A stretch of 64,000 nucleotides of DNA from an uncultured Gammaproteobacteria bacterium (GCA_963829065.1 CAWHHK010000015.1:90310-154309); one strand, 5' to 3'. Shown: positions 1 to 64,000, numbered from the stretch's first letter. Numbers and translations are program-made. Notes: generated by a model not told the origin, from the sequence alone.

Positions 1-54
1 CTCGCGGATGCCCCCAAGATTGGTCAAACGCCAAATTTTTGCAGGCTCCACAAG

Positions 55-2469
55 ATGACTGAAACGGTTCTCGCGCTCCCGGTACTGCCGCTGAAGAACA
101 CCGTGGTGTTCCCTGAGCTGGTCGTGCCGCTCGCCGTCGGACGGCCGAAGTCCCTCGCGGCAGTGAAGGCCGCCGCGCAGCACGGTCAGCAACTGCTGAC
201 GGTGGCGCAGCGCGACGCGGAGCAGGAAGCACCGAGTCGCACCGAAATACACGACTTCGGCACGCTCGTGACGATCAAGCGGGTCGAACGGCGCGAGGGC
301 GGCGCCAACGTGATCGTGCAGGGAATCCAGCGCGTGGTTCTGTTGGAGGAACGCAGCAACGACACGCACCTGTTGGTGGGCTTCCGCCCGCTGCCGAACC
401 TCACGGTCGACGAACACGATCCGGACGCTCCGCGCATCGATGCGCTGGTGCGCGAAAACCTCGATCTCGCGCGCGGCATCGCACAGTTGTTCGACGCCGA
501 GAACGGGCTGCAGGTCTTTCAGCAATTGATCGGTTCGATCACCGATCCGATCGTGCAGATGTATCGCATCGCGTCGCTCGCGAACCTCGACGTCGAAAAA
601 GAGCAGGAAGTGCTGGCGGCGCCGACGACGCTTGCGTTGATGGAGAAGATCCACGACATCCTGCTGCACGAGAAGAACGTCAACGAAGTACGCCGCGAAA
701 TCGCCGAGACGGCGAAGCACGACATCGACAAGCAGCAACGCGAACATCTGTTGCGGCAACAGAAGCGCGCCATCGAACAAGCGTTGGGCGAAGAAGGCGG
801 CGGCAGCGAAGAAACCACCGAGTTACGCGAGCAGCTCGCCAAGGCAGGACTACCCGAGGGCGTACAGAAGGAAGTCGACCGCGAACTGAAGCGGCTCGGT
901 CGCATGTCCGAGAACGCCGCCGACTATCAAGTTGCGCGCAGCTACCTCGAGCTGATCGCGGAGTTGCCGTGGAATAACCGCACGGTCGATGCGCTCGATC
1001 TCAAGCACGCGCAGGAAGTGCTCGACGCCGATCACTACGGGCTCGAAGACGTCAAAGATCGGATCCTCGAGAGCCTCGCGGTGATGCAGCTCAACACCGA
1101 AGCCAAAGCGCCGATCATCTGCCTCGTCGGCCCGCCCGGCGTCGGCAAGACGTCGCTCGGCCAATCGATTGCGCGCGCGATGGATCGAAAATTCGAACGC
1201 CTGTCGCTCGGCGGCCTGCACGACGAAGCCGAGTTGCGCGGTCATCGTCGCACCTACATCGGCGCGATGCCGGGCCGCATCATTCAGGCTGTCCGACGCG
1301 CCGGCGTCAGCAATCCGATGCTGATGCTCGACGAAATCGACAAGCTCGGTCGCGATTTTCGCGGCGATCCCGCAGCGGCGTTGATGGAGATCCTCGATCC
1401 GGCGCAGAACAAAGAGTTTCGCGACAACTACCTGAATCTGCCGTTCGACCTGTCGAAAGTATTTTTCATCACGACCGCCAACACGCTCGAGGGCATTCCG
1501 CGTCCGTTGCTCGATCGGATGGAAGTGATGGAACTCACCGGCTACAGCGACCGCGAAAAACGCGAGATCGCGCGCCGCTATCTGATACCGCGGCAGCGCG
1601 CCGAGACCGGCCTCGAAGAGAACCAGCTCGACATTCCCGACGACGTGCTGACGCTGATCATCCGTCGCTACACGCGCGAGGCGGGCGTGCGCGACCTCGA
1701 ACGCGTCATCGGTCGGCTCGCGCGCAAACGCGCGCGGCAGGTGCTCGAGCGCCACAACGGCGAACCGTTGGCGCCGATTGCCGCGGATCGATTGACGACG
1801 CTCGTCGGACCGATGCGCTTTCAATCCGACAAGGGCCGCGAGACGTTGCCGGCCGGCGTTGCGGCGGGGCTGGCGTGGACCGAAGCCGGCGGCGACGTGC
1901 TGTATATCGAAGCGATCCTGACGCACCGCGACGAGCGCGTGATGCTCACCGGTCAGCTCGGCAACGTGATGCAGGAGTCGGCGAAAGCCGCGCGCAGCTA
2001 CATCTGGTCGGCCGCCGAAAAACTCGGCATCGATCGCAAGCGCATCGAAAAGCGCGGCGTGCACATCCACGTGCCGGCCGGCGCGGTGCCGAAGGACGGC
2101 CCGTCGGCGGGTATCACGATGGCGACAGCGCTCGTCTCCGCGTACAGCGAACAACCGATCCGCCCGCATCTGGCGATGACCGGCGAGATCACGCTGTCCG
2201 GGCTCGTGTTGCCGGTCGGCGGCATCAAGGAAAAAGTGCTCGCGGCGCACCGCGCCGGCATGACGCACCTGATCCTGCCGAAGGACAACGAAGCCGACCT
2301 CGACAAGCTGCCCGAGAGCGTGCGCAAGGAACTGTCGATCACGCTCGTCGAACGTCTCGAAGAGGTCATTGCGGTTGCGATTCCGGATCTGCACGGCGAT
2401 GCAAAACGCGCCATACGCGGCGGCGCTCCCGAGCGCAGCGAAAAGAGGGCGGCGAAGCCGTTCGGCTGA
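55..2469 (+). CDS. lon: ATP-dependent Lon protease (LonA type)
   Basis: Intact 804-aa ORF. Has an N-terminal LON substrate-binding region, Walker [10 protein letters not shown], Walker [10 protein letters not shown], and the C-terminal protease motif PKDGPSAG with the catalytic Ser. Confidence 0.97.
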
Positions 2470-2540
2470 GCCGCCCCTCGACCGGAACGTTGGGACGTTG
2501 CCGACGCGCGCGGTCCACATTGGTCTACGAGATCTAATGA

Positions 2541-3748
2541 AACGTGACCAGACTGCCGTCCATGGATCTGCGTTGGGTGGTGATCCAGGCATCGGAGCGG
2601 CGCACATTGGAGATGCGCACCTCGTCGATGAGGCCGTTGAAGTAGTCACCGCCACCGCTGCGACGGCCGATGGAAAGTGGCACTGTGCCCGCCACCACCG
2701 GCGTGATCGCGGAGAGGGTGGTGACGTTGGTGCCGTCGGCATAGACCTGCGCGACCACACCGTTGTAGGTCGCCGCCACGTAATGCCAGGCACCGTCATC
2801 GAGTTCGACGATGCCGCGGCCATAGCTGCCACCGCCCGCGACACTGGTGAGTCGATTGACCGCACCTTTGTACTCGAGTTCGTAGCCGGCCGTATCGTTC
2901 CACAGGTTCTTCTTGTCGATGATCCGCGCGCCGTCGATGACGTCGGCGAGCGGCTTTACCCACGCCTCGAGCGTCAGCGTATTAGCCAACGCCAGGCTCG
3001 CCGCATTCACCACACCGATGTAGCTCGACGTGCCGTTGAAGCTGCGCGCGCCGCCTAAGTACCCCGGCACCGCGGTCGTCCCCTGGTTCACCCCGTGATT
3101 GGCATTGCTCGTGGAGTCGTTGAGCGTGCCGTCGAAGTGCCACACCCCTGCATAACCATTGCTCCACACCCCAGCGCGGTTCTGCCCATCCGCCGCCGTC
3201 GGGTTGTTCCAGTACATCGTCATCGAGTCCGTCGTACTGTTCGGCTCGATCCGCGGCACCTTCACCCAGATCAGCGACTCACCCCCCACATTGAACGTCG
3301 CGATCTCGTACGAGAGTACCGTCACCCCATCGGCATCGATGAAGCGCAGATCCGCTCCGTTGGCTTGTACCTGCGTGTAATCGAAGTTCGAAGGCGTCAG
3401 CTTCACCAGCACCGGAAAGTCCACCTGCGCCTCAGCGATCCCGCTGGTATTGAACGTCAGATCCCGCCGCGCTCCCCACGCCGCGTTCCACCAGTTGCCC
3501 TGCACGTTCATCGTCGCCGTCGTGCTCGCCGTCGCACCACTGTTGTCCGTCACGGTCAGCGTGATCGTGTACGTCCCCACCGTCGTGTACACATGTGATG
3601 CCGTCACCCCACTCGCCGTCCCACCATCCCCAAACGTCCACGCATATCCCACAATCGTCCCGTCACTATCACTCGACCCCGACCCATTCACCGCCACCGT
3701 CAACGGCGCCGCCCCCACCAAAGGACTGCGCGTAAACAACACCACCGG
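2541..3748. repeat. Copy A of a 1208-bp near-identical intragenic direct repeat (PKD-DUF2341-LamG coding block)
   Basis: Aligns base for base with 6936..8143 at an offset of 4395 bp. By eye I saw only 3 mismatches: one at 3421 and two near 3550-3556. Confidence 0.9.
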
Positions 3749-6700
3749 CGCTACGTTCGCTGCCGTGACGGTGATTGTGAGTTCATCGAAGCTCGTGTAC
3801 TGGCCGTCGTTGGCGGTCAGCCGCAGCACATAGGTACCGGCGGTCGGGAACACCACGTGGGTGTGCGCCTGGTTGGCGTCATTGAGCGGCCACGTCGGTG
3901 TCGCCGGTCCGCTTTGCGACGTCCATTGCAGCGTCACCGCACCCGGCGGGCTCGGCCACCCGTCATCAACCACCGCGGCTTGAAGGTCCAACGTCTGCCC
4001 AACAGCGAGCGTCTGGTCCACCCCAACGTTCACACTGGGGGGCTGATTGATCGGCGGCGCGAGCACATTGAAGCCAACCGTCGCCGTCGCACCCGCCAGC
4101 ACAGCGTTCTGCGCATCCTCGAGTTGCGCCACAACGGTGTGCCCCCCCGGCACCACATCGTTGAACGTGTAACTCCCCGTCGGGTTCACAATCACGACCC
4201 CAACTCCATCGAACAACAACCGCACGTGGTCATAACCACTGCCGATGTTGTTCCTCACAACGAGCGCCAACCCCACATTGCCGCCCCAGCTACCGGTGGA
4301 AGGCGACGGGATCACCGTGGCCCCGCCACTCGAGGTCACGTTTCCGGTCGAAATGAGCGCACCATTCCGCGGATCGTAGAACTTGTAGTTGTAAGTCCCC
4401 GCAGGCGATAGCACGAGGTTCACGTCGGTCGCAACGGGCGTACCCCAGAAGTAGACGACATATTCGTTCCCCGGGTTGGCGAGCACTTGATGATTCGCGC
4501 CGCTCGGGCCAGCGCTGACGAGCGAGTCGTATTCGGTACCATTCGTATCTACCGGCGACAATCGCGCCCAGATTCGCCAACGTGTCGACCACGTCGCGGA
4601 GCACCTTGATGCGCGTCCCGACCTGATCCCAATTCGCGATGGATTGATGCAGGTTGTACCAACCGAGCGTGCTGCCACTCAGGAATAATCCCCACATCTC
4701 CTTCGTGGTCTCGTCCAAGCCGACGCTGTCGAGCGCCCACTGCGCCGACGGCGTGAGCCACCAATTCGAGGGGCGAACGTAGAAGTCGTACAGGCCACTC
4801 TCATTCGTTTCGAACAATTTGCCTTTCAGTTGCGCAGCGTGCATATCCGCGGAGATCGCGCCGGGATCGACACTCGGGAAATGCGAATTCAGAACGTTGG
4901 CGCTGGCGTCATTCCACAGGTCGGAGTAGTGATCGGAGATGCCGTCCGTATCGACCTCGACGCTCACCGGCCGAGCCGTGTTGGCGCGCAGGTACGCCGC
5001 CCAATACCGCAGGTATGCCGTCACCGTTGAGGCAGCGGGCTGAGCACATGAAGAGTAAGCCTCGTTATGGACTTCGAAATACACATTCGGGTAGGTGCCG
5101 AGCTCAGCCAGGACCTTGTCGTACAAGCGCCTTTGATAGTCGAATACCGTGCGCCCGCTCGATGACGTCTCGGCGTAGGTCGGATCGAACCACTGCGGCG
5201 AGAAATTCGAGTTCGTGTTGCTCGTGAAAGCGTTATTCGAATTGTTCGCCTTGTTGTACTGAATCGGCCGATCGATCCCTGAAGGTCCCGCGTTGTTCCA
5301 GACCGACGTGCACCCCGGATAGAGCGAGGACATGTTGATCTCGACAATGACGTTGCGCGCCAGGGCCTTGTCGAGAAAATCTCTCGTCGTGGACCAATAC
5401 GTCGAATCCCAAGTGTCGAGATCGTACTGCTGCGTCCCGCTGTTGTACGCGTACGGGCGCCGCACGCTGCGCAGATCGAGCGGGTCGATGAAGATCCGCA
5501 CTTTATTGATTCGGTACACCTGGAATTTGTCCAACAACGCCGTGTAGTCGAACCACGTCGAGTCCGCATGGATCTCTTGCGTGTCGCCGCCGACCAGATA
5601 GCGAGCAACACCGTTGTACGCGAACCACCGGCCCTGCTGCCGAAGTGCGTTGGCGTCGTTCGCCGGTAGCATCGTCCACGGCGCTTCAGTGGCCACGGCG
5701 CCATTCGCGATCGCGAAATTCACGGAAATGCTCGGGCCGAACACCGACCCGTCTTGTGCCGGTGTGGTCAGCGTCACCGTCGGTGCCGCGTTGATCGCGA
5801 CGTTCACCGGCGTCGAGACGGTGCTGGCGTTGCCGTCGTCGACCGCCACCGCCGTGAGCGTGTGAACGCCGACCGATGCGCCAACCCACGTCATTGCGTA
5901 AGGCGCCGACGCAACGCTGCCGATCAACCCCCCATCGGCGTAGAAATCCACCCGCACCACGTTGCCGTCGCTATCGGCTGCGTTGGCCGTGAGCGCAATG
6001 CTCGTCACGTTGTAGGCGAACACGGCACCATCGACTGGAGCGCCGAGCGACACCGTCGGCCGTGCGTTCGGCGTGAAGACGGTTACGGTGAGTTCGCCGA
6101 AGCTCGTGTACTGACCGTCGTTGGCGGTCAGCCGCAGCACATAGGTGCCGGCAGTCGGGAATACCACGTGGGTGTGCGCCTGGTTGGCGTCATTGAGCGG
6201 CCATGTCGGTGTCGCCGGTCCGCTCTGCGAAGTCCATTGCAGCGTCACCGCACCCGGCGGGTTCGGCCAGCCGTCATCAACCACCGCGGCTTGAAGGTCC
6301 AACGTCTGCCCAACAGCAAGCGTCTGGTCCACCCCAACGTTCACACTGGGGGGCTGATTGATCGGCGGCGCGAGCACATTAAAGCCAACCGTCGCGTCGT
6401 CGCACCCGCCAGCACAGCGTTCTGCGCATCCTCGAGTTGCGCCACAACGGTGTGCCCCCCCGGCGCCACGTTGGTAAACGTGTAACTCCCCGGCGGGTTC
6501 GCAATCGCGACCCCAACTCCATCCAGCAACAGCCGCACGTGGTCATAACCACTGCCGATGAGCGTGTAGTTCGCGGTGATGTTCGGACCGAACATCGACG
6601 CGCCTTGTAGGGGAGCCGTCAACGTCACCGTCGGCGCCGCACTGATCGTGATGTTCACCGGGGTAGAGATGGTGCTGGCGTTGCCATTGTCGACGGCCAC

Positions 6701-6935
6701 CGCCGTGACTGTGTGGGCGCCGACCGGTGGACCCACCCACGTCATGCCGTACGGCGCCGTGGCGGCGCTACCGATCAGCCCACCATCGGCATAGAAGTCC
6801 ACCCGCACCACGTTGCCGTCGCTATCGGCTGCATTGGCCGTAATCGCGATGCTCGTCACGGTGTAGGCGAAGGCGGCCCCATTCGTCGGCGCGCTGAGCG
6901 ACACCGTCGGTCGTGCGTTGCTGACGCCAGCACCG

Positions 6936-8143
6936 AACGTGACCAGACTGCCGTCCATGGATCTGCGTTGGGTGGTGATCCAGGCATCGGAGCGGCGCAC
7001 ATTGGAGATGCGCACCTCGTCGATGAGGCCGTTGAAGTAGTCACCGCCACCGCTGCGACGGCCGATGGAAAGTGGCACTGTGCCCGCCACCACCGGCGTG
7101 ATCGCGGAGAGGGTGGTGACGTTGGTGCCGTCGGCATAGACCTGCGCGACCACACCGTTGTAGGTCGCCGCCACGTAATGCCAGGCACCGTCATCGAGTT
7201 CGACGATGCCGCGGCCATAGCTGCCACCGCCCGCGACACTGGTGAGTCGATTGACCGCACCTTTGTACTCGAGTTCGTAGCCGGCCGTATCGTTCCACAG
7301 GTTCTTCTTGTCGATGATCCGCGCGCCGTCGATGACGTCGGCGAGCGGCTTTACCCACGCCTCGAGCGTCAGCGTATTAGCCAACGCCAGGCTCGCCGCA
7401 TTCACCACACCGATGTAGCTCGACGTGCCGTTGAAGCTGCGCGCGCCGCCTAAGTACCCCGGCACCGCGGTCGTCCCCTGGTTCACCCCGTGATTGGCAT
7501 TGCTCGTGGAGTCGTTGAGCGTGCCGTCGAAGTGCCACACCCCTGCATAACCATTGCTCCACACCCCAGCGCGGTTCTGCCCATCCGCCGCCGTCGGGTT
7601 GTTCCAGTACATCGTCATCGAGTCCGTCGTACTGTTCGGCTCGATCCGCGGCACCTTCACCCAGATCAGCGACTCACCCCCCACATTGAACGTCGCGATC
7701 TCGTACGAGAGTACCGTCACCCCATCGGCATCGATGAAGCGCAGATCCGCTCCGTTGGCTTGTACCTGCGTGTAATCGAAGTTCGAAGGCGTCAGCTTCA
7801 CCAGCACCGGAAAGTTCACCTGCGCCTCAGCGATCCCGCTGGTATTGAACGTCAGATCCCGCCGCGCTCCCCACGCCGCGTTCCACCAGTTGCCCTGCAC
7901 GTTCATCGTCGCCGTCGTGCTCGCCGTCGCACCACTGTTGTCCGTCACCGTCAACGTGATCGTGTACGTCCCCACCGTCGTGTACACATGTGATGCCGTC
8001 ACCCCACTCGCCGTCCCACCATCCCCAAACGTCCACGCATATCCCACAATCGTCCCGTCACTATCACTCGACCCCGACCCATTCACCGCCACCGTCAACG
8101 GCGCCGCCCCCACCAAAGGACTGCGCGTAAACAACACCACCGG
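6936..8143. repeat. Copy B of the 1208-bp near-identical intragenic direct repeat
   Basis: See copy A. A second, more diverged repeat pair (about 470 bp, some mismatches and one 2-bp indel) is 3780..4247 versus 6091..6560. Confidence 0.9.
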
Positions 8144-10022
8144 TGGCACATTGGGATTCACTTGGACGATTTCGAAGCCCGAAGCGAGGTTGCCGGCGCC
8201 ATTAGCCACATCGAGGCGAGTGCCGCCGCGTCCAGGCGGAAACTGCATCTGCTTGCCAGGGTTATACAGCACACGTTTGACGCCGCCGTTGGCGAGCACG
8301 ACATAGAGTCCGCCGTCGATCGGATTCGTGGACATCTGCACGACCGGACCGGCCGCGTCGTCGAACGGCAACACCGCCTGAACCCGGTTGTTGGCATCCA
8401 GCACGAATCGACGTATCCAACCCGTCGCCGAGTCGGCGTGGAAATAGGTATTGCGGTATTCCGCCGGGAAGTCCGTTCCCGAGTACCACACGCCGCCGGT
8501 CGACGCGCGACCCGAGAACATCGATCCGGTCACGCCATTCGTCCCGACGTCGAAATGCTGACCGGTGGCGTTCGACCAGCGCGCCGTCTCAGTGTCGTAA
8601 CTCCAATCGATCTCGGGTTTCTGATGCGTGTGCGTAGGAACGGTCGATGGAATGTCGACGGCACCATTGCACGGGTTCTTCAGCGGCAGCGATCCATACG
8701 CGCCGATGAGATCCTGGAACGAGAAATACGGCTGCGTGCAGCTACCGCTGCCGAACAGTGGATTCGGTGTGTCGCGGTTGACCGTGATCGCGGACGAATA
8801 GCCCGGATGCGGGTCCATTCCCTCGAAACGCGGCGCACCGAAGTTGTCGCCGCCGAACCGCGCGACGTTGAACTCCTCCCACCCGTTCATACCCGTATCG
8901 CCGATCAGCACCACGCCGGGCGCACCATCGTTGGGGTTGTGGCTTCCGCTACCGGGGACCAGCGCAATTCGCAACGGATCACGCAGGCCCAGCGACCAGA
9001 CGCGCGACCGCGCTGCGCGCGGGGCGAGTGGGTCGTACCACGGATTGGTGCTCACGCCATCGCCGGTCATCGGGTCGATGCGAATTACTTTGCCGCTCAG
9101 GGAGTTGACCATCTGCGCGCGATACGCGCCGACGTTCTCCGCGGCACGGATGATCGGCGGCGACGTCCCGGTGAGCGCCTGATTCCAGTAAGTGTCGCTC
9201 GCACTTCCCGTGTCGATGACGACGTCGCTCGCACCATCTCCACAGGTCGCAAATAGCGTCTCGTCATCGCCGAACAGCAGGCTGCCGACACCATGGGATT
9301 GAAACAGGATCGGACATCCGGAAGCTGCCGTTTCCCCGAGCATGACGCGGCGGGACAACGGGTCGACCGACGTCGCGTTCAGATAGTCGCTCGCCCCGGC
9401 CGGCAGGTTCGCCTTGTAGCGCGTGATGCGCCCGATCGTCGCGGAGGAATAGTCGGTCGTCGTCGCACTGCAACTGGGATCATGAATCGACGCGTCACAG
9501 TTGAGCAGGTGATCGCGGTCGACGACGTACAGCAGATAGACGTAACCGTTGAACTTGAAATTCGGATGCAGCGCGAAACCGAGCAGTCCATGGTCGCCCC
9601 ACGATCCCACCTCATTGCTGAGGTCGATGAACGGCGTTGCGCTCTTGACGCCGTTGTCGACGCTCCAGACGCGGCCCGCGCGTTCCCACACAAACATGCG
9701 GCCGGACGACGTGAAGGTGGCTCCCACCGCGTCGACCCATCCGCTCGCAACGTCTTGGTAGCTGAAGCCCGACGGTGGAGCAGCAACGGCAGTCGCTACC
9801 AGAGCGCCGCAAGCCAGCCCCGTCAACGCGAATAGCGACGCAACGAACAGATGGAACCGGCGATCGACTTGCGCGCGCGTCGGCCGCATTGAGCTGCTAC
9901 TCAGCCATCCGGCAGCATCGAATCCTTTCGATCGCCACGGGTCCTTGATTATCCGAGCGCGGGCCACGCACCCGTATCCGATTTGGATTCTGGCTACTCC
10001 TCTCCAAGCGCGCAACCAACCA

Positions 10023-10640
10023 TCAGGTCGGTGTCCGCGACGCCGCAAGCCCGACCCAGAACTGCGCGACGCCGTTGAGGAACATCTGGATCGCGAGCAG
10101 CACGAGCAGCATGCCCATCAGCCGCTCGAGCGCGCGCAAACCGCGATCACCGAGCGCTTTCATGAACCACGGCGAGCACGCGAGGATCGCGGTGGCCGCG
10201 GTCCACGCGAGCACGAGCGCAAGACACCATTGCCAGATTTTCTCGGGATGCGCCGACGACTGCAGCAGCAGGATCGCAATCGTCGAAGGGCCGGCCACGC
10301 CGGGCATTGCCAGCGGAACGATGAATGGGTCGACGACCTCGTCGTCTTCGCCGCCCGTCGGCCTCGGGAAGATCATTTTCAGCGCAATGATGAAGAGCAG
10401 AATGCCGCCGGAGAGTGTCACCGTCGACTGCGTCAACCCGAGAAACGTCATCACCGGATTGCCGGCGAACAGGAAGAACAACAGGATCGCGAGCGCGATG
10501 AGCAGTTCTCGCGCGACGATCTTCGAACGCGCCTTTGGCTCGAACCGCGACAACACTGCGTTGAAGATCGGAATGTTGCCGAGCGGATCCATGACGAAGA
10601 ACAACGTCACCGCGACCTTGAGAACGTCGGCGTAGTTCAC
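10023..10640 (-). CDS. MarC family (UPF0056) integral membrane protein
   Basis: Intact 205-aa ORF with a GTG start. Six hydrophobic segments. N-terminal FFVMDPLGNIPIF and central PLAMPGVAGPSTI motifs are typical of MarC/YhgN. Confidence 0.85.
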   Translation of the reverse strand: MNYADVLKVAVTLFFVMDPLGNIPIFNAVLSRFEPKARSKIVARELLIALAILLFFLFAGNPVMTFLGLTQSTVTLSGGILLFIIALKMIFPRPTGGEDDEVVDPFIVPLAMPGVAGPSTIAILLLQSSAHPEKIWQWCLALVLAWTAATAILACSPWFMKALGDRGLRALERLMGMLLVLLAIQMFLNGVAQFWVGLAASRTPT

Positions 10641-10665
10641 TGCGCGGCGTCCTGGCGGTGCTCGT

Positions 10666-12571
10666 TAGATGGAATCGACGACCGCTTCGAACGCAGCCAC
10701 GCGCGGCTCGAGACGATCGATCGTGTCACGCCAGAAATCCGGACCATCCAGCGCCGCATCGAGGTGCCTGACGCGCCAGCGGTTCGGCGTTCATGCGCCC
10801 GGTGTCGCGCAGCAACGCGACGTAGCGCTGATAAAAGTCCGGTCCCCCGGTTGCGCGGCGCAGGTACACGCCCATGCTGAACAGATAACCGAACAGATAC
10901 GGGAAGTTGTAGAACGACAGGCCCGAGATGAAGAAGTGCAGCTTCGACGCCCAGAACATCGGGTCCGGCTCGGAACACGCATCGCCATACCATTCCTGCC
11001 ATGCCTGCGACATCAGCGCCTCGAGTTCCGCCGGCCTGAGCGGGCGCTCGTCGCGCTTCTCGTAGAACGACTTCTCGAAGCTGAAACGCGCCGGAATGTT
11101 CAGCATGAACGACGGTATCGCGGCGATTTCTTCCCACATGATTTCGAATTTCTCGCGCGGCGTGCCGGCGCGCGCCAGCAGCGCGTCGCGCACCGCGGTT
11201 TCGCCGAACGTACTCGCGGTCTCCGCGAGCGACATGCCATAGCTGCGCTGACTATCCGGCAGGTCCCGCATCACCCACGAGTGGAATGCGTGACCCAGCT
11301 CGTGCGCCAGCGTAATGACGTCAGACTGCGAGCCCTGATACGTCATGTAGACGCGCGGCGTCCGCGACTTCTCGAATCCGGTGCAATAGGCGCCGGGACG
11401 TTTGCGCGAGCTGACGGTACCCTCGATCCAGGATTTATCCCGCATCATCCGCACGAAGTCGGCCATCGTCGCATCGACCTCGCCGTACGCATCGGCGATC
11501 AGCTCGATCGCAGTGTCGAACGGTATCGGGCGCTCGTCGCCCGACAGCAGCGGCGCCGGCGCGCGCATGTCCCACGGCCCGATCTGCTCGCGACCGCTCG
11601 CGCGCGCCATCGCTCTCGCGGCGCGGCGCGCCAGCGGGCGCGCGTCGACGGTCGCGTCCAACAGTGCATCCAAGGTGCGGCGCTCGAGCCGATTCATGTG
11701 CACCGGCGCGTCGAGGAAATGCACCGGTCGCGTTTTCGAACGCTTACGATTCATCTCCAGACGCCATCCGGCGATCGCATTGATCGCCGCGGCGCACGAT
11801 TCCTGGTGCGTCCGCCACGCCGCGTTGATGCCGAGCCACGCGTCTTTGCGCGTGCGTTCGTCCGCCTTCTGCAGCAGCCCGCCCGCCTCCGCCACACCCA
11901 TGGATCGCAGCTCGTTGCCGACCTGCACCTGACACGTCATCGTCGACGACAGCTGGCTGTACATGCGGCCCCACGCGTGAATGCCGTCCTGCGAAAGCCC
12001 TCCGACGAGATTCTCTTCGGCGAGGCTGAGCCGCTCGTGCCGCCGTTCGCGCCCATGCCTGACTTTGAATGCCGAGTGCGCGACGGTGGGATCAGCCAGA
12101 TACGCATCGACGATCTCGTCGGAGACCAGGTCCAGATACTCGGACCACGGCTCGAGCAACTCGCTGTAGCGTTTCTGGTACTTCTGCAAGCGTCCCTGCA
12201 GCGCCTGCGCCGCGTCGTCCTGCGCGTCGACGGACAACAGGCAGTTCGCGTACGTCAGCGGATTGCTGAGCAATGGGCCGGCGCGTTCGGCGAGGCGGGC
12301 CACCTGCTGCGCGACCGCAAGACTCGCACCCGCCGTCGTGAGCGAGAGGCCCGCCGCGCCGGGCAGCGCGTCGATCAACGTCGGATTGAGCGCCTCGATC
12401 TGATCGAGCAGGTCGCTCAGATGCGTGCAGATCCGCGACCAACTCGGCAGAATCCGGCCCGCGATACTCGCTCACGAGATCCCAGCTCGGTCCCGCTACG
12501 GCGCGCCCCTCGAATGAACCGTCGGCAGCGTTGGCGGCGATCGGCATGGCGGCGGTATGCGGAGGGATCAT
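10666..12571 (-). pseudogene. pepF: Oligoendopeptidase F family (M3B) metallopeptidase, frame disrupted at least twice
   Basis: Main ORF 10726..12378 carries the zinc motif HELGHAFHS. The N-terminal piece (MIPPHTAAMPIAAN..WDLVSEYRG) is in ORF 12092..12634, with a switch near 12400. A C-terminal switch near 10770 restores ..HLDAALDGPDFWRDTIDRLEPRVAAFEAVVDSI-stop at 10666. GGGAGA lies 7 nt before the ATG at 12571. Confidence 0.85.
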
Positions 12572-12660
12572 GAGGATTCTCCCGTGTGGCTTGCGCGAGA
12601 ATTTGCCAGTCCCGGCGGGAGCGGCTAACGTCACTACCCGCGCTCAATCAGGCAAAACGA

Positions 12661-13625
12661 ATGAAGGCCGCAGTCTACTATGAAACCGGAACACCTCAGG
12701 TGTTCCGCTACGAGGACGTCGCCGATCCGCAGTGCGCGCAGCGACGGCATCGTCATCGACGTCGCCGCCGTCAGCATCGAAGGCGGCGACGTGCTCAATC
12801 GCGCGGGCGGCGCGCTCGTCGCCAAACCGCACGTCGTCGGCTATCAGGCCGCCGGCGTCGTGCGCGAGGTCGGCGCGACGTGACCACGTTCAAGGTCGGC
12901 GATCACGCGGTGACGGTGAGCGCGTTCGGCAGCCACGCGGCGCGCCGAGCGGTCGCCGCGGCGACCGCGTGGCGCGTACCGGATGGCCTCGACATCGCGC
13001 TCGCGGCGTGCGTGCCGATTCCGTTCGGCACCGCCGACGACTGTCTGTTCGAATTCGGCCGACTGGCGCGCGGCGAATCGGTATTGATCCAGGGCGGCGC
13101 CGGCGGTGTCGGCCTCGCCGCGATTCAACTCGCCAAACGCGCCGGCGCGCGCGTGTTCGCGACCGCGTCGACCGACGCGAAACTCGATCGCCTGCGCGAG
13201 TTCGGCATGGACGAAGGCATCAACTATTCGCACGACGATCTCGTCGCCGCGGTGATGCGCGCAACGGACAACCGCGGCGTCAATCTCGTCGTCGACCCGG
13301 TCGGCGGCGACGTGCTCGCGCAAAGCTTGCGGTGCATCGGCTATCGCGGTCGCGTCGTGACGGTCGGCAACGCCAGCCGCGGTGAACGCAACTACGACAT
13401 CCGCGCGCTCGCGGGACAGAACCAGTCCGGTCACCGGCGTGTTCCTCGGCGCCGAGATCACGACGCCGCGCGTGCGGCGCATGATCGAGAGCGCACCTGC
13501 AGGATCTCGCGTCCGGCACGCTCAATGTCGTCATCGACAAACGGTTTGCGTTGCGCGACGCCGCGGCAGCGCACGCCTACATCGAAAGTCGCGCGGCATT
13601 CGGCCGCGTCGTCCTGATTCCCTGA
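12661..13625 (+). pseudogene. NADPH:quinone oxidoreductase / zinc-type alcohol dehydrogenase superfamily, several frame disruptions
   Basis: Starts MKAAVYYETGTPQVFRYEDV. The correct frame moves to ORF 12680..12883 (DGIVIDVAAVSIEGGDVLNRAGG..GYQAAGVVREVGA). It returns for ..VLIQGGAGGVGLAAIQLAKRAGARVFATAS.. (Rossmann GxGxxG). It shifts again near 13430 and 13500 and ends ..AAFGRVVLIP-stop. Confidence 0.8.
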
Positions 13626-13653
13626 ACCCTGACTTCACCGACGAAGGAATCAC

Positions 13654-14490
13654 ATGGACACGAACAGCAACGCAGAGCAGATCGAATACTGGAACGGCGA
13701 GGCCGGCGCGATGTGGGCGAAACGCCAGCAACGGATGGACGCGCTGCTCGAACCGATCAGCGACGCGGCCCTGCGAGCGTGCACGGCGAAAGCCGGCGAC
13801 CGCGTGCTCGATGTCGGCTGCGGCTGCGGCGAGACGACGCTGCGTCTCGCGGCACGCGGCGCGAACGCGACCGGCGTCGATATCTCGCAGCCGATGCTCG
13901 AGCGCGCGCGCGAACGTGCCGCGGCCGCGCGGCGCGTCGGCGACGTTCGTGCTCGGTGACGCGGCGGAGCGTTCGTTTCGACACACCTTTGACCACGTCT
14001 TCTCGCGCTTCGGCGTGATGTTCTTCGCCGATCCGCGCGCGGCGTTCACGAACATTCGCGGCGCGTTGCGTGCGGTCGGGCGGCGGACTTGTGTTTCGTT
14101 TGTTGGCAACTGCCGCAGCTCAACGCGTGGATCGCAACACCGTTTGCGGCCGCGCGGCCGCTGTTGCCGCCGCAGCCGCCGCTCGATCCGCGCGCGCCGG
14201 GTCCGTTCGCGTTCGCCGACCCCGACTACGTGCGCGAGATTCTGACGAGCGCCGGCTTCAGCGACGTTCGCATCGATCCATTGACGGCCACACTCGTGTT
14301 GGGCCGCGACGTCGACTCCGCGCTGGAAATGGTCTGCGAGGTCGGCCCCTTGAGCCGCTCGTTGGCGGGCGTCGACCCCGCCACGCGCGCGCGCGTCGTC
14401 GCCGCCGTGCGCGAACCGCTGCGCGCCAATTTGACCCCGGCCGGCGTCGCGCTCGGCGCCGCGTGCTGGATCGTTCGAGCGTCCGCCTGA
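13654..14490 (+). pseudogene. Class I SAM-dependent methyltransferase, two frame disruptions
   Basis: MDTNSNAEQIEYWNGEAG.. with SAM motif I VLDVGCGCGETT (ORF 13654..13959). Continues in the frame of 13382..14245 (..FDHVFSRFGVMFFADP..) and then in 14089..14490. Confidence 0.75.
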
Positions 14491-14546
14491 TCCGCGACCC
14501 CAATTTACGAAGAGCATCCGCGATCCTATCCGTGACAGAGGCGACG

Positions 14547-16099
14547 ATGAGTTGGACTGACGAGATCGAAGAGCTGCGCCGCCGCGAGGCGTTGGCGCAC
14601 GCGATGGGCGGCCCGGACAAGGTCGCGCGCCAGCACGAATTCGGCAAGCTGACGATTCGCGAGCGGATCGCCGCGATCAGCGATCCCGGCAGCTTTCACG
14701 AGATCGGCACGTTGGCAGGTGTCGCCGACTACGACGCCAATGGCGAGTTGCGCGCGTTCACCGCGTCGAACTTCGTGTTCGGCACCGCCGAAATCGGCGC
14801 TCGCCCGGTCATTCTCTCCGGTGACGATTTCACGGTGCGCGGTGGCTCGGCCGACGCGTCGATCGCCGGCAAGCGGCAACGCGCCGAAGGACTCGCGCTC
14901 GAACTGCGCTTGCCGCACGTGCGTCTCGTCGACGGCATGGGTGGCGGCGGATCCGTGAAGACGATCGAGACCGCGGGCCGCACGTACATCCCGGAAGTGC
15001 GCGGCTGGGAGACCGTCGTCGCACACCTGTCGGTCGCGCCGTCGGTGTCGCTCGCGTTGGGATCGGTCGCCGGCATCGGCGCCGCGCGCGTCGCGACGTC
15101 GCACTACTGCGTGATCGTGCGCGATACCGCGCAGATGATGATCGCCGGTCCCGCGCTGGTGGACTGGGCGAAACAAGGCGACGTGTCGAAGGAAGAACTC
15201 GGCGCGAGCCGGATCCACACGCGCAACGGCGCGATCGATGACGAGGCCGCGAGCGAAACCGAAGCGTTCGAGCGCGCCGCGAAGTTCCTGTCGTATCTGC
15301 CGTCGAACGTCGACGAACTGCCGCCGGTGATGGCGCCGACCGACGATCCGCGGCGGCGCGAGGAATTCCTGCTCGAACGTCGTGCCGAACGATCCGCGCC
15401 AGGTCTACAAGATGCGACCGATCGTCGAAGCCGTCGTCGATCGCGACAGCTTTTTCGAGATCGGTCGCGCATGGGGCAAGTCGATCATCTGCGGACTCGC
15501 GCGACTCGACGGCGTCCCCGTCGCACTGTTCGCCGAAGACCCGTTCGTCTACGGCGGCGCGTGGACGGCGGATGCATCACGCAAACTGACGCGCTTGATC
15601 GACCTGTCCGCGACGTTCCACCTGCCGCTCGTGCACCTCGTCGACTGCCCCGGCTTTCTGATCGGCAAACAATCCGAAGAGGACGCCACGATCCGCTTTG
15701 GGTCGCAGACGTTGGCGGCGCTCGGGCAATCGCCGGTGCCGTTCATCAGCGTCGTCATCCGCAAAGCATTCGGTGTCGCGGGCGCGGCGAATCACAAACC
15801 CGGCAGCCACCACATCCGCGTCGCGTGGCCATCGGGCGACTGGGGATCGCTGCCGATCGAGGGCGGCATCGAGGTGGCCTACAAAGCAGAACTCGCGGCC
15901 GCCGCCGACGGCGACGCGCATCTCGCCGCGATCAAGGCGCGCCTCAATCTGTTGCGCTCGCCGTTTCGGTCCGCAGAATATTTCGAAATCGAGGAAATCA
16001 TCGATCCGCGCGACACGCGCGCGGTGTTGACGCGGTGGGTGAAACTCGCGCGCCACCGGCTGCGTGCCGGGCCCGGTCACATTTGGTTATCGACCCTGA
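14547..16099 (+). pseudogene. Acyl-CoA carboxylase carboxyltransferase (beta) subunit, frame disrupted near 15375 and near 16070
   Basis: N-terminal half is in the frame of ORF 14070..16952 (MSWTDEIEELRRREALAHAMGGPDKVARQHEFGKLTIRERI..DDFTVRGGS..). C-terminal half is ORF 15382..16149 (..ADASRKLTRLIDLSATFHLPLVHLVDCPGFLIG..). A third frame gives the typical ending ..GPVTFGYRP-stop. Confidence 0.85.
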
Positions 16100-16105
16100 C
16101 CACGC

Positions 16106-16917
16106 TCACGGCTGCGACAGCTCGACGAACTGCGGAACGCGCGGCCTGACGTACATTCGCGCGCTGATTTCGGCTGAGCAAGCCGCAGCGATCGAAGATC
16201 GCGTTTGGGCGTTCCTCGCGCGGCGCGGCATCGATCGAACGGACCACTCCACCTGGCCTCCCGGCGGGTCTGATGAGCAAGCGTTCAAGGCTTGCGACAA
16301 GCGCGGTGTGTTCGCGCCGTTCGCGAACGACGCAGCTGTATTGCTGATCGTCGATCAGCTGCTCGGCCCCAACACGTGGACGAAGCCGCGCCAGGAAGGC
16401 CAGGCGCTCATCAGCTTTCCGCAAGCGCGAACCGTGGGAAATTCCCGCGCAAGACCTGGCACTTCGACGTGCCGGCCAGAGGAGCGGTGGACGGCTTCCA
16501 CGCGGTGCGAGTGCTCGGTTATGCCGCCACCGTCGGGCCGCGCGGCGGAGCGACGTCTGTTGGTCGAAGGCTCACCCGAACTCGTCCGCCGGATGGTGGA
16601 GCGATCGCCGAAACACGACGCCGGTCAGTCCGCGGACGTACGTCGAGCGTCTCGCCGGACGCTCGGCCTGGTTCAAGGCACTTACCACGGCGGGCGGCGA
16701 CCGTATCGACCGCTTCATGACCGACGGCGACGAAGTAGACGGCATTCGCGTGCGCGTCGTCGAGGCAACCGGCAACGCCGGCGACGTCTGCTTCATGCAT
16801 CCGTGGATGCTGCACAACATCGCCAGAAACTGTGCCGATCGACCGCGAATGATGATGACGCAGACGTTCCTGCGCGACGACAACGTCTACTACGCGTCTC
16901 GTTCCGGCGGCGCCTAG
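16106..16917 (+). pseudogene. Phytanoyl-CoA dioxygenase (PhyH)-like Fe(II)/2-oxoglutarate oxygenase, several frame disruptions; start uncertain
   Basis: Fragments in three frames: ..LTYIRALISAEQAAAIEDRVWAF.., ..WHFDVP.. (HxD facial-triad candidate), and ORF 16717..16917 ..GDVCFMHPWMLHNIA.. (distal His). No clear start codon was found. Confidence 0.55.
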
Positions 16918-17137
16918 ACCAGCGCGCCATCTCTTATCGCAACGGGCGGTAACCCGTCGCGCTTCATCGCTCGCCCTCGACCAGCGTGACCAGATCCGTC
17001 GCCGCCTTGCGCTTAAGAGAGTGAAGAGGGAGCTGAATGCGAAATGAACCCTTTGGCGCGCGATGTTGTGCGGGTCGAGAGTTCACCGCACGACGGCCCC
17101 TCAGTTCAAGCAATACACCATTTGAGGAGATCGCAAG

Positions 17138-17593
17138 ATGACACGCTTCCTTAACGGATGCATCGTTGCCGGAATTTCTTCCCTGCTGTGCCTACCGGCT
17201 GCCGTCTTTGCCGGTGAATCACACGGGCGCTGGCACGAATGCTCGCCGGAGACATTGGATGGTCTATACGTGTTCTCGGGCTCCGGCCATTCGCTGGTGA
17301 ATGGCGTCTGGCAGCCCAAGGCCATCAACGAGTTCATCCAGTTCAACGGCGACGGCACGCTGACGGTACCGGCCGCGACCGTGGCAAACCGGGCGGGCGA
17401 CGGGGCCGTCACGCGCTCGGCCCCCGGTGGCACCGGTACTTACGCACTCGCCGAGAATTGCACGGGAACGCTGCAATTCACGCCCGGCCCGAGTTTCGAC
17501 GTCTTTGCCGGCCCCTTGGGCCTGGAGTTCCACATGATCCAGACGAACCCCAACAACGTTCTCCAGGGAACGGTGAACAAGGTGTCGCGTTAG
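17138..17593 (+). CDS. Hypothetical secreted protein (151 aa)
   Basis: Intact ORF. GAGGAG lies upstream of the ATG. N-terminal signal peptide MTRFLNGCIVAGISSLLCLPAAVFA. No family recognised. Confidence 0.6.
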   Translation: MTRFLNGCIVAGISSLLCLPAAVFAGESHGRWHECSPETLDGLYVFSGSGHSLVNGVWQPKAINEFIQFNGDGTLTVPAATVANRAGDGAVTRSAPGGTGTYALAENCTGTLQFTPGPSFDVFAGPLGLEFHMIQTNPNNVLQGTVNKVSR

Positions 17594-17610
17594 CGCCACT
17601 CACGAAGCAC

Positions 17611-17639
17611 GCTCGGAGCGAGGTCTCCTCGCTCCGAGC
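17611..17639. terminator. Perfect 13-bp-stem hairpin between convergent genes (possible bidirectional terminator, no U-tract)
   Basis: gctcggagcgagg-tct-cctcgctccgagc, located between the stop at 17593 (+) and the stop at 17660 (-). Confidence 0.5.
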
Positions 17640-17659
17640 ACTCTACGTTCGATGACCTC

Positions 17660-19560
17660 TCAATGCGTCACCTCGCTCGCATCGAGTTTCGCGAGCACTT
17701 CGGCGAAACGCGGGTGCGCGCGCAAGGTGTCGAGCAACGCACCGGAACGGATGAACCAGATGTCCTGCGTCAGACCTTCGTCGATCGACCGAATCAGCCA
17801 ATCGATCGCCTCATCGTCTTCGTGCAGCGCCGTGTGCGCAGAGAATCGCAGCACGGCATACCCGGGCTGTTGCGTCGTCCCACCGCTTCATCAGCTCGCG
17901 CAGATCCTGTTCATGGCCGACGATCGGCATCACGCCGATGAATTGATACGGCTGCGTCGCTCCATATTTCGCCCACGCAGCATCGAAGCGTGCCTTCGCC
18001 TCGGCGTCGTTTCCACGCAAATGCGCAACGAGTACGCGCGCGGTCATCGCTTCGACGTCGGTTGGTATGACGCGCAGTGCGATCTCGAATTCCTGCTCCG
18101 CTTCGTCGAACCGCTTCAGATTCAACAACACCATTCCGTAGTAGTAATGCGACGGCTTCGCGTGGTCGTTGACGGTGGATTGCTTGAGATAGTCCGCCGC
18201 TTCGTCCAAATGTCCGCGCCGCGCAGCCAGCAGGCCGAGCTGCGTCAGCGGCCACGGATCGTCCGGATTGAGTTCGTGCGCATGCCGAAACGATTTTTCT
18301 GCCGCCGCGAGGTCGCTTTCGTCGAGCTGCACCATGCCGCGCAGCGTCCATCCTTTGGAACTGTCGGGCTGCAGCTGCAAGTAGCGGTCAATGAGCGGTC
18401 CGGTTTCCTTCCAGCTGACACGCAGCGCGCGTTGCAAATAGGGCTCCGCGAATCCCGGATCGAGCGCAATAGCTTTGTCGAGATAGATGAATGACTGCTC
18501 TTGACCGGCCTGCGTTTCTGCCTCTTCGCCGCTCGGGTCGCAACCGCGCCACCTTCTCGTAGTCGTCGAACGCTTCGTCGTTCGTCGTCTGCGTCCGCGC
18601 CCATGCGATCTCTGCGTCGTTGTCGAGGTAGCGAAATACCTGCGCCGCGATTTCGCGCGCCGCGCCGTTCACGTGCGCATCGTCCGCCGCCGTGTCGAGC
18701 GTGCGCGACAACAGATGCACGTCGTCACGGCCGCGAATCAGCTGCACCGTCACACGAATGCCGTTCGCGGTCGGCCGCACGCTCCCCTCGAGGACGTAGG
18801 ACACGCCGACTGCGGCGGCAAACGCCGCCACGCTTTGGTCTGCCGGCCTATTCGAGGCTGACGTGCGCGACGTGACGTGCAACTGTCGCTCCGCTGTCAG
18901 ATCGTTCAGCACCTGTTCGACCAGCGCGTCCGATAGATGTCGCAGCTGCGGATCGTCGCTGATCGCTGCGAACGGCAATACCGCGATCGATCGCGTCGGC
19001 AGCGGTGGCGAATGCGGCGTGCGAACGAACCACACCAGACCCGCAATGGCGATCGCCACGATGGCTGCCGCGATCCCAGTCAAAGCACGGCGCCGCCGTC
19101 GTGTGTCACCAACGCCGGAACCCGTGGCGGAGGCAGTGGTCGTCAGCGCGCCGTGTTGATTCAGAATCGCATCGCGTAGCGCGTCGCGCAGCGTTTCCGC
19201 CGACATCTGATCGCAGTACAGCGAATGCACGCGGCTCAGGACCACGCGCAGCGGCGGACTGAGTTCGGTCCTTTCCAGGAAGATCGGAATCACCACCTTG
19301 CGTTTGTCGAGCGCGTATTGCACTTCGGGGTCGCAGTGCTCGGATTCGAGCGAATTGCGCGAGACGAAAAATACGACGTGCGTCGACCGGTCGAGCGCCT
19401 CCGTGACGACCTCGCGCCAAACCGTGCCGGCGCGAATACCGCGATCGAACCAGACTTCGATGCCGTCGGCGCGCAGGCGTTCGATGTGCGGATACACGCG
19501 CTCGACGTCGGCGTGCGCGTAGCAAACGAACACGAACGGTTTCGGGCCGGTGGTCTCCAA
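17660..19560 (-). pseudogene. TIR domain - transmembrane helix - TolB-N-like periplasmic domain - TPR repeats. Probably the C-terminal part of the kinase gene upstream. At least 3 frame disruptions.
   Basis: ORF 18388..19560 contains KPFVFVCYAHADVERVY..GIEVWFD..VVFFVSRNSLESEHCDPEVQYAL (TIR_2-type pattern). It also has the TM segment LTGIAAAIVAIAIAGLVWFV and then RSIAVLPFAAISDD..VSYVLEGSVR... TPR-like repeats continue in ORFs 17811..18437 and 17660..17854, with switches near 18530, 18480 and 17850. Confidence 0.75.
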
Positions 19561-20662
19561 TGACTGGCCGGTTCGGGACGTTCAGCCGTTCGAGCTTCGC
19601 CGCAAACGCGAGATCCTGGCGCAGCGCCTTCAGCGCCGCGATGACCTCTGCCATCGTTTGGAATCGCCCGCGCGGATCCTTCGTCAATGCTCTTGCGACG
19701 ATCGCCTGCAACTCGTCCGGCGGTGAATCGACGAAATGCGCGAGTGGCGCCGGCTCGCGCTCGAGAATGCGGCCGATCACGTCGGCCGGCGCATCACCGG
19801 GGAACGGCAACGCACCGGTCACCATCTCGTACAGCATCACACCGAGACTCCAGACGTCGCTGCGCGCATCGACGTTTGCGCCGCGGGCCTGCTCCGGCGA
19901 CATGTACGACGCCGTCCCGATGACGATTCCTTCGCGCGTGAGCGCCGTCTGTGCCGCCGTTTCGTTCGGCTCATGAAATGCTTCCGTCAGCTTCGCGATG
20001 CCGAAGTCGAGCACCTTTACGTAGCCGTCAGCACGAACCATCACGTTTTCCGGCTTCACATCGCGATGCACGATGCCTTTCTCGTGCGCGGCGGCAATCC
20101 CTGTCGCGGCCTGCGTAGCGATGTCCAACAACGCGTCCAGCGTGAAGGCGCGGTTGTTCACCGCCTCGCGGAGCGTCTCGCCTTCGATCAGCTCGCTCGC
20201 GATGTAATACACGCCGTCGGCCTCGCCGATGTCATAGACGGTGACGACATTCGGATGATTCAACGCGAGCACCGCGCGCGCTTCCTGCAGAAAGCGCGAC
20301 ACGTGCTCGGGATCGCGAACGTAGCGCGGAGCCAGGGTCTTCAGCGCGACGCGGCGCCCCATCCTGTCTACCGCGCGATAGACCTCGCCCATGCCGCCGG
20401 CGCCAAGCGGAGCCTCGATCGTGTACGAGCCGACGCGCGTCGCGACCGGCGTCGCCGCAAGCAATGCGGCCGCGGCGTCTGCGGCCGGCGCTTCGATGAA
20501 CGCGCCCGCGCCGTCGTGTGCACACAGCAGCGAGTCGACTTCGGCGTGCAACTCGGGATCGCTCACGCGAATTTCTGCAAGGAATAGACGCCTCTGCGCC
20601 GGTGCGAGATCGAGCGCGGACTGGAAGATCTCGTCGATGCGTCGCAGGCGTTCCGGCGTCAT
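19561..20662 (-). pseudogene. Hanks-type Ser/Thr protein kinase domain; its frame runs into Arg-rich nonsense after about 19565
   Basis: ATG at 20662 (MTPERLRRIDEIFQSALDL..). Has LGAGGMGEVY, VALK, HRDVKPEN, DFG and TASYMSPEQ. After ..LERLNVPNRPVI the sensible continuation is in the TIR frame. That frame has a stop only 8 codons upstream of 19560, so a 1-nt indel within about 20 nt would fuse them. Confidence 0.85.
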
Positions 20663-20672
20663 CGTCGTTGCC

Positions 20673-21251
20673 TCATTGCGCCTGCAGCTCTCGATACAGC
20701 CATGCCTTGGCGAAGCGCCAATCACGTTCGACCGTTGCCGCCGATACGTTGAGGATTTCGGCCGCTTCTTCGTTGTTGAAGCCACCGAAGTAGCGCATCT
20801 CGACGACGCGACTCGCGCGCGGGTTCAGTTTCTGCAGCGCCTGCAGACTTTCGTCGAGCGCTACGACTTCCGCCGCTCGCTCAGGCGCAAACACGGCGTC
20901 GTCGAGCGTCACGCGCTGCAATTCGCCGCCGCGCTTCGCCGACGCGTACTGGCGGGCGTAGTCCACGAGCGTATGGCGCATCACCTGCGCGGCGACCCCG
21001 AAGAAGTGCGCACGGTCCTCCCAATCGACGTCGGCACTGCCGACGAGGCGGACGAACGCTTCGTTGACCAGCGCAGTCGTTTGCAATACGTGCCCCGGAC
21101 GTTCGCGCGCCATGTACCTGTGGGCGAGCCGATGCAACGCGTGCGCGATCAGCGGCGTCAACTTTTCGAGCGCCGTCGCATCGCCCGCCTGCCACTGGCG
21201 CAACAGCCCGGTGACCTCGTGACGCGCGGCCGCCATAGCTCCCCTTTTCAT
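20673..21251 (-). CDS. ECF-type RNA polymerase sigma factor (TIGR02999-like, the kinase-associated ECF group)
   Basis: LLRQWQAGD..A..KL, GHVLQTTALVNEAFVRL, KRGG, and the region 4 HTH EEAAEILNVSAATVERDWRFAKAWL. The stop is 10 nt before the kinase ATG. An alternative ATG is at 21236. Confidence 0.85.
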   Translation of the reverse strand: MKRGAMAAARHEVTGLLRQWQAGDATALEKLTPLIAHALHRLAHRYMARERPGHVLQTTALVNEAFVRLVGSADVDWEDRAHFFGVAAQVMRHTLVDYARQYASAKRGGELQRVTLDDAVFAPERAAEVVALDESLQALQKLNPRASRVVEMRYFGGFNNEEAAEILNVSAATVERDWRFAKAWLYRELQAQ

Positions 21252-21379
21252 CGCTACCCCAACGAAACGATACCACTTCCGGATATTGGACACGGTTTCG
21301 CGAAGCGTGATCTGTGCGGCATTTGCCGCCGCGTCCGAGCAGTGGCTATATTTCCGGCCCCCCGAACCGGAGAAATCAC

Positions 21380-22234
21380 ATGACCACCGGTACCTGTTTG
21401 TGCGGCAACATCCAGTTTCGCCTCGAAGGTCCGTTTCAAATGATGATGCACTGCCACTGCTCGCGCTGCCGCAAGCATCACGGCAGCGCGTTCGCGACGT
21501 TCGTCGGCGCACCGGCGCGCGGCTTCGAGTGGCTCGCCGGCAAAGACGACATCGTCACGTGGACACCGAACGCGCCGGGCACCGGACCTCGCTACTTCTG
21601 CCCGACCTGCGGTTCGGTGACACCGTCGCCTGACGACACCGGTGAGGTGCGGTTCGTTCCTGCCGGCAATCTCGTCGAGGATTGCGGCGTGAAACCCGAA
21701 ATGCACATCTTTGCGGCGTCGAAAGCGCCGTGGCACGAGATTACCGACTCGCGTACACCAGTTTGCCGGACCGACCCGATGGCTATCCGGAGCCGAAGCT
21801 GCCCGCCGAGGTGCGCCAGCACGCGCCCGGCGACAGTCGGCGGCAGTTGCCTGTGCGACGCGATTCGCTTCGAGGCCGACGGCGACCCGCTCGTGATGGT
21901 GAACTGCCATTGCTCGCGCTGCCGGCGCGGTCGCAGCGCCGCGCACGCGAGCAACCTGTTCGTCGCGATCGACCAATTCCGTTGGACGCGCGGCGAACAG
22001 CACGTGAAGGTCTACGATCTGCCGGGCGCGGCGCGGTTCGGCACCAACTTCTGCGACATCTGCGGCAGCGACGTGCCGCGCCACTCGCCGAAGATCGGCC
22101 GCGTCAACATCCCCGGCGGTTGTCTCGACACCGATCCACGCATCCGGCCGGGCTATCACATCTTCGTCGGCTCGAAAGCGCCGTGGTACGACATCACCGA
22201 CACGCTGCCGCAACACGACGGCGCCGCCGCGTAG
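21380..22234 (+). CDS. Tandem GFA (glutathione-dependent formaldehyde-activating / CENP-V) domain protein
   Basis: Two copies of the Cys-rich pattern: C.CG...F.......HCHCS.CRK..G and CLCDAIRF...HCSRCRR..S. The linker 21740-21840 reads better in another frame (DGYPEPKLPAEV), which suggests compensating indels. Confidence 0.75.
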   Translation: MTTGTCLCGNIQFRLEGPFQMMMHCHCSRCRKHHGSAFATFVGAPARGFEWLAGKDDIVTWTPNAPGTGPRYFCPTCGSVTPSPDDTGEVRFVPAGNLVEDCGVKPEMHIFAASKAPWHEITDSRTPVCRTDPMAIRSRSCPPRCASTRPATVGGSCLCDAIRFEADGDPLVMVNCHCSRCRRGRSAAHASNLFVAIDQFRWTRGEQHVKVYDLPGAARFGTNFCDICGSDVPRHSPKIGRVNIPGGCLDTDPRIRPGYHIFVGSKAPWYDITDTLPQHDGAAA

Positions 22235-22318
22235 CGCGAGCCGTGAGGAACCGCAAGTAGTCTTGCATTGACGCTATCGGCGCGGCACGCTGACGGGGCC
22301 GTGCTGGGGAGAGCGTGA

Positions 22319-24535
22319 ATGCGGCGCCATCTGGGGATCCTGCTGTGCCTGGTCGGCGGACAGGCCATCGCGGCGGACGACACGCGCGTTGATGACGCTG
22401 CAGCGCCGAACGCCAACGGGTCGACGCCCGTTACGGCATCCACCAAAGCCAAGCCCAACAAAAGCCTGATCGAAGAAATCATCGTCACCGGCGAGCGCGA
22501 GAGCACGACACTCAAAGACACCGCGCACAGCGTCGTCGTGTTCACCGACGATCAACTGCGACGCGGCACCGAACAGGACATGGTCGCGCTGTTCCAGCGC
22601 GTGCCGAACGTCACCACCAATCCGTTCGACGGCACGCCGATCATCCGCGGCATGGCAAAAGACGGCATCAACACCGGCGTGCCGGGTTTCTTGGGCACCA
22701 GCGGATCGTATATCGACGGCTACTACACGCCGTCCGAGCCGAGTCTGTGGGACGCGCGCCAGGCCGAGGTGCAGCGGGGAACCGAGAACTACGTCTCGGG
22801 CGGTGCGATGGGCGGCCTCGACGCCGTGCTGACCAACGACCCCACCGAGGCGCCGCAAGGGCGCGCCGACGTCGACTGGGCGCCCAACTCCAACGACAGG
22901 AGCGTGGGCCTCGCCTATGGCGGGCCGGTGACCGACACCGTCGCCTATCGCGTCGCCGGTTACGCGCGCGAGCGCGACGGATTCATGACGAACGTGACAC
23001 GGGGCGAGCACGACTGGGACTCGGCCGAGGATTACCTCGTTCGGGCGAAACTGCTGTGGCGGCCATCCGGCGACGACGACACCACCGTTCGCATTCGCGT
23101 GGAGGACCGCAAAGTGTCGCGTCCCCAAGGCAACAACTCGACGGTGACGTACGACCCGAATCATGACCCGTTCGATCGCACGTCATTCGAGGATGCGCCC
23201 TCGCGCAATTCGGACGAACAACGCTCGGTGTACGCCGAGTTCGATCGCCGCATCGACGACCACTGGGGCGTCGACGGGTACGCCGGGTGGATCGATCAGC
23301 GTCTGCGCAGTGAGGTGGATGCAGACGGTACCCCTCAACCCGGCGAATTCGTCGGCAAGCACGGCGATGCCGAATTGGCCATCGTTCAAGCTCGCGCATT
23401 CTTCGACGCTGGCCCGTGGCACGGTTACGCCCGGCAATACGTGTTTCGTGCCGACCTGACAAACGCCTGGACCGACGTATCGACTCGGTTCGACATCGAC
23501 GGCCCCGGGCCGGCGCCTGCGGCGCCGATTCGATTGCAGTACTCGTACGACACGCCCGACTGGTGGTTCATCGGCACGCAGGTCGGTGCGCGGCGCACGT
23601 CCGGCCGATTCAGTGTGGGCGCATCGCTGCTGAGGTCGGGCCAGTTGTTCCACGCCGATCGCGGCGTCACGTCCTGGCGAGAGGGGTCGACCGGCGACCC
23701 GGGGTACGACGCGACCTACGATTTCATCGTGGCGAATTTTTTCCCGCAGGCTGCGGTCACCGGCGACGTCACTGACTTCAACTATCTGCCGACCGCAGAC
23801 GTCGACTACGCGCTGACCGATGCAGTGACGGTCGGGGCGAAATACGAGCGCGCCGCGCGCCCAGCAGGTGTGTGGTTCAACGTCGCCCGCGGCACCACGA
23901 ACGACTACAACGACGAGTTCAGCGACAGCTACGATGTGTTCGCGCGCGCGTCTGGCCTCGACGGTCGGCTCACGCTGCGCGCGAATCTGTTCTACACGAG
24001 GATCCAGGATCAACAGGTCTACGTTTCGTTGTCGGAGACGCCGAACGACCAAGAACTCGTGAACGCGCAACGTTCGCACAACGACGGCATCGAGTTGGAG
24101 TCGACGTGGGCCGACGGCGGACTGAGCGCGTGGTTGTCGGTCGGGCTGCTCGAAACACGACTCGATCGCATCGAAGTCGGCGACGTCAACTTCAACGGCA
24201 ATGAGTTCCCGGACGCACCGCCCTGGACCGTGTCGCTCGGATTCATCTATGCGCATTCGCGCGGACTGTTCGTCGAGACCGACTTGTCATGCCGGCCGCA
24301 GACGCGCGCAAACCTCGACAACGTTCCATGGCGTACCAACGAGAGCCGTCAGATCGTCAACGGTCGCATCGGCTGGGCGTTTCCGAAATTCGAGGTGTCC
24401 TTGTACGGCCGCAACCTGTTCGACGACGAATACCTGACGCTTCACGGCGGCGATGAACCGCTGCCCGGCGCAAAGCATTTCTACATAATCGGCGATCCGC
24501 GCGAGTTCGGCATGACGGTTTCGGTGCCGTTGTAG
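22319..24535 (+). CDS. TonB-dependent outer-membrane receptor
   Basis: Intact 738-aa ORF with a signal peptide and a plug region (IEEIIVTGERE..DTAHSVVVFT..V.RV.NV). A long beta-barrel-type sequence follows with frequent aromatic/Gly alternation, ending ..REFGMTVSVPL. Confidence 0.85.
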   Translation: MRRHLGILLCLVGGQAIAADDTRVDDAAAPNANGSTPVTASTKAKPNKSLIEEIIVTGERESTTLKDTAHSVVVFTDDQLRRGTEQDMVALFQRVPNVTTNPFDGTPIIRGMAKDGINTGVPGFLGTSGSYIDGYYTPSEPSLWDARQAEVQRGTENYVSGGAMGGLDAVLTNDPTEAPQGRADVDWAPNSNDRSVGLAYGGPVTDTVAYRVAGYARERDGFMTNVTRGEHDWDSAEDYLVRAKLLWRPSGDDDTTVRIRVEDRKVSRPQGNNSTVTYDPNHDPFDRTSFEDAPSRNSDEQRSVYAEFDRRIDDHWGVDGYAGWIDQRLRSEVDADGTPQPGEFVGKHGDAELAIVQARAFFDAGPWHGYARQYVFRADLTNAWTDVSTRFDIDGPGPAPAAPIRLQYSYDTPDWWFIGTQVGARRTSGRFSVGASLLRSGQLFHADRGVTSWREGSTGDPGYDATYDFIVANFFPQAAVTGDVTDFNYLPTADVDYALTDAVTVGAKYERAARPAGVWFNVARGTTNDYNDEFSDSYDVFARASGLDGRLTLRANLFYTRIQDQQVYVSLSETPNDQELVNAQRSHNDGIELESTWADGGLSAWLSVGLLETRLDRIEVGDVNFNGNEFPDAPPWTVSLGFIYAHSRGLFVETDLSCRPQTRANLDNVPWRTNESRQIVNGRIGWAFPKFEVSLYGRNLFDDEYLTLHGGDEPLPGAKHFYIIGDPREFGMTVSVPL

Positions 24536-24606
24536 AACGCGCACCTCGACGGACGCGTTAGCGAATCTCATCGCAGCGGGATCCAAGTGGTAGCACGACG
24601 CACGTG

Positions 24607-25240
24607 TCAGTAACCGTTGCGGGTAGCGACGGCCTTGCACATCGGATCGGCGTGCATCGCGATGCCGATTGCGTGCAGCTTGGGGCATTCGGCTTTGAAC
24701 CATTCGCGGCCGGGGCGCCACAGCGACATCTGCCACACGTATAGATCGAGCGCCGACCACGTGTCCCCGAGGAACCACGGCCCGTCGATCTGACCCTCGA
24801 CGTAGCGCCAAAGCTTCTTGCGATGTTCGTCGGTCGACGCGCGCAGTTTTTTCGCGGCCTCCTCATCGCCGTCGAGCCAGCGTTTCGGATCGTCGCCGTA
24901 CGTGAACGTCGGATAGACCGCGGCGACCAGAAATACGAGCCACCGCAGGAACGCGACATGCGCGGGATGATCGATCGGCGGCACCAGACCCGCGCTTGGT
25001 GTCGCGTTCCGCAAAGTGCAGAATCATCGCGGCGCTCTCCGTCATGACAGCGCCGTCCGGCAGCTCGAGCGTCGGCACCTGACCGAGCGGGTTGAGGCGC
25101 GCGAGCGTGCGGCTGCCCCAACCAATGTCGTCCCATTGCAGATCGACGTACTCGACAGGGAATGAAGCGCGGACGATCGCAGCCTCGACGATCATCGAAC
25201 CGCCACCTTTCGCTCCGTAGAGCCGATAGCTTTTCGCCAT
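24607..25240 (-). pseudogene. Glutathione S-transferase, one frame disruption near 25000
   Basis: N-terminal thioredoxin-like part MAKSYRLYGAKGGGSMIVEAA..LNPLGQVPTLELPDGAVMTESAAMILH is in ORF 24863..25360. The C-terminal helical part is ORF 24607..25014. Confidence 0.8.
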
Positions 25241-25241
25241 C

Positions 25242-25890
25242 TCAGTTCCGTTCGGCCGCCTGCTCGAGTTCACGTGCCCGCTCGATGAATCGAACGAGCA
25301 CTTGTGTCGGTTGCGCACCGGGGATCGCGTATCCGCTCGGCAGCACGAAGCACGGCACACCCGTCACGCCGGAGTCGTAGGCCTCCTGCACGAGTCCGCG
25401 CACCTCTTCGATTCCGTTAGTGCCTTGCAACATGCGCGAGCGCTGCGTCGCGATCGGCGCCGACCGACGCGGCGGCGTCGGCGAGGACCGCGTTGTCACC
25501 GAGATCGCGGCCTTCGCAGAAGTAGTAGCGAAACAGCGCGTCCATCAGTTCGTGCTGAGCCGGCCCTGGACCGATCCAGTCGACGAGCCGATGACCGTTG
25601 AGCGTATTCGGCACGCGTTGGACGCGATCGTAGTGCAATTCGATCCCCGCGCCGCTCGCCTCATCGAGGATCGCCTGCGGCGTGCCGCGTTTTGCGGCGT
25701 CCGGGCCAAAACGCGCGCGCATGAACGTCGCACGGTCGACGCCTTCCACCGGCAGATTCGGATAGAGCTGAAACGGTCGCCACCGCGGCACGACACCGGC
25801 GCCGGCCGGCGATGCGAGCACCTCGTCGAGGCGCCGTTTGCCGATGAAGCACCAAGGGCAGATCAAATCCGAGACGATGTCGATGTACAT
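25242..25890 (-). pseudogene. DsbA-family oxidoreductase (FrnE / 2-hydroxychromene-2-carboxylate isomerase-like), one frame disruption near 25430
   Basis: MYIDIVSDLICPWCFIGKRRL (CPWC active site) in ORF 25417..25890. The C-terminus ..GVTGVPCFVLPSGYAIPGAQP.. is in ORF 25242..25499. Confidence 0.8.
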
Positions 25891-25985
25891 GGGGCGGTCC
25901 GGGTTCCTAAGTTTGCGGGATATTAGCGCCCGAAATTATTTTTGCGCAAAAGCACCGATCGCCGAATCCAACATCTCACACCGCC

Positions 25986-26409
25986 CTACACGATAAAGCG
26001 GGGCAGAAACGCGTCGATCGCTTCGCGTTCGTAGCCCGCGTGCAGGCGACCGTCGCGCTCCAGCTGCGCGACCTCGTCGAGGCTGTGCCAACCGATCCGT
26101 TCGATTTCATTGTGATCAAACCTGCTCACCGCGCCGTCGTAACGCGTGCCGAACACCTTGTGGCGCGCGCCTTTGTAGCGGTAGTCCCCGCAATCGACCA
26201 GCTCGCCCGAGTTCGATGTTCAACTCTTCCGCGACTTCGCGGCGCGCCGCCTCTTCCGCGCTCTCGCCGACTTCGATTCGGCCCCCGGGCAGCCCCCAGC
26301 GACCGCGGCTGAGCGGCAGGTAACTGTGGTGTACGACCAGCAAAAAACGGTCTCCGGACCACAGGATGCATCGCGCGGTTTTGTACTCAACCCAGACTGG
26401 TCGCGACAC
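25986..26409 (-). pseudogene. NUDIX hydrolase, one frame disruption near 26215
   Basis: The Nudix box GLPGGRIEVGESAEEAARREVAEELNIE is in ORF 26116..26409. The continuation reads in another frame to ..AIDAFLPRFIV-stop. Confidence 0.8.
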
Positions 26410-26410
26410 A

Positions 26411-26609
26411 ATTAGCCTGGATTATTCATGAGTTCACGTAGCGAGGGCGCCGAGGTGCCTGAAAAGGCGGCGTGGCACGGAATGGAGCGCGCGGAGGCGT
26501 ACTCGTCATTACGTCGAGCACGCGCAAGAGCTGGGCGGGTAGCCTACGCGCCGTCTTTTCGGGCAGATCGGCGGCCGCAGTAGTGAATTCATGAATAATC
26601 CAGGCTTAT
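26411..26609. repeat. MITE-like element or long hairpin: 27-nt AT-rich terminal inverted repeats flanking about 145 bp
   Basis: Left arm attagcctggattattcatgagttcac (26411-26437). Right arm gtgaattcatgaataatccaggcttat (26583-26609). 25/27 positions are complementary. The right arm contains the stop codon of the POT transporter gene. No clear target-site duplication. Confidence 0.4.
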
Positions 26610-28164
26610 AACCTCGGCGCCGATTCGTGCATGAAGCGGCGCACCAGCGGCGACAACGCGAGCACGACGAGGCCGACCGCGACTGCGACCCACGCGAGAA
26701 AGCGGAACGTCTCAACGTAGATCGCCAGCGAATCGACGCCACCGACGACCGCGGCGCCCGGCGTCTCCGATACGCTCGCCCCGGCCGCGATCAGGCCCGC
26801 GACGTAATGCGAGAACGCGCTCGATAGAAACCACACACCCATCATCAAACCGACGACGCGCTGCACCGACAGCTTCGTGACCATCGATAGTCCGACCGGC
26901 GACAAACACAGCTCGCCCGGTGGTGTGCAGCAGATACGCGAGCGCGAGCCAGCCCGCCGCGACGATGCCGCCGCCGTCGGCCTGCTGCGCACCATAGACG
27001 AGCGCCGCGAAACCGAGCCCGACCTGCATCACGCCGAGACCGAATTTCGCTGGCGTGCTCGGTTCGAATCGACGCCGCGCGAGCGCGACCCACAACCACG
27101 AGAACACGGGCGCCAACAGGATGATGAAGGCGGGATTGAACGCCTGAAATTGTGACGCCTGGATCGTGAAGCCGAACAAGTGTTTGTCGACATTGCGCTC
27201 GGTGAACAGGTTCATCGAACTGCCGGCCTGTTCGAAGAACGCCCAGAACACCATCGAGACCATCGTCAGAAACAACACGACCAGCGTCCGGTCGCGCTCG
27301 ATCGGCTCCAGCCGCAGCACCGCGAAACCGACGATGCCGACGACGGTGACGACCGCGGCCACCAGCAGCAGCCCACCGACCACTTCGTGCCATTGCACCA
27401 GCTGCCACGCGACGACGACGCCAACGAGACCCGCGCCATAAATCATCCGTTCGCGCGTCGCGCCCGACGAAGACGACCTCCGTCAGGCGACCCGGATCGC
27501 TTGGCTTTCCCGCCGCGTCGAACAGGTGTTGCCCGCGCACGAACGTGACCAGTCCGGCGACCATGCCGAGTCCGGCTAGACCAAACCCATACGACCAGCC
27601 GAACGTCTGGCCCAGGTAGCCGACGATCAACGACGCGAGCATCGCACCGAGGTTGATGCCCATATAAAAGATCGTGAAGCCGCCGTCGCGTCGCGGATCA
27701 TCCTGCGCGTACAGCCGGCCGACGATGCTGGAAATACTCGGCTTCAGAAATCCGACGCCGATGATGATGAACGCAAGCGACGCGTAGAACGTCTGCAACG
27801 CCACCGGGTCGCGATGGACGCCGGTCGCGGTCACCTGCGCCGCCTCGCCTTCGATCGCCATGCCGAAGTGGCCGATGCACAACAGCACAGCGCCGAATAT
27901 GACCGCCTTGCGGAAGCCCAGGTACCGATCCGCGATCAGGCCGCCGAGCAACGGCATCAGGTACACCAGCGCGCCGTAGCTCGCGTAAATTCCCGCGGCG
28001 GCGGCGTCGCCGAACAGCAGGTGCTGAGTGAGATAGAAGATCAGCAGCGCGCGCATGCCGTAGAAGCTGAACCGCTCCCACATCTCTGCGAAGAACAGCA
28101 CCACCAGACCGCGCGGCTGACCAAGCACGGTCTTCGGATCTGCAACGACAACCGCCTCGCTCAT
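26606..28164 (-). pseudogene. Proton-dependent oligopeptide transporter (POT/PTR2 family, DtpT-like), two frame disruptions
   Basis: PTR2 signature ..FFAEMWERFSFYGMRALLIFYL.. in ORF 26845..28164. The middle part is in ORF 26712..27446 and the C-terminal helices in ORF 26606..26995. Confidence 0.85.
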
Positions 28165-28329
28165 GCCCCGCCCGCATCATTCAATCGAACGCAGCGTAGC
28201 AGATCGGCCCGATCTATCTCGACATTCGCGCACTCCTTTGCCACCGATTCCACCAAGGCGCGTTGGCGACGAAGCGATCGCAGGAACCGGATAGAATTGC
28301 GACACAGCAAACGTCGGTACGGAGACGCC

Positions 28330-29824
28330 ATGCGCATCGTCGTCGCCCAGATGAGCCACGAAACGAATACGTTCTCGCCGGTGGTCACCGACCTGAAGCG
28401 GTTCTCGCACGGCGAAGGCGAACGAGCGATCGCGACGTATCGCGGCACCGCGACGTGCCTCGGCGGATTCATCGCGTTGTGCGAGGCTGCGGGCGCCGAG
28501 ATCGTTCTGCCGATCGCCGCCGGCGCTGCACCGAGCGGTCCGGTCGAAAACGACGCGTTCGAATACATCGCGCAGCGGATCGTCGCTGCGGCCGCGCGCG
28601 GCTGCGACGCAATGCTGCTCGACCTGCACGGCGCGATGGTCACACGAACCTACGACGACGGTGAAGGCGAACTGTTGCGGCGCATCCGCGCGGTTGCGCC
28701 GGACGTGCCGATCGCGCTCGCGCTCGACATGCACGCGAATCTGTATCCGGAGACCGTCGCGCGCGTCGACGTGATCGCCGGTTATCAGACGTATCCGCAC
28801 ATCGACATGGACCAGACGGCGCTGCGGGCCGGCCGCGCATTGTTGCAAATGCTCGCAGGGAAGTGTCACCCGACGATGGTCTGGGGCAACGCACCGATGC
28901 TGCCGCACGTCATGCGGCAAGGCACCGACGATTTCCCCAACGCGCAACTGCAGGCGCGCGCGAGGGAAATGGAACGCGACGGCGCGCTCGCGGTCAGTCT
29001 GTTCACCGGATTTCCGCACGCCGACATCGAGCAGGCGGGACTTTCGGTGGTCGTCGTCACGGACGGCGATCGGCGTCAGGCGGAGCTCTGGCGCGACGAG
29101 TTGCTCGATCAGGCGTGGAACGACCGCGCTGCGTTCGTGTATGTACCGGAGCCGCTGGCCGAGTCGGTGGCAAAAGCAAAAACGATCGGCGCCGAACCCG
29201 GCGGTACGGACCCGTCATCCTGCTCGATCACTACGACAACACCGCGTCCGGCGGCACGATGGATACGACCGAAGTGCTCGCCGAGATCCTGCGCCAGGGA
29301 TTGGACGACGTCGCGGTGTTCGGCATTTTCGATCCCGCTGCGGTGCAGGAAATGGTCACGGTCGGCGTCGGCAACGAGGTAACGGTTTCACTCGGGGGCA
29401 AGGTACCGATGCCGTCGATTCCAGCGGCAGAGCCGGCCACTGACTCGTCACCGGTCGCGTCAAGCTGATCTCGGACGGCCGCTTCCCGGCAACGGTCGCA
29501 ATGTCGCGCGGTTTGACGATGAAGATGGGGACAACCGTCGGTGTTGTCGACCGGCGACGTCGACATCGTCGTGATTTCGCGGCATATCGAACCGTTCGAT
29601 CCGGGCTGCTTCACGTCGCTCGGCATCGATCCCGACCAAGCGCAAGTATCTGATGCTGAAGAGCCGCATCCACTATCGAGTCGGTTTTCGCCGACTCGCG
29701 CGCGCGATCGTCGAATGCGCCGGCGTCGGCGTCTGCACGTCGGACTATTCGGAACTCAGCTTCAAGACGCGTACGGCGTCCGATTTACCCGCTCGACGGG
29801 GTCAATACCCGTGAAGGGCTATAG
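28330..29824 (+). pseudogene. M81 family metallopeptidase (MlrC / microcystinase C-like), several frame disruptions after about 29200
   Basis: MRIVVAQMSHETNTFSP.. and ..MLLDLHGAM..ALDMHANL.. in the frame of ORF 27814..29382. Then ..VILLDHYDNTASGGTMD.. (ORF 28863..29468), ..DIVVISRHIEPFDPGCF.., and the ending ..RPIYPLDGVNTREGL-stop. Confidence 0.8.
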
Positions 29825-30794
29825 CCCGAGAGGCGTTGTAGGAGCGCAGCTTTCCGAGCAACGCGTCGAGATCGACGTTGCCGCCGGACACGATCACACC
29901 GATGCGCTCGGCTCTGCGCGACGCCGACGCTTCGAGCAGCGCGGCGAGCGGCACCGCGCCGGACGGTTCGACGACGAGCTTCATCCGCTCGAACAGTAAT
30001 CGCGTCGCGCGATGATCGCCGCCTCGCTCGCGAGCTCGACCGTCACGCCGTGCGTCGACAGAATCTCGAAGTTGATTTTCCCCAAGCGGCGTCCGCAGGC
30101 CGTCGGCGATCGTCTGCGGGTTGTTCATCGGCTCGATGCGGCCGTTGGCGAGCGATCGGAACGCGTCGTCCGCGCCCGAGGGTTCCGCCGCGACGATCGC
30201 ATACCGGCGCCGCCATGCAGCGCGCCGCGACCGCGGCGCCGGCCGCCAGTCCGCCGCCGCCGACCGGAACCCAGATCTGCTCGAGACCTGGCGCCTGATC
30301 CAACAATTCCAACGTGGCGCGTCGCCTTGCCCCGCGACGATGCGTTCGTCGTCGTACGGCGGTACGAAGTGCGCGCCGGTTCGTTCGACCACTTCGTTCA
30401 GCGCGGCTACGCGCGCCGGCACGTTCGCCGCGCACTCGGTGACGATGCCGCCGTAACCCTCGATCGCCGCGCGCTTGACGCGCGGTGCGTTGTTCGGGAC
30501 GACGATGTACGCAGGTATGCCACGGATGCCCGCGGCGATCGCGAGCGCGGCGCCGTGATTGCCGGACGAGTGCGTCGCGACGCCGCGCGCCGCATCGCGC
30601 GTCGGTCAGCGACAACACCGCGTTCAACGCGCCGCGTATTTTGAACGAGCCGCCGCGCTGGAAGTTTTCGCACTTGAAGCGCAACGCTGCGCCCCAACCA
30701 GTTCGTCGATGGCGCGGCTCGTCAATACCGGTGTGCGATGGATGTGCGGCCGGATGCGTTCGTGCGCCGCGCGCAGATCGTCGAGGGTCAACAT
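29802..30794 (-). pseudogene. PLP-dependent threonine/serine dehydratase, heavily frame-disrupted
   Basis: Start MLTLDDLRAAHERIRPHIHRTPV, with ATG at 30794. The PLP-lysine motif FKCENFQRGGSFKIRGA is in the frame of ORF 30043..31842. The C-terminal third is in ORF 29802..30422 (..VEPSGAVPLAALL..VIVSGGNVD..). Confidence 0.8.
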
Positions 30795-30800
30795 GGTCAC

Positions 30801-32015
30801 TCAGATGACGCCGTCGCGCGCGAGTTGCGCGCGCGTCGCGGCGTCGAGCCCGAGCAGCGTGCCGTACATCTCGTCGTTGTGCGCGCCGAGCGGCGGACCG
30901 GGCCAACGCACGCTGCCCTGGGTGGCCGACATCCGCGGAAATACGTCCTGCATCTTCAGATTCGGAAACTCCGGATGCGGCACGTCGACGATCGAACGCC
31001 GCGCTTCGAAGTGTGGATCGGACAACATGTCGGGCGCGCGATAGATCCGGCCGGCGGGCACGCCGAATTTCTCGAGCCGCGCGAGCAGCGGGTCCGCATC
31101 GAGCGTCGCGGTCCACGCCGAGATCAGCACGTCGAGTTCCGCCTGATGTTCGCCGCGCGCGACGTGATCGCGAAACGCGCGTCGTGTCGCCAATTCGGCT
31201 GCGTTCCATCGCGTCGCACAGGCGGCTGAATACCGAATCCTGATTCGCGCCCATCACGATCATCTCGCCGCTCTTCGTCGGATACACGTTCGACGGCGCG
31301 GTTTTCGGCAGGATTGCGCCGCTGCGCTCGCGAACGAGGCCGCCTGCGGTGTACTCCGGCACCGTCGACTCCATCATCGCGAGCACCGCTTCGTAGATCG
31401 CCGAATCGACGACCTGGCCGACGCCGGTGTTCGCGCGGTGGTGCAACGCCGCGAGCGCGCCGACACACGCAAACGTCGCGGCCAGCGAATCGCCGATCGA
31501 TAACCCGCGCGCACCGGCGGCCGATCCGGATCGCCCGCGATGTAGCGGATGCCGCCCATCGCTTCGCCGACCGAACCGTAACCGGCGCGCTGCGCATACG
31601 GTCCGGTCTGACCGAAGCCGGACACGCGCACCATGATCAGGCGCGGATTGATCGCCGCGAGCGCGGCGTAACCGAGACCCCATTTTTCCATCGTGCCGGG
31701 CCGGAAGTTCTCGATCAGGATGTCGGCGTGCGCGACGAGATCGCGCAGCAGCTGCTGGCCGCGCGGCTCGCGCAGATTCAGCGTCGCGCTTTTTTTGTTG
31801 CGCGCGATGACGCTCCACCACACCGGCAAGCCCCGGCCCCAATCGCGCATCGCGTCACCGACGCCGGGCGGTTCGAGCTTGATGATCTCGGCGCCCATGT
31901 CGCCGAGCAGTTGGCCGCAGAACGGTCCCGCGATCAGCTGGCCGAGTTCGAGCACGCGGATGTCCGCGAGCGGGACCCACGTCCTCAGCGGAACCTGGTT
32001 GACCGCGTCAGTCAT
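30801..32015 (-). pseudogene. Family III CoA-transferase (CaiB/BaiF), frame disruptions near 31500 and 31200
   Basis: ..IRVLELGQLIAGPFCGQLLGDMGAEIIKLEPP.. in ORF 31374..32015. The middle part is in the frame of 30043..31842 (..SNVYPTKSGEMIVMGAN..). The C-terminus is ORF 30801..31193. Confidence 0.8.
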
Positions 32016-32268
32016 TGCCGAGCCCGTTGATCTGCCGATTCAGATCGAAGCGTTTGTCGGTGACGATCGCTTCGAGCGCATTCAGCCGCTGCACGACATC
32101 GCGCTTCTCGAGCATCTCCTCGATCTTGCCGAGCCGGTCCCGAATGTCGGCGAGCTCACCGTCGACGCGACTGCCGACTTCGCTTCTGCTCGTCAGCGTC
32201 CGCGTGTAGATGTTGCCGATGAACGACGCGAGGATCGCGACGATCGCGATGATTGCCCACGATTCCAT
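32008..32268 (-). CDS. Small membrane-anchored coiled-coil protein (86 aa), family not recognised (PspB-like layout)
   Basis: Intact ORF with one N-terminal TM helix (WAIIAIVAILASFIGNIY) and then a charged helical tail. Overlaps the CoA-transferase start by 8 nt. Confidence 0.5.
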   Translation of the reverse strand: MESWAIIAIVAILASFIGNIYTRTLTSRSEVGSRVDGELADIRDRLGKIEEMLEKRDVVQRLNALEAIVTDKRFDLNRQINGLGND

Positions 32269-32291
32269 GACTTGCCTCCTCTAGCGCGCCT

Positions 32292-32654
32292 CTAACGCGC
32301 AAACTCGACCATGACCAGCGGCACCAATGCGGCGGTGAATCGATCGGCGTCGGCCGACGTCAGATGCGACCACTCCGGCAGCTCGAAGCCTTGCAGTTGC
32401 GGATGATCGTCGAAGTGGATCCCCGGTGCACCGGTGCGCTGCAGCAGCGGATCCCAGGTCTCCTCGCGCGGGAAGTACGTCTGCTCGTACTCGTAGTATT
32501 CACCGTTGCTCGGAGCGCGCACGAACACGACGGGAACGCTGCGCGCTCGCAGCTTCGCGATCGCGTTCGCGGCCTTGGTAATCTGTGCATCGAATACCTT
32601 CCGGCGTTTCTCCGGCGTCTCCATGTCCGGCGGCGGTTTGCCGAAATCCTGCAC
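32292..32654 (-). CDS. Hypothetical soluble protein (120 aa from a GTG start); possibly the C-terminal part of the 2-TM ORF upstream
   Basis: The ORF is in the same frame as 32709..32915, separated by a single TGA. No family recognised. Confidence 0.4.
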   Translation of the reverse strand: MQDFGKPPPDMETPEKRRKVFDAQITKAANAIAKLRARSVPVVFVRAPSNGEYYEYEQTYFPREETWDPLLQRTGAPGIHFDDHPQLQGFELPEWSHLTSADADRFTAALVPLVMVEFAR

Positions 32655-32708
32655 CCAGATGCTGCGCGCGAGCGCCTGATAAGCCCGACCCGACTGAGGG
32701 GCGAACCG

Positions 32709-32915
32709 TCAGCGTCGAACGAAATACGGCAGCGCCATCAGCGCGACGCACACCGCGACCATCACGCCGACGCCGTCGATGAAATACGGCACCACCATCA
32801 GCCCGATTCCCGAAATGGCCGGCACGAGCCGCTTCTGGCGCCGCCCGTACATGAAGAAGCCGACGCCGATCGCGCCGAAGAACATCGACCAGATCAGCCC
32901 CGACTCACTGCCCAT
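32709..32915 (-). CDS. Small 2-TM membrane protein (68 aa)
   Basis: Intact ORF with two hydrophobic segments (LIWSMFFGAIGVGFFMY; GVGVMVAVCVALMALPYF). Confidence 0.45.
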   Translation of the reverse strand: MGSESGLIWSMFFGAIGVGFFMYGRRQKRLVPAISGIGLMVVPYFIDGVGVMVAVCVALMALPYFVRR

Positions 32916-32936
32916 TGCCAGGCGATTCCGCGAGGA

Positions 32937-33857
32937 TCAATTCGACGAACGCGGCGGAAAGCCGCCAGCGCGACTCACCATCGCGGGGAGTTCCTTGCCG
33001 AGCGCTTCGCCGAGCCAGTGCGACGTCTCGATCACCGAATCGAGTTCGCCGTCGTGTTCGATGCGCATCCGATCGAGCATGTAGATCAGGTCTTCGGTCG
33101 CGATATTGCCGGTGGCTTTCGGCGCGAACGGACAACCGCCGATACCGCCGATGCTCGAGTCGAGCGTCTCGACGCCGACCTGCAGCGCCGCGAACGCGTT
33201 CGCGATGCCGGTGTTGCGCGTGTTGTGAAAGTGCGCGCGCAGCGGCATCGATCCCAACTGCGCTCGCAACGCACCGAACAACTCGAGCACCTGCCCCGGC
33301 ACACCGACGCCGATCGTATCGGCGAGCGCGAGTTCGACGGGACCGGCGTCGGCCAGGCGCTTCGCGATGTCGAGCACGCGGGCGACGTCGACGTCGCCTT
33401 CGAACGGACAACCGAACGCGACCGCAATGGTCGCGGTCGCGCGCAGTCCGCGGCGCGCGGCGTCGCGCAGGATCTCGCAGCCGACGGCCACGCTCTCGTC
33501 GACGCTCTGACCCTGGTTGCGCGCGCCGAACGTGTCGCTCGCCGGGCACGACCATGCCGACTTCCTGCAAGCGTTGCGGTCGCGCGCGCCCGATCATAGC
33601 CGCGGCGATTCAGGATCAAGCCCGCGTACGTGACGTCGCCGCGCTGCGGCAGTCCCGCGCACACCGCTTCCGCGTCGGCCATCTGCGGCACGCGCGTCGG
33701 ATGCACGAAACTGGTGACTTCGATGCGGCGGAAGCCGGCCGCGAGCGCGCGATGAATCAGCGTCAGCTTGTCTTCCGTCGACAACATGACGGACTCGTTC
33801 TGCAGGCCGTCGCGCGGGCTGACTTCCATCACGGTGACGGACCGCGCCGAGCGCCAT
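32937..33857 (-). pseudogene. Hydroxymethylglutaryl-CoA lyase family (HMGL-like), frame disruptions near 33850 and 33500-33590
   Basis: ..[15 protein letters not shown].. in the frame of ORF 33086..34366. ..HFHNTRNTGIANAFAALQVGV..DSSIGGIGGCPFAP.. in ORF 32937..33491. The candidate ATG at 33857 is 4 nt after the glnS stop. Confidence 0.85.
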
Positions 33858-33861
33858 CGTC

Positions 33862-35551
33862 TCAGCCTCCAAAACCGTCGCGTAGCGCGACCGTGCGATT
33901 GAACACGCACCGATCGGCGTCGATGCGAATCGTCTTTGCAGAAATAGCCCTGCCGCTCGAATTGGAACCGCGGCGCGTCCGACTCGACGATCGCGCGCTC
34001 GACGAATCCCCGGCACACCGTCAGCGAACCGGGATTCAACGCCGTCGCGAAGTCGAGCTTTGCCGGATTCGGATCGACGAACAGCTGTTCGTACAAGCGG
34101 AACTCGGCCGGTACCGCGTTGCGCTGCGACACCCAGTGAATGACGCCCTTCGGCTTCAAGCCGCTGGTATCGGCGCCGCTCTTCGACTCCGGCACGTAGC
34201 TGCAGCGCAATTCGACGACCGCGCCGGCGGCATCCTCGACGACCTCGTCGCAGCGGATGATGAAGCCGTTGCGCAGCCGCACCATCCCGCCGGGGACCAA
34301 CCGTTTGTATTTCGGCGGCGGCACTTTCGCAAAGTCGTCGCGCTCGATGTAGAGCGTCGCGCCCAAACGTCAACTGCCGCACGCCCATGTCGGCCCGTTG
34401 GGGATGCCACGGCGCCGACAGCATCTCGTCTGCGTCGTCGGGATAGTTCGTGATCGTCACTTGCAGCGGGTCGATCACCGCCATGCCGCGCGGCGCGGTC
34501 GCCTCGAGATCGTGCCGAATGCAGAACTCGAGCAGACTCAGCTCGATGACGTTGTCCTGCTTCGTGACGCCGATACGGCCGCAGAAGTCGCGGATCGCCG
34601 CCGGCGTCACGCCGCGCCGGCGCAGGCCCGCGATCGTCGGCATGCGCGGATCGTCCCACCCGGCCACGTGCCCCTCGGTGACGAGCTGGTGCAGCAGGCG
34701 CTTGCTCATCACCGTGTATTCGAGCCCGAGCCGCGAGAATTCGATCTGCGGCGGATGAAAGTTGACGTTGATGTTGTCGAGCACCCAGTCGTACAGCGGC
34801 CGGTGATCTTCGAATTCGAGCGTGCACAACGAGTGCGTGATGCCTTCGAGCGCGTCGCAGATGCAATGCGTGTAGTCGTACGTCGGATAGATGCACCACG
34901 CGTCGCCGGTGCGCTGATGGCTGGTGTGGCGGATGCGGTACAGCACCGGGTCGCGCATGTTCACGTTCGGCGACGCCATGTCGATGCGCGCGCGCAGCAC
35001 GTGCGCGCCGTCGGGAAATTCGCCGGCGCGCATCCGCCGGAACAGATCGAGGTTCTCCGCAACGCTGCGATTGCGATACGGACTGTCGCGGCCGGGTTCG
35101 GTCAACGTGCCGCGCGTCGCGCGGATCTCTTCGGCACTGAGGCTGCAGACGAACGCCTTGCCGTCGCTGCACGAGTTGCACCGCGAAGTCGTAACAGCTG
35201 TTCGAAATAGTCGCTCGCATACGTCAGCCGGTCGCCCCAGTCGAATCCGAGCCAATGCACGTCGTGCTGGATCGACTCGACGTATTCCTCGTCTTCCTTC
35301 AGCGGATTCGTGTCGTCGAAGCGCAGATAGCAGACGCCGCCGAACTCCGCCGCGACGCCGAAGTTCAGACAGATGCTTTTCGCGTGGCCGATGTGCAGAT
35401 AGCCGTTCGGCTCCGGCGGGAAGCGCGTGATCACGCGACCCGTGACGATTCCGGCGTCGATATCGTGACGGATGCGAGAGCGAATGAAGTCGCTGTGCTC
35501 GCTGGACTTTTCGCTGGACTCTTTGCCGGATTTGGACGGATCGGCCGACAT
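33862..35551 (-). pseudogene. glnS: Glutaminyl-tRNA synthetase, at least 4 frame disruptions
   Basis: HIGH motif [16 protein letters not shown] in ORF 35102..35551. ..TVMSKRLL.. (KMSKS-type) is in the frame of ORF 33594..35852. ..[29 protein letters not shown].. is in ORF 33086..34366. The last ~20 codons are in a further frame, ending ..[14 protein letters not shown]-stop. Confidence 0.9.
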
Positions 35552-35710
35552 AACGGGCGTGGCTCATCGGTGAAACGCGCAGCATTGTAGCGGATTGCTC
35601 GCGCGCATTTGTCCCGCATCGCTCGGTCGACGCGGTCCATCGCGCACATCGCGGCGACTTTCGTCGCCGCATCATGGGTCGTTCAGCGAATCGTCTTCGA
35701 CGGAGCTGCC

Positions 35711-36338
35711 ATGGCGTTGGTGCTCGAATTGCACGAACGGCTCGACACGCTGACGCGCTATTGCAAGACCCTGCGCTCGCTCGGCGTCGAATCGCATGCA
35801 CTGTCCGTCGCGTGCGGTGCGGCGAACACCTGCGGTCTCGACGGGTATGCACTCGTTGTGCTCGTAGCGCACAGCGAAGCGCCGACGCCGGCGCTGCGGA
35901 GCCTTCTGGAACGCTGCGAATCGATGCCGGTACTCGCGCTCGTCAACGCAGTTCAGCATCGCGCGTCAGTTCGAGTGGTTCGACTGCGGCGTGCATGCGC
36001 TGATCGGTACGCCGGTCGCGTACGGGACACTCGCGCGACAGATTCGAGCCTTGCTGAGCTTGTCGCGGCCGCCGACTCCAACGCTGTGTCCGCGACCGAA
36101 CCTCACGCGGATCGAACGGCGCGTCCTCGAACTCCTCGCGTCACAACCGGGACAGCCGTTTTCGCGCGGCGCGATCCTCGGGCATATCTATGACGATCAT
36201 CGCGTCGTCTGCGAGCGAACCGTCGATGCGCACATCAAGAACCTGCGGCGAAAGTTGACCGCGGCGCCGGGCGGCGCCGTGGTCCGCGCTGTTTACGGAG
36301 AGGGTTACGTGTTCGAGTCGGAGACTCGAGTTATTTGA
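35711..36338 (+). pseudogene. OmpR-family winged-helix regulator with an atypical receiver domain (conserved acidic residues absent), one frame disruption near 35960
   Basis: The C-terminal DNA-binding domain ..LTRIERRVLELLASQPGQPFSRGAILGHIY....RTVDAHIKNLRRKL....VRAVYGEGYVF is in ORF 35991..36338. The N-terminal receiver-like part reads LVLELHERL where EDD is expected. It reads [10 protein letters not shown] where the phospho-accepting Asp is expected. Confidence 0.7.
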
Positions 36339-36741
36339 AGCGCTTGTAGGTCAGGTAGCAGAAGTAAGTCAGAAATCCGCAGCTCACCATACTGATGAGC
36401 AGAATTGATGCCTGGTCGAGATACATCGGTGACTTCGCAATCATGACGTACAGCGTGCCGACACCTGCCGCGGCGATGACCGCGCCGAGACTCGCGTAGA
36501 CGACCTTCGGCACGGCAAGCCGACCACGCGTATCCCAGTAGCCCGTCAGTGCGCCCGCCCAGCGAAACAGCAGTACCGTCAGGCCCAAGCAGATGGAATC
36601 GAACACCAGTAACTGCCCGTTGAACCTGTGCACGAGCATCCAGACACCCCATACGCTGACGGCGGCCATGCCCACGGCAATGACACCGCACACGTGGCCA
36701 ACCACGCTCGCAATGGCGGGCGGAACCTCGTCGTCGGTCAT
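36331..36741 (-). CDS. Four-TM membrane protein; candidate microcin immunity protein
   Basis: Intact 136-aa ORF. Its ATG overlaps the precursor stop (ATGA at 36738-36741). Four hydrophobic helices, and AT-richer than its surroundings. The function is inferred from position only. Confidence 0.6.
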   Translation of the reverse strand: MTDDEVPPAIASVVGHVCGVIAVGMAAVSVWGVWMLVHRFNGQLLVFDSICLGLTVLLFRWAGALTGYWDTRGRLAVPKVVYASLGAVIAAAGVGTLYVMIAKSPMYLDQASILLISMVSCGFLTYFCYLTYKRFK

Positions 36742-36989
36742 TGCAACGCCACTGTTCCGTGGCCGGATTGGTAGAGTCGGTTGCCGACCGTATCGCCGAG
36801 GGCAAGGGTCAACCCGCTATTCACCCCAGTGCCAAGGGCATACCCGAACCCGAACGCGACGGCGGACGCGCCCATGATGTTCCGCAACGCCAGTCCCGCT
36901 TCGATTCCGGTAATCGTGACCGGGCCGATCTTCAGCTCATCCAGTCCGCCGCTGACCTGAGCGATCTCTTCCTGAGATAGTGTCCGCAT
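36738..36989 (-). CDS. Class II (colicin V-type) microcin/bacteriocin precursor with a double-glycine leader
   Basis: 83-aa ORF with GAGGA 7 nt upstream of the ATG. The leader MRTLSQEEIAQVSGG parallels the CvaC leader MRTLTLNELDSVSGG. The 68-aa core is Gly/Ala-rich and Cys-free. It sits next to a C39-peptidase ABC exporter and an MFP. Confidence 0.8.
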   Translation of the reverse strand: MRTLSQEEIAQVSGGLDELKIGPVTITGIEAGLALRNIMGASAVAFGFGYALGTGVNSGLTLALGDTVGNRLYQSGHGTVALQ

Positions 36990-37116
36990 ATCGTAGTCCT
37001 CATGACTGTTGATGATTCGTAATCATTCGGGTCCTGAAACCCGATGTCGAAGCTACTCGATCGGGTTGTGCTTTGACATCATCCCACCAGCGAATTCATT
37101 GCCTTTTCACACTCTG

Positions 37117-38058
37117 TTACTCGCGTGATATCAAACTGACATCACCGTGATGGCGCGGTGATCTCATCACCAACTCGTGGATCCACAACCAGTGCGCCCA
37201 CTGGGCGGGGTATCGCCGGATCTGTTGCTCCGCCAACGACCACAGCCGCTGCGTGATCGCGACGACCCGCGCCCTGCGCGCGTCGACCGACTCCCACCGC
37301 GTCGATCTCGCCGACACCACCGGCATCGCCTCGACGCACGACGCACCCGAGGCGTCGTAGTGCGTAAAGATCGGCATGATGTCGGCGCCGCCCAGCACCG
37401 CGAGTTCGGCCGGTCCACAGACGACGTTCGCGCACTCGTCGAACAACTCGACGGGAACGGCACGTCCAAACCGCGGTGGTAAGTCGTAGAGCACGACGAC
37501 GATCGCGCCGCGTCTGAGTTCTCGCACCGCGACGGCCGCGGCACGATCTTCAGTGCGCAATACCGTCAACGCGAGACCCGCCGCGATGCGCGCAAATGCG
37601 CGCTCCTCGCGATCGCTCCATTGATTGCGGCGCACGACGAACACGGGCTTACCGGCCGCGCGCGACAACGCGCAGCTGCCGCAGCCCCTCGAGATAGTCA
37701 CCCAGGTGAATCGTCGCGACGACGATTCCGCGCGGACACGCCGCCAGGTACGCGCCGACATCCTCCGCGTCCGCGAACGAGCCACGTCCGCCGTTGGCGC
37801 CGACGTGCGTCCAACTGCGACTCTCCAAGTGCCTATAGAAAAACCAGTCATAGAGCAGCCGTCTTGCAGAGGCAGCCGTCTCTCCCAACAGTTCTTCGAA
37901 GGCGTAGCGTAGCGACCCGTATTCGCCGGCAGCAGCATTCGCGCGAGCCCTCGCGCCAGCAGCAGCCGACCGCGCAGCGCCGGATCGAGCGGCGCGACAC
38001 AGTTGAGCGCGGCGACGGCGGAGAAGTACTTGGCGGTCGAACGTTCCTCGCGTGACAT
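37117..38058 (-). pseudogene. LpxL/HtrB-type lipid A biosynthesis acyltransferase family (LPLAT superfamily) protein, two frame disruptions
   Basis: ATG at 38058 with GAGG 7 nt upstream. Fragments: ..GIVVATIHLGDYLEG.. (ORF 37649..37888), ..LRRGAIVVVLYDLPP...VELFDECANVVCGPAELAVLGGADIMPIF.., and the C-terminal ..YPAQWAHWLW.. (ORF 37117..38622). This pattern is recalled from PF03279-type acyltransferases. Confidence 0.65.
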
Positions 38059-38073
38059 GGAGTTACCTCGACG

Positions 38074-39345
38074 ATGAAGCCAACGGATGGCAAAGGCTCG
38101 CAAGTGACGTTGTTTCGCGACGCCGCGGTTGCATTTCATTCCGCTGCCCGTTTGGGCTCGCCGCGGATGACGCACAACCTGTCGACCACCGCCATGACGT
38201 TGTTGCTGACGGCCATCGTCGTCGCCTTCGGCGGCTTCATCGCGTGCGGTCATTACGCGCGCAAGGAAACCGTCGACGGTTTTCTCGAGCCTGACCGCGG
38301 CGTGATCCGCGTGTTTCCGCAACGCGGTGGCGTCATCAGCGACGTTCGCGTCGCGCCCGGCCAAAGTGTTGCGCGCGACGACGTCCTGTTCGAGGTCGCG
38401 GATCTGCAATCGCTGGCGGATGGGTCGGACGCGGACCGTGAGTTGTTGATCCGCTACGACAACGATCGTGGCGCGCTCGTCGCGATGCGCGAACGCGAAA
38501 TGAGCCGCTTCGACGTCGAACGCATGGCCCTCGACGCGCAGCGGGTCACCCTCGAGCAACAGGTCGTCGCACTCGAACAACTCGGCGTGGTCCAGTCCGA
38601 ACAAGTCGCGCTCGCTGACCAACAGCTCGACGCGCTGCGCACGCTGCGCGACCGCGGCGCATTGCCGACGCTCGAATGGCTGGCGCGGCTCGGCGCCTAT
38701 CTACAGGTGCGCGAGAAGCTCGCGACCACGCAGCAGATGCGCAAGCGCCTCGACGGCGAACTCGCATCGGTCACCGCGCGGCTGCGCGAGGCGCCACTCG
38801 AACACGCACAACGTCTCGCCGACGTCGATTCGCGCGCGTCCGCCGTGGCGCAGTCCGAAGTCGCGGTGCGGGCGCGGCGCAACTTCGACGTGCGTGCACC
38901 GGTCAACGGACGCGTCGTTACGGTGCTGCGCAGGGTCGGGGACCGAGCATCACCGCTCGACGTCGCGCTTACGATCATTCCGGCTGATTCGACGCTGATC
39001 GGCCGGCTGCTGATCCCGACGAGTGCAATCGGATTCATCACGCCGGGCCAGGAGGTGCGAATTCGCTTCGACGCATTTCCGTATCAACACTTCGGCGTGT
39101 TTCCCGGTGTGATCCGCGAAGTCGCGCGCGGCGTCTTGTTCAGCGGCGACGGACTGGGCCCGCTGCGCGTCACACGGCCCGCATATCCGGCGACCATTGC
39201 GTTGGGCGGTCAATCGATGGTTGCCGACGAGCGTGACGTTCCGCTGCAATCCGGCATGCTGTTCAGCGCGGACATCGTGCTCGAACAACGCACCATTCTC
39301 GAATGGCTGATCGAGCCGCTGCTCGCGCTGCGGGGACGCGCGTGA
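38074..39345 (+). CDS. HlyD-family membrane fusion protein, CvaA-like (bacteriocin/microcin export)
   Basis: Intact 423-aa ORF. Has an N-terminal TM anchor (LSTTAMTLLLTAIVVAFGGFIA), a lipoyl-like segment, a long coiled coil and a C-terminal beta-barrel region. Its stop overlaps the ABC gene start (GTGA). Confidence 0.85.
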   Translation: MKPTDGKGSQVTLFRDAAVAFHSAARLGSPRMTHNLSTTAMTLLLTAIVVAFGGFIACGHYARKETVDGFLEPDRGVIRVFPQRGGVISDVRVAPGQSVARDDVLFEVADLQSLADGSDADRELLIRYDNDRGALVAMREREMSRFDVERMALDAQRVTLEQQVVALEQLGVVQSEQVALADQQLDALRTLRDRGALPTLEWLARLGAYLQVREKLATTQQMRKRLDGELASVTARLREAPLEHAQRLADVDSRASAVAQSEVAVRARRNFDVRAPVNGRVVTVLRRVGDRASPLDVALTIIPADSTLIGRLLIPTSAIGFITPGQEVRIRFDAFPYQHFGVFPGVIREVARGVLFSGDGLGPLRVTRPAYPATIALGGQSMVADERDVPLQSGMLFSADIVLEQRTILEWLIEPLLALRGRA

Positions 39346-41611
39346 CGACGCAGTTGTCATCCACGCTCTTCCGGCGGCGCCTGCCGGTGCTGTTGCAGAC
39401 CGAGGCCTCCGAGTGCGGCCTCGTGTGCCTCGCGATGGTCGCGCGGTATCACGGCGGCCACAGTGACGTGCGTTCGCTGCGCGCAACACACGGCGCGTCG
39501 GTGCGCGGGTGGTCACTGCAACGGCTGATAGCGGTAAGCGAAGCGACCGGATTGAGCGCGCGGCCGCTGCGCGTCGACCTCGACGAACTCAAGCACCTCG
39601 CGTGCCCTGCGATCCTGCATTGGGATTTCGATCACTTCGTCGTGCTGAAACGCATCGGCGCGCGGTATGCAACGGTCCACAATCCAGCCGTCGGCGAGCG
39701 CCGCTATCCGCTGCACGAGTTTTCGCGCCATTTCACCGGCGTCGCGCTGGAACTGACACCAACGCCCGCGTTCGAACGCTCGGCGCGCGCGGCGGGTCTG
39801 AGCCTGATGACGTTCTGGCGCGGCATCGGCGCTCGCCCCATTGTGCAGTTGCTGGTGCTGTCGACGCTGATCCAGTTGTTCGCACTCGCGACGCCGTCGT
39901 ACATGCAACTCGTCGTCGACGACGTGCTCGTGAAACAGGACGTCGACGTGCTCGCCATTCTCGCGCTCGGCTTTCTGATGCTCGCGCTGATCAACGTCGC
40001 GACCAAAACGCGTGCGCGCCTTCGCGAGCCTGCATCTGGCGAACCAACTGAGCTATTCGATCGGCGTCAGACTCTTCTCGCATCTGATCCGCCTGCCGCT
40101 CGACTACTTCCAGCGGCGCCACATCGGCGACATCGTGTCGCGGTTCGGCTCGCTGAAGCCGATTCAGGAGTTCATCGGCGGAGGCGTCGTCGCAGCCGTC
40201 ATCGACGGCGGCATGGCGGCGACGACCCTGGTGGTGCTGTTCGTGTACTCGCCGCTGCTCGCCGGCATCGCGCTGGCGGCATTCGCCGTGTACGCAGCGC
40301 TGCGCTTACTGCTATTTCAACCGCTGCGACGGCGCAGCCACGAAGGCATCGTCGCCGCCGCGCGGCTCGATTCGCACTTTCTCGAAACGATTCGCGCGCT
40401 GCAGGGAATCAAGCTATTCGGCAGGGAAGCCGAGCGCGAACGGGCGTGGCAGGATCTGTTCGTTGCGACAGTCAATGCGGGCACGCGCGTCGCGCGGCTG
40501 AACCTCGGCTATGAGGCGGCGAACGGCACACTGCTCGGTATCGAAAACGTGCTGCTGGTTTTCGTCGGCGCGCACGAGGTGCTGTCGGGCGCGCTGACGA
40601 TCGGCATGTTGTACGCCTTCATCGCATATCGAACGCATTTCGCAAGCGCAATGAATTCGTTGATCACTCAGATCGTGCAATTCCTGATGCTGCGGCTGCA
40701 TCTCGAGCGGATCGCCGACATCGCGTTGACGGAACCGGAGCACCGTGCAACGGCCGCGTCGACGTTCGTTGCGCCGGTGCGCGGCGCGCTGACGCTCGAG
40801 CGCCTGTGTTTTGCGTATCCAGGCGACGCCGGCGCGCTGCTCGAGAACCTCGACTTGTGCATCGAGCCGGGCCAGCACGTCGCGATCGTCGGTCCGTCCG
40901 GCGTCGGCAAATCGACGCTGCTGCGGCTGCTGCTCGGGCTTGCTCGCACCGACCTCCGGTCGCGTCGCGATCGACGGCGTGCCGATCGAGCGGCTCGGCC
41001 TGAAGTCGTATCGCGCGGGGATCGCCGCGGTGCTGCAGGACGACGTGCTGCTGTCGGGATCGATCGCCGACAACGTCAGCTTCTTCGATCTGGCACCGAA
41101 CGCGCAGACGATCGAACGCGCGACGCGCCTCGCGCAGATCTACGACGACATCAAAGGCTTGCCGATGGGCTTCGACAGCCGCATCGGCGACATGGGTTCG
41201 GCGTTGTCGGCGGGTCAACAGCAGCGTCTGCTGCTGGCGCGCGCGTTGTACCGGGTGCTGCATCCCGCCAACGAACCGGCGCTGCTGTTTCTCGACGAAG
41301 GCACCAGCCACCTCGATCTCGCGAGCGAGCTTGCGATCATGACGTCGATTGCAGCGCTCGGCGTGACGTGCGTGTACACGACGCACCGCGACAGCGTCGC
41401 CGCGCTCGCCGATGTCGTGCTGGTGCTCGGTAACGCGGATTGGGAGGTGAGACCGCGGTCGACGCGAGCGCATTTCAGCGCCCGGCTAGCGCTTCGTCAC
41501 CTGCCGCATCAGCCCTTCCTGCGACGCCGACGCCACCAGCCGGCCGTTCACATCGAAGAACTCCGCGTGATTCATGCCGCGCGCGCCGCGACGCGCTGCT
41601 GGTGCGTTTGA
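39342..41611 (+). pseudogene. Peptidase C39 domain-containing ABC transporter (PCAT, CvaB-like), frame disruptions near 40010 and 40930; 3' end uncertain
   Basis: C39 domain with catalytic Cys (LLQTEASECGLVCLAMVARYHG) and His (HFVVLKRI) in ORF 39303..40514. TMD and Walker A GPSGVGKSTLL are in ORF 40012..41433. LSAGQQQR, the Walker B LLFLDEGTSHLD and the H-loop are in ORF 40811..41611. The last ~120 nt overlap tesB, so the true stop may be near 41448. Confidence 0.85.
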
Positions 41612-42357
41612 CGACGAGCAGCCAGTCGTCGATCGCAGAAATCGCGATGAAACCACAGTGCGTGATCGAGGCTCGCCATCTGGATTTCGTCGCGCGTCAC
41701 GGCGCTCGCGTGCGGCAGCACCGCGGTCGACACCATGCCCATATCCGACGCATACGCGAGCAGACAGAACCGCAGTGCCGCGTCGGCGCCGGCGAGCGGC
41801 GCGCGAAAACGGATCCAGACCGGATTCCAGAACCGCTCTCCCGGCGCGCGCGGCCGATCCAGCGGAAATACCGAGCGCGTTTCGAACGGCCGCAGGCGCT
41901 GCGCCCACGGATGGATGCGCGGATTCGTGTGCGCTTCGCGCCGCGCGCGCGTCACGTCGTCTTCGAGCGACTCCGGCCGCGGCACGTTCGGCATCGCGAT
42001 TTCGTGGCACAGCCCGGGCTCGTCGATCTGGAACGACACGTCCATGTTGAAGATCGCATCGCCGTTCTGTACCGCGACGACACGGCGCGTCGTGAAGCTC
42101 GTGCCGTCGCGGATACGTTCGACCTCGTACAACACCGGCCGAGTCGGTTCGCCGGCGTGCATGAAGTAGCCGTGCAGCGAGTGCGGCAGCCGCGCATCGA
42201 CGGTGTTGGCCGCCGCGCGCAGCGCCTGCGCGAGCACCTGGCCGCCGAACAGGCGTCCGTCGCGATGTTCGTTGGCGCCGCGAAACATGTTCAGCTCGAT
42301 CGTCTCGAGTTCCAGTATCTGCAGCAGATGCAGCGCTGCTGCCGGGGTCCGCGGCAT
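41486..42357 (-). pseudogene. tesB: Acyl-CoA thioesterase II (double hot-dog), one frame disruption near 41620
   Basis: ORF 41572..42357 contains LHLLQILELETIELNMFRG.....GRLFGGQVLAQAL..SLHGYFMHAGE...LLAYASDM. The C-terminal ~40 aa (..NGRLVASASQEGLMRQ) are in ORF 41486..42394. Confidence 0.85.
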
Positions 42358-42503
42358 CGCCTACGCTTGCACCGTCGCGCTCCGTCTTCTGCATGGCCGT
42401 TTTGCCTCAGCTCGCGCGGATCACGATGCGGATGCGCCATCGAGAAGTCCAGCTTACGATGGCCTCGACGCTCGATCGCTCGCCTGAAAAGGAGTCCATC
42501 ACC

Positions 42504-43290
42504 ATGCGATCGCCGTTCGCCGTCGTGCTCCCGCGCACGCTGCTGCTCGCCACGCTGTTCGTTACGTTGGCCCCGCAGCAGGCCGTTGCCTGCGGCGATC
42601 GATCCGATCGAGACCTCCGTCGCGGCAAGCGGTCGCACCGCTCGCAGATCACGAGCGCGATACGCGCGATCATCCGGTCGAGGTGTTGCGCTTTTTCGGC
42701 GTCGCGCCCGGCATGACGATCGTCGATATGTTCGCGAGCGCCGGGTACTGGAGCGAGTTGCTCGGCCCCATCGTCGGCGCCACCGGCAAGGTCTACCTGT
42801 ACAACAACGCGGCGTATCTAGGGTTTCGCGGCGACACGTTGAAAGAGCGCATCGCCAGCGGGCGCCTCGTCAACGTCGTCCCGCTCACCGCCGAAGTCGG
42901 TCACCTCGGCATCAAGCCGCCTCGGTCGACATGGTGTTGATGGTGATGAGCTATCACGATCTGTACTTCAAGTCGGACGACTGGGCCGTCACGCCGGAGG
43001 CGTTGTTTGCGGACATCAACGCGATGCTGAAGCCGGGCGGCATTCTCGCGATCGTCGATCACGTTGCTGCGGCCGGCAGTGGTTCGACCGCTGCGCAGAA
43101 ACTGCATCGCATCGACGAATCGTTCGCGCGCACCGACATCGAATCGCGCGGATTCAAATTCACCGGCAGCCTCGACGTACTGCGAAACCCCGCCGACGAC
43201 CACACGAAGACCGTGTTTGATCCCGCGATTCGGGGCCATACCGACAAATTCATCGCTCGATTCGTCAAGGTCCCGGCAACATCCCCTTGA
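42504..43290 (+). pseudogene. Secreted class I SAM-dependent methyltransferase, frame disruptions near 42600-42690 and 42930
   Basis: AGGAG upstream of the ATG. Signal peptide MRSPFAVVLPRTLLLATLFVTLAP. ..MTIVDMFASAGYWSE.. is in ORF 42683..42940. ..MLKPGGILAIVDH.. is in the frame ending at 43290. Confidence 0.65.
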
Positions 43291-43467
43291 ACTGGTCGTT
43301 CAGCGGTGTAGACTTCGCGCCTCAACCGCCGACATGAACCCGCAACCGCGGTGTTTTGTCTTGAACCGGAGGCATACACATGCAGCTCATCGACATCGGT
43401 AATTACACGCGCAGGTGAGCTGCTCGAGCTGATCCGAGTTCCGCAAGAACCTCCAGGACCAACGCAA

Positions 43468-43504
43468 AGCCCGCTCACCGTTTGGCGAGCGGGCTTGTTT
43501 TTTT
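43468..43504 (+). terminator. Rho-independent terminator
   Basis: 9-bp GC-rich stem agcccgctc / gagcgggct with a 10-nt loop, followed by tgttttttt. Confidence 0.75.
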
Positions 43505-43607
43505 CCGTATCCATCGAACCCGCTCCAATCGAGAAACGATAGGGAAGCGCCGACTTTGTCGGAATTCCCTCAGGCACACGGACGTGTCACTGAGTAGGAC
43601 TTAAGTC

Positions 43608-45441
43608 ATGGCACACGGTAAACACGACAATCTCTGGGCGGTTACGACGGGGCAACGCGCGCGTTACTCCGGCGCCATCGTCACGATGGCGGTCGCGAAC
43701 GTCTGCATGTTCGGCGCACCGCTGATCGCGAAGTACGCGATCGACGTCGTCGTTGCGAAAGACGTGACGCTCGGTACGCCGATGCTGGTCGCGCCCGCGC
43801 AGTGGCTCGAACACACGTTCGCGTCGCAGAACGCGTTCGCGTGGTATCTGCTGTTGTCCGCATTGCTCGCCGTGGCGGTGACCGGCGCTCGGCGGCATCT
43901 TCCAATACGTGCGGGGCCGCTGGTCGGCAATCGCATCGGAAGCGATCGTGCGCCGGCTGCGCGAAATGCTGTATCGCCATCTGCACGATCTGCGCGCGGG
44001 TTACTACGACGACGCCGACACCGGCGACCTGGTACAGCGCTGCAGTTCCGACGTCGAAACGCTGCGCGTGTTCCTGTCGAGCGACGTCGTCGAGATCGGC
44101 CGTTCGATCCTGCTCGTGCTGACGGTGACGCCGATCTTGTTCTGGCTCGACACGCGGCTCGCGTGGGTGTCGTTGTGCCTGATCCCGTTCATCGGGCTCT
44201 TTGCGTACATCTTCTTCCACAAGGTGCAGCAGGTATTCCAGGTCACCGACGAAGCGGAAGCCGCGATGACGGGCGTGTTGCAGGAGAACTTGACCGGCAT
44301 TCGCGTCGTGCGCGCGTTCGCGCGGCAAGAGTACGAAATCGCGAAGTTCGCCGAGAAGAACCGCATCCACCGCGACCTCAACAATCGGCTGATCACGCTG
44401 ATGGGCCGCTACTGGGGCACCGCCGATTTCTTCTCGCTGATGCAGATCGGACTCGTATTGCTGGCCGGTGCTTTCGCGATCATCGACCACCGCATTTCGG
44501 TCGGCACGCTGTTCGCGTTTCTGACCTACGAAGGCATGGTGATCTGGCCGGTGCGGCAGCTCGGTCGCGTGTTGACCGATTCGGGCAAAGCCGTCGTATC
44601 GCTCGGCCGCACGAACGAAATCCTGAGCCAGGCCGAAGAGACGCTGGAACCCACGCCAAGCAAGGGCCGCGCCGAGGGCGATGTGCGCATCGACCACCTG
44701 ACGTTCGGTTACGACGCTGCGCGTCCGGTCATCAAGGATTTTTCGCTGCACGTGCGCCCCGGCGAAACAGTGGCGTTCGTCGGCGCGCCGGGCTCCGGCA
44801 AATCGACGCTGATCCGCCTGCTGTTGCGGCTGTATCCGTATCAGCAAGGCTCGATCAAGTTGGACGGTCAGGAAGTCAGCGACGTCAACCGGCATTGGTT
44901 GCGCCATCAGATCGGTGTGGTGCTGCAGGATCCGTTTCTGTATTCGCGCAGCATCGCGGCGAACCTGAGGGTCGGCCGACCGGATGCGCCCGATGCCCAC
45001 CTCGAACAGGCCTGCGTCGACGCCGCGATCCACGAATCGGTCATGGAGTTGCCCGAACAGTATGAGGCGCTGGTGGGCGAGCGCGGCGTCACGTTGTCCG
45101 GCGGCCAGCGGCAGCGGCTCGCGCTCGCGCGCGCGTTGCTGAAGGATCCTCCGGTACTGGTGCTCGACGACTCGTTGTCGGCCGTCGACACCGGCACGGA
45201 AGGTTTGATTCTGAACGCGCTGCGCGCGCGGCGCGGCCGCCACACGACGCTGATCATCGCGCACCGGTTGTCGTCGGTAGTCGATGCCGACCGCATCGTC
45301 GTGCTCGAAGCGGGCCGCGCGGTGCAGATCGGCAGCCATGAGGAACTGTCGACGGTCGAGGGACCGTATCGGCATCTGTGTCAGATCCAGGGATCGCTCG
45401 ATGCGGAGATCCGCGTCGACGTGTCGAGAGCGGGAAGTTAG
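43608..45441 (+). pseudogene. ABC exporter, fused permease/ATPase (MsbA/ABCB type, first of a pair), one frame disruption near 43890
   Basis: N-terminal TM region in ORF 43608..45065. The remainder is in ORF 43909..45441 with Walker A GAPGSGKSTLI, LSGGQRQR and Walker B VLVLDDSLSAVD. Confidence 0.9.
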
Positions 45442-45444
45442 ATC

Positions 45445-47325
45445 ATGTACGACGACGATAACTACGACGACGGCTTCGACGAGGAAGCGCTCGCACGGCG
45501 GATGCGGCTGCATCTATGGCGCAAGCTGTTCGGCTACACGAAGCCGTATCGGCGCGAGCTGGTCATGCTCGGGTCTTTCGCGACGCTGACCGCGCTGATG
45601 GACGTGACGTTTCCGCTGATCACGCGCGGCGTGATCGACGCGGTCGATGCGCACGGTGCGGCCGTGAATCTCTGGCCCTATGCCGCCGCGTACATCGCGT
45701 GCACGACGGTGCTGGCGCTGTCGGTCGGCTGTTTCATCTGGGCCGGCGGCAAGATCCGCACGCACATCAGTCACGACATCCGCCGCGACGGCTTCGAGAA
45801 TCTGCAGCGGTTGTCGTTCTCGTTCTACGACCATCGTCCGGTCGGCTGGCTGATGGCGCGGATGACGTCCGACAGCGAGCGGCTGGCGAACATTCTCGCG
45901 TGGGCGTTCCTCGACATCATCTGGGGCGTCACGCTGATGCTCGGCATCGCCGTCGCGATGCTCGTGATGAACGTGAAGCTCGCGCTGCTCGCGCTCGCGG
46001 TCATTCCTTTCCTCGGCTGGGTCAGCGCGCGTTTCCAGAAACGCATGCTGCGCAGCGCGCGCGAAGTGCGCCGCACCAACTCGCGCATCACTGGCACGTA
46101 CAACGAAAGCATCATGGGCGTGCTGACCAGCAAAGCGTTCGTGCGCGAAAGCGAGAACCTGAACGACTTCAAGAAGCTCACCGGCAAGATGTACGACGCG
46201 TCGGTCGAGAACATGATCCAGGCCGCGCTGTACGTGCCGATCATCGTCACGCTGGCGAGTCTCTCCGTTGGGTTGACGCTTGCGGTCGGCGGTTTCGACC
46301 TCCTGCACGGCGTCATCAGCGTCGGCACGTTGGTCGCTTTCATGGCGTACGCGCGCAATTTCTTCGACCCGATCGAGCAACTCGGGCGGTGGTTCGCCGA
46401 GATGCAGATGGCGCAAGCCTCGGCCGAGCGGATCATCAGCCTGATCGACGCAGTGCCCGCAATCCGCGATTCGGACGACGTGATTGCAGCGACGGCGATG
46501 CAACGCAACCTGCCGGCGCGCCAATCGATCGGCGCCGACGGTGGACCGGCGCGCATCGAACGCATCGAGCTGAAAGACGTCTGCTTCGATTACGGCAATG
46601 GCCGCCGCGTGCTCGACCACGTCAACCTGACCGCGTCGCGCGGCGAGACGATCGCCATCGTCGGCGCCACCGGCGGCGGCAAAAGCACGCTCGTCAACGT
46701 CGTCTGCCGTTTCTACGAACCGACGCGCGGCGCGGTGCTGATCGACGGCATCGATTATCGCAAGCGCTCACTGCACTGGCTGCAATCGAACCTCGGCATC
46801 GTGTTGCAGAACGCACACGTGTTCAGCGGCTCGATTCTGGAGAACATCCGCTATGGCCGCCTCGATGCGACCGACGCGCAAGTGCACGACGCCGCGCGTC
46901 TGGCCGGCGCGCACGAGTTCATCACCGAACTCGCGCAAGGCTACCTGACTGATGTCGGCGAAGGTGGCGGACGGCTGTCCGCCGGACAGCGCCAGCTGGT
47001 GTCGTTCGCGCGCGCGATTCTCGCCGACCCGCAGATCCTCGTGATGGACGAGGCGACGTCATCGGTCGACACCGACACCGAGCAGCGCATTCAGCGCGGC
47101 ATGGCGAACGTGCTCGCGGGACGCATCAGTTTTGTGATCGCGCATCGGCTGTCGACGATCCGCAATGCGACGCGCATCGTCGTGATCGAGCACGGCCGCA
47201 TCGTCGAACATGGCTCGCATGCTGCGCTGGTCGCGCTACGCGGTCGCTACTTCGATTTGTACCGACAGCAGAGTCTCAGCGAATCGACGCGCGCGATCAC
47301 CGAGTTGCGGCCGCGGCTGGTGTAG
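45445..47325 (+). CDS. ABC exporter, fused permease/ATPase (second of the pair)
   Basis: Intact 626-aa ORF starting 4 nt after the partner stop. Has six-TM-type N-terminal half, Walker A GATGGGKSTLV, LSAGQRQL and Walker B ILVMDEATSSVD. Confidence 0.92.
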   Translation: MYDDDNYDDGFDEEALARRMRLHLWRKLFGYTKPYRRELVMLGSFATLTALMDVTFPLITRGVIDAVDAHGAAVNLWPYAAAYIACTTVLALSVGCFIWAGGKIRTHISHDIRRDGFENLQRLSFSFYDHRPVGWLMARMTSDSERLANILAWAFLDIIWGVTLMLGIAVAMLVMNVKLALLALAVIPFLGWVSARFQKRMLRSAREVRRTNSRITGTYNESIMGVLTSKAFVRESENLNDFKKLTGKMYDASVENMIQAALYVPIIVTLASLSVGLTLAVGGFDLLHGVISVGTLVAFMAYARNFFDPIEQLGRWFAEMQMAQASAERIISLIDAVPAIRDSDDVIAATAMQRNLPARQSIGADGGPARIERIELKDVCFDYGNGRRVLDHVNLTASRGETIAIVGATGGGKSTLVNVVCRFYEPTRGAVLIDGIDYRKRSLHWLQSNLGIVLQNAHVFSGSILENIRYGRLDATDAQVHDAARLAGAHEFITELAQGYLTDVGEGGGRLSAGQRQLVSFARAILADPQILVMDEATSSVDTDTEQRIQRGMANVLAGRISFVIAHRLSTIRNATRIVVIEHGRIVEHGSHAALVALRGRYFDLYRQQSLSESTRAITELRPRLV

Positions 47326-47522
47326 ATGCCAGGCGTTGCGGATGGCGGTGGTGCCAGGCGTTGCGTTCGTTGCGGATGGCGGTGGTGCCAGGCGTTGCGT
47401 TCGTTGCGGATGGCGCCAAGGCAGCTGTCGTTAGACGATGCAACTTGAGCCGCCATCTGCAACGAATGCATCGCCTGGCACCATCTTCGTCGCCATCTGC
47501 AAGGAATGCATCGCCTGGCACC
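47326..47522. repeat. REP/BIME-like cluster: ~2.5 direct copies of a ~34-nt unit followed by 2 inverted copies
   Basis: Direct units gtgccaggcgttgcgttcgttgcggatggcgg at 47351 and 47385, plus a shortened copy at 47326. Inverted units gccgccatctgcaacgaatgcatcgcctggcac at 47449 and gccatctgcaaggaatgcatcgcctggcac at 47492. The cluster lies between convergent genes. Confidence 0.8.
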
Positions 47523-47527
47523 GTGCT

Positions 47528-47944
47528 TCAACGATTGAGCTTGAACGAAACTCCGTAATCCCACAGGTTCGCGATGTGGGCCGCGTCCGTGCCGCCATCG
47601 GTGAAACGGTCGACCGCAAATGCGGTCGCGGTATCGGTTTTGAGGATGCGCCAGCCGTGCTGGTGCACGCAGTTGATCGCAATGCGCTCGGCGTCGGCGA
47701 AACGCTTGCCGAGCGCGAACACCGTGCAGTAACGAATGTTGTCGACCCACGCGTAGGCGTCGTAGCTGTGGCGGATCCGATAGATGAACAGGTAGACGTC
47801 ACCGTGCAGTTCCGTCTGCAGGTGCTTGTCCGTCTGCACGTTCTTGGCCCGCGGCGCGATGCCGCGCACCGTTTCGGCGCGCTCGAGAACCCGATCGTTG
47901 GCCGCGAGAGCCCGAGATTCGGTGACCCAGCCACGCGATGCCAT
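47528..47944 (-). CDS. Hypothetical protein (~138 aa)
   Basis: ORF 47528..48115. The ATG at 47944 has GGAGG 9 nt upstream. AT-richer than the neighbours. No family recognised. Confidence 0.5.
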   Translation of the reverse strand: MASRGWVTESRALAANDRVLERAETVRGIAPRAKNVQTDKHLQTELHGDVYLFIYRIRHSYDAYAWVDNIRYCTVFALGKRFADAERIAINCVHQHGWRILKTDTATAFAVDRFTDGGTDAAHIANLWDYGVSFKLNR

Positions 47945-47960
47945 GTTCGTCATCCTCCAA

Positions 47961-48958
47961 TCAGTCGTCTCGCATCCCTGATAGCAATTCGCGTGCCGTC
48001 CCCGAGTCGGTCGGAGTCGGATCGAGATAGACCTGCGCGAGTGCGTAGTCGTGCGATCCACGCTGCAGGTGTTGTCGCAGCAGCGCCAACGGAGCGGCCA
48101 ACGGCGTTTCGCCACGGCGGTAACCGTCGATTACTTCGACCAACTGGCGCCGGAGCGCGGCGTCGAGTTCGCCCGTGACGTACCCCGAGAGATGCTGCAG
48201 CACGTTTGCGTGACCGCCGCGCGTCGCCGGTTGCGCAAGACCGCCCATCAAGACGCTGGAGGTACGCGCTCGGCGCGTCGCGCGCACTTCGCCCGACAAA
48301 TCGGCGAGCAGACGCCCGGCCTGCTGGTAGTGAGAGATGCTGTGCGCCATCAGCAGATATTTGTACGCGCTGCCGAACGCGATGAGGCGCGCCGGCGTGA
48401 GTCCATCAGCAACGAGCGCGCGCCAGTGCGCGAACGCGAATACGCGCGCGACGAAACTCTCGCGCATGATCGGATCGTCGAGTCGGCCGCTGTCCTCCAC
48501 GGGGAGGTCCGGCATCGCGTTGACGATCTCGGCGGCGAATATGCCGCGACCGCTGCGACTCGGTGGCAAATTCGCGTCGCTGTAGACGTCGACGCCGTGC
48601 AGACCGCAGCTCGGCGAGTCGTGCATGAAGATGTAGCCGCACACGTCGGCCAGCGCCGGAACCGTCCGTTGCGCGAACTCGCGCAGCGCATCGGTCACGT
48701 CGATGCGGGGGTCGCCGACGTCGCGAGCGCGCGGCGCCGACACATTACCGACGAGGCGAATCGGTGCGCGCGGCACGCCCATGCCGATCGCAAGTTCGGG
48801 GCAGACGCCGCGCAGTTCGAACAAACCAGCCAACTTGGAGTGACACAGCGCCTCACGTTTGTGCCCACCGTCGTACCGCACCGCCGCGCCGGTCAAACAA
48901 TCGCTAACGGCGACAGGCAGGGGAGGCGGCGGGCGCGGTGGCAGCGCCGCACGATCAT
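47961..48958 (-). pseudogene. DUF523-DUF1722 fusion protein (YbgA/YbbK-like), probable frame disruption close to the start
   Basis: ..VSDCLTGAAVRYDGGHK.. (DUF523) and ..YKYLLMAHS...Y..LG.L.. (DUF1722) in ORF 47961..49148. The only plausible start is the ATG at 48958, which overlaps the upstream stop (ATGA) but lies in another frame. Confidence 0.65.
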
Positions 48959-49966
48959 GCGCCAACGACGAAGTCCCACAGTGCGTCCGCACCGCCGGCG
49001 GCGATCTGGCGGCCGATCCGCGTCTGCCAGTACGTCTCGCGCCCGTATTCGTCGCGCCACGCGAGCAGTCGGCGCGTGAAATGGTGCAGCTGATGTTCGT
49101 AAGTGAAGCCCATCGCGCCGTGCACCTGATGCGCGATCTCGGCCGCAATTCCGGCCGCCTCGCCGACCCGCGCTTTCGCTACCGCGACTTGCACCGCGAA
49201 GCGCGCCGTGTCGATCGCCGCGATCGCCGCATCGGTCGCCCGCAGCGCTGCGGCAACCTGACCGGCGAGCATCGCCAGATTGTGCTGGATCGCCTGAAAG
49301 CCCCCGATCGGCCGACCAAACTGTTTGCGCTGCTTCGCATAGTCGATCGTCAATTCCAATACGCGCTCGAGCGCGCCCGACATCTGCGCTGCGCGCGCGA
49401 GCGCCATCAGTTCGAATACTCTCGTGACATCCATCGATGTCGACGCGCCCGAGTACGGCGGAATCCCGAAGAATTTCACGCCATCGCGCGCCTCACCGGC
49501 GATGTTGGCGTGCTCGAAGATCTCGCATTCCGCCACGTCGAGCACGACGATCTCGAGCGGATCGCCGATCACATAGCAGACGCGTTCCATCGCCCGCGCC
49601 CACGGCACGGCTTGCAACTCGACGTTGACCTCCGCTGCCTTCGGCGCTCAACGAGTCCGCGATGCCGAGGCTGATGCGCCCGCCGCACTCGGCGCAGCCG
49701 GCGGCGTCGAGCAGATGATTCGCGATCAACATTTCCGCGAGCGGCAACGGCACCGCGTGACGGCCCGCAACGCGCAGCAGGCGCAGCGCGTCCTTGAGCG
49801 TGCCGCCCCCCGACGCCGTCGCCAGGTGCGGCAGTTCATTCGCCGCGATCAGTTCCCACAACTGCGTCGGATAGTGACCCTGCTCCGCGCGATCGAGCAG
49901 CGCTTTGTCGCAGTGATCGCGGAACATTTTCTGCGCGGTGTCGAGGATGAGTTGGGTCGTGTCCAC
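48955..49966 (-). pseudogene. Acyl-CoA dehydrogenase family protein (shorter partner subunit), one frame disruption near 49620
   Basis: GTG start overlaps the upstream stop by 1 nt. The N-terminal part is in ORF 49493..49966. The C-terminal part ..IDYAKQRKQFGRPIGGFQAIQHNLA...HGAMGFTYEHQLH.. is in ORF 48955..49617. Confidence 0.8.
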
Positions 49967-51102
49967 TAGCGCAGCCCCAGCCCGCGCGCGATCACGCCGC
50001 GCAGAATTTCGCGCGTGCCGCCGCGAATCGTGAACGCCGGCGCGTGCAACAGCGTCTGCGCGAGCGTCGCGCGAAACCGATGGTCGTCCGCCGCATGCGG
50101 CGCGGCCAGACGCGCGAGCTCCGGCAATTCTTTCTCGAAGTCGTTGCCGAGGGCTTTGACGAGCGCTGCTTCGACCGCGGGACTCGAGCCGGCTTGCAGC
50201 ATGCCGGCGACCGAAATCGACATCTGCCGCAGCGTCATCAGATTGCCCGCGAGCCGGCCAATGACGGCTGCGAGGTGGTCACTCGGCGCGGCCCCCGCGA
50301 GACGAACGAGCTCGACGAGCACGCGAAACGCCGACAGGAATCGCTCGGGACCGCTGCGCTCGTACGACAACTCGCTCGTCACCTGCTCCCAGCCGTTGCC
50401 GGGACGTCCGACGACCTGATCCGTCGGCACAAAACAGTCCGTGAACACGACCTCGTTGAAATCGGCGTCGCCCGCCATGTTCTTGATCGGGCGCACCTGC
50501 ACGCCGTCGCCGTGCAGGTCGATGATCAACTGCGTCAGTCCCTCGTGGCGGGACTCGCCCGGTGCGTCGGTGCGCACGAGCGCGATGATGAAATGATTGC
50601 GGTGCGCATCCGTCGTCCACACTTTCGTACCGTTGACGACGTAGCCGTCCCCCAACGCGCGCGCGCTGGTGCGTACCGACGCCAGGTCCGAACCCGAGTC
50701 CGGCTCGCTCATGCCGATCGAGAAATAGCTCTCACCGCGCGTGATCGGCGGCAGGAACCGCTCGCGCTGTGCGTCGGTGCCATAGCGCAGCAACAACGGT
50801 CCGCTCTGGCGGTCCGCGATCCAGTGCGCGCTGACCGGCGCGCCGGCCGCAAGCAACTCCTCGGTGACGACATAGCGCTCGAAAAAGCTGCGCTCGCCGC
50901 CACCGTAGCGGCGCGGCCACGTCATGCCGATCCACCCGCGGCGGCCCAGCGCCGCCGAAAATTGCGCATCGTGACCGTGGTTGAAATCGGAGTCGGGCAG
51001 CGCGTGCCGCGGCTGATGCTCGCGAAGGAATTCGCGCACGTCGGCGCGCAACGCCTCCGCTTCCGGCGGCAGACCAACATCATCGAAGCGAAGACCTTCC
51101 AC
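49966..51102 (-). CDS. Acyl-CoA dehydrogenase
   Basis: Intact 378-aa ORF. Contains ..GWIGMTWPRRYGG.., ..FSIGMSEPDSGSDLASV.., and the C-terminal ..FTIRGGTREILRGVIA... Confidence 0.88.
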   Translation of the reverse strand: MEGLRFDDVGLPPEAEALRADVREFLREHQPRHALPDSDFNHGHDAQFSAALGRRGWIGMTWPRRYGGGERSFFERYVVTEELLAAGAPVSAHWIADRQSGPLLLRYGTDAQRERFLPPITRGESYFSIGMSEPDSGSDLASVRTSARALGDGYVVNGTKVWTTDAHRNHFIIALVRTDAPGESRHEGLTQLIIDLHGDGVQVRPIKNMAGDADFNEVVFTDCFVPTDQVVGRPGNGWEQVTSELSYERSGPERFLSAFRVLVELVRLAGAAPSDHLAAVIGRLAGNLMTLRQMSISVAGMLQAGSSPAVEAALVKALGNDFEKELPELARLAAPHAADDHRFRATLAQTLLHAPAFTIRGGTREILRGVIARGLGLR

Positions 51103-51277
51103 CGCGCAGCGAGCCCCACAGAAAGTCGTTCGTCACGTTAGCGGCGTGCTCCGGCTATTGCAAACCACCGCCGTGCAAACCATGCGCCGAATGACGCGTC
51201 AGGCAATTGACCTGCGCTTTGGCTTGCGGCGACGACCGACGTCGCTAACATAGTTGCCCTGCCACAGAGACAGTGCC

Positions 51278-51826
51278 ATGTCGGACAAACCCAGTTATCT
51301 CGGCTTGCTGAACGCGATCGCCGTCAACGAGGCGCGCGGCCACGCGCTGTACGACGCCTGGGCTGCGACCACGCAGGATCCCGAACTCGCGCACACGTTG
51401 AAGACGGTGGCGATCCGCGAGTGCGAGCACGCCGCGGTTTTCACGAAGCGCCTTTGTGAACTTGGTTATGAAGTCCGCGACAAGCCGGCGGCGGAATACG
51501 AGGCGCGCCTTGCGACGCTGAAGTCCGAAAGCTCAGACATCGACAAATTCGAAAACGTGTTCGGCTTCGGTCGTGAATCTCCGAAGGCCGTCGAACGCGG
51601 TCTCGCCGAGATTTTCGACGACAAAACGATCGACCCCGTAACCGGCAGGTTGCTCGGCCGGTTCATCGCCGAGGAGCACGATTCGCGGCGCCGGCTGCAG
51701 GTCGCCTATGATCGCCTCAGAGGTACCGCGATCGACACCGCGACGCTCGATGAATTTTCGCAACGCCTCGAGCGGATCGCGCGGACGATTCGCGAGCTCA
51801 AGGCGACGCGCCAGACCCGGAATTGA
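51278..51826 (+). CDS. Ferritin-like / rubrerythrin-like four-helix-bundle protein (tentative)
   Basis: Intact ORF with ATG at 51278. Helical; E..H pairs (NEARGH, RECEH, AEEHD) suggest a di-iron-type bundle. This is a weak call. Confidence 0.45.
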   Translation: MSDKPSYLGLLNAIAVNEARGHALYDAWAATTQDPELAHTLKTVAIRECEHAAVFTKRLCELGYEVRDKPAAEYEARLATLKSESSDIDKFENVFGFGRESPKAVERGLAEIFDDKTIDPVTGRLLGRFIAEEHDSRRRLQVAYDRLRGTAIDTATLDEFSQRLERIARTIRELKATRQTRN

Positions 51827-51841
51827 TGCAGCCATGACGGA

Positions 51842-52237
51842 ATGAGCAACTTCGCTGCGCGTTTTGCGCCGGTGCTCGCTGAGATCGAGCGTCGTTGCAG
51901 CGTTGCCGGCGCCTTCGTCGACAAGGATCTGTATCGCGTCAACATCGCGACGCTGTGGGCGAACCTGGTCATCGATCCCGCCGACGCCGGGCTCACTGAC
52001 GACGACATCGAGCCGCTGCACGATCATCTGAACGCGGCCATCAAGCCCGTGCTCGGCAGCGATCAGACGCTGACCGAGTGTTTTCGCTTCATCAACAGCA
52101 AAGCCGGCGAGCAGGCGATGGAGCGGTGTCATCTGACCGCAACGCATCGGCAGATGCTGCTGTATTTCTGCTCGATGATTCTCGATCCGGCCGGCCACAA
52201 GCGCTGGAGCGAAGCGCAACGCAAACAACTGAAGTAG
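51842..52237 (+). CDS. Hypothetical protein (131 aa)
   Basis: Intact ORF between the ferritin-like gene and the P450 gene. No family recognised. Confidence 0.45.
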   Translation: MSNFAARFAPVLAEIERRCSVAGAFVDKDLYRVNIATLWANLVIDPADAGLTDDDIEPLHDHLNAAIKPVLGSDQTLTECFRFINSKAGEQAMERCHLTATHRQMLLYFCSMILDPAGHKRWSEAQRKQLK

Positions 52238-52261
52238 GCGTCAGCATCAGGTAGGTGAATC

Positions 52262-53526
52262 ATGAGCGAAACCCACGTCCAGTCAGACTCCGACTTTCCG
52301 GATCCGTACACGATTGCGCTCGCCGACATCGACGTCGCGCAACCCGAGCTGTTCCAACGCAACCTCCACTGGCGCTACTTCGAGCGACTGCGCGCGGAAG
52401 ACCCGGTGCATTACTGCGCGCACAGTCTGTTCGGGCCGTATTGGTCGGTGACGAAATTCAAAGACATCATGGAGGTCGACACGCATCACCAGGTGTACTC
52501 CTCCGAAGGCGGCATCACGCTCGGGCCGCCGATGGCGATGCAGGAATCGCAGATGATGCGCATGCCGATGTTCATCGCGATGGATCCGCCCAAACACGAT
52601 GTTCAGCGCGCGACCGTGAGTCCGGTCGTCGCACCGCGCAATCTCGCGACGCTCGAAAGTACGATCCGCGAACGCGCCGCCAAAATTCTCGACGCGCTGC
52701 CTCGCAATCAGACGTTCAACTGGGTCGAACGCGTCTCGATCGAACTCACGACGCAGATGCTCGCGACGTTGTTCGATTTTCCGTTCGAGGATCGCTACAA
52801 GCTGACGCGTTGGTCGGATGTCGCGACGGCGGCGCCCGGCGGCGGCGTCGTCGAGACGCGCGAACAACGCCGCGAAGAACTGATGGAGTGCCTCGCGTTA
52901 CTTCACGCGGCTTGTGGAACGAGCGCGTCAACGCACCGCCCGGTCACGACCTGATCTCAATGCTGGCGCACGGCGAGTCGACGCGGAACATGGCGCCGAT
53001 GGAGTATCTCGGCAACCTGATCCTGTTGATCGTCGGCGGCAACGACACGACCCGCAACTCGATCAGCGGCGGCGTGCTCGCGCTCAATCAGAATCCCGCC
53101 GAGTATCAGAAGCTGCGCGACGATCACACGCTGATCACGAACATGGTGTCGGAGATCATCCGTTGGCAGACACCGCTCGCGTATATGCGGCGCACGGCGC
53201 TCGTCGACACGGAACTCGGCGGCAAACGCATCAAGGCCGGCGACAAAGTGCTGATGTGGTACATCTCCGGCAACCGCGATGACACCGCGATCGACGCACC
53301 CGACGAGTTCCGGATCGACCGGCCGAAAGCGCGGCAACACCTCGCGTTCGGCTTCGGCATTCACCGCTGCATGGGCAATCGACTCGCCGAGATGCAGCTG
53401 CGCGTCGTGTGGGAAGAGATCATGAAGCGCTTCCGCCTCATCGAAGTCGTTGGCGAACCCCAGCGCACGTTCTCAGCGTTCGTCCACGGCTACACCGAAC
53501 TGCCGGTGAAGGTGCACGCGGCCTGA
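52262..53526 (+). pseudogene. Cytochrome P450, CYP153-like (terminal alkane/aliphatic hydroxylase type), one frame disruption near 52900
   Basis: N-terminal part is ORF 52262..52954. The C-terminal part, in ORF 52255..53526, has the I-helix NLILLIVGGNDTTRNS and the heme-binding loop FGFGIHRCMGNRLAE. Confidence 0.85.
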
Positions 53527-53568
53527 AACGCGTTTGTTTTGGGCGCATTTGTTTTCGTAAAGATAGGT

Positions 53569-54788
53569 TCAGCGCTCACCGAAAGATTCATTGAGCGTCT
53601 TGCGCAGCGGTTTGAGCAGGACGTCCATCAAGGACCGCTGTCCCGTTCGGATATTCACCTGCGCGGTCATACCGGGGACGATCTCGAGCGTTCGGCCGGT
53701 GGTCGTTCGAGCCGGCGCATTGTCCGGCTTCACGTGCACGCGGTAGTACACCTGCGTCCCTTGCTCGGATTGCTCCTTCAACGTGTCGGCACTGACGTAG
53801 ACGACTTTCCCGGGCGTAGTGCCGTAGATCGTGTAGTCGAACGGATCGAAGCGGATGTTGGATACCAGACCCGGCGCGACGCGAGCGATGTCGGCGGGGC
53901 TGACGCGGCATTCGATCAACAGCTCGTCCTCGACCGGGACGATCTGCATGAGCTCTTCGCCGGGGCCGAGTACGCCGCCCACCGTGGTGACCCGGATGTT
54001 CTTGACGATTCCCGGAACCAGCGCAATGAAGACGCTGTTCGCTTGCTCCTCGAGCCGGCGGATCAACAACTGTTCGTTCTGGGCGATCTCGTCCTCGGCT
54101 TTCGTCAGCTCCAGTACGGGCGTCCTCGAGAAAACGGTTGCGCCGGTTGACCAATGCGGCCTGCGCTTCGTTGAGGCCGCGTTCGGCCCGCAGCAGCTCG
54201 GAGCCGCTGGCATCGCCGTCCTTGTAGAGGCTCTGCACCAATGCCAGCTCCCGCGTCGCGAGATCCACCGCGACACGCAGCGTGCTCAGCTCTTCGGACA
54301 GGCCGGTACGGCGCTGCTCGAAGAGCGCTCTCTCGACTTGCGTGATCTCCGGCGCCTGTTTCTCGAGATCCGTCGGGAAACGCCAGTTGCTCGCGGCCGA
54401 CGACTTCTGCGCGCAGGCGCGCGACTTTGGCCTTCAGCGCGAACAGGCGCGCATTGATTTCGCCCACCGTCGCGGCAAAGCGGGTCTGATCCAGCCGCGC
54501 GAGGACTTGGCCTCGCTGCACGCGATCGCCTTCGTGCACCAGCAGTTCGTTCAGCACGCCGCCATCCACGGACTGAATGACCTGCACGCGAATGCCGGTG
54601 ATGACCTCGCCTTTGGCGCGAGCGACTTCGTCGATCTGGAACACGCTGGCCCACACGATGAACGCAGCGACGGCAACCGCGAGCACGAGCAGCACCGTGC
54701 CGTAGCGGCCGCGATGCGCCTGCTGCAGTCGTTCGATCCGCCGTCGCGTGAAGGGGCTGTCCTCGTTCGCAACGCCGTCAAACCACAT
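53569..54788 (-). pseudogene. Type I secretion membrane fusion protein (HlyD family), several frame disruptions
   Basis: N-terminus with TM anchor in ORF 54105..54788 (..GTVLLVLAVAVAAFIVWASVFQIDEVARAKGEV..). The coiled-coil piece is in ORF 53588..54268. The C-terminal ..GMTAQVNIRTGQRSLMDVLLKPL.. is in ORF 53569..54276. Confidence 0.85.
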
Positions 54789-56959
54789 CGGCTTTCCCTC
54801 TTTGGCGAGGATGCGCGGCGGGCAGTCGTGAAGCCTGTCCGACCATCTGCGGCAACAGCGCCTCCGGCCTGCCGTCCCGGACCACGCGCCCCTGCTGCAT
54901 GATCAATACGCGATTGACCAGCCTGCTCGCCATCAGCGGCCGATGGGTGCTGACCACCAGAATGTCGCTCGGACGCAGAGAGGTCTGCGAGCGTCTGCCA
55001 CACGCGCTCCTCGACTTCTCTGTCGAGCGACGCCGTGGGCTCGTCCAGAAGCCATATGCGGGGCTGGTTGATGAACACGCGCGCCAGCGCAACGAGCTGG
55101 CGCTGGCCGCCCGAACAGACCTTCGCCGCCTTCGCTGATCGGCAGGTCCATGCCCTGCGGGTTTGCGGCGGCGATCGCGTCGATCCCCAGTTGCCGGCTG
55201 ATCTCGAGCAGGCGGTCGTCGCCGGCCGTGCCGCTGAGGCAGAGATTGCTGCGCAGCGTTCCTCGGAACAGGTGCACCGATTGCGGCAGGTAGCCGATCT
55301 GAGTGCTGACCAGCAGCGGATCGGTTTCCCACAGATCCGCGTGTCCCAGTCGCACGCGTCCCTCGCTGGGCCGATACAGGCCCGCCAGGACTTTCAGCAG
55401 CGTCGATTTGCCCGAGCCCACCGGACCCACGAGCAGGACTCGATCGCCCGGACTCGAGGCGCAACTGGTCGACGATGAGTTGGTCGGATCGGCGAGCCCG
55501 CGTACGCGAAGCGGACACCTTCCAGTGCGATCGCCGTGGGGTCCTCGTCGGGAAGCAGCAACTGTTGGTCGGGCGACGTTCGGATGCGAGCCCGAGGACC
55601 TGGTGCACCATCTTCAGCGCCTGGCTGACGTGCTGCCACTTCTCGAGGTACTGCACGCTCTGCGCGACCGGCGCAATGATCCGGCCGCCGAGAATGCTGC
55701 AGGCGATCAGGCCGCCCATGGTCAGCAGGCCCGCCTCGATCTGCCAGACACCGACCACCACCGCAGCGAACGTACGCGATGGTCGAGAGACTGCTGGTGG
55801 TGACCGTGGAAGGAACTGCTGATGGCCCGCTGCTGTATCGCGTAGCGATCGATGCTCGCGGTGATCTCCTGCCACTCCCCGGCGAAGCGCCAGCCGGCGT
55901 TGTTGGCGCGGATCGATTCGGCGCCGCGGATGCTGTCGACCAGCAGTCCCTGGCGCTCGTTGCTGCGCGAAAGCTGGTTGCGCAACAATCCGCGCAACCG
56001 CCACTGGGTGACGAAGCCCAACAACAGCGCCACCGGCAGCAGCAGCGCGTAGACCCACGCGACAGCGCCGCCGATGACGCCGATGAAGGCGAGAAACATC
56101 AGCGCGAACGGCAGATCCACGAGGGCAAACACGACGGTGGCGGAAAAGAACTGGCGCACGGCTTCGAGGCTGCCGACCTGCGCAGCCAGTGTCCCCAAGG
56201 ATGCGTGGTTGCGCGTCCAGTTGAACGTGCAGCAGGTGCTCGAAGACCTGCTGCGAGACCCGCTGATCGACGGCGCACGGAAAGGCTGTCGAGGATTCGC
56301 GCGCGAATCGTTTTGAAGCGTCCAGTCGAGCACCACCACGATCGCCATGCCGGCGACGAGAGTCGGTCAGCGTGGCGTAGGCCATCGTCGGCACGACGCG
56401 ATCGTAGACCTGCATCGCGAATAGTGAAGTGGCAACGCCGATCAGGTTGACCAGGCAGGTCGCCACGACGATCTTCCACAGCCACCCGCGATCCCGAAAC
56501 AGTTCCTTCCAGACCAGTCGGGTCGCCAGGTTCCCCGACAGCGTCGGCGGTATGCGTCCTGCGAGCGCGACGACTGCTGCTTGATCCAAAGCACCTGCGG
56601 CGCCGTCGAGTTCGCGCGATCGTCAATCGTGGACTGTTCGCCGTCTGCCGCGGTCAGAAGCGACACTGTCGGTCTGCGCATCGCTCGCGAAGTACCACGC
56701 GTCGCGGTGGCGGATCAGCACCGGCAGGCGGCGCGGGTCGAAGCGCTGCCAGGGCAGCAGGACGAGCAGCCACGTCTTTCACGTTGCGCGGCGATCAGCA
56801 CCTGGCGCAGCCATTGGGTAGGTCGAGCTGCCTGCGCCGAGTCCGACGCGCTCTTCCGCCTCGCGCAGTCGCGTCGCTGTCGCAGGCGATATCGAGCGCA
56901 TTCAGCAGTCGCTGTACCAACGCCAGATCGGGGGCGGTCGCCCAAGTTCCGTTGCTCAT
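54778..56959 (-). pseudogene. Type I secretion system ABC permease/ATPase (HlyB/LapB-like), many frame disruptions
   Basis: ATG at 56959 (MSNGTWATAPDLALVQRL..) overlaps the TolC stop by 1 nt. TMD fragments (..LWKIVVATCLVNLIGVATSLFAMQVYDRVVP..). Walker A GPVGSGKSTLLK in ORF 54933..55430. Walker B WLLDEPTASLD in ORF 54551..55078. Confidence 0.85.
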
Positions 56960-58251
56960 CAGCCATCGTTTCGCTCTTGAAGGCCTGCCAGGCTGTCGAG
57001 GTCGCCGATCCTGGCCAGCAGTCGCAGGGAGTAAATCTGCCAGTCGGTTTGCGTCTGCACCAGCTGGTGCCTTTGCTCGAACAGCTCGCGCTGGACGTTC
57101 AGCAGATCGAGCCAGCTCTTGGTGCCGCTCTCGTATTGCCGCTGATAGGAGGCCAGCAGCGATTCGAGGTCGGCAAGCGACTGCGGTCTGCAAGCCGATC
57201 AGTTCGAGTCTGGAGTTCGCGCTTGCGCTGCAGATGTCTTGATTTGCCGCGTCAGCTCGACCTTGGCGACCGCGAGGTCCTGCGTCGCCGCCACGCGGCT
57301 GGAGACGGCTTCTGCTGTGCGTCCGCGGGCCGCAAAACCGAGTCCCTCCAGCGACGCTTCGAACACCACGCTCGCCTGGCTGTCGTCGTCGCAGCCCAGG
57401 TTGGTCGTAGATACCTGTCCGCCTGCAGATAGATGGTCGGCATGGAGGCTGTCCTGGCCCGGTCGACTTCCGACCTCCGCCTGCCCGAGCTGCGCGCTGC
57501 TTGACGCCAATTTCGGCGCTTTGATCGATCGCCTCTTCGAATCAGGTCCGTGGACTCGCGCAGCTCGAGCAGTCCCGGCGGGTACCGGTTCATCGGCGCT
57601 GACTGTCACCTGGGTGAATCCAATCAGGTCGTCCTCGCGTGCCTGGCGATTCGCTGATGGCGCGTTCGAGCAGCGCGCGCGCTTCCGCGAGCCGCGCGGC
57701 GGCGAGACGCGCATCCGCGCTCGAGGCGAGCTGTCCCGCTACGCGACGCTGGATCTGGTCGGACAGCTTCTCGTGCTCGGTCACGTTCTGCCGCGCAATG
57801 TCGATGTGCTGCTGGCTGCCGCGCACGGCCGCATAGGCCACGGCGGTGTCTTCGAGCAGTTGCCGGCGCACGCGCAAGAGGTCGGCGCGCTCCGTGCTCA
57901 CCTCGGCGTTCGCGACAGCAATGCTGTTGTCGATGCGGCCAAACGCCCAGATCGGCTGCCGGGCACGCAGTATGTACGGCTGAGAGAGGTCCTCACGACC
58001 CTGCGACGAGCGACCGCCGTCACCGTACTGTTGCGCCTGGCCGTGAGCGACGGGGATAGCGCTGGCTGCGAACTGCGTCTGCCGCGTGTCGTTTCGCGTC
58101 CACTTGCGCCTCCTGGCCGGCGACGGCCGGATGATTGTGCAGCGTCGCCTGCAACGCGTCGCTCAGGCCGTCGCCGTCGGCAGGGCCGTACCGCACAGCA
58201 GGCAGTTGATCAGTAGCGATCGCCAGTAACCGGGACCCGGAACTTGGGCAT
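56959..58251 (-). pseudogene. TolC-family outer membrane channel, many frame disruptions
   Basis: Candidate ATG at 58251 is followed, in shifted frames, by the signal-like LLINCLLCGTALPTATA and ..LSDALQATLHNHPAVAGQEAQV... Internal ..LLEDTAVAYAAVRGSQQHIDIARQNV.. is in ORF 57590..57901. The C-terminus reads ..TDWQIYSLRLLARIGDL..-stop. The gene sits inside the T1SS operon. Confidence 0.65.
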
Positions 58252-58327
58252 GTGGATTCACTCGGACAGGAACAGGTAGTCGAGGCGGATGGGCGGTTCG
58301 TGGCGTCGGAGGCCAGAGGGAGCCTGG

Positions 58328-60914
58328 TCATCTGCGGGTCTGGCCCAGTGCGCAGCGTCCTGATCCCGGCGCGTCCATGCGATACGCCAGCGCGAGATCG
58401 CGGCGCCAGTGGCGGTTCCAGGGACAGCGTTCGACGGCCCGCTCCATCAGACGCGATGCCGTCGTCGCGGTGACCCTTGCGCACGTAAATCGAGGCCGAG
58501 CATGAAACGCGCGGCGGCGTGCTCCGGCAGGTAGTGCAGCAGCCGCTTGAAACGATACTCGGCCGCGTCCAGGTCGCCTTCGTCGATAACGGTCGACACC
58601 GACGATTCAACCAGCCCGGCTCCGGCAGCGTCACCATCTCGATCGGCTCCGACGGAAATCATCCGATTTGCCGCCGCGATCAAGGGTCCCAGGTGTTGCT
58701 GATAGCGGTGCCATCTCGCCTGCGAGCTGGCGTAGAGCGGCTGGCGCACCTGCCAGACGCTGGCGGTCTTGACGGGGCGCTCCAGCGTCGTAGAAGTCGA
58801 GCACCTGCGGTTCCCAGTCGACACCGATGTGATCCAGCATGCGCCGCGCGCTGGTTGCCGGGTCGTCGACGATGTCTTCGTATCGGATCTCGAGAATTTC
58901 TCCGGGGAACACTCGCTGCCAGTGATGCATCAGCAGGTTGTGGTCCGCGAGCTGCTCGCCGATCCAGTCGAGGTGGTACGCGAATCCCATGCCGCGCGTG
59001 CTTGCTGGCGTAGTCGATGAAATAGTTGGAGACGGCGACGTCGCGGGGATCGCGGCGCACCGAAATGATCTTCGCTCTCGGGAAGAGCAGTTTGATCAGG
59101 CCGATGTTCTCGAAGTTGTGGGGCAGCTTGTCGACCACGTGATCGGCGTCGGGGGCATATTCCGCGCAGTTCGTTCAGGACGTTTTCGGCAATGCGCCGA
59201 GGTCACCTTCGGATCGAGGTCATCCACACAATCGGGATAGCGGCGCCCGGAGCCGGTGTGGCGTTCCCAACGCTCGAGCCCGGCGATCACGCGCGGAATC
59301 GTGCCCAGTTCGCCGGCTCCATGAATCCGGCTGTGCCCGGCGATGATCTGCTCCACGAGCGTGGTGCCAGAGCGAGGCATGCCCACGACGAACACCGGCA
59401 GGGTGGTTTCGTGACCGCTGCCCGGACGGTTCTCGTACAGCGCCTTGGGAAAGGCGTGGCGGATGCGGGCGCAGTACTGGCGGTGGGCCTTCGGGTCGTA
59501 GCGCAGCAGCCGGCGACTGGCTGCGTTGGCTTCGTCTGCGAGCGCGAACGCTTTGTCGTAGTCCGCGCGTTTTTCCCAGAGCGGCGGCGAGCTGAAACAG
59601 CAGGCTGGTACGCACCGAGCCTTCCATGCCAGGTGTGCGGGCGAGCTGTTCCAGCCGTTGCAGGGTGTCCGCGTCCTCCGGAAAACGACGTGCGTTGATC
59701 AGCGCGCCGTGACCCCGTGTCGGGTCGATGACCTTGACTCTGCTCGAACAACGCCACCGCCTCGTCGATGCGGCCGAGCTGCATCAGAGCTGACCCAGCC
59801 CTTCTAGCGGCGGCGATCATGTCCGGGCGTTGCTCGAGCACGTGCCGATAGCGCTGTTCGGCCGCGCGATAGTTCTCTTCCTGGACCTCGACACCGGCCA
59901 GCGCCACCTCGACCTGCAGACGCCCCTCAGTGATTTCGTCGGTGCTGCGGAGGTCTGCTTGGCGAGCTGGTCTCGAGCTCGCTCGGCTGCTTCTCTGGCC
60001 AGCACGGGATCGGATTGCAAGGCGATGGCTGACAGCCGGATCAACAGCCCCTCAGTGGGCTTGTCCTGCGCGTTCGCGAGATGGATGGCGCGTCGAAGCA
60101 GCGCGATGGCCTGGTGCGTGCGGCCCTGCAGTTGCGTCACCTCCGCGAGCTGTTCGTAGAGCGCCAGCTGTTCGCGGATGGCGGCGCAGACCGGTGCGCA
60201 GCCACTCCTCTGCCTGGGCGTGGCGATCGCGTGCGGCCAGGCGCTGAGCGAGATCGGACAGCAGTGCGCACCATTCGTCTTCGTTCAGCTGTCCGCGTTG
60301 CTGCTCGACCCAGGCTTCGGCCGCCTCGAAACGCGTCCTGCGCGAGCCATAGATCGAGTTGCATACCCCGCAGCTGCTGGCGGTGGATCTGACGCTGATC
60401 GTCGGGCCAGTTGCGCCTGTTCTTCGTCCCAGAACTCCCACGCCGCATCGAGACACGCGACCATGTCGGTCAGACGGCCGCTGTCCCGATAGAGCTCGCA
60501 GCAGGTTGTGGTACACCGCGAGGAACGGCCGAAGGCGTCAGGCTCCGCTGATACAACGCCAGGGCCTGATCGCGATTTCCCTGCTGCAGCCGACACCAGG
60601 CCAGACGGGCCAGCAGCAGCGCGTGGTCGCCGTTCTCCTCGCTGTTCGGCCTCGAGGATGTCGATGGCCGGGTCCAGCTCACCCAGCGCGATGTAGACCG
60701 CGGCCAGATCGACGCGCGCATCGAGCGAGAGTGCGCCGCGATCGAGTGACGCGACCGCGCGCCGTCCGGCGGACGTATCACCGAGATGGACATCGGCCAG
60801 GGCCAGAAGAACCCGCACGCCAGGGTCGCGGGAATCGACGTCCAGACAGGCTTCGCGCAGAGCCGAGTAGTCGTGATGCTCCGCCAGGCGGCGAAGTAGG
60901 GTCAGTGCCTCCAT
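58328..60914 (-). pseudogene. TPR-repeat protein with a central PAPS-dependent sulfotransferase domain, many frame disruptions
   Basis: TPR-like helices are in ORFs 60285..60914, 60052..60516, 59817..60140 and 59287..59907. The sulfotransferase 5'-PSB motif VFVVGMPRSGTTLVEQI is in ORF 59096..59395. The 3'-PB-like ISVRRDPRDVAVSNYF is in ORF 58680..59138. More TPR follows (ORF 58447..58824). The stop was read near 58328. Confidence 0.75.
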
Positions 60915-60921
60915 GATCGTG

Positions 60922-63900
60922 TCAGGTCACGCCAGACCCTGCGAGGTCGAGCATGATCGCGGGCATGTTCGCGAAGGGCATGCCGTGCGTCTGGCCTTCA
61001 CCGCCGTCGACGAAAGCACCCGTCACCGGCGCATCGATCAGTGGCGGAACGGCCGAGGAAGTTACCTGGAACGCGCCATCGGCGCCGGCCGGAGCCTGCC
61101 GAAGCAACCGCCGCCTCAATGATCGATGTTTGATTCACCGATGCGTCATTGCCGACGAGCGTGACGCGGTCATCGCTACCAAGATTGGCGGAGCCACCCT
61201 GAAAGTGTCGGACAGCGTCGGCTGGTCGACCGCGACTCGGATGTCGATTCCGTCGCCAGCGGGGCTCTGAAAGGTGCGGCTGATGCCGGCGCTCGGCGCG
61301 ACACCGAACGGAACGATGAGCGGGCTCGTATCGAAATTGAGCGTGGTGTTGTCGCTGATGCCCGCATAGGCATTGCCCGCTTTGTCGGTCAGCGCACCGG
61401 CGTCGATCTGAACGCTGTACGTAGTGCCGGGAGCCAGGTCGAGGTCGGATTGATCGTGACGTGGTTGCCGCTGATGCTGACCTGCGGGTCGGTGACGTCG
61501 ATCGTGCGGATATCCAACCCGCCACTGATCACGATGTTGCCGCTGCCGGCCTGCATGTTCTCGCTGAAAGACAGCACGATGTCGTCTCCCGGGGGGACAT
61601 TGTTTGCATCGTCCGCCGGCGTGCTGGAGGACAAGGTCGGCGCGGTCGTGTCGACGACGAAAGGACGGGTTGTTGGGAACGGACCCGTGGCTGAGGTCCG
61701 CCACATTACCCGTCGGGTCCGCGATGGAGCCGCCGTTACGCTCCAGCGTGTTGGCCCGGATGCTGATGCCGTTGTTGTCGGTTTGACCCGGCTGAATCGT
61801 GTATTCGAAAATCAGACTGGTGGTGCCGCTGCCGGAGACATAGCCCGCTTCGACTCTGTCGCCGCCGATGGAAAGCTCGATGCGCGGGGTGCCGCCGGAC
61901 GTATCGACCAGTCGTGTTCTCCGTCATCGTCACCGTGACGCTCACCGTGTCGCCGGCATTGAGAATGCCGTTCTGCGCCCCGACTGCGCCGGTCAGCGCG
62001 ACGTTGGCGACCGCGGGCGGGGTTTCGTCGACGATGTTGTTGATGGCCAGCGAAACCGCTTGTTCGCTGTGGTTGCTCGCCGCGTCGGTCGCGACCACGG
62101 TGAAAGCGTAGCTCGACTTCGTCTCGAAGTCCGGGTTCCCGGTGAGCGTCACGTCGCCGGTGCTGGCGTTGATGCTGAAGGCCGCCGCGTCACCACCGGC
62201 TTTGAGGCTGTAGGTGGTGCTGCCGGTGCTGATGTCGCCGGTGTCGGTGCTGGTGACGGTGTAGACGACCTGACCGGCGCCGCTGTTTTCGGTGATCGCG
62301 GTGGCAGTCGCGCCGGAGGTGATCGTCGGCGCCACCTCATCGAGGTTGTTGATCGCCAGGGTGACGGCCTGCTCGTCGCTGTTGCCGCCACCGTCGGTGG
62401 CCACCACGGTGAAGTTGTAGCTCGGCTTCGCCTCGAAATTCGGGTTGCCGGTCAGCGTGACGGCGCCGGTGTTGGCGTTGATGGTGAAGGACGCCGCGTC
62501 GCCGACCGGCTTTGAGGCTGTAGGTGGTGCTGCCGCTGACGATATCGCCGGTGTCGGTGCTGGTGACGGTGTAGACGACCTGACCGGCGCCGCTGTTTTC
62601 ATTGATCGCGGTGGCGGTGGCGCCGGAGGTGATCGTCGGCGCCACCTCGTCGAGGTTGTTGATCGCCAGAGCTGACCGCCTGTTCGCTGCTGTTGCCGGC
62701 AGCGTCGGTGGCCACCACGGTGAAGTTGTAGCTCGACTTCGCCTCGAAGTTGGGGTTCCCGGTCAGCGTGACGGCACCGGTGTTGGCGTTGATGGTGAAC
62801 GCCGCCGCGTCGCCGACCGGCTTGAGGCTGTAGGTGGTGCTGCCGGTGCTGATGTCACCGGTGTCGGTGCTGGTGACGGTGTAGACGACCTGACCGGCGC
62901 CGCTGTTTTCATTGATCGCGGTGGCAGTCGCGCCCGAGGTGATCGTCGGCGCCACTTCGTCGAGGTTGTTGATCGCCAGGCTGACGGCCTGCTCGGCGCT
63001 GTTGCTCGCCGCGTCGGTCGCCACGACCGTGAAGTTGTAGCTCGGCTTCGCTTCGAAGTTCGGGTTCCCGGTCAGCGTGACCGCGCCGGTGCTGGCGTTG
63101 ATGCTGAAGGCCGCCGCAGTCACCGCCGGCTTTGAGGCTGTAGGTCGTGCTGCCGGCGCTGATGTCGTCGGTGTCGGTGCTGGTGACGGTGTAGACGACC
63201 TGGCCGGCGCCGCTGTTTTCGTTGATCGCGGTGGCCGTCGCGCCGGAGGTGATCGTCGGCGCCACCTCGTCCACGGTTGTTGATCGCCAGGCTGACCGCC
63301 TGCTCGGCGCTGTTGCTCGCCGCGTCGGTCGCCACCACGGTGAAGCTGTAGCTCGACTTCGCTTCGAAGTTCGGGTTCGCCGGTCAGGGTGACGGCGCCG
63401 GTGTTGGCGTTGATGCTGAAGGCCGCCGCGTCACCGCCGGCTTTGAGGCTGTAGGTGGTGCTGCCGGCTGATGTCGTCGGTGTCGGTGCTGGTGACGGTG
63501 TAGACGACCTGACCCGCGCCGCTGTTTTCGTTGATCGCGGTGGCCGTGCGCGCCGGAGGTGATCGTCGGCGCCACCTCGTCGAGGTTGTTGATCGCCAGG
63601 GTGACCGCCTGCGTTCGCTGCTGTTGCCCGCCGCATCGGTGGCCACGACCGTGAAGCTGTAGCTGGACTTCGCCTCGAAGTTCGGGTTCCCCGTGAGCGT
63701 GACGGCGCCGGTGTTGGCGTTGATGCTGAACGCCGCCGCGTCACCGACCGGCTTTGAGGCTGTAGGTGGTGCTGCCGGTGCTGATATCGCCGTGTCGGTG
63801 CTGGTCACGGTGTAGACGACCTGACCCGCGCCGCTGTTTTCATTGATCGCGGTGGCAGTCGCGCCGGAGGTGATCGTCGGCGCCACCTCGTCCAGGTTGT

Positions 63901-64000
63901 TGATCGCCAGCGAGACAGCACGTTCGCTGCTGTTGCTGGCCGCGTCGGTGGCCACCACGGTGAAGGTGTAGCTCGACTTCGCCTCGAAGTTCGGGTTCGC
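60922..64000 (-). pseudogene. Giant repetitive adhesin (cadherin-like ~103-aa repeats plus Ig-like C-terminal domains), probable T1SS substrate. The 5' end lies beyond the window. Many frame disruptions.
   Basis: Repeats read ..VAPTITSGATATAI.ENSGAGQVVYTVTSTDTGDISTGSTTYSLK..GDAAAF.INA.TGAVTLTGNPNFEAKSSYNFTVVATDAA.NS.EQAVSLAINNLDE. Then come ..VVDTTAPTLSSSTPADDANNV..IVLSFSENM.. (Ig-like) and the C-terminal ..GMPFANMPAIMLDLAGSGVT-stop at 60922. This stop is 7 nt before the sulfotransferase gene. Confidence 0.8.
62040..64000. repeat. Coding tandem repeat array, period about 309 bp, more than 6 units, continuing past the window end
   Basis: The landmark ggtgaa(a/g)(g/t/c)(c/t)gtagctcg(a/g)cttcg recurs near 62100, 62409, 62719, 63029, 63338, 63649 and 63958. 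Confidence 0.9.

Follow-up and report, generated by a model that had tools for sequence, protein, structure and literature searches.

A conserved module of cadherin-repeat adhesin, TPR-flanked sulfotransferase and type I secretion genes in an uncultured gammaproteobacterium

The locus and its gene products

The window analysed here is a 64,000-nucleotide stretch of DNA from an uncultured Gammaproteobacteria bacterium of soil (GCA_963829065.1, CAWHHK010000015.1:90310-154309; genome G000 below), and its last part carries five genes packed head to tail on the minus strand (Table 1). All five are present in the order given by the initial annotation: an adhesin, a sulfotransferase between two TPR regions, and the TolC, ABC transporter and MFP components of a type I secretion system (T1SS). 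Searches with Pfam and NCBIfam models recovered each of the expected families in the intact congener orthologues, namely Cadherin (five copies of PF00028) plus Big_5, TPR-Sulfotransfer_3-TPR, OEP, ABC_membrane plus ABC_tran, and HlyD.

Table 1. Features of the module within the window, after frame correction
Feature	Position	Strand	Basis
Adhesin gene, 3' part	60927..64000	-	tblastn with G007 orthologue P0001; frameshift-aware alignment; Pfam on intact orthologues
Adhesin conserved C-terminal domain	60927..61330	-	alignments
TPR-sulfotransferase-TPR gene	58258..60914	-	Pfam on fragments; orthologue P0002; frameshift-aware alignment; ends read directly
PAPS-dependent catalytic domain (Sulfotransfer_3)	58800..59400	-	PDB matches; residue alignment
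TolC-family outer-membrane channel gene	56959..58251	-	orthologue P0003 matches
LssB-type T1SS ABC permease/ATPase gene	54778..56966	-	orthologue P0004 matches
ABC C39-like domain, N-terminal ~130 aa	about 56520-56966	-	AF2 fold match
HlyD-family MFP gene	53569..54788	-	orthologue P0005 matches

Several of the gene ends first proposed had to be moved. The adhesin stop, originally placed at 60922, is the TGA at 60929-60927 in the frameshift-aware alignment (reading ..LTSQGLA); the shift in position reflects a +1 frameshift near 60945. The sulfotransferase ends with ..LDYLFLSE at 58258 rather than at 58328, and the TolC ATG begins 6 nt further on. Homology places the ABC start at the ATG at 56966 (MADEQ..), so that the gene overlaps the TolC stop at 56959 by 8 nt and not, as previously read, by 1 nt. 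The adhesin and sulfotransferase genes are thus separated by 12 nt and the sulfotransferase and TolC genes by 6 nt, and the remaining junctions overlap.

The adhesin gene runs past the window to ~67513 (tblastn with P0001) and encodes a protein of ~2,190 aa. The cadherin repeats that had been read from the sequence are borne out by the tandem cadherin/Ig-like domains of the intact orthologues, but "giant" overstates a protein that is large only. It begins with a domain that weakly resembles the BapA prefix (NF033677, E 3.6e-4, below cut-off), followed by a hydrophobic stretch rich in Gly and Ala, 16 cadherin-like repeats of ~103 aa each (counted as 16 FTVVATD units at ~309-nt spacing), Big_5 and a conserved C-terminal domain. 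As first noted, RTX nonapeptide repeats are missing: none of the frames of the G000 adhesin gene contains a GGxGxD repeat, PF00353 gave no match, and we take the 0-2 isolated GGxGxD matches in each of the relatives' cargos to be due to chance.

The C-terminal domain is common to the adhesins of the module. In alignments it spans ~160 aa and closes with a nearly invariant tail, ..ILTSQGLV. The G000 version, a divergent subtype without the SYxIY tyrosines seen elsewhere, consists of a ~130-aa beta-rich body and a tail ending in NMPAIMLTSQGLA directly before the stop. The domain has no Pfam or NCBIfam match at E<=5, and its AF2 model (pLDDT 79.8) has no fold match in the PDB at E<1. It nevertheless forms 348 clusters among 1.84 billion proteins, where it almost always occupies the very C-terminus, and all nine family members sampled from a representative library carry cadherin/Big passenger domains. 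We presume that the module uses it for secretion and recognition.

The export machine is complete, as had been claimed, with the ABC transporter, the HlyD-family MFP and the TolC-family outer-membrane protein encoded side by side. The ABC orthologue P0004 scores 590 bits against TIGR03375 (LssB-type), below that model's 693-bit cut-off, and 286 and 281 bits against TIGR01846 (HlyB) and TIGR01842; P0005 matches TIGR01843 at 1.6e-93 (314 bits, cut-off 208.65), and P0003 matches OEP at 1e-43 and TIGR01844 at 6.9e-42 (144 bits, below cut-off). For the N-terminal ~130 aa of the ABC protein, Peptidase_C39 gave no match at E<=5 and alignment A3 shows neither a Cys nor a His that is conserved; the best fold matches of the AF2 model are the C39-like domain of HlyB (3zua, 1.4e-4) and HlyB/D (8dck). 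The region is thus predicted to be a C39-like domain without the catalytic Cys, like that of HlyB, which suggests a large protein that is not cleaved as its substrate.

A TPST-like enzyme and its association with the adhesin

After frame correction the sulfotransferase is ~885 aa long, and TPRs account for ~600 of its ~900 residues. The assignment as a PAPS-type enzyme with TPR flanks holds: Pfam detects Sulfotransfer_3 and TPR on the window fragments, the GMPRSGTT and RRDPRD motifs lie in the ORFs at 59096-59698 and 58680-59174, and the orthologue P0002 matches Sulfotransfer_3 (PF13469) at 1.5e-45 over its full length along with TPR families. The catalytic domain contains GMPRSGTT as the 5'-PSB, the catalytic Glu in GAGE, a Lys in DKLP and the 3'-PB in VRRDPRD. 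Its top non-TPR matches in the PDB are TPST1/2 and a TPST fragment, all of them protein-tyrosine sulfotransferases (8w5z, 8.7e-15; TPST2 3ap1, 2.7e-13), whereas the CurM and OLS sulfotransferases match at 1e-8 or weaker. Residues E536, K596 and R621 align with what we take to be E99, K158 and R183 in TPST2 numbering. These comparisons indicate a TPST-like catalytic core for which the protein-tyrosine sulfotransferases are clearly the best match. The 5'-PSB, the catalytic Glu, the Lys and the 3'-PB Arg are invariant among orthologues at 48-84% identity (alignment A1), which points to selection for catalysis. The TPR region of OGT is also among the PDB matches (E 1.6e-9), and PEX5 among the weak ones. 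The sequence has no signal peptide, so the enzyme is cytoplasmic, and G000 encodes two APS-kinase domains for PAPS synthesis.

The five genes represent one instance of a conserved module that is horizontally mobile. The order cargo, sulfotransferase, TolC, ABC, MFP is kept in G007, G008, G011, G012, G005 and G023 and also in ~23 of 31 genome-contig loci from several phyla, whose carriers include Zobellella endophytica, Rubrivivax sp. RP6-9, Marinobacter, Oceanobacter, Litorivivens, a Myxococcota MAG and Ca. Azotimanducaceae. A class-level sample added two further genomes with the module, both with the cargo domain and an orthologue of the sulfotransferase. Of 301 Pseudomonadales genomes sampled, two have the cargo domain, and exactly these two have a full-length sulfotransferase orthologue (>1000 bits); 72 others hold only short TPR-sulfotransferase paralogues (<=290 bits). 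Such paralogues are common and tied to no T1SS, and the architecture of the enzyme is therefore by itself no proof of an adhesin substrate.

In 41 relatives, the sulfotransferase and the cargo domain are either both there or both missing, with two exceptions: in G012 the profile missed a divergent domain that is present in locus L019, and G004 has an orphan copy. Even the Porticoccaceae genomes in which the sulfotransferase is unlinked encode 3-5 proteins with the cargo domain. A syntenic adhesin-T1SS operon missing only the sulfotransferase, the arrangement that the initial annotation had named as counting against its proposal, was not found among the sampled genomes and relatives. The data therefore support the sulfotransferase gene as a constant component of the adhesin-T1SS operon.

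Substrate of the enzyme and state of the operon

Sulfation of the adhesin before export is the best reading of the module and, judging from the sequence comparisons, a fairly probable one. It had been put forward from the first inspection of the window, and the fixed sulfotransferase gene, the TPST-like core and the capacity for PAPS synthesis all speak for it. The tyrosine contexts cited at the time do not: VVYTVTSTD and TTYSLK are ordinary strand motifs of cadherin repeats, and Tyr is not enriched. According to this reading, the adhesin, like other T1SS cargo, would remain unfolded in the cytoplasm, its extended chain held by the TPR arms, which may dock on the conserved C-terminal domain or its tail. 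The enzyme would then O-sulfate hydroxyl side chains, with Tyr the likeliest acceptor by homology, and the modified adhesin would be exported C-terminus first and either stay on the surface or be released from it. On our reading the module as a whole exports a family of cadherin/Ig-repeat surface proteins, defined by the ~160-aa domain, through a dedicated HlyB-like ABC transporter of the LssB type, the MFP and TolC. In this scheme we infer the adhesin as acceptor, the residue that is sulfated and the mode of TPR docking. A tentative extension, less likely than not, is that these adhesins form a new class of sequence-specified T1SS cargo, in which the TPR arms would recognise the C-terminal tail ..ILTSQGLV-COOH much as PEX5 and Hop do with their peptide ligands, and the protein would be O-sulfated in the cytoplasm before export.

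No Tyr is conserved across all cargo proteins in the alignments. Candidates for a universal acceptor (the SYxIY pair, the Tyr preceding the tail and the DYEAP Tyr of the N-domain) were each rejected, since each is missing in some cargos linked to a sulfotransferase; the SYxIY pair is lacking in G000, L017, L019, L021, L027 and L028 despite the adjoining enzyme, and the DYEAP Tyr is limited to a clade. The Tyr content of the cargos is ordinary (~2-3%), and few of these residues stand beside D/E, unlike canonical TPST or RaxST sites. The missing universal Tyr and acidic context would fit an enzyme that belongs to the module but sulfates something else, such as a glycan, lipid or small molecule bound to the adhesin or exported with it, or another protein, for example a T1SS component. 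CurM and OLS, whose acceptors are not proteins, also belong to Sulfotransfer_3, which fits the same reading, as does a TonB_C-like gene without an assigned role that is conserved upstream in 13 loci. We consider an acceptor of this kind unlikely, if worth keeping in mind, because the TPSTs are clearly the best catalytic matches (1e-14 against 1e-8 or weaker) and the TPR arms suggest a protein or peptide ligand. Moreover, no glycosyltransferase, lipid or polysaccharide gene is conserved in the module across the loci compared, and besides the T1SS the cargo domain is the only strictly co-occurring partner.

Alternatively, the TPR protein may be mainly a cytoplasmic chaperone or targeting adaptor that prevents the cargo from folding and hands its C-terminal domain to the ABC transporter; sulfotransfer would then be a secondary, regulatory or vestigial activity. 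The large share of TPR residues, the weak match to PEX5 and the nearly invariant cargo tail are all in keeping with this idea; recognition of C-terminal peptides by TPR proteins is known from PEX5 and Hop. That catalysis is dispensable is nevertheless improbable in view of the invariant PAPS-binding and catalytic residues, and a chaperone role and a catalytic one are not mutually exclusive.

Very little speaks for genuine decay of the operon in this genome into a string of pseudogenes without function, a possibility raised at the outset. Frameshift-aware alignment to orthologues places ~20 frameshifts in the sulfotransferase gene, ~19 in TolC, ~20 in ABC and two in MFP, and at least seven in the C-terminal third of the adhesin. 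With ~60 such breaks in ~7.5 kb, the density (~8/kb) is near eight times that of rpoB (~1/kb), as decay might predict. Once the frames are corrected, however, not one in-frame stop remains, and identity to intact orthologues is 65-82% (657 of 879 residues for the sulfotransferase against P0002, 82% for ABC and 331 of 413 residues for MFP). Fifty of the 61 breaks are +1 insertions, a technical bias, and the essential rpoB gene of the same MAG is likewise split, into five frame pieces. Across the genome, about 10% of 5-kb bins are affected at least as heavily, and the MAG is 75.6% complete at 5.1 Mb, compared with 97-98% for sister genomes of equal size. Homopolymers were rejected as the cause, as the insertions mostly fall in non-homopolymer, CG-rich contexts; the verdict is therefore based on the lack of stops, the split rpoB and the pattern across the genome. 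From these sequence features we conclude that the breaks are long-read assembly errors and that the operon is evidently intact in life.

Least credible of all is a RaxX-like system in which a hidden small peptide with a double-glycine leader is Tyr-sulfated, cleaved and exported, a version of the unseen small peptide mentioned in the initial annotation: it would mirror the only described bacterial pairing of a sulfotransferase with a T1SS, but the ABC N-domain, nearest to the C39-like domain of HlyB, offers neither a conserved Cys or His nor a Peptidase_C39 match, junctions of 6-12 nt or overlaps leave no space for a peptide gene, and no conserved cluster of small ORFs was found across the 31 loci.

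Relation to known systems and implications

In full-text literature searches we found no published description of the module, and the Rax system was the only pairing of a sulfotransferase with a T1SS that they brought up. The sulfotransferases that Iyer et al. (2010; PMC2938197) linked to dioxygenases are different from this module. The raxX-raxSTAB system of Xanthomonas oryzae, to which the initial annotation had pointed, is the closest described analogue. Both place a cytoplasmic, PAPS-dependent, TPST-like sulfotransferase (RaxST being compared by description) in an operon with an MFP and an ABC transporter, in both the modification is presumed to precede export, and in both the genes for PAPS synthesis (those of RaxPQ in Xanthomonas) lie elsewhere in the genome. 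RaxX, however, is a ~60-aa peptide, whereas the cargos here are cadherin-repeat proteins of 800-2,600 aa, and the leader-cleaving C39 peptidase of RaxB is replaced by a seemingly non-catalytic C39-like domain. RaxST is a small single-domain protein, whereas the enzyme here, at ~900 aa, has its catalytic domain between two TPR arms. In addition, TolC is encoded inside the operon here, while the RaxC TolC is encoded elsewhere, and the module occurs in many environmental lineages rather than being restricted to Xanthomonas.

The HlyC-HlyA-HlyBD system of E. coli provides a second parallel, with a cytoplasmic modifying enzyme encoded alongside a large cargo and an ABC transporter bearing a C39-like domain; modification of the unfolded cargo and export C-terminus first, we infer, are also shared. 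The chemistry differs, with sulfotransfer here and acyl-ACP-dependent Lys acylation by HlyC, as does the cargo, which lacks the RTX nonapeptide repeats of HlyA and carries a sequence-defined C-terminal domain in place of a degenerate signal. The Lap-type frame of reference adopted at first proved misleading. A large repeat adhesin, a weakly BapA-prefix-like N-domain and an operon-encoded T1SS are common to the module and the Lap/BapA systems, but RTX repeats are missing here, a sulfotransferase is present, and the ABC protein resembles the LssB model more than those of HlyB or PrtD. Lap-type retention was rejected as a coupled feature, since a LapG-like C93 peptidase (PF06035) is absent from G007, G008 and G726 (Rubrivivax) and, in other module genomes, lies on other contigs or at a distance, never adjacent to the module.

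Outside bacterial secretion, the catalytic domain is homologous to that of metazoan TPST1 and TPST2 (E ~1e-13 over ~200 residues), with which it shares the 5'-PSB, the catalytic Glu, the Lys and the 3'-PB Arg. TPSTs are type II membrane proteins of the Golgi lumen without TPRs and act at acidic Tyr sites of folded-pathway secretory proteins, whereas the enzyme here is cytoplasmic and TPR-flanked, and its cargo is without acidic Tyr motifs. A long TPR superhelix fused to a transferase that depends on a nucleotide sugar or nucleotide cofactor is also found in O-GlcNAc transferase (OGT), in which extended substrate polypeptides are bound inside the TPR lumen; the two enzymes differ in catalytic fold and chemistry, and the analogy is architectural only.

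To our knowledge, protein sulfation in bacteria is documented only for the Xanthomonas peptide RaxX. Carriers in culture (Zobellella endophytica 59N8, Rubrivivax sp. RP6-9, an Oceanobacter sp. and Marinobacter) make the sulfation idea directly testable. If it is correct, the module would add a modification so far not known for bacterial adhesins, carried out by a prokaryotic relative of the animal tyrosine sulfation enzymes that would be tractable for the study of TPST specificity. It would also join HlyC as the second case in which a T1SS with a C39-like domain is coupled to its own modifying enzyme, and its sequence-defined cargo domain would serve genome annotation. More broadly, O-sulfation of tyrosine or other hydroxyl groups would be recurrent on the surface proteins of soil, freshwater and marine bacterial lineages, with a bearing on surface charge, metal and matrix binding, and the mimicry of sulfated host or algal polymers.

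The locus and its broken reading frames

Between 53.4 and 64 kb of the window (C15:90310-154309 of the source MAG, G000; 36 contigs, 5.1 Mb, completeness 75.6%), the minus-strand ORFs are all short and overlapping, and their translations are pieces of five proteins: a cadherin-repeat adhesin (the cargo), a sulfotransferase flanked by TPR arms (ST), and the TolC, ABC and MFP components of a type I secretion system (T1SS). The gene content of the adhesin operon proposed in the initial annotation is confirmed, but some of its coordinates, including the adhesin and ST stops, had to be corrected; with the corrected ends, neighbouring module genes are 6-12 nt apart or overlap. Downstream, the operon is bounded by a cytochrome P450 gene with an FGFGIHRCMG heme motif, which converges on the end of the MFP gene; the N-terminal half of this P450 gene seems to be frame-shifted too.

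Coordinates of the module and associated features (window positions where no genome or locus handle is given; G, genomes; L, loci; C, contigs)
Feature	Position	Strand	Remarks
Adhesin start	about 67513, outside the window	minus	16 units of about 309 nt, about 2,190 aa
Adhesin 3' end	TGA 60929-60927	minus	C-terminus reads ..NMPAIMLTSQGLA; corrected end
ST	ATG 60914 to stop 58258	minus	corrected end
TolC	ATG 58251 to stop 56959	minus	
ABC	ATG 56966 to 54778	minus	
MFP	54788 to 53569	minus	
Sulfotransfer_3	ORFs 59096-59698 and 58680-59174	minus	Pfam; carry VVGMPRSGTT and ISVRRDPRD
TPR families	four fragments adjoining the Sulfotransfer_3 ORFs	minus	Pfam
OEP	58020-58658	minus	Pfam
Cytochrome P450	52255-53526	plus	
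TonB_C-like gene	G000: about 67512-69074, beyond the window; L015:4547-6475		
Adhesin hydrophobic stretch	G000:C15 about 67000-67300, beyond the window; L015:7100-7250		..GGSPLLWGGLAAGGLGLAALAGGGGGS..
Orphan cargo paralogue of G004	L062:10443-13046		cadherin/Big_5 protein in a congener
Short TPR-Sulfotransfer_3 paralogue (example)	G004:C9:90866-92173		
Zobellella endophytica cargo	L024:5357-9991		

Frameshift-aware dynamic programming was used to align the proteins of G007, a congener with an intact module, to the window. It required 20 frameshifts in ST, 19 in TolC, 20 in ABC and 2 in MFP, with +1 insertions making up 50 of the 61 events. The frame-corrected genes contain no in-frame stops and are 65-82% identical to the G007 proteins. 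The essential gene rpoB of G000 is likewise broken, into five frame pieces, and in a GC3-phase HMM of the whole genome the two 5-kb bins over most of the locus (window 54,691-64,690) lie at about the 90th-95th percentile of frame disruption, a level equalled or exceeded by about 10% of the 5-kb bins. Judging from these sequence comparisons, we read the breaks in the module as long-read assembly errors, because 60 indels arising by true decay would have been accompanied by nonsense and radical substitutions. Genuine decay of the operon, which the initial annotation had named as counting against its proposal, is judged very unlikely given the lack of stops after correction, the split rpoB and the genome-wide pattern.

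As to the errors themselves, the frameshifts are mostly +1 and in CG-rich, non-homopolymer contexts, both at window 54800-61000 and genome-wide. Their density at window 54800-61000, about 8 per kb, compares with about 1 per kb for rpoB. The overall error pattern of G000 is heterogeneous, unlike the classic homopolymer-deletion type.

Conservation and spread of the module

When 40 relatives were searched at the DNA level, the ST region turned up in seven congeners (75-81% identity) and in another genus of the family (68%). Five genomes (G007, G008, G011, G012 and G023) have the genes unbroken and arranged as in G000: first a TonB_C-like protein, then the cadherin protein, ST, TolC, ABC and an HlyD-family MFP. 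In these five the cargo is 900-1,100 aa long with three to five Cadherin domains plus Big_5, ST is 726-905 aa long with a TPR-Sulfotransfer_3-TPR arrangement, and TolC is an OEP. A wider census, a pattern scan based on the ST alignment and covering one genome per species, returned 31 loci, and tblastn with ORF clustering recovered the order cargo-ST-TolC-ABC-MFP in essentially all of those with enough flank. The exceptions are Pseudorhodoferax, where the order is ABC-MFP-cargo-ST, and two Porticoccaceae, where ST is unlinked. Carriers include Zobellella endophytica, Rubrivivax sp. RP6-9, Marinobacter, Oceanobacter, Litorivivens, a Myxococcota MAG, Ca. Azotimanducaceae and many Pseudomonadales MAGs; across the census, cargo lengths of 782-2,577 aa occur, with the cargo gene always directly upstream of ST. 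The module is a real, conserved and mobile unit.

Two further features of these loci deserve mention. In G000 and in 13 loci, the gene immediately preceding the adhesin encodes a protein of 550-780 aa with a C-terminal TonB_C domain. Locus L032 (NZ_JBGQOM010000007.1), labelled Flavobacterium sp. W21_SRS_FM6, contains a proteobacterial-type module (ST at 52% identity, TolC, ABC and MFP), for which horizontal transfer and a mislabelled or contaminated assembly are both possible.

The cargo domain and its association with ST

In the most distant loci, conservation of the cargo is confined to its last ~160-200 residues, where the alignment shows three motifs: DTSIVVFDLvxGxSSdHSGRtF..vSYxIYiRVdS, W..W.g..nLGsDDrIvLVGxG, and, at the extreme C-terminus, the nearly invariant ..MPxGILTSQGLV. 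This cargo domain matched nothing in Pfam or NCBIfam even at E<=5, and its beta-rich AF2 model (pLDDT 79.8) matched no PDB fold better than E=1.8. Searched as a profile against 1.84 billion representative proteins, the domain turned up in only 348 clusters, nearly always at the very C-terminus, and all nine sampled cargo-domain proteins have cadherin/Big passenger domains. RTX repeats were not found in the adhesins. Giant proteins of 2,405-7,573 aa (P0006-P0010) contain 6-9 internal copies of the first ~130 positions of the cargo domain, so that the domain consists of a repeatable body and a separate ..ILTSQGLV tail. The Zobellella endophytica cargo has the domain twice in one ORF, the internal copy lying about 230 aa before the terminal one. 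At the other end of the adhesins, a Gly/Ala/Leu-rich hydrophobic stretch follows a BapA-prefix-like N-domain and could be a membrane-embedded or plug segment.

The cargo domain is rare, occurring in 2/401 genomes of an even class sample and 2/301 of an order sample, and all four of these genomes encode a full-length ST orthologue scoring >1,000 bits. In G309, G112 and G578, ST lies beside the cargo gene and is followed by TolC-ABC-MFP where the sequence allows. The ST profile is bimodal in the order sample: the same two genomes exceed 1,000 bits over positions 2-886, and the matches in 72 others are confined to short paralogues (205-290 bits, positions ~340-750), so that the table of ST orthologue versus cargo domain, leaving out G000, reads 2/0/0/297. 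Porticoccaceae with an unlinked ST encode 3-5 cargo-domain proteins per genome. Among 41 relatives, domain and ST occur together or are missing together in all but two cases: in G012 a divergent domain escapes the profile, yet is seen in locus L019, and G004 has an orphan 867-aa paralogue without the LTSQGL tail, an ST orthologue or an adjacent T1SS, which may be decaying or repurposed, or a MAG artefact. Operons with cargo and T1SS but lacking ST alone, the other arrangement named at the outset as evidence against the proposal, were not found in the sampled genomes. We consider it very probable that ST is functionally tied to this specific cargo family and its T1SS. Separately, short TPR-Sulfotransfer_3 paralogues of about 530-810 aa occur in 74/301 Pseudomonadales genomes, often two or three in each, and are untied to the T1SS module.

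Exporter, sulfotransferase and a proposed function

Among NCBIfam models, ABC is nearest the LssB-type T1SS model TIGR03375, at 590 bits and under the 693-bit cut-off, and MFP falls in TIGR01843, above cut-off. The N-terminal ~130 residues of ABC gave no Peptidase_C39 match, and no Cys or His is conserved in this domain across 12 orthologues. Its AF2 model (pLDDT 79.4) best matches HlyB, both as the isolated C39-like domain (3zua, 1.4e-4) and within the HlyB/D complex, with true C39 peptidases ranking behind. A C39-like arrangement without the catalytic Cys serves large uncleaved cargo rather than GG-leader peptides. The non-catalytic domain and the tight junctions therefore argue against a RaxX-like peptide, as does the finding that no small ORF is conserved near the module in the 31 loci; this weakens the small-peptide alternative of the initial annotation. 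LapG-type peptidases are uncoupled from the module.

Designed TPR proteins aside, the top PDB sequence matches of ST are protein-tyrosine sulfotransferases (8w5z, 8.7e-15; TPST2 3ap1, 2.7e-13; TPST1, about 1e-11), and the CurM and OLS sulfotransferases match far more weakly. In the alignment to TPST, GMPRSGTT falls on the 5'-PSB loop, E536 on the GEE Glu, K596 on the NKDP Lys and R621 on the VRDGR Arg; reading the alignment together with the published structure, we take the last three to be equivalent to TPST2 E99, K158 and R183. The 5'-PSB and all three residues are invariant in the orthologues, including a 48%-identical one from another family. Neither a signal peptide nor a hydrophobic segment was found at the N-terminus, which places ST in the cytoplasm, the site of PAPS synthesis. 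Two APS-kinase domains are encoded by G000, in ORFs of CysNC size. Weak PDB matches of the TPR arms include the TPR regions of OGT and PEX5, an analogy that suggests the arms may bind extended polypeptide or the conserved C-terminal tail of the cargo.

Which residue would be modified is a separate matter. The Tyr contexts cited initially belong to strand motifs that are ordinary in cadherin-like repeats. In most cargos Tyr makes up 1-3% of residues, and few Tyr have acidic neighbours. Both SYxIY Tyr are invariant in 16 typical cargo domains, but other residues take their place in G000 (GDGIDIRV) and in loci L017, L019, L021, L027 and L028, all six with an adjacent ST, and the N-domain DYEAP Tyr is clade-limited; both candidates were set aside on these grounds. 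T1SS cargo is unfolded before export, so Tyr in the repeats would be accessible in principle.

The link between ST and the adhesin operon made in the initial annotation, with the Rax system as precedent, is supported by synteny and co-occurrence. Our literature search on sulfotransferases or tyrosine sulfation with T1SS, adhesins, TPR or LssB returned only the Xanthomonas Rax system, plus one unrelated comparative-genomics paper. By their defining features, the module belongs to none of the Rax, RTX and Lap families, but it would work like RaxST-RaxAB and HlyC-HlyBD. Tyr is a less certain part of this picture as the acceptor; the best-supported mechanism, and one we think reasonably probable, is that the adhesin would be sulfated by ST before its export.
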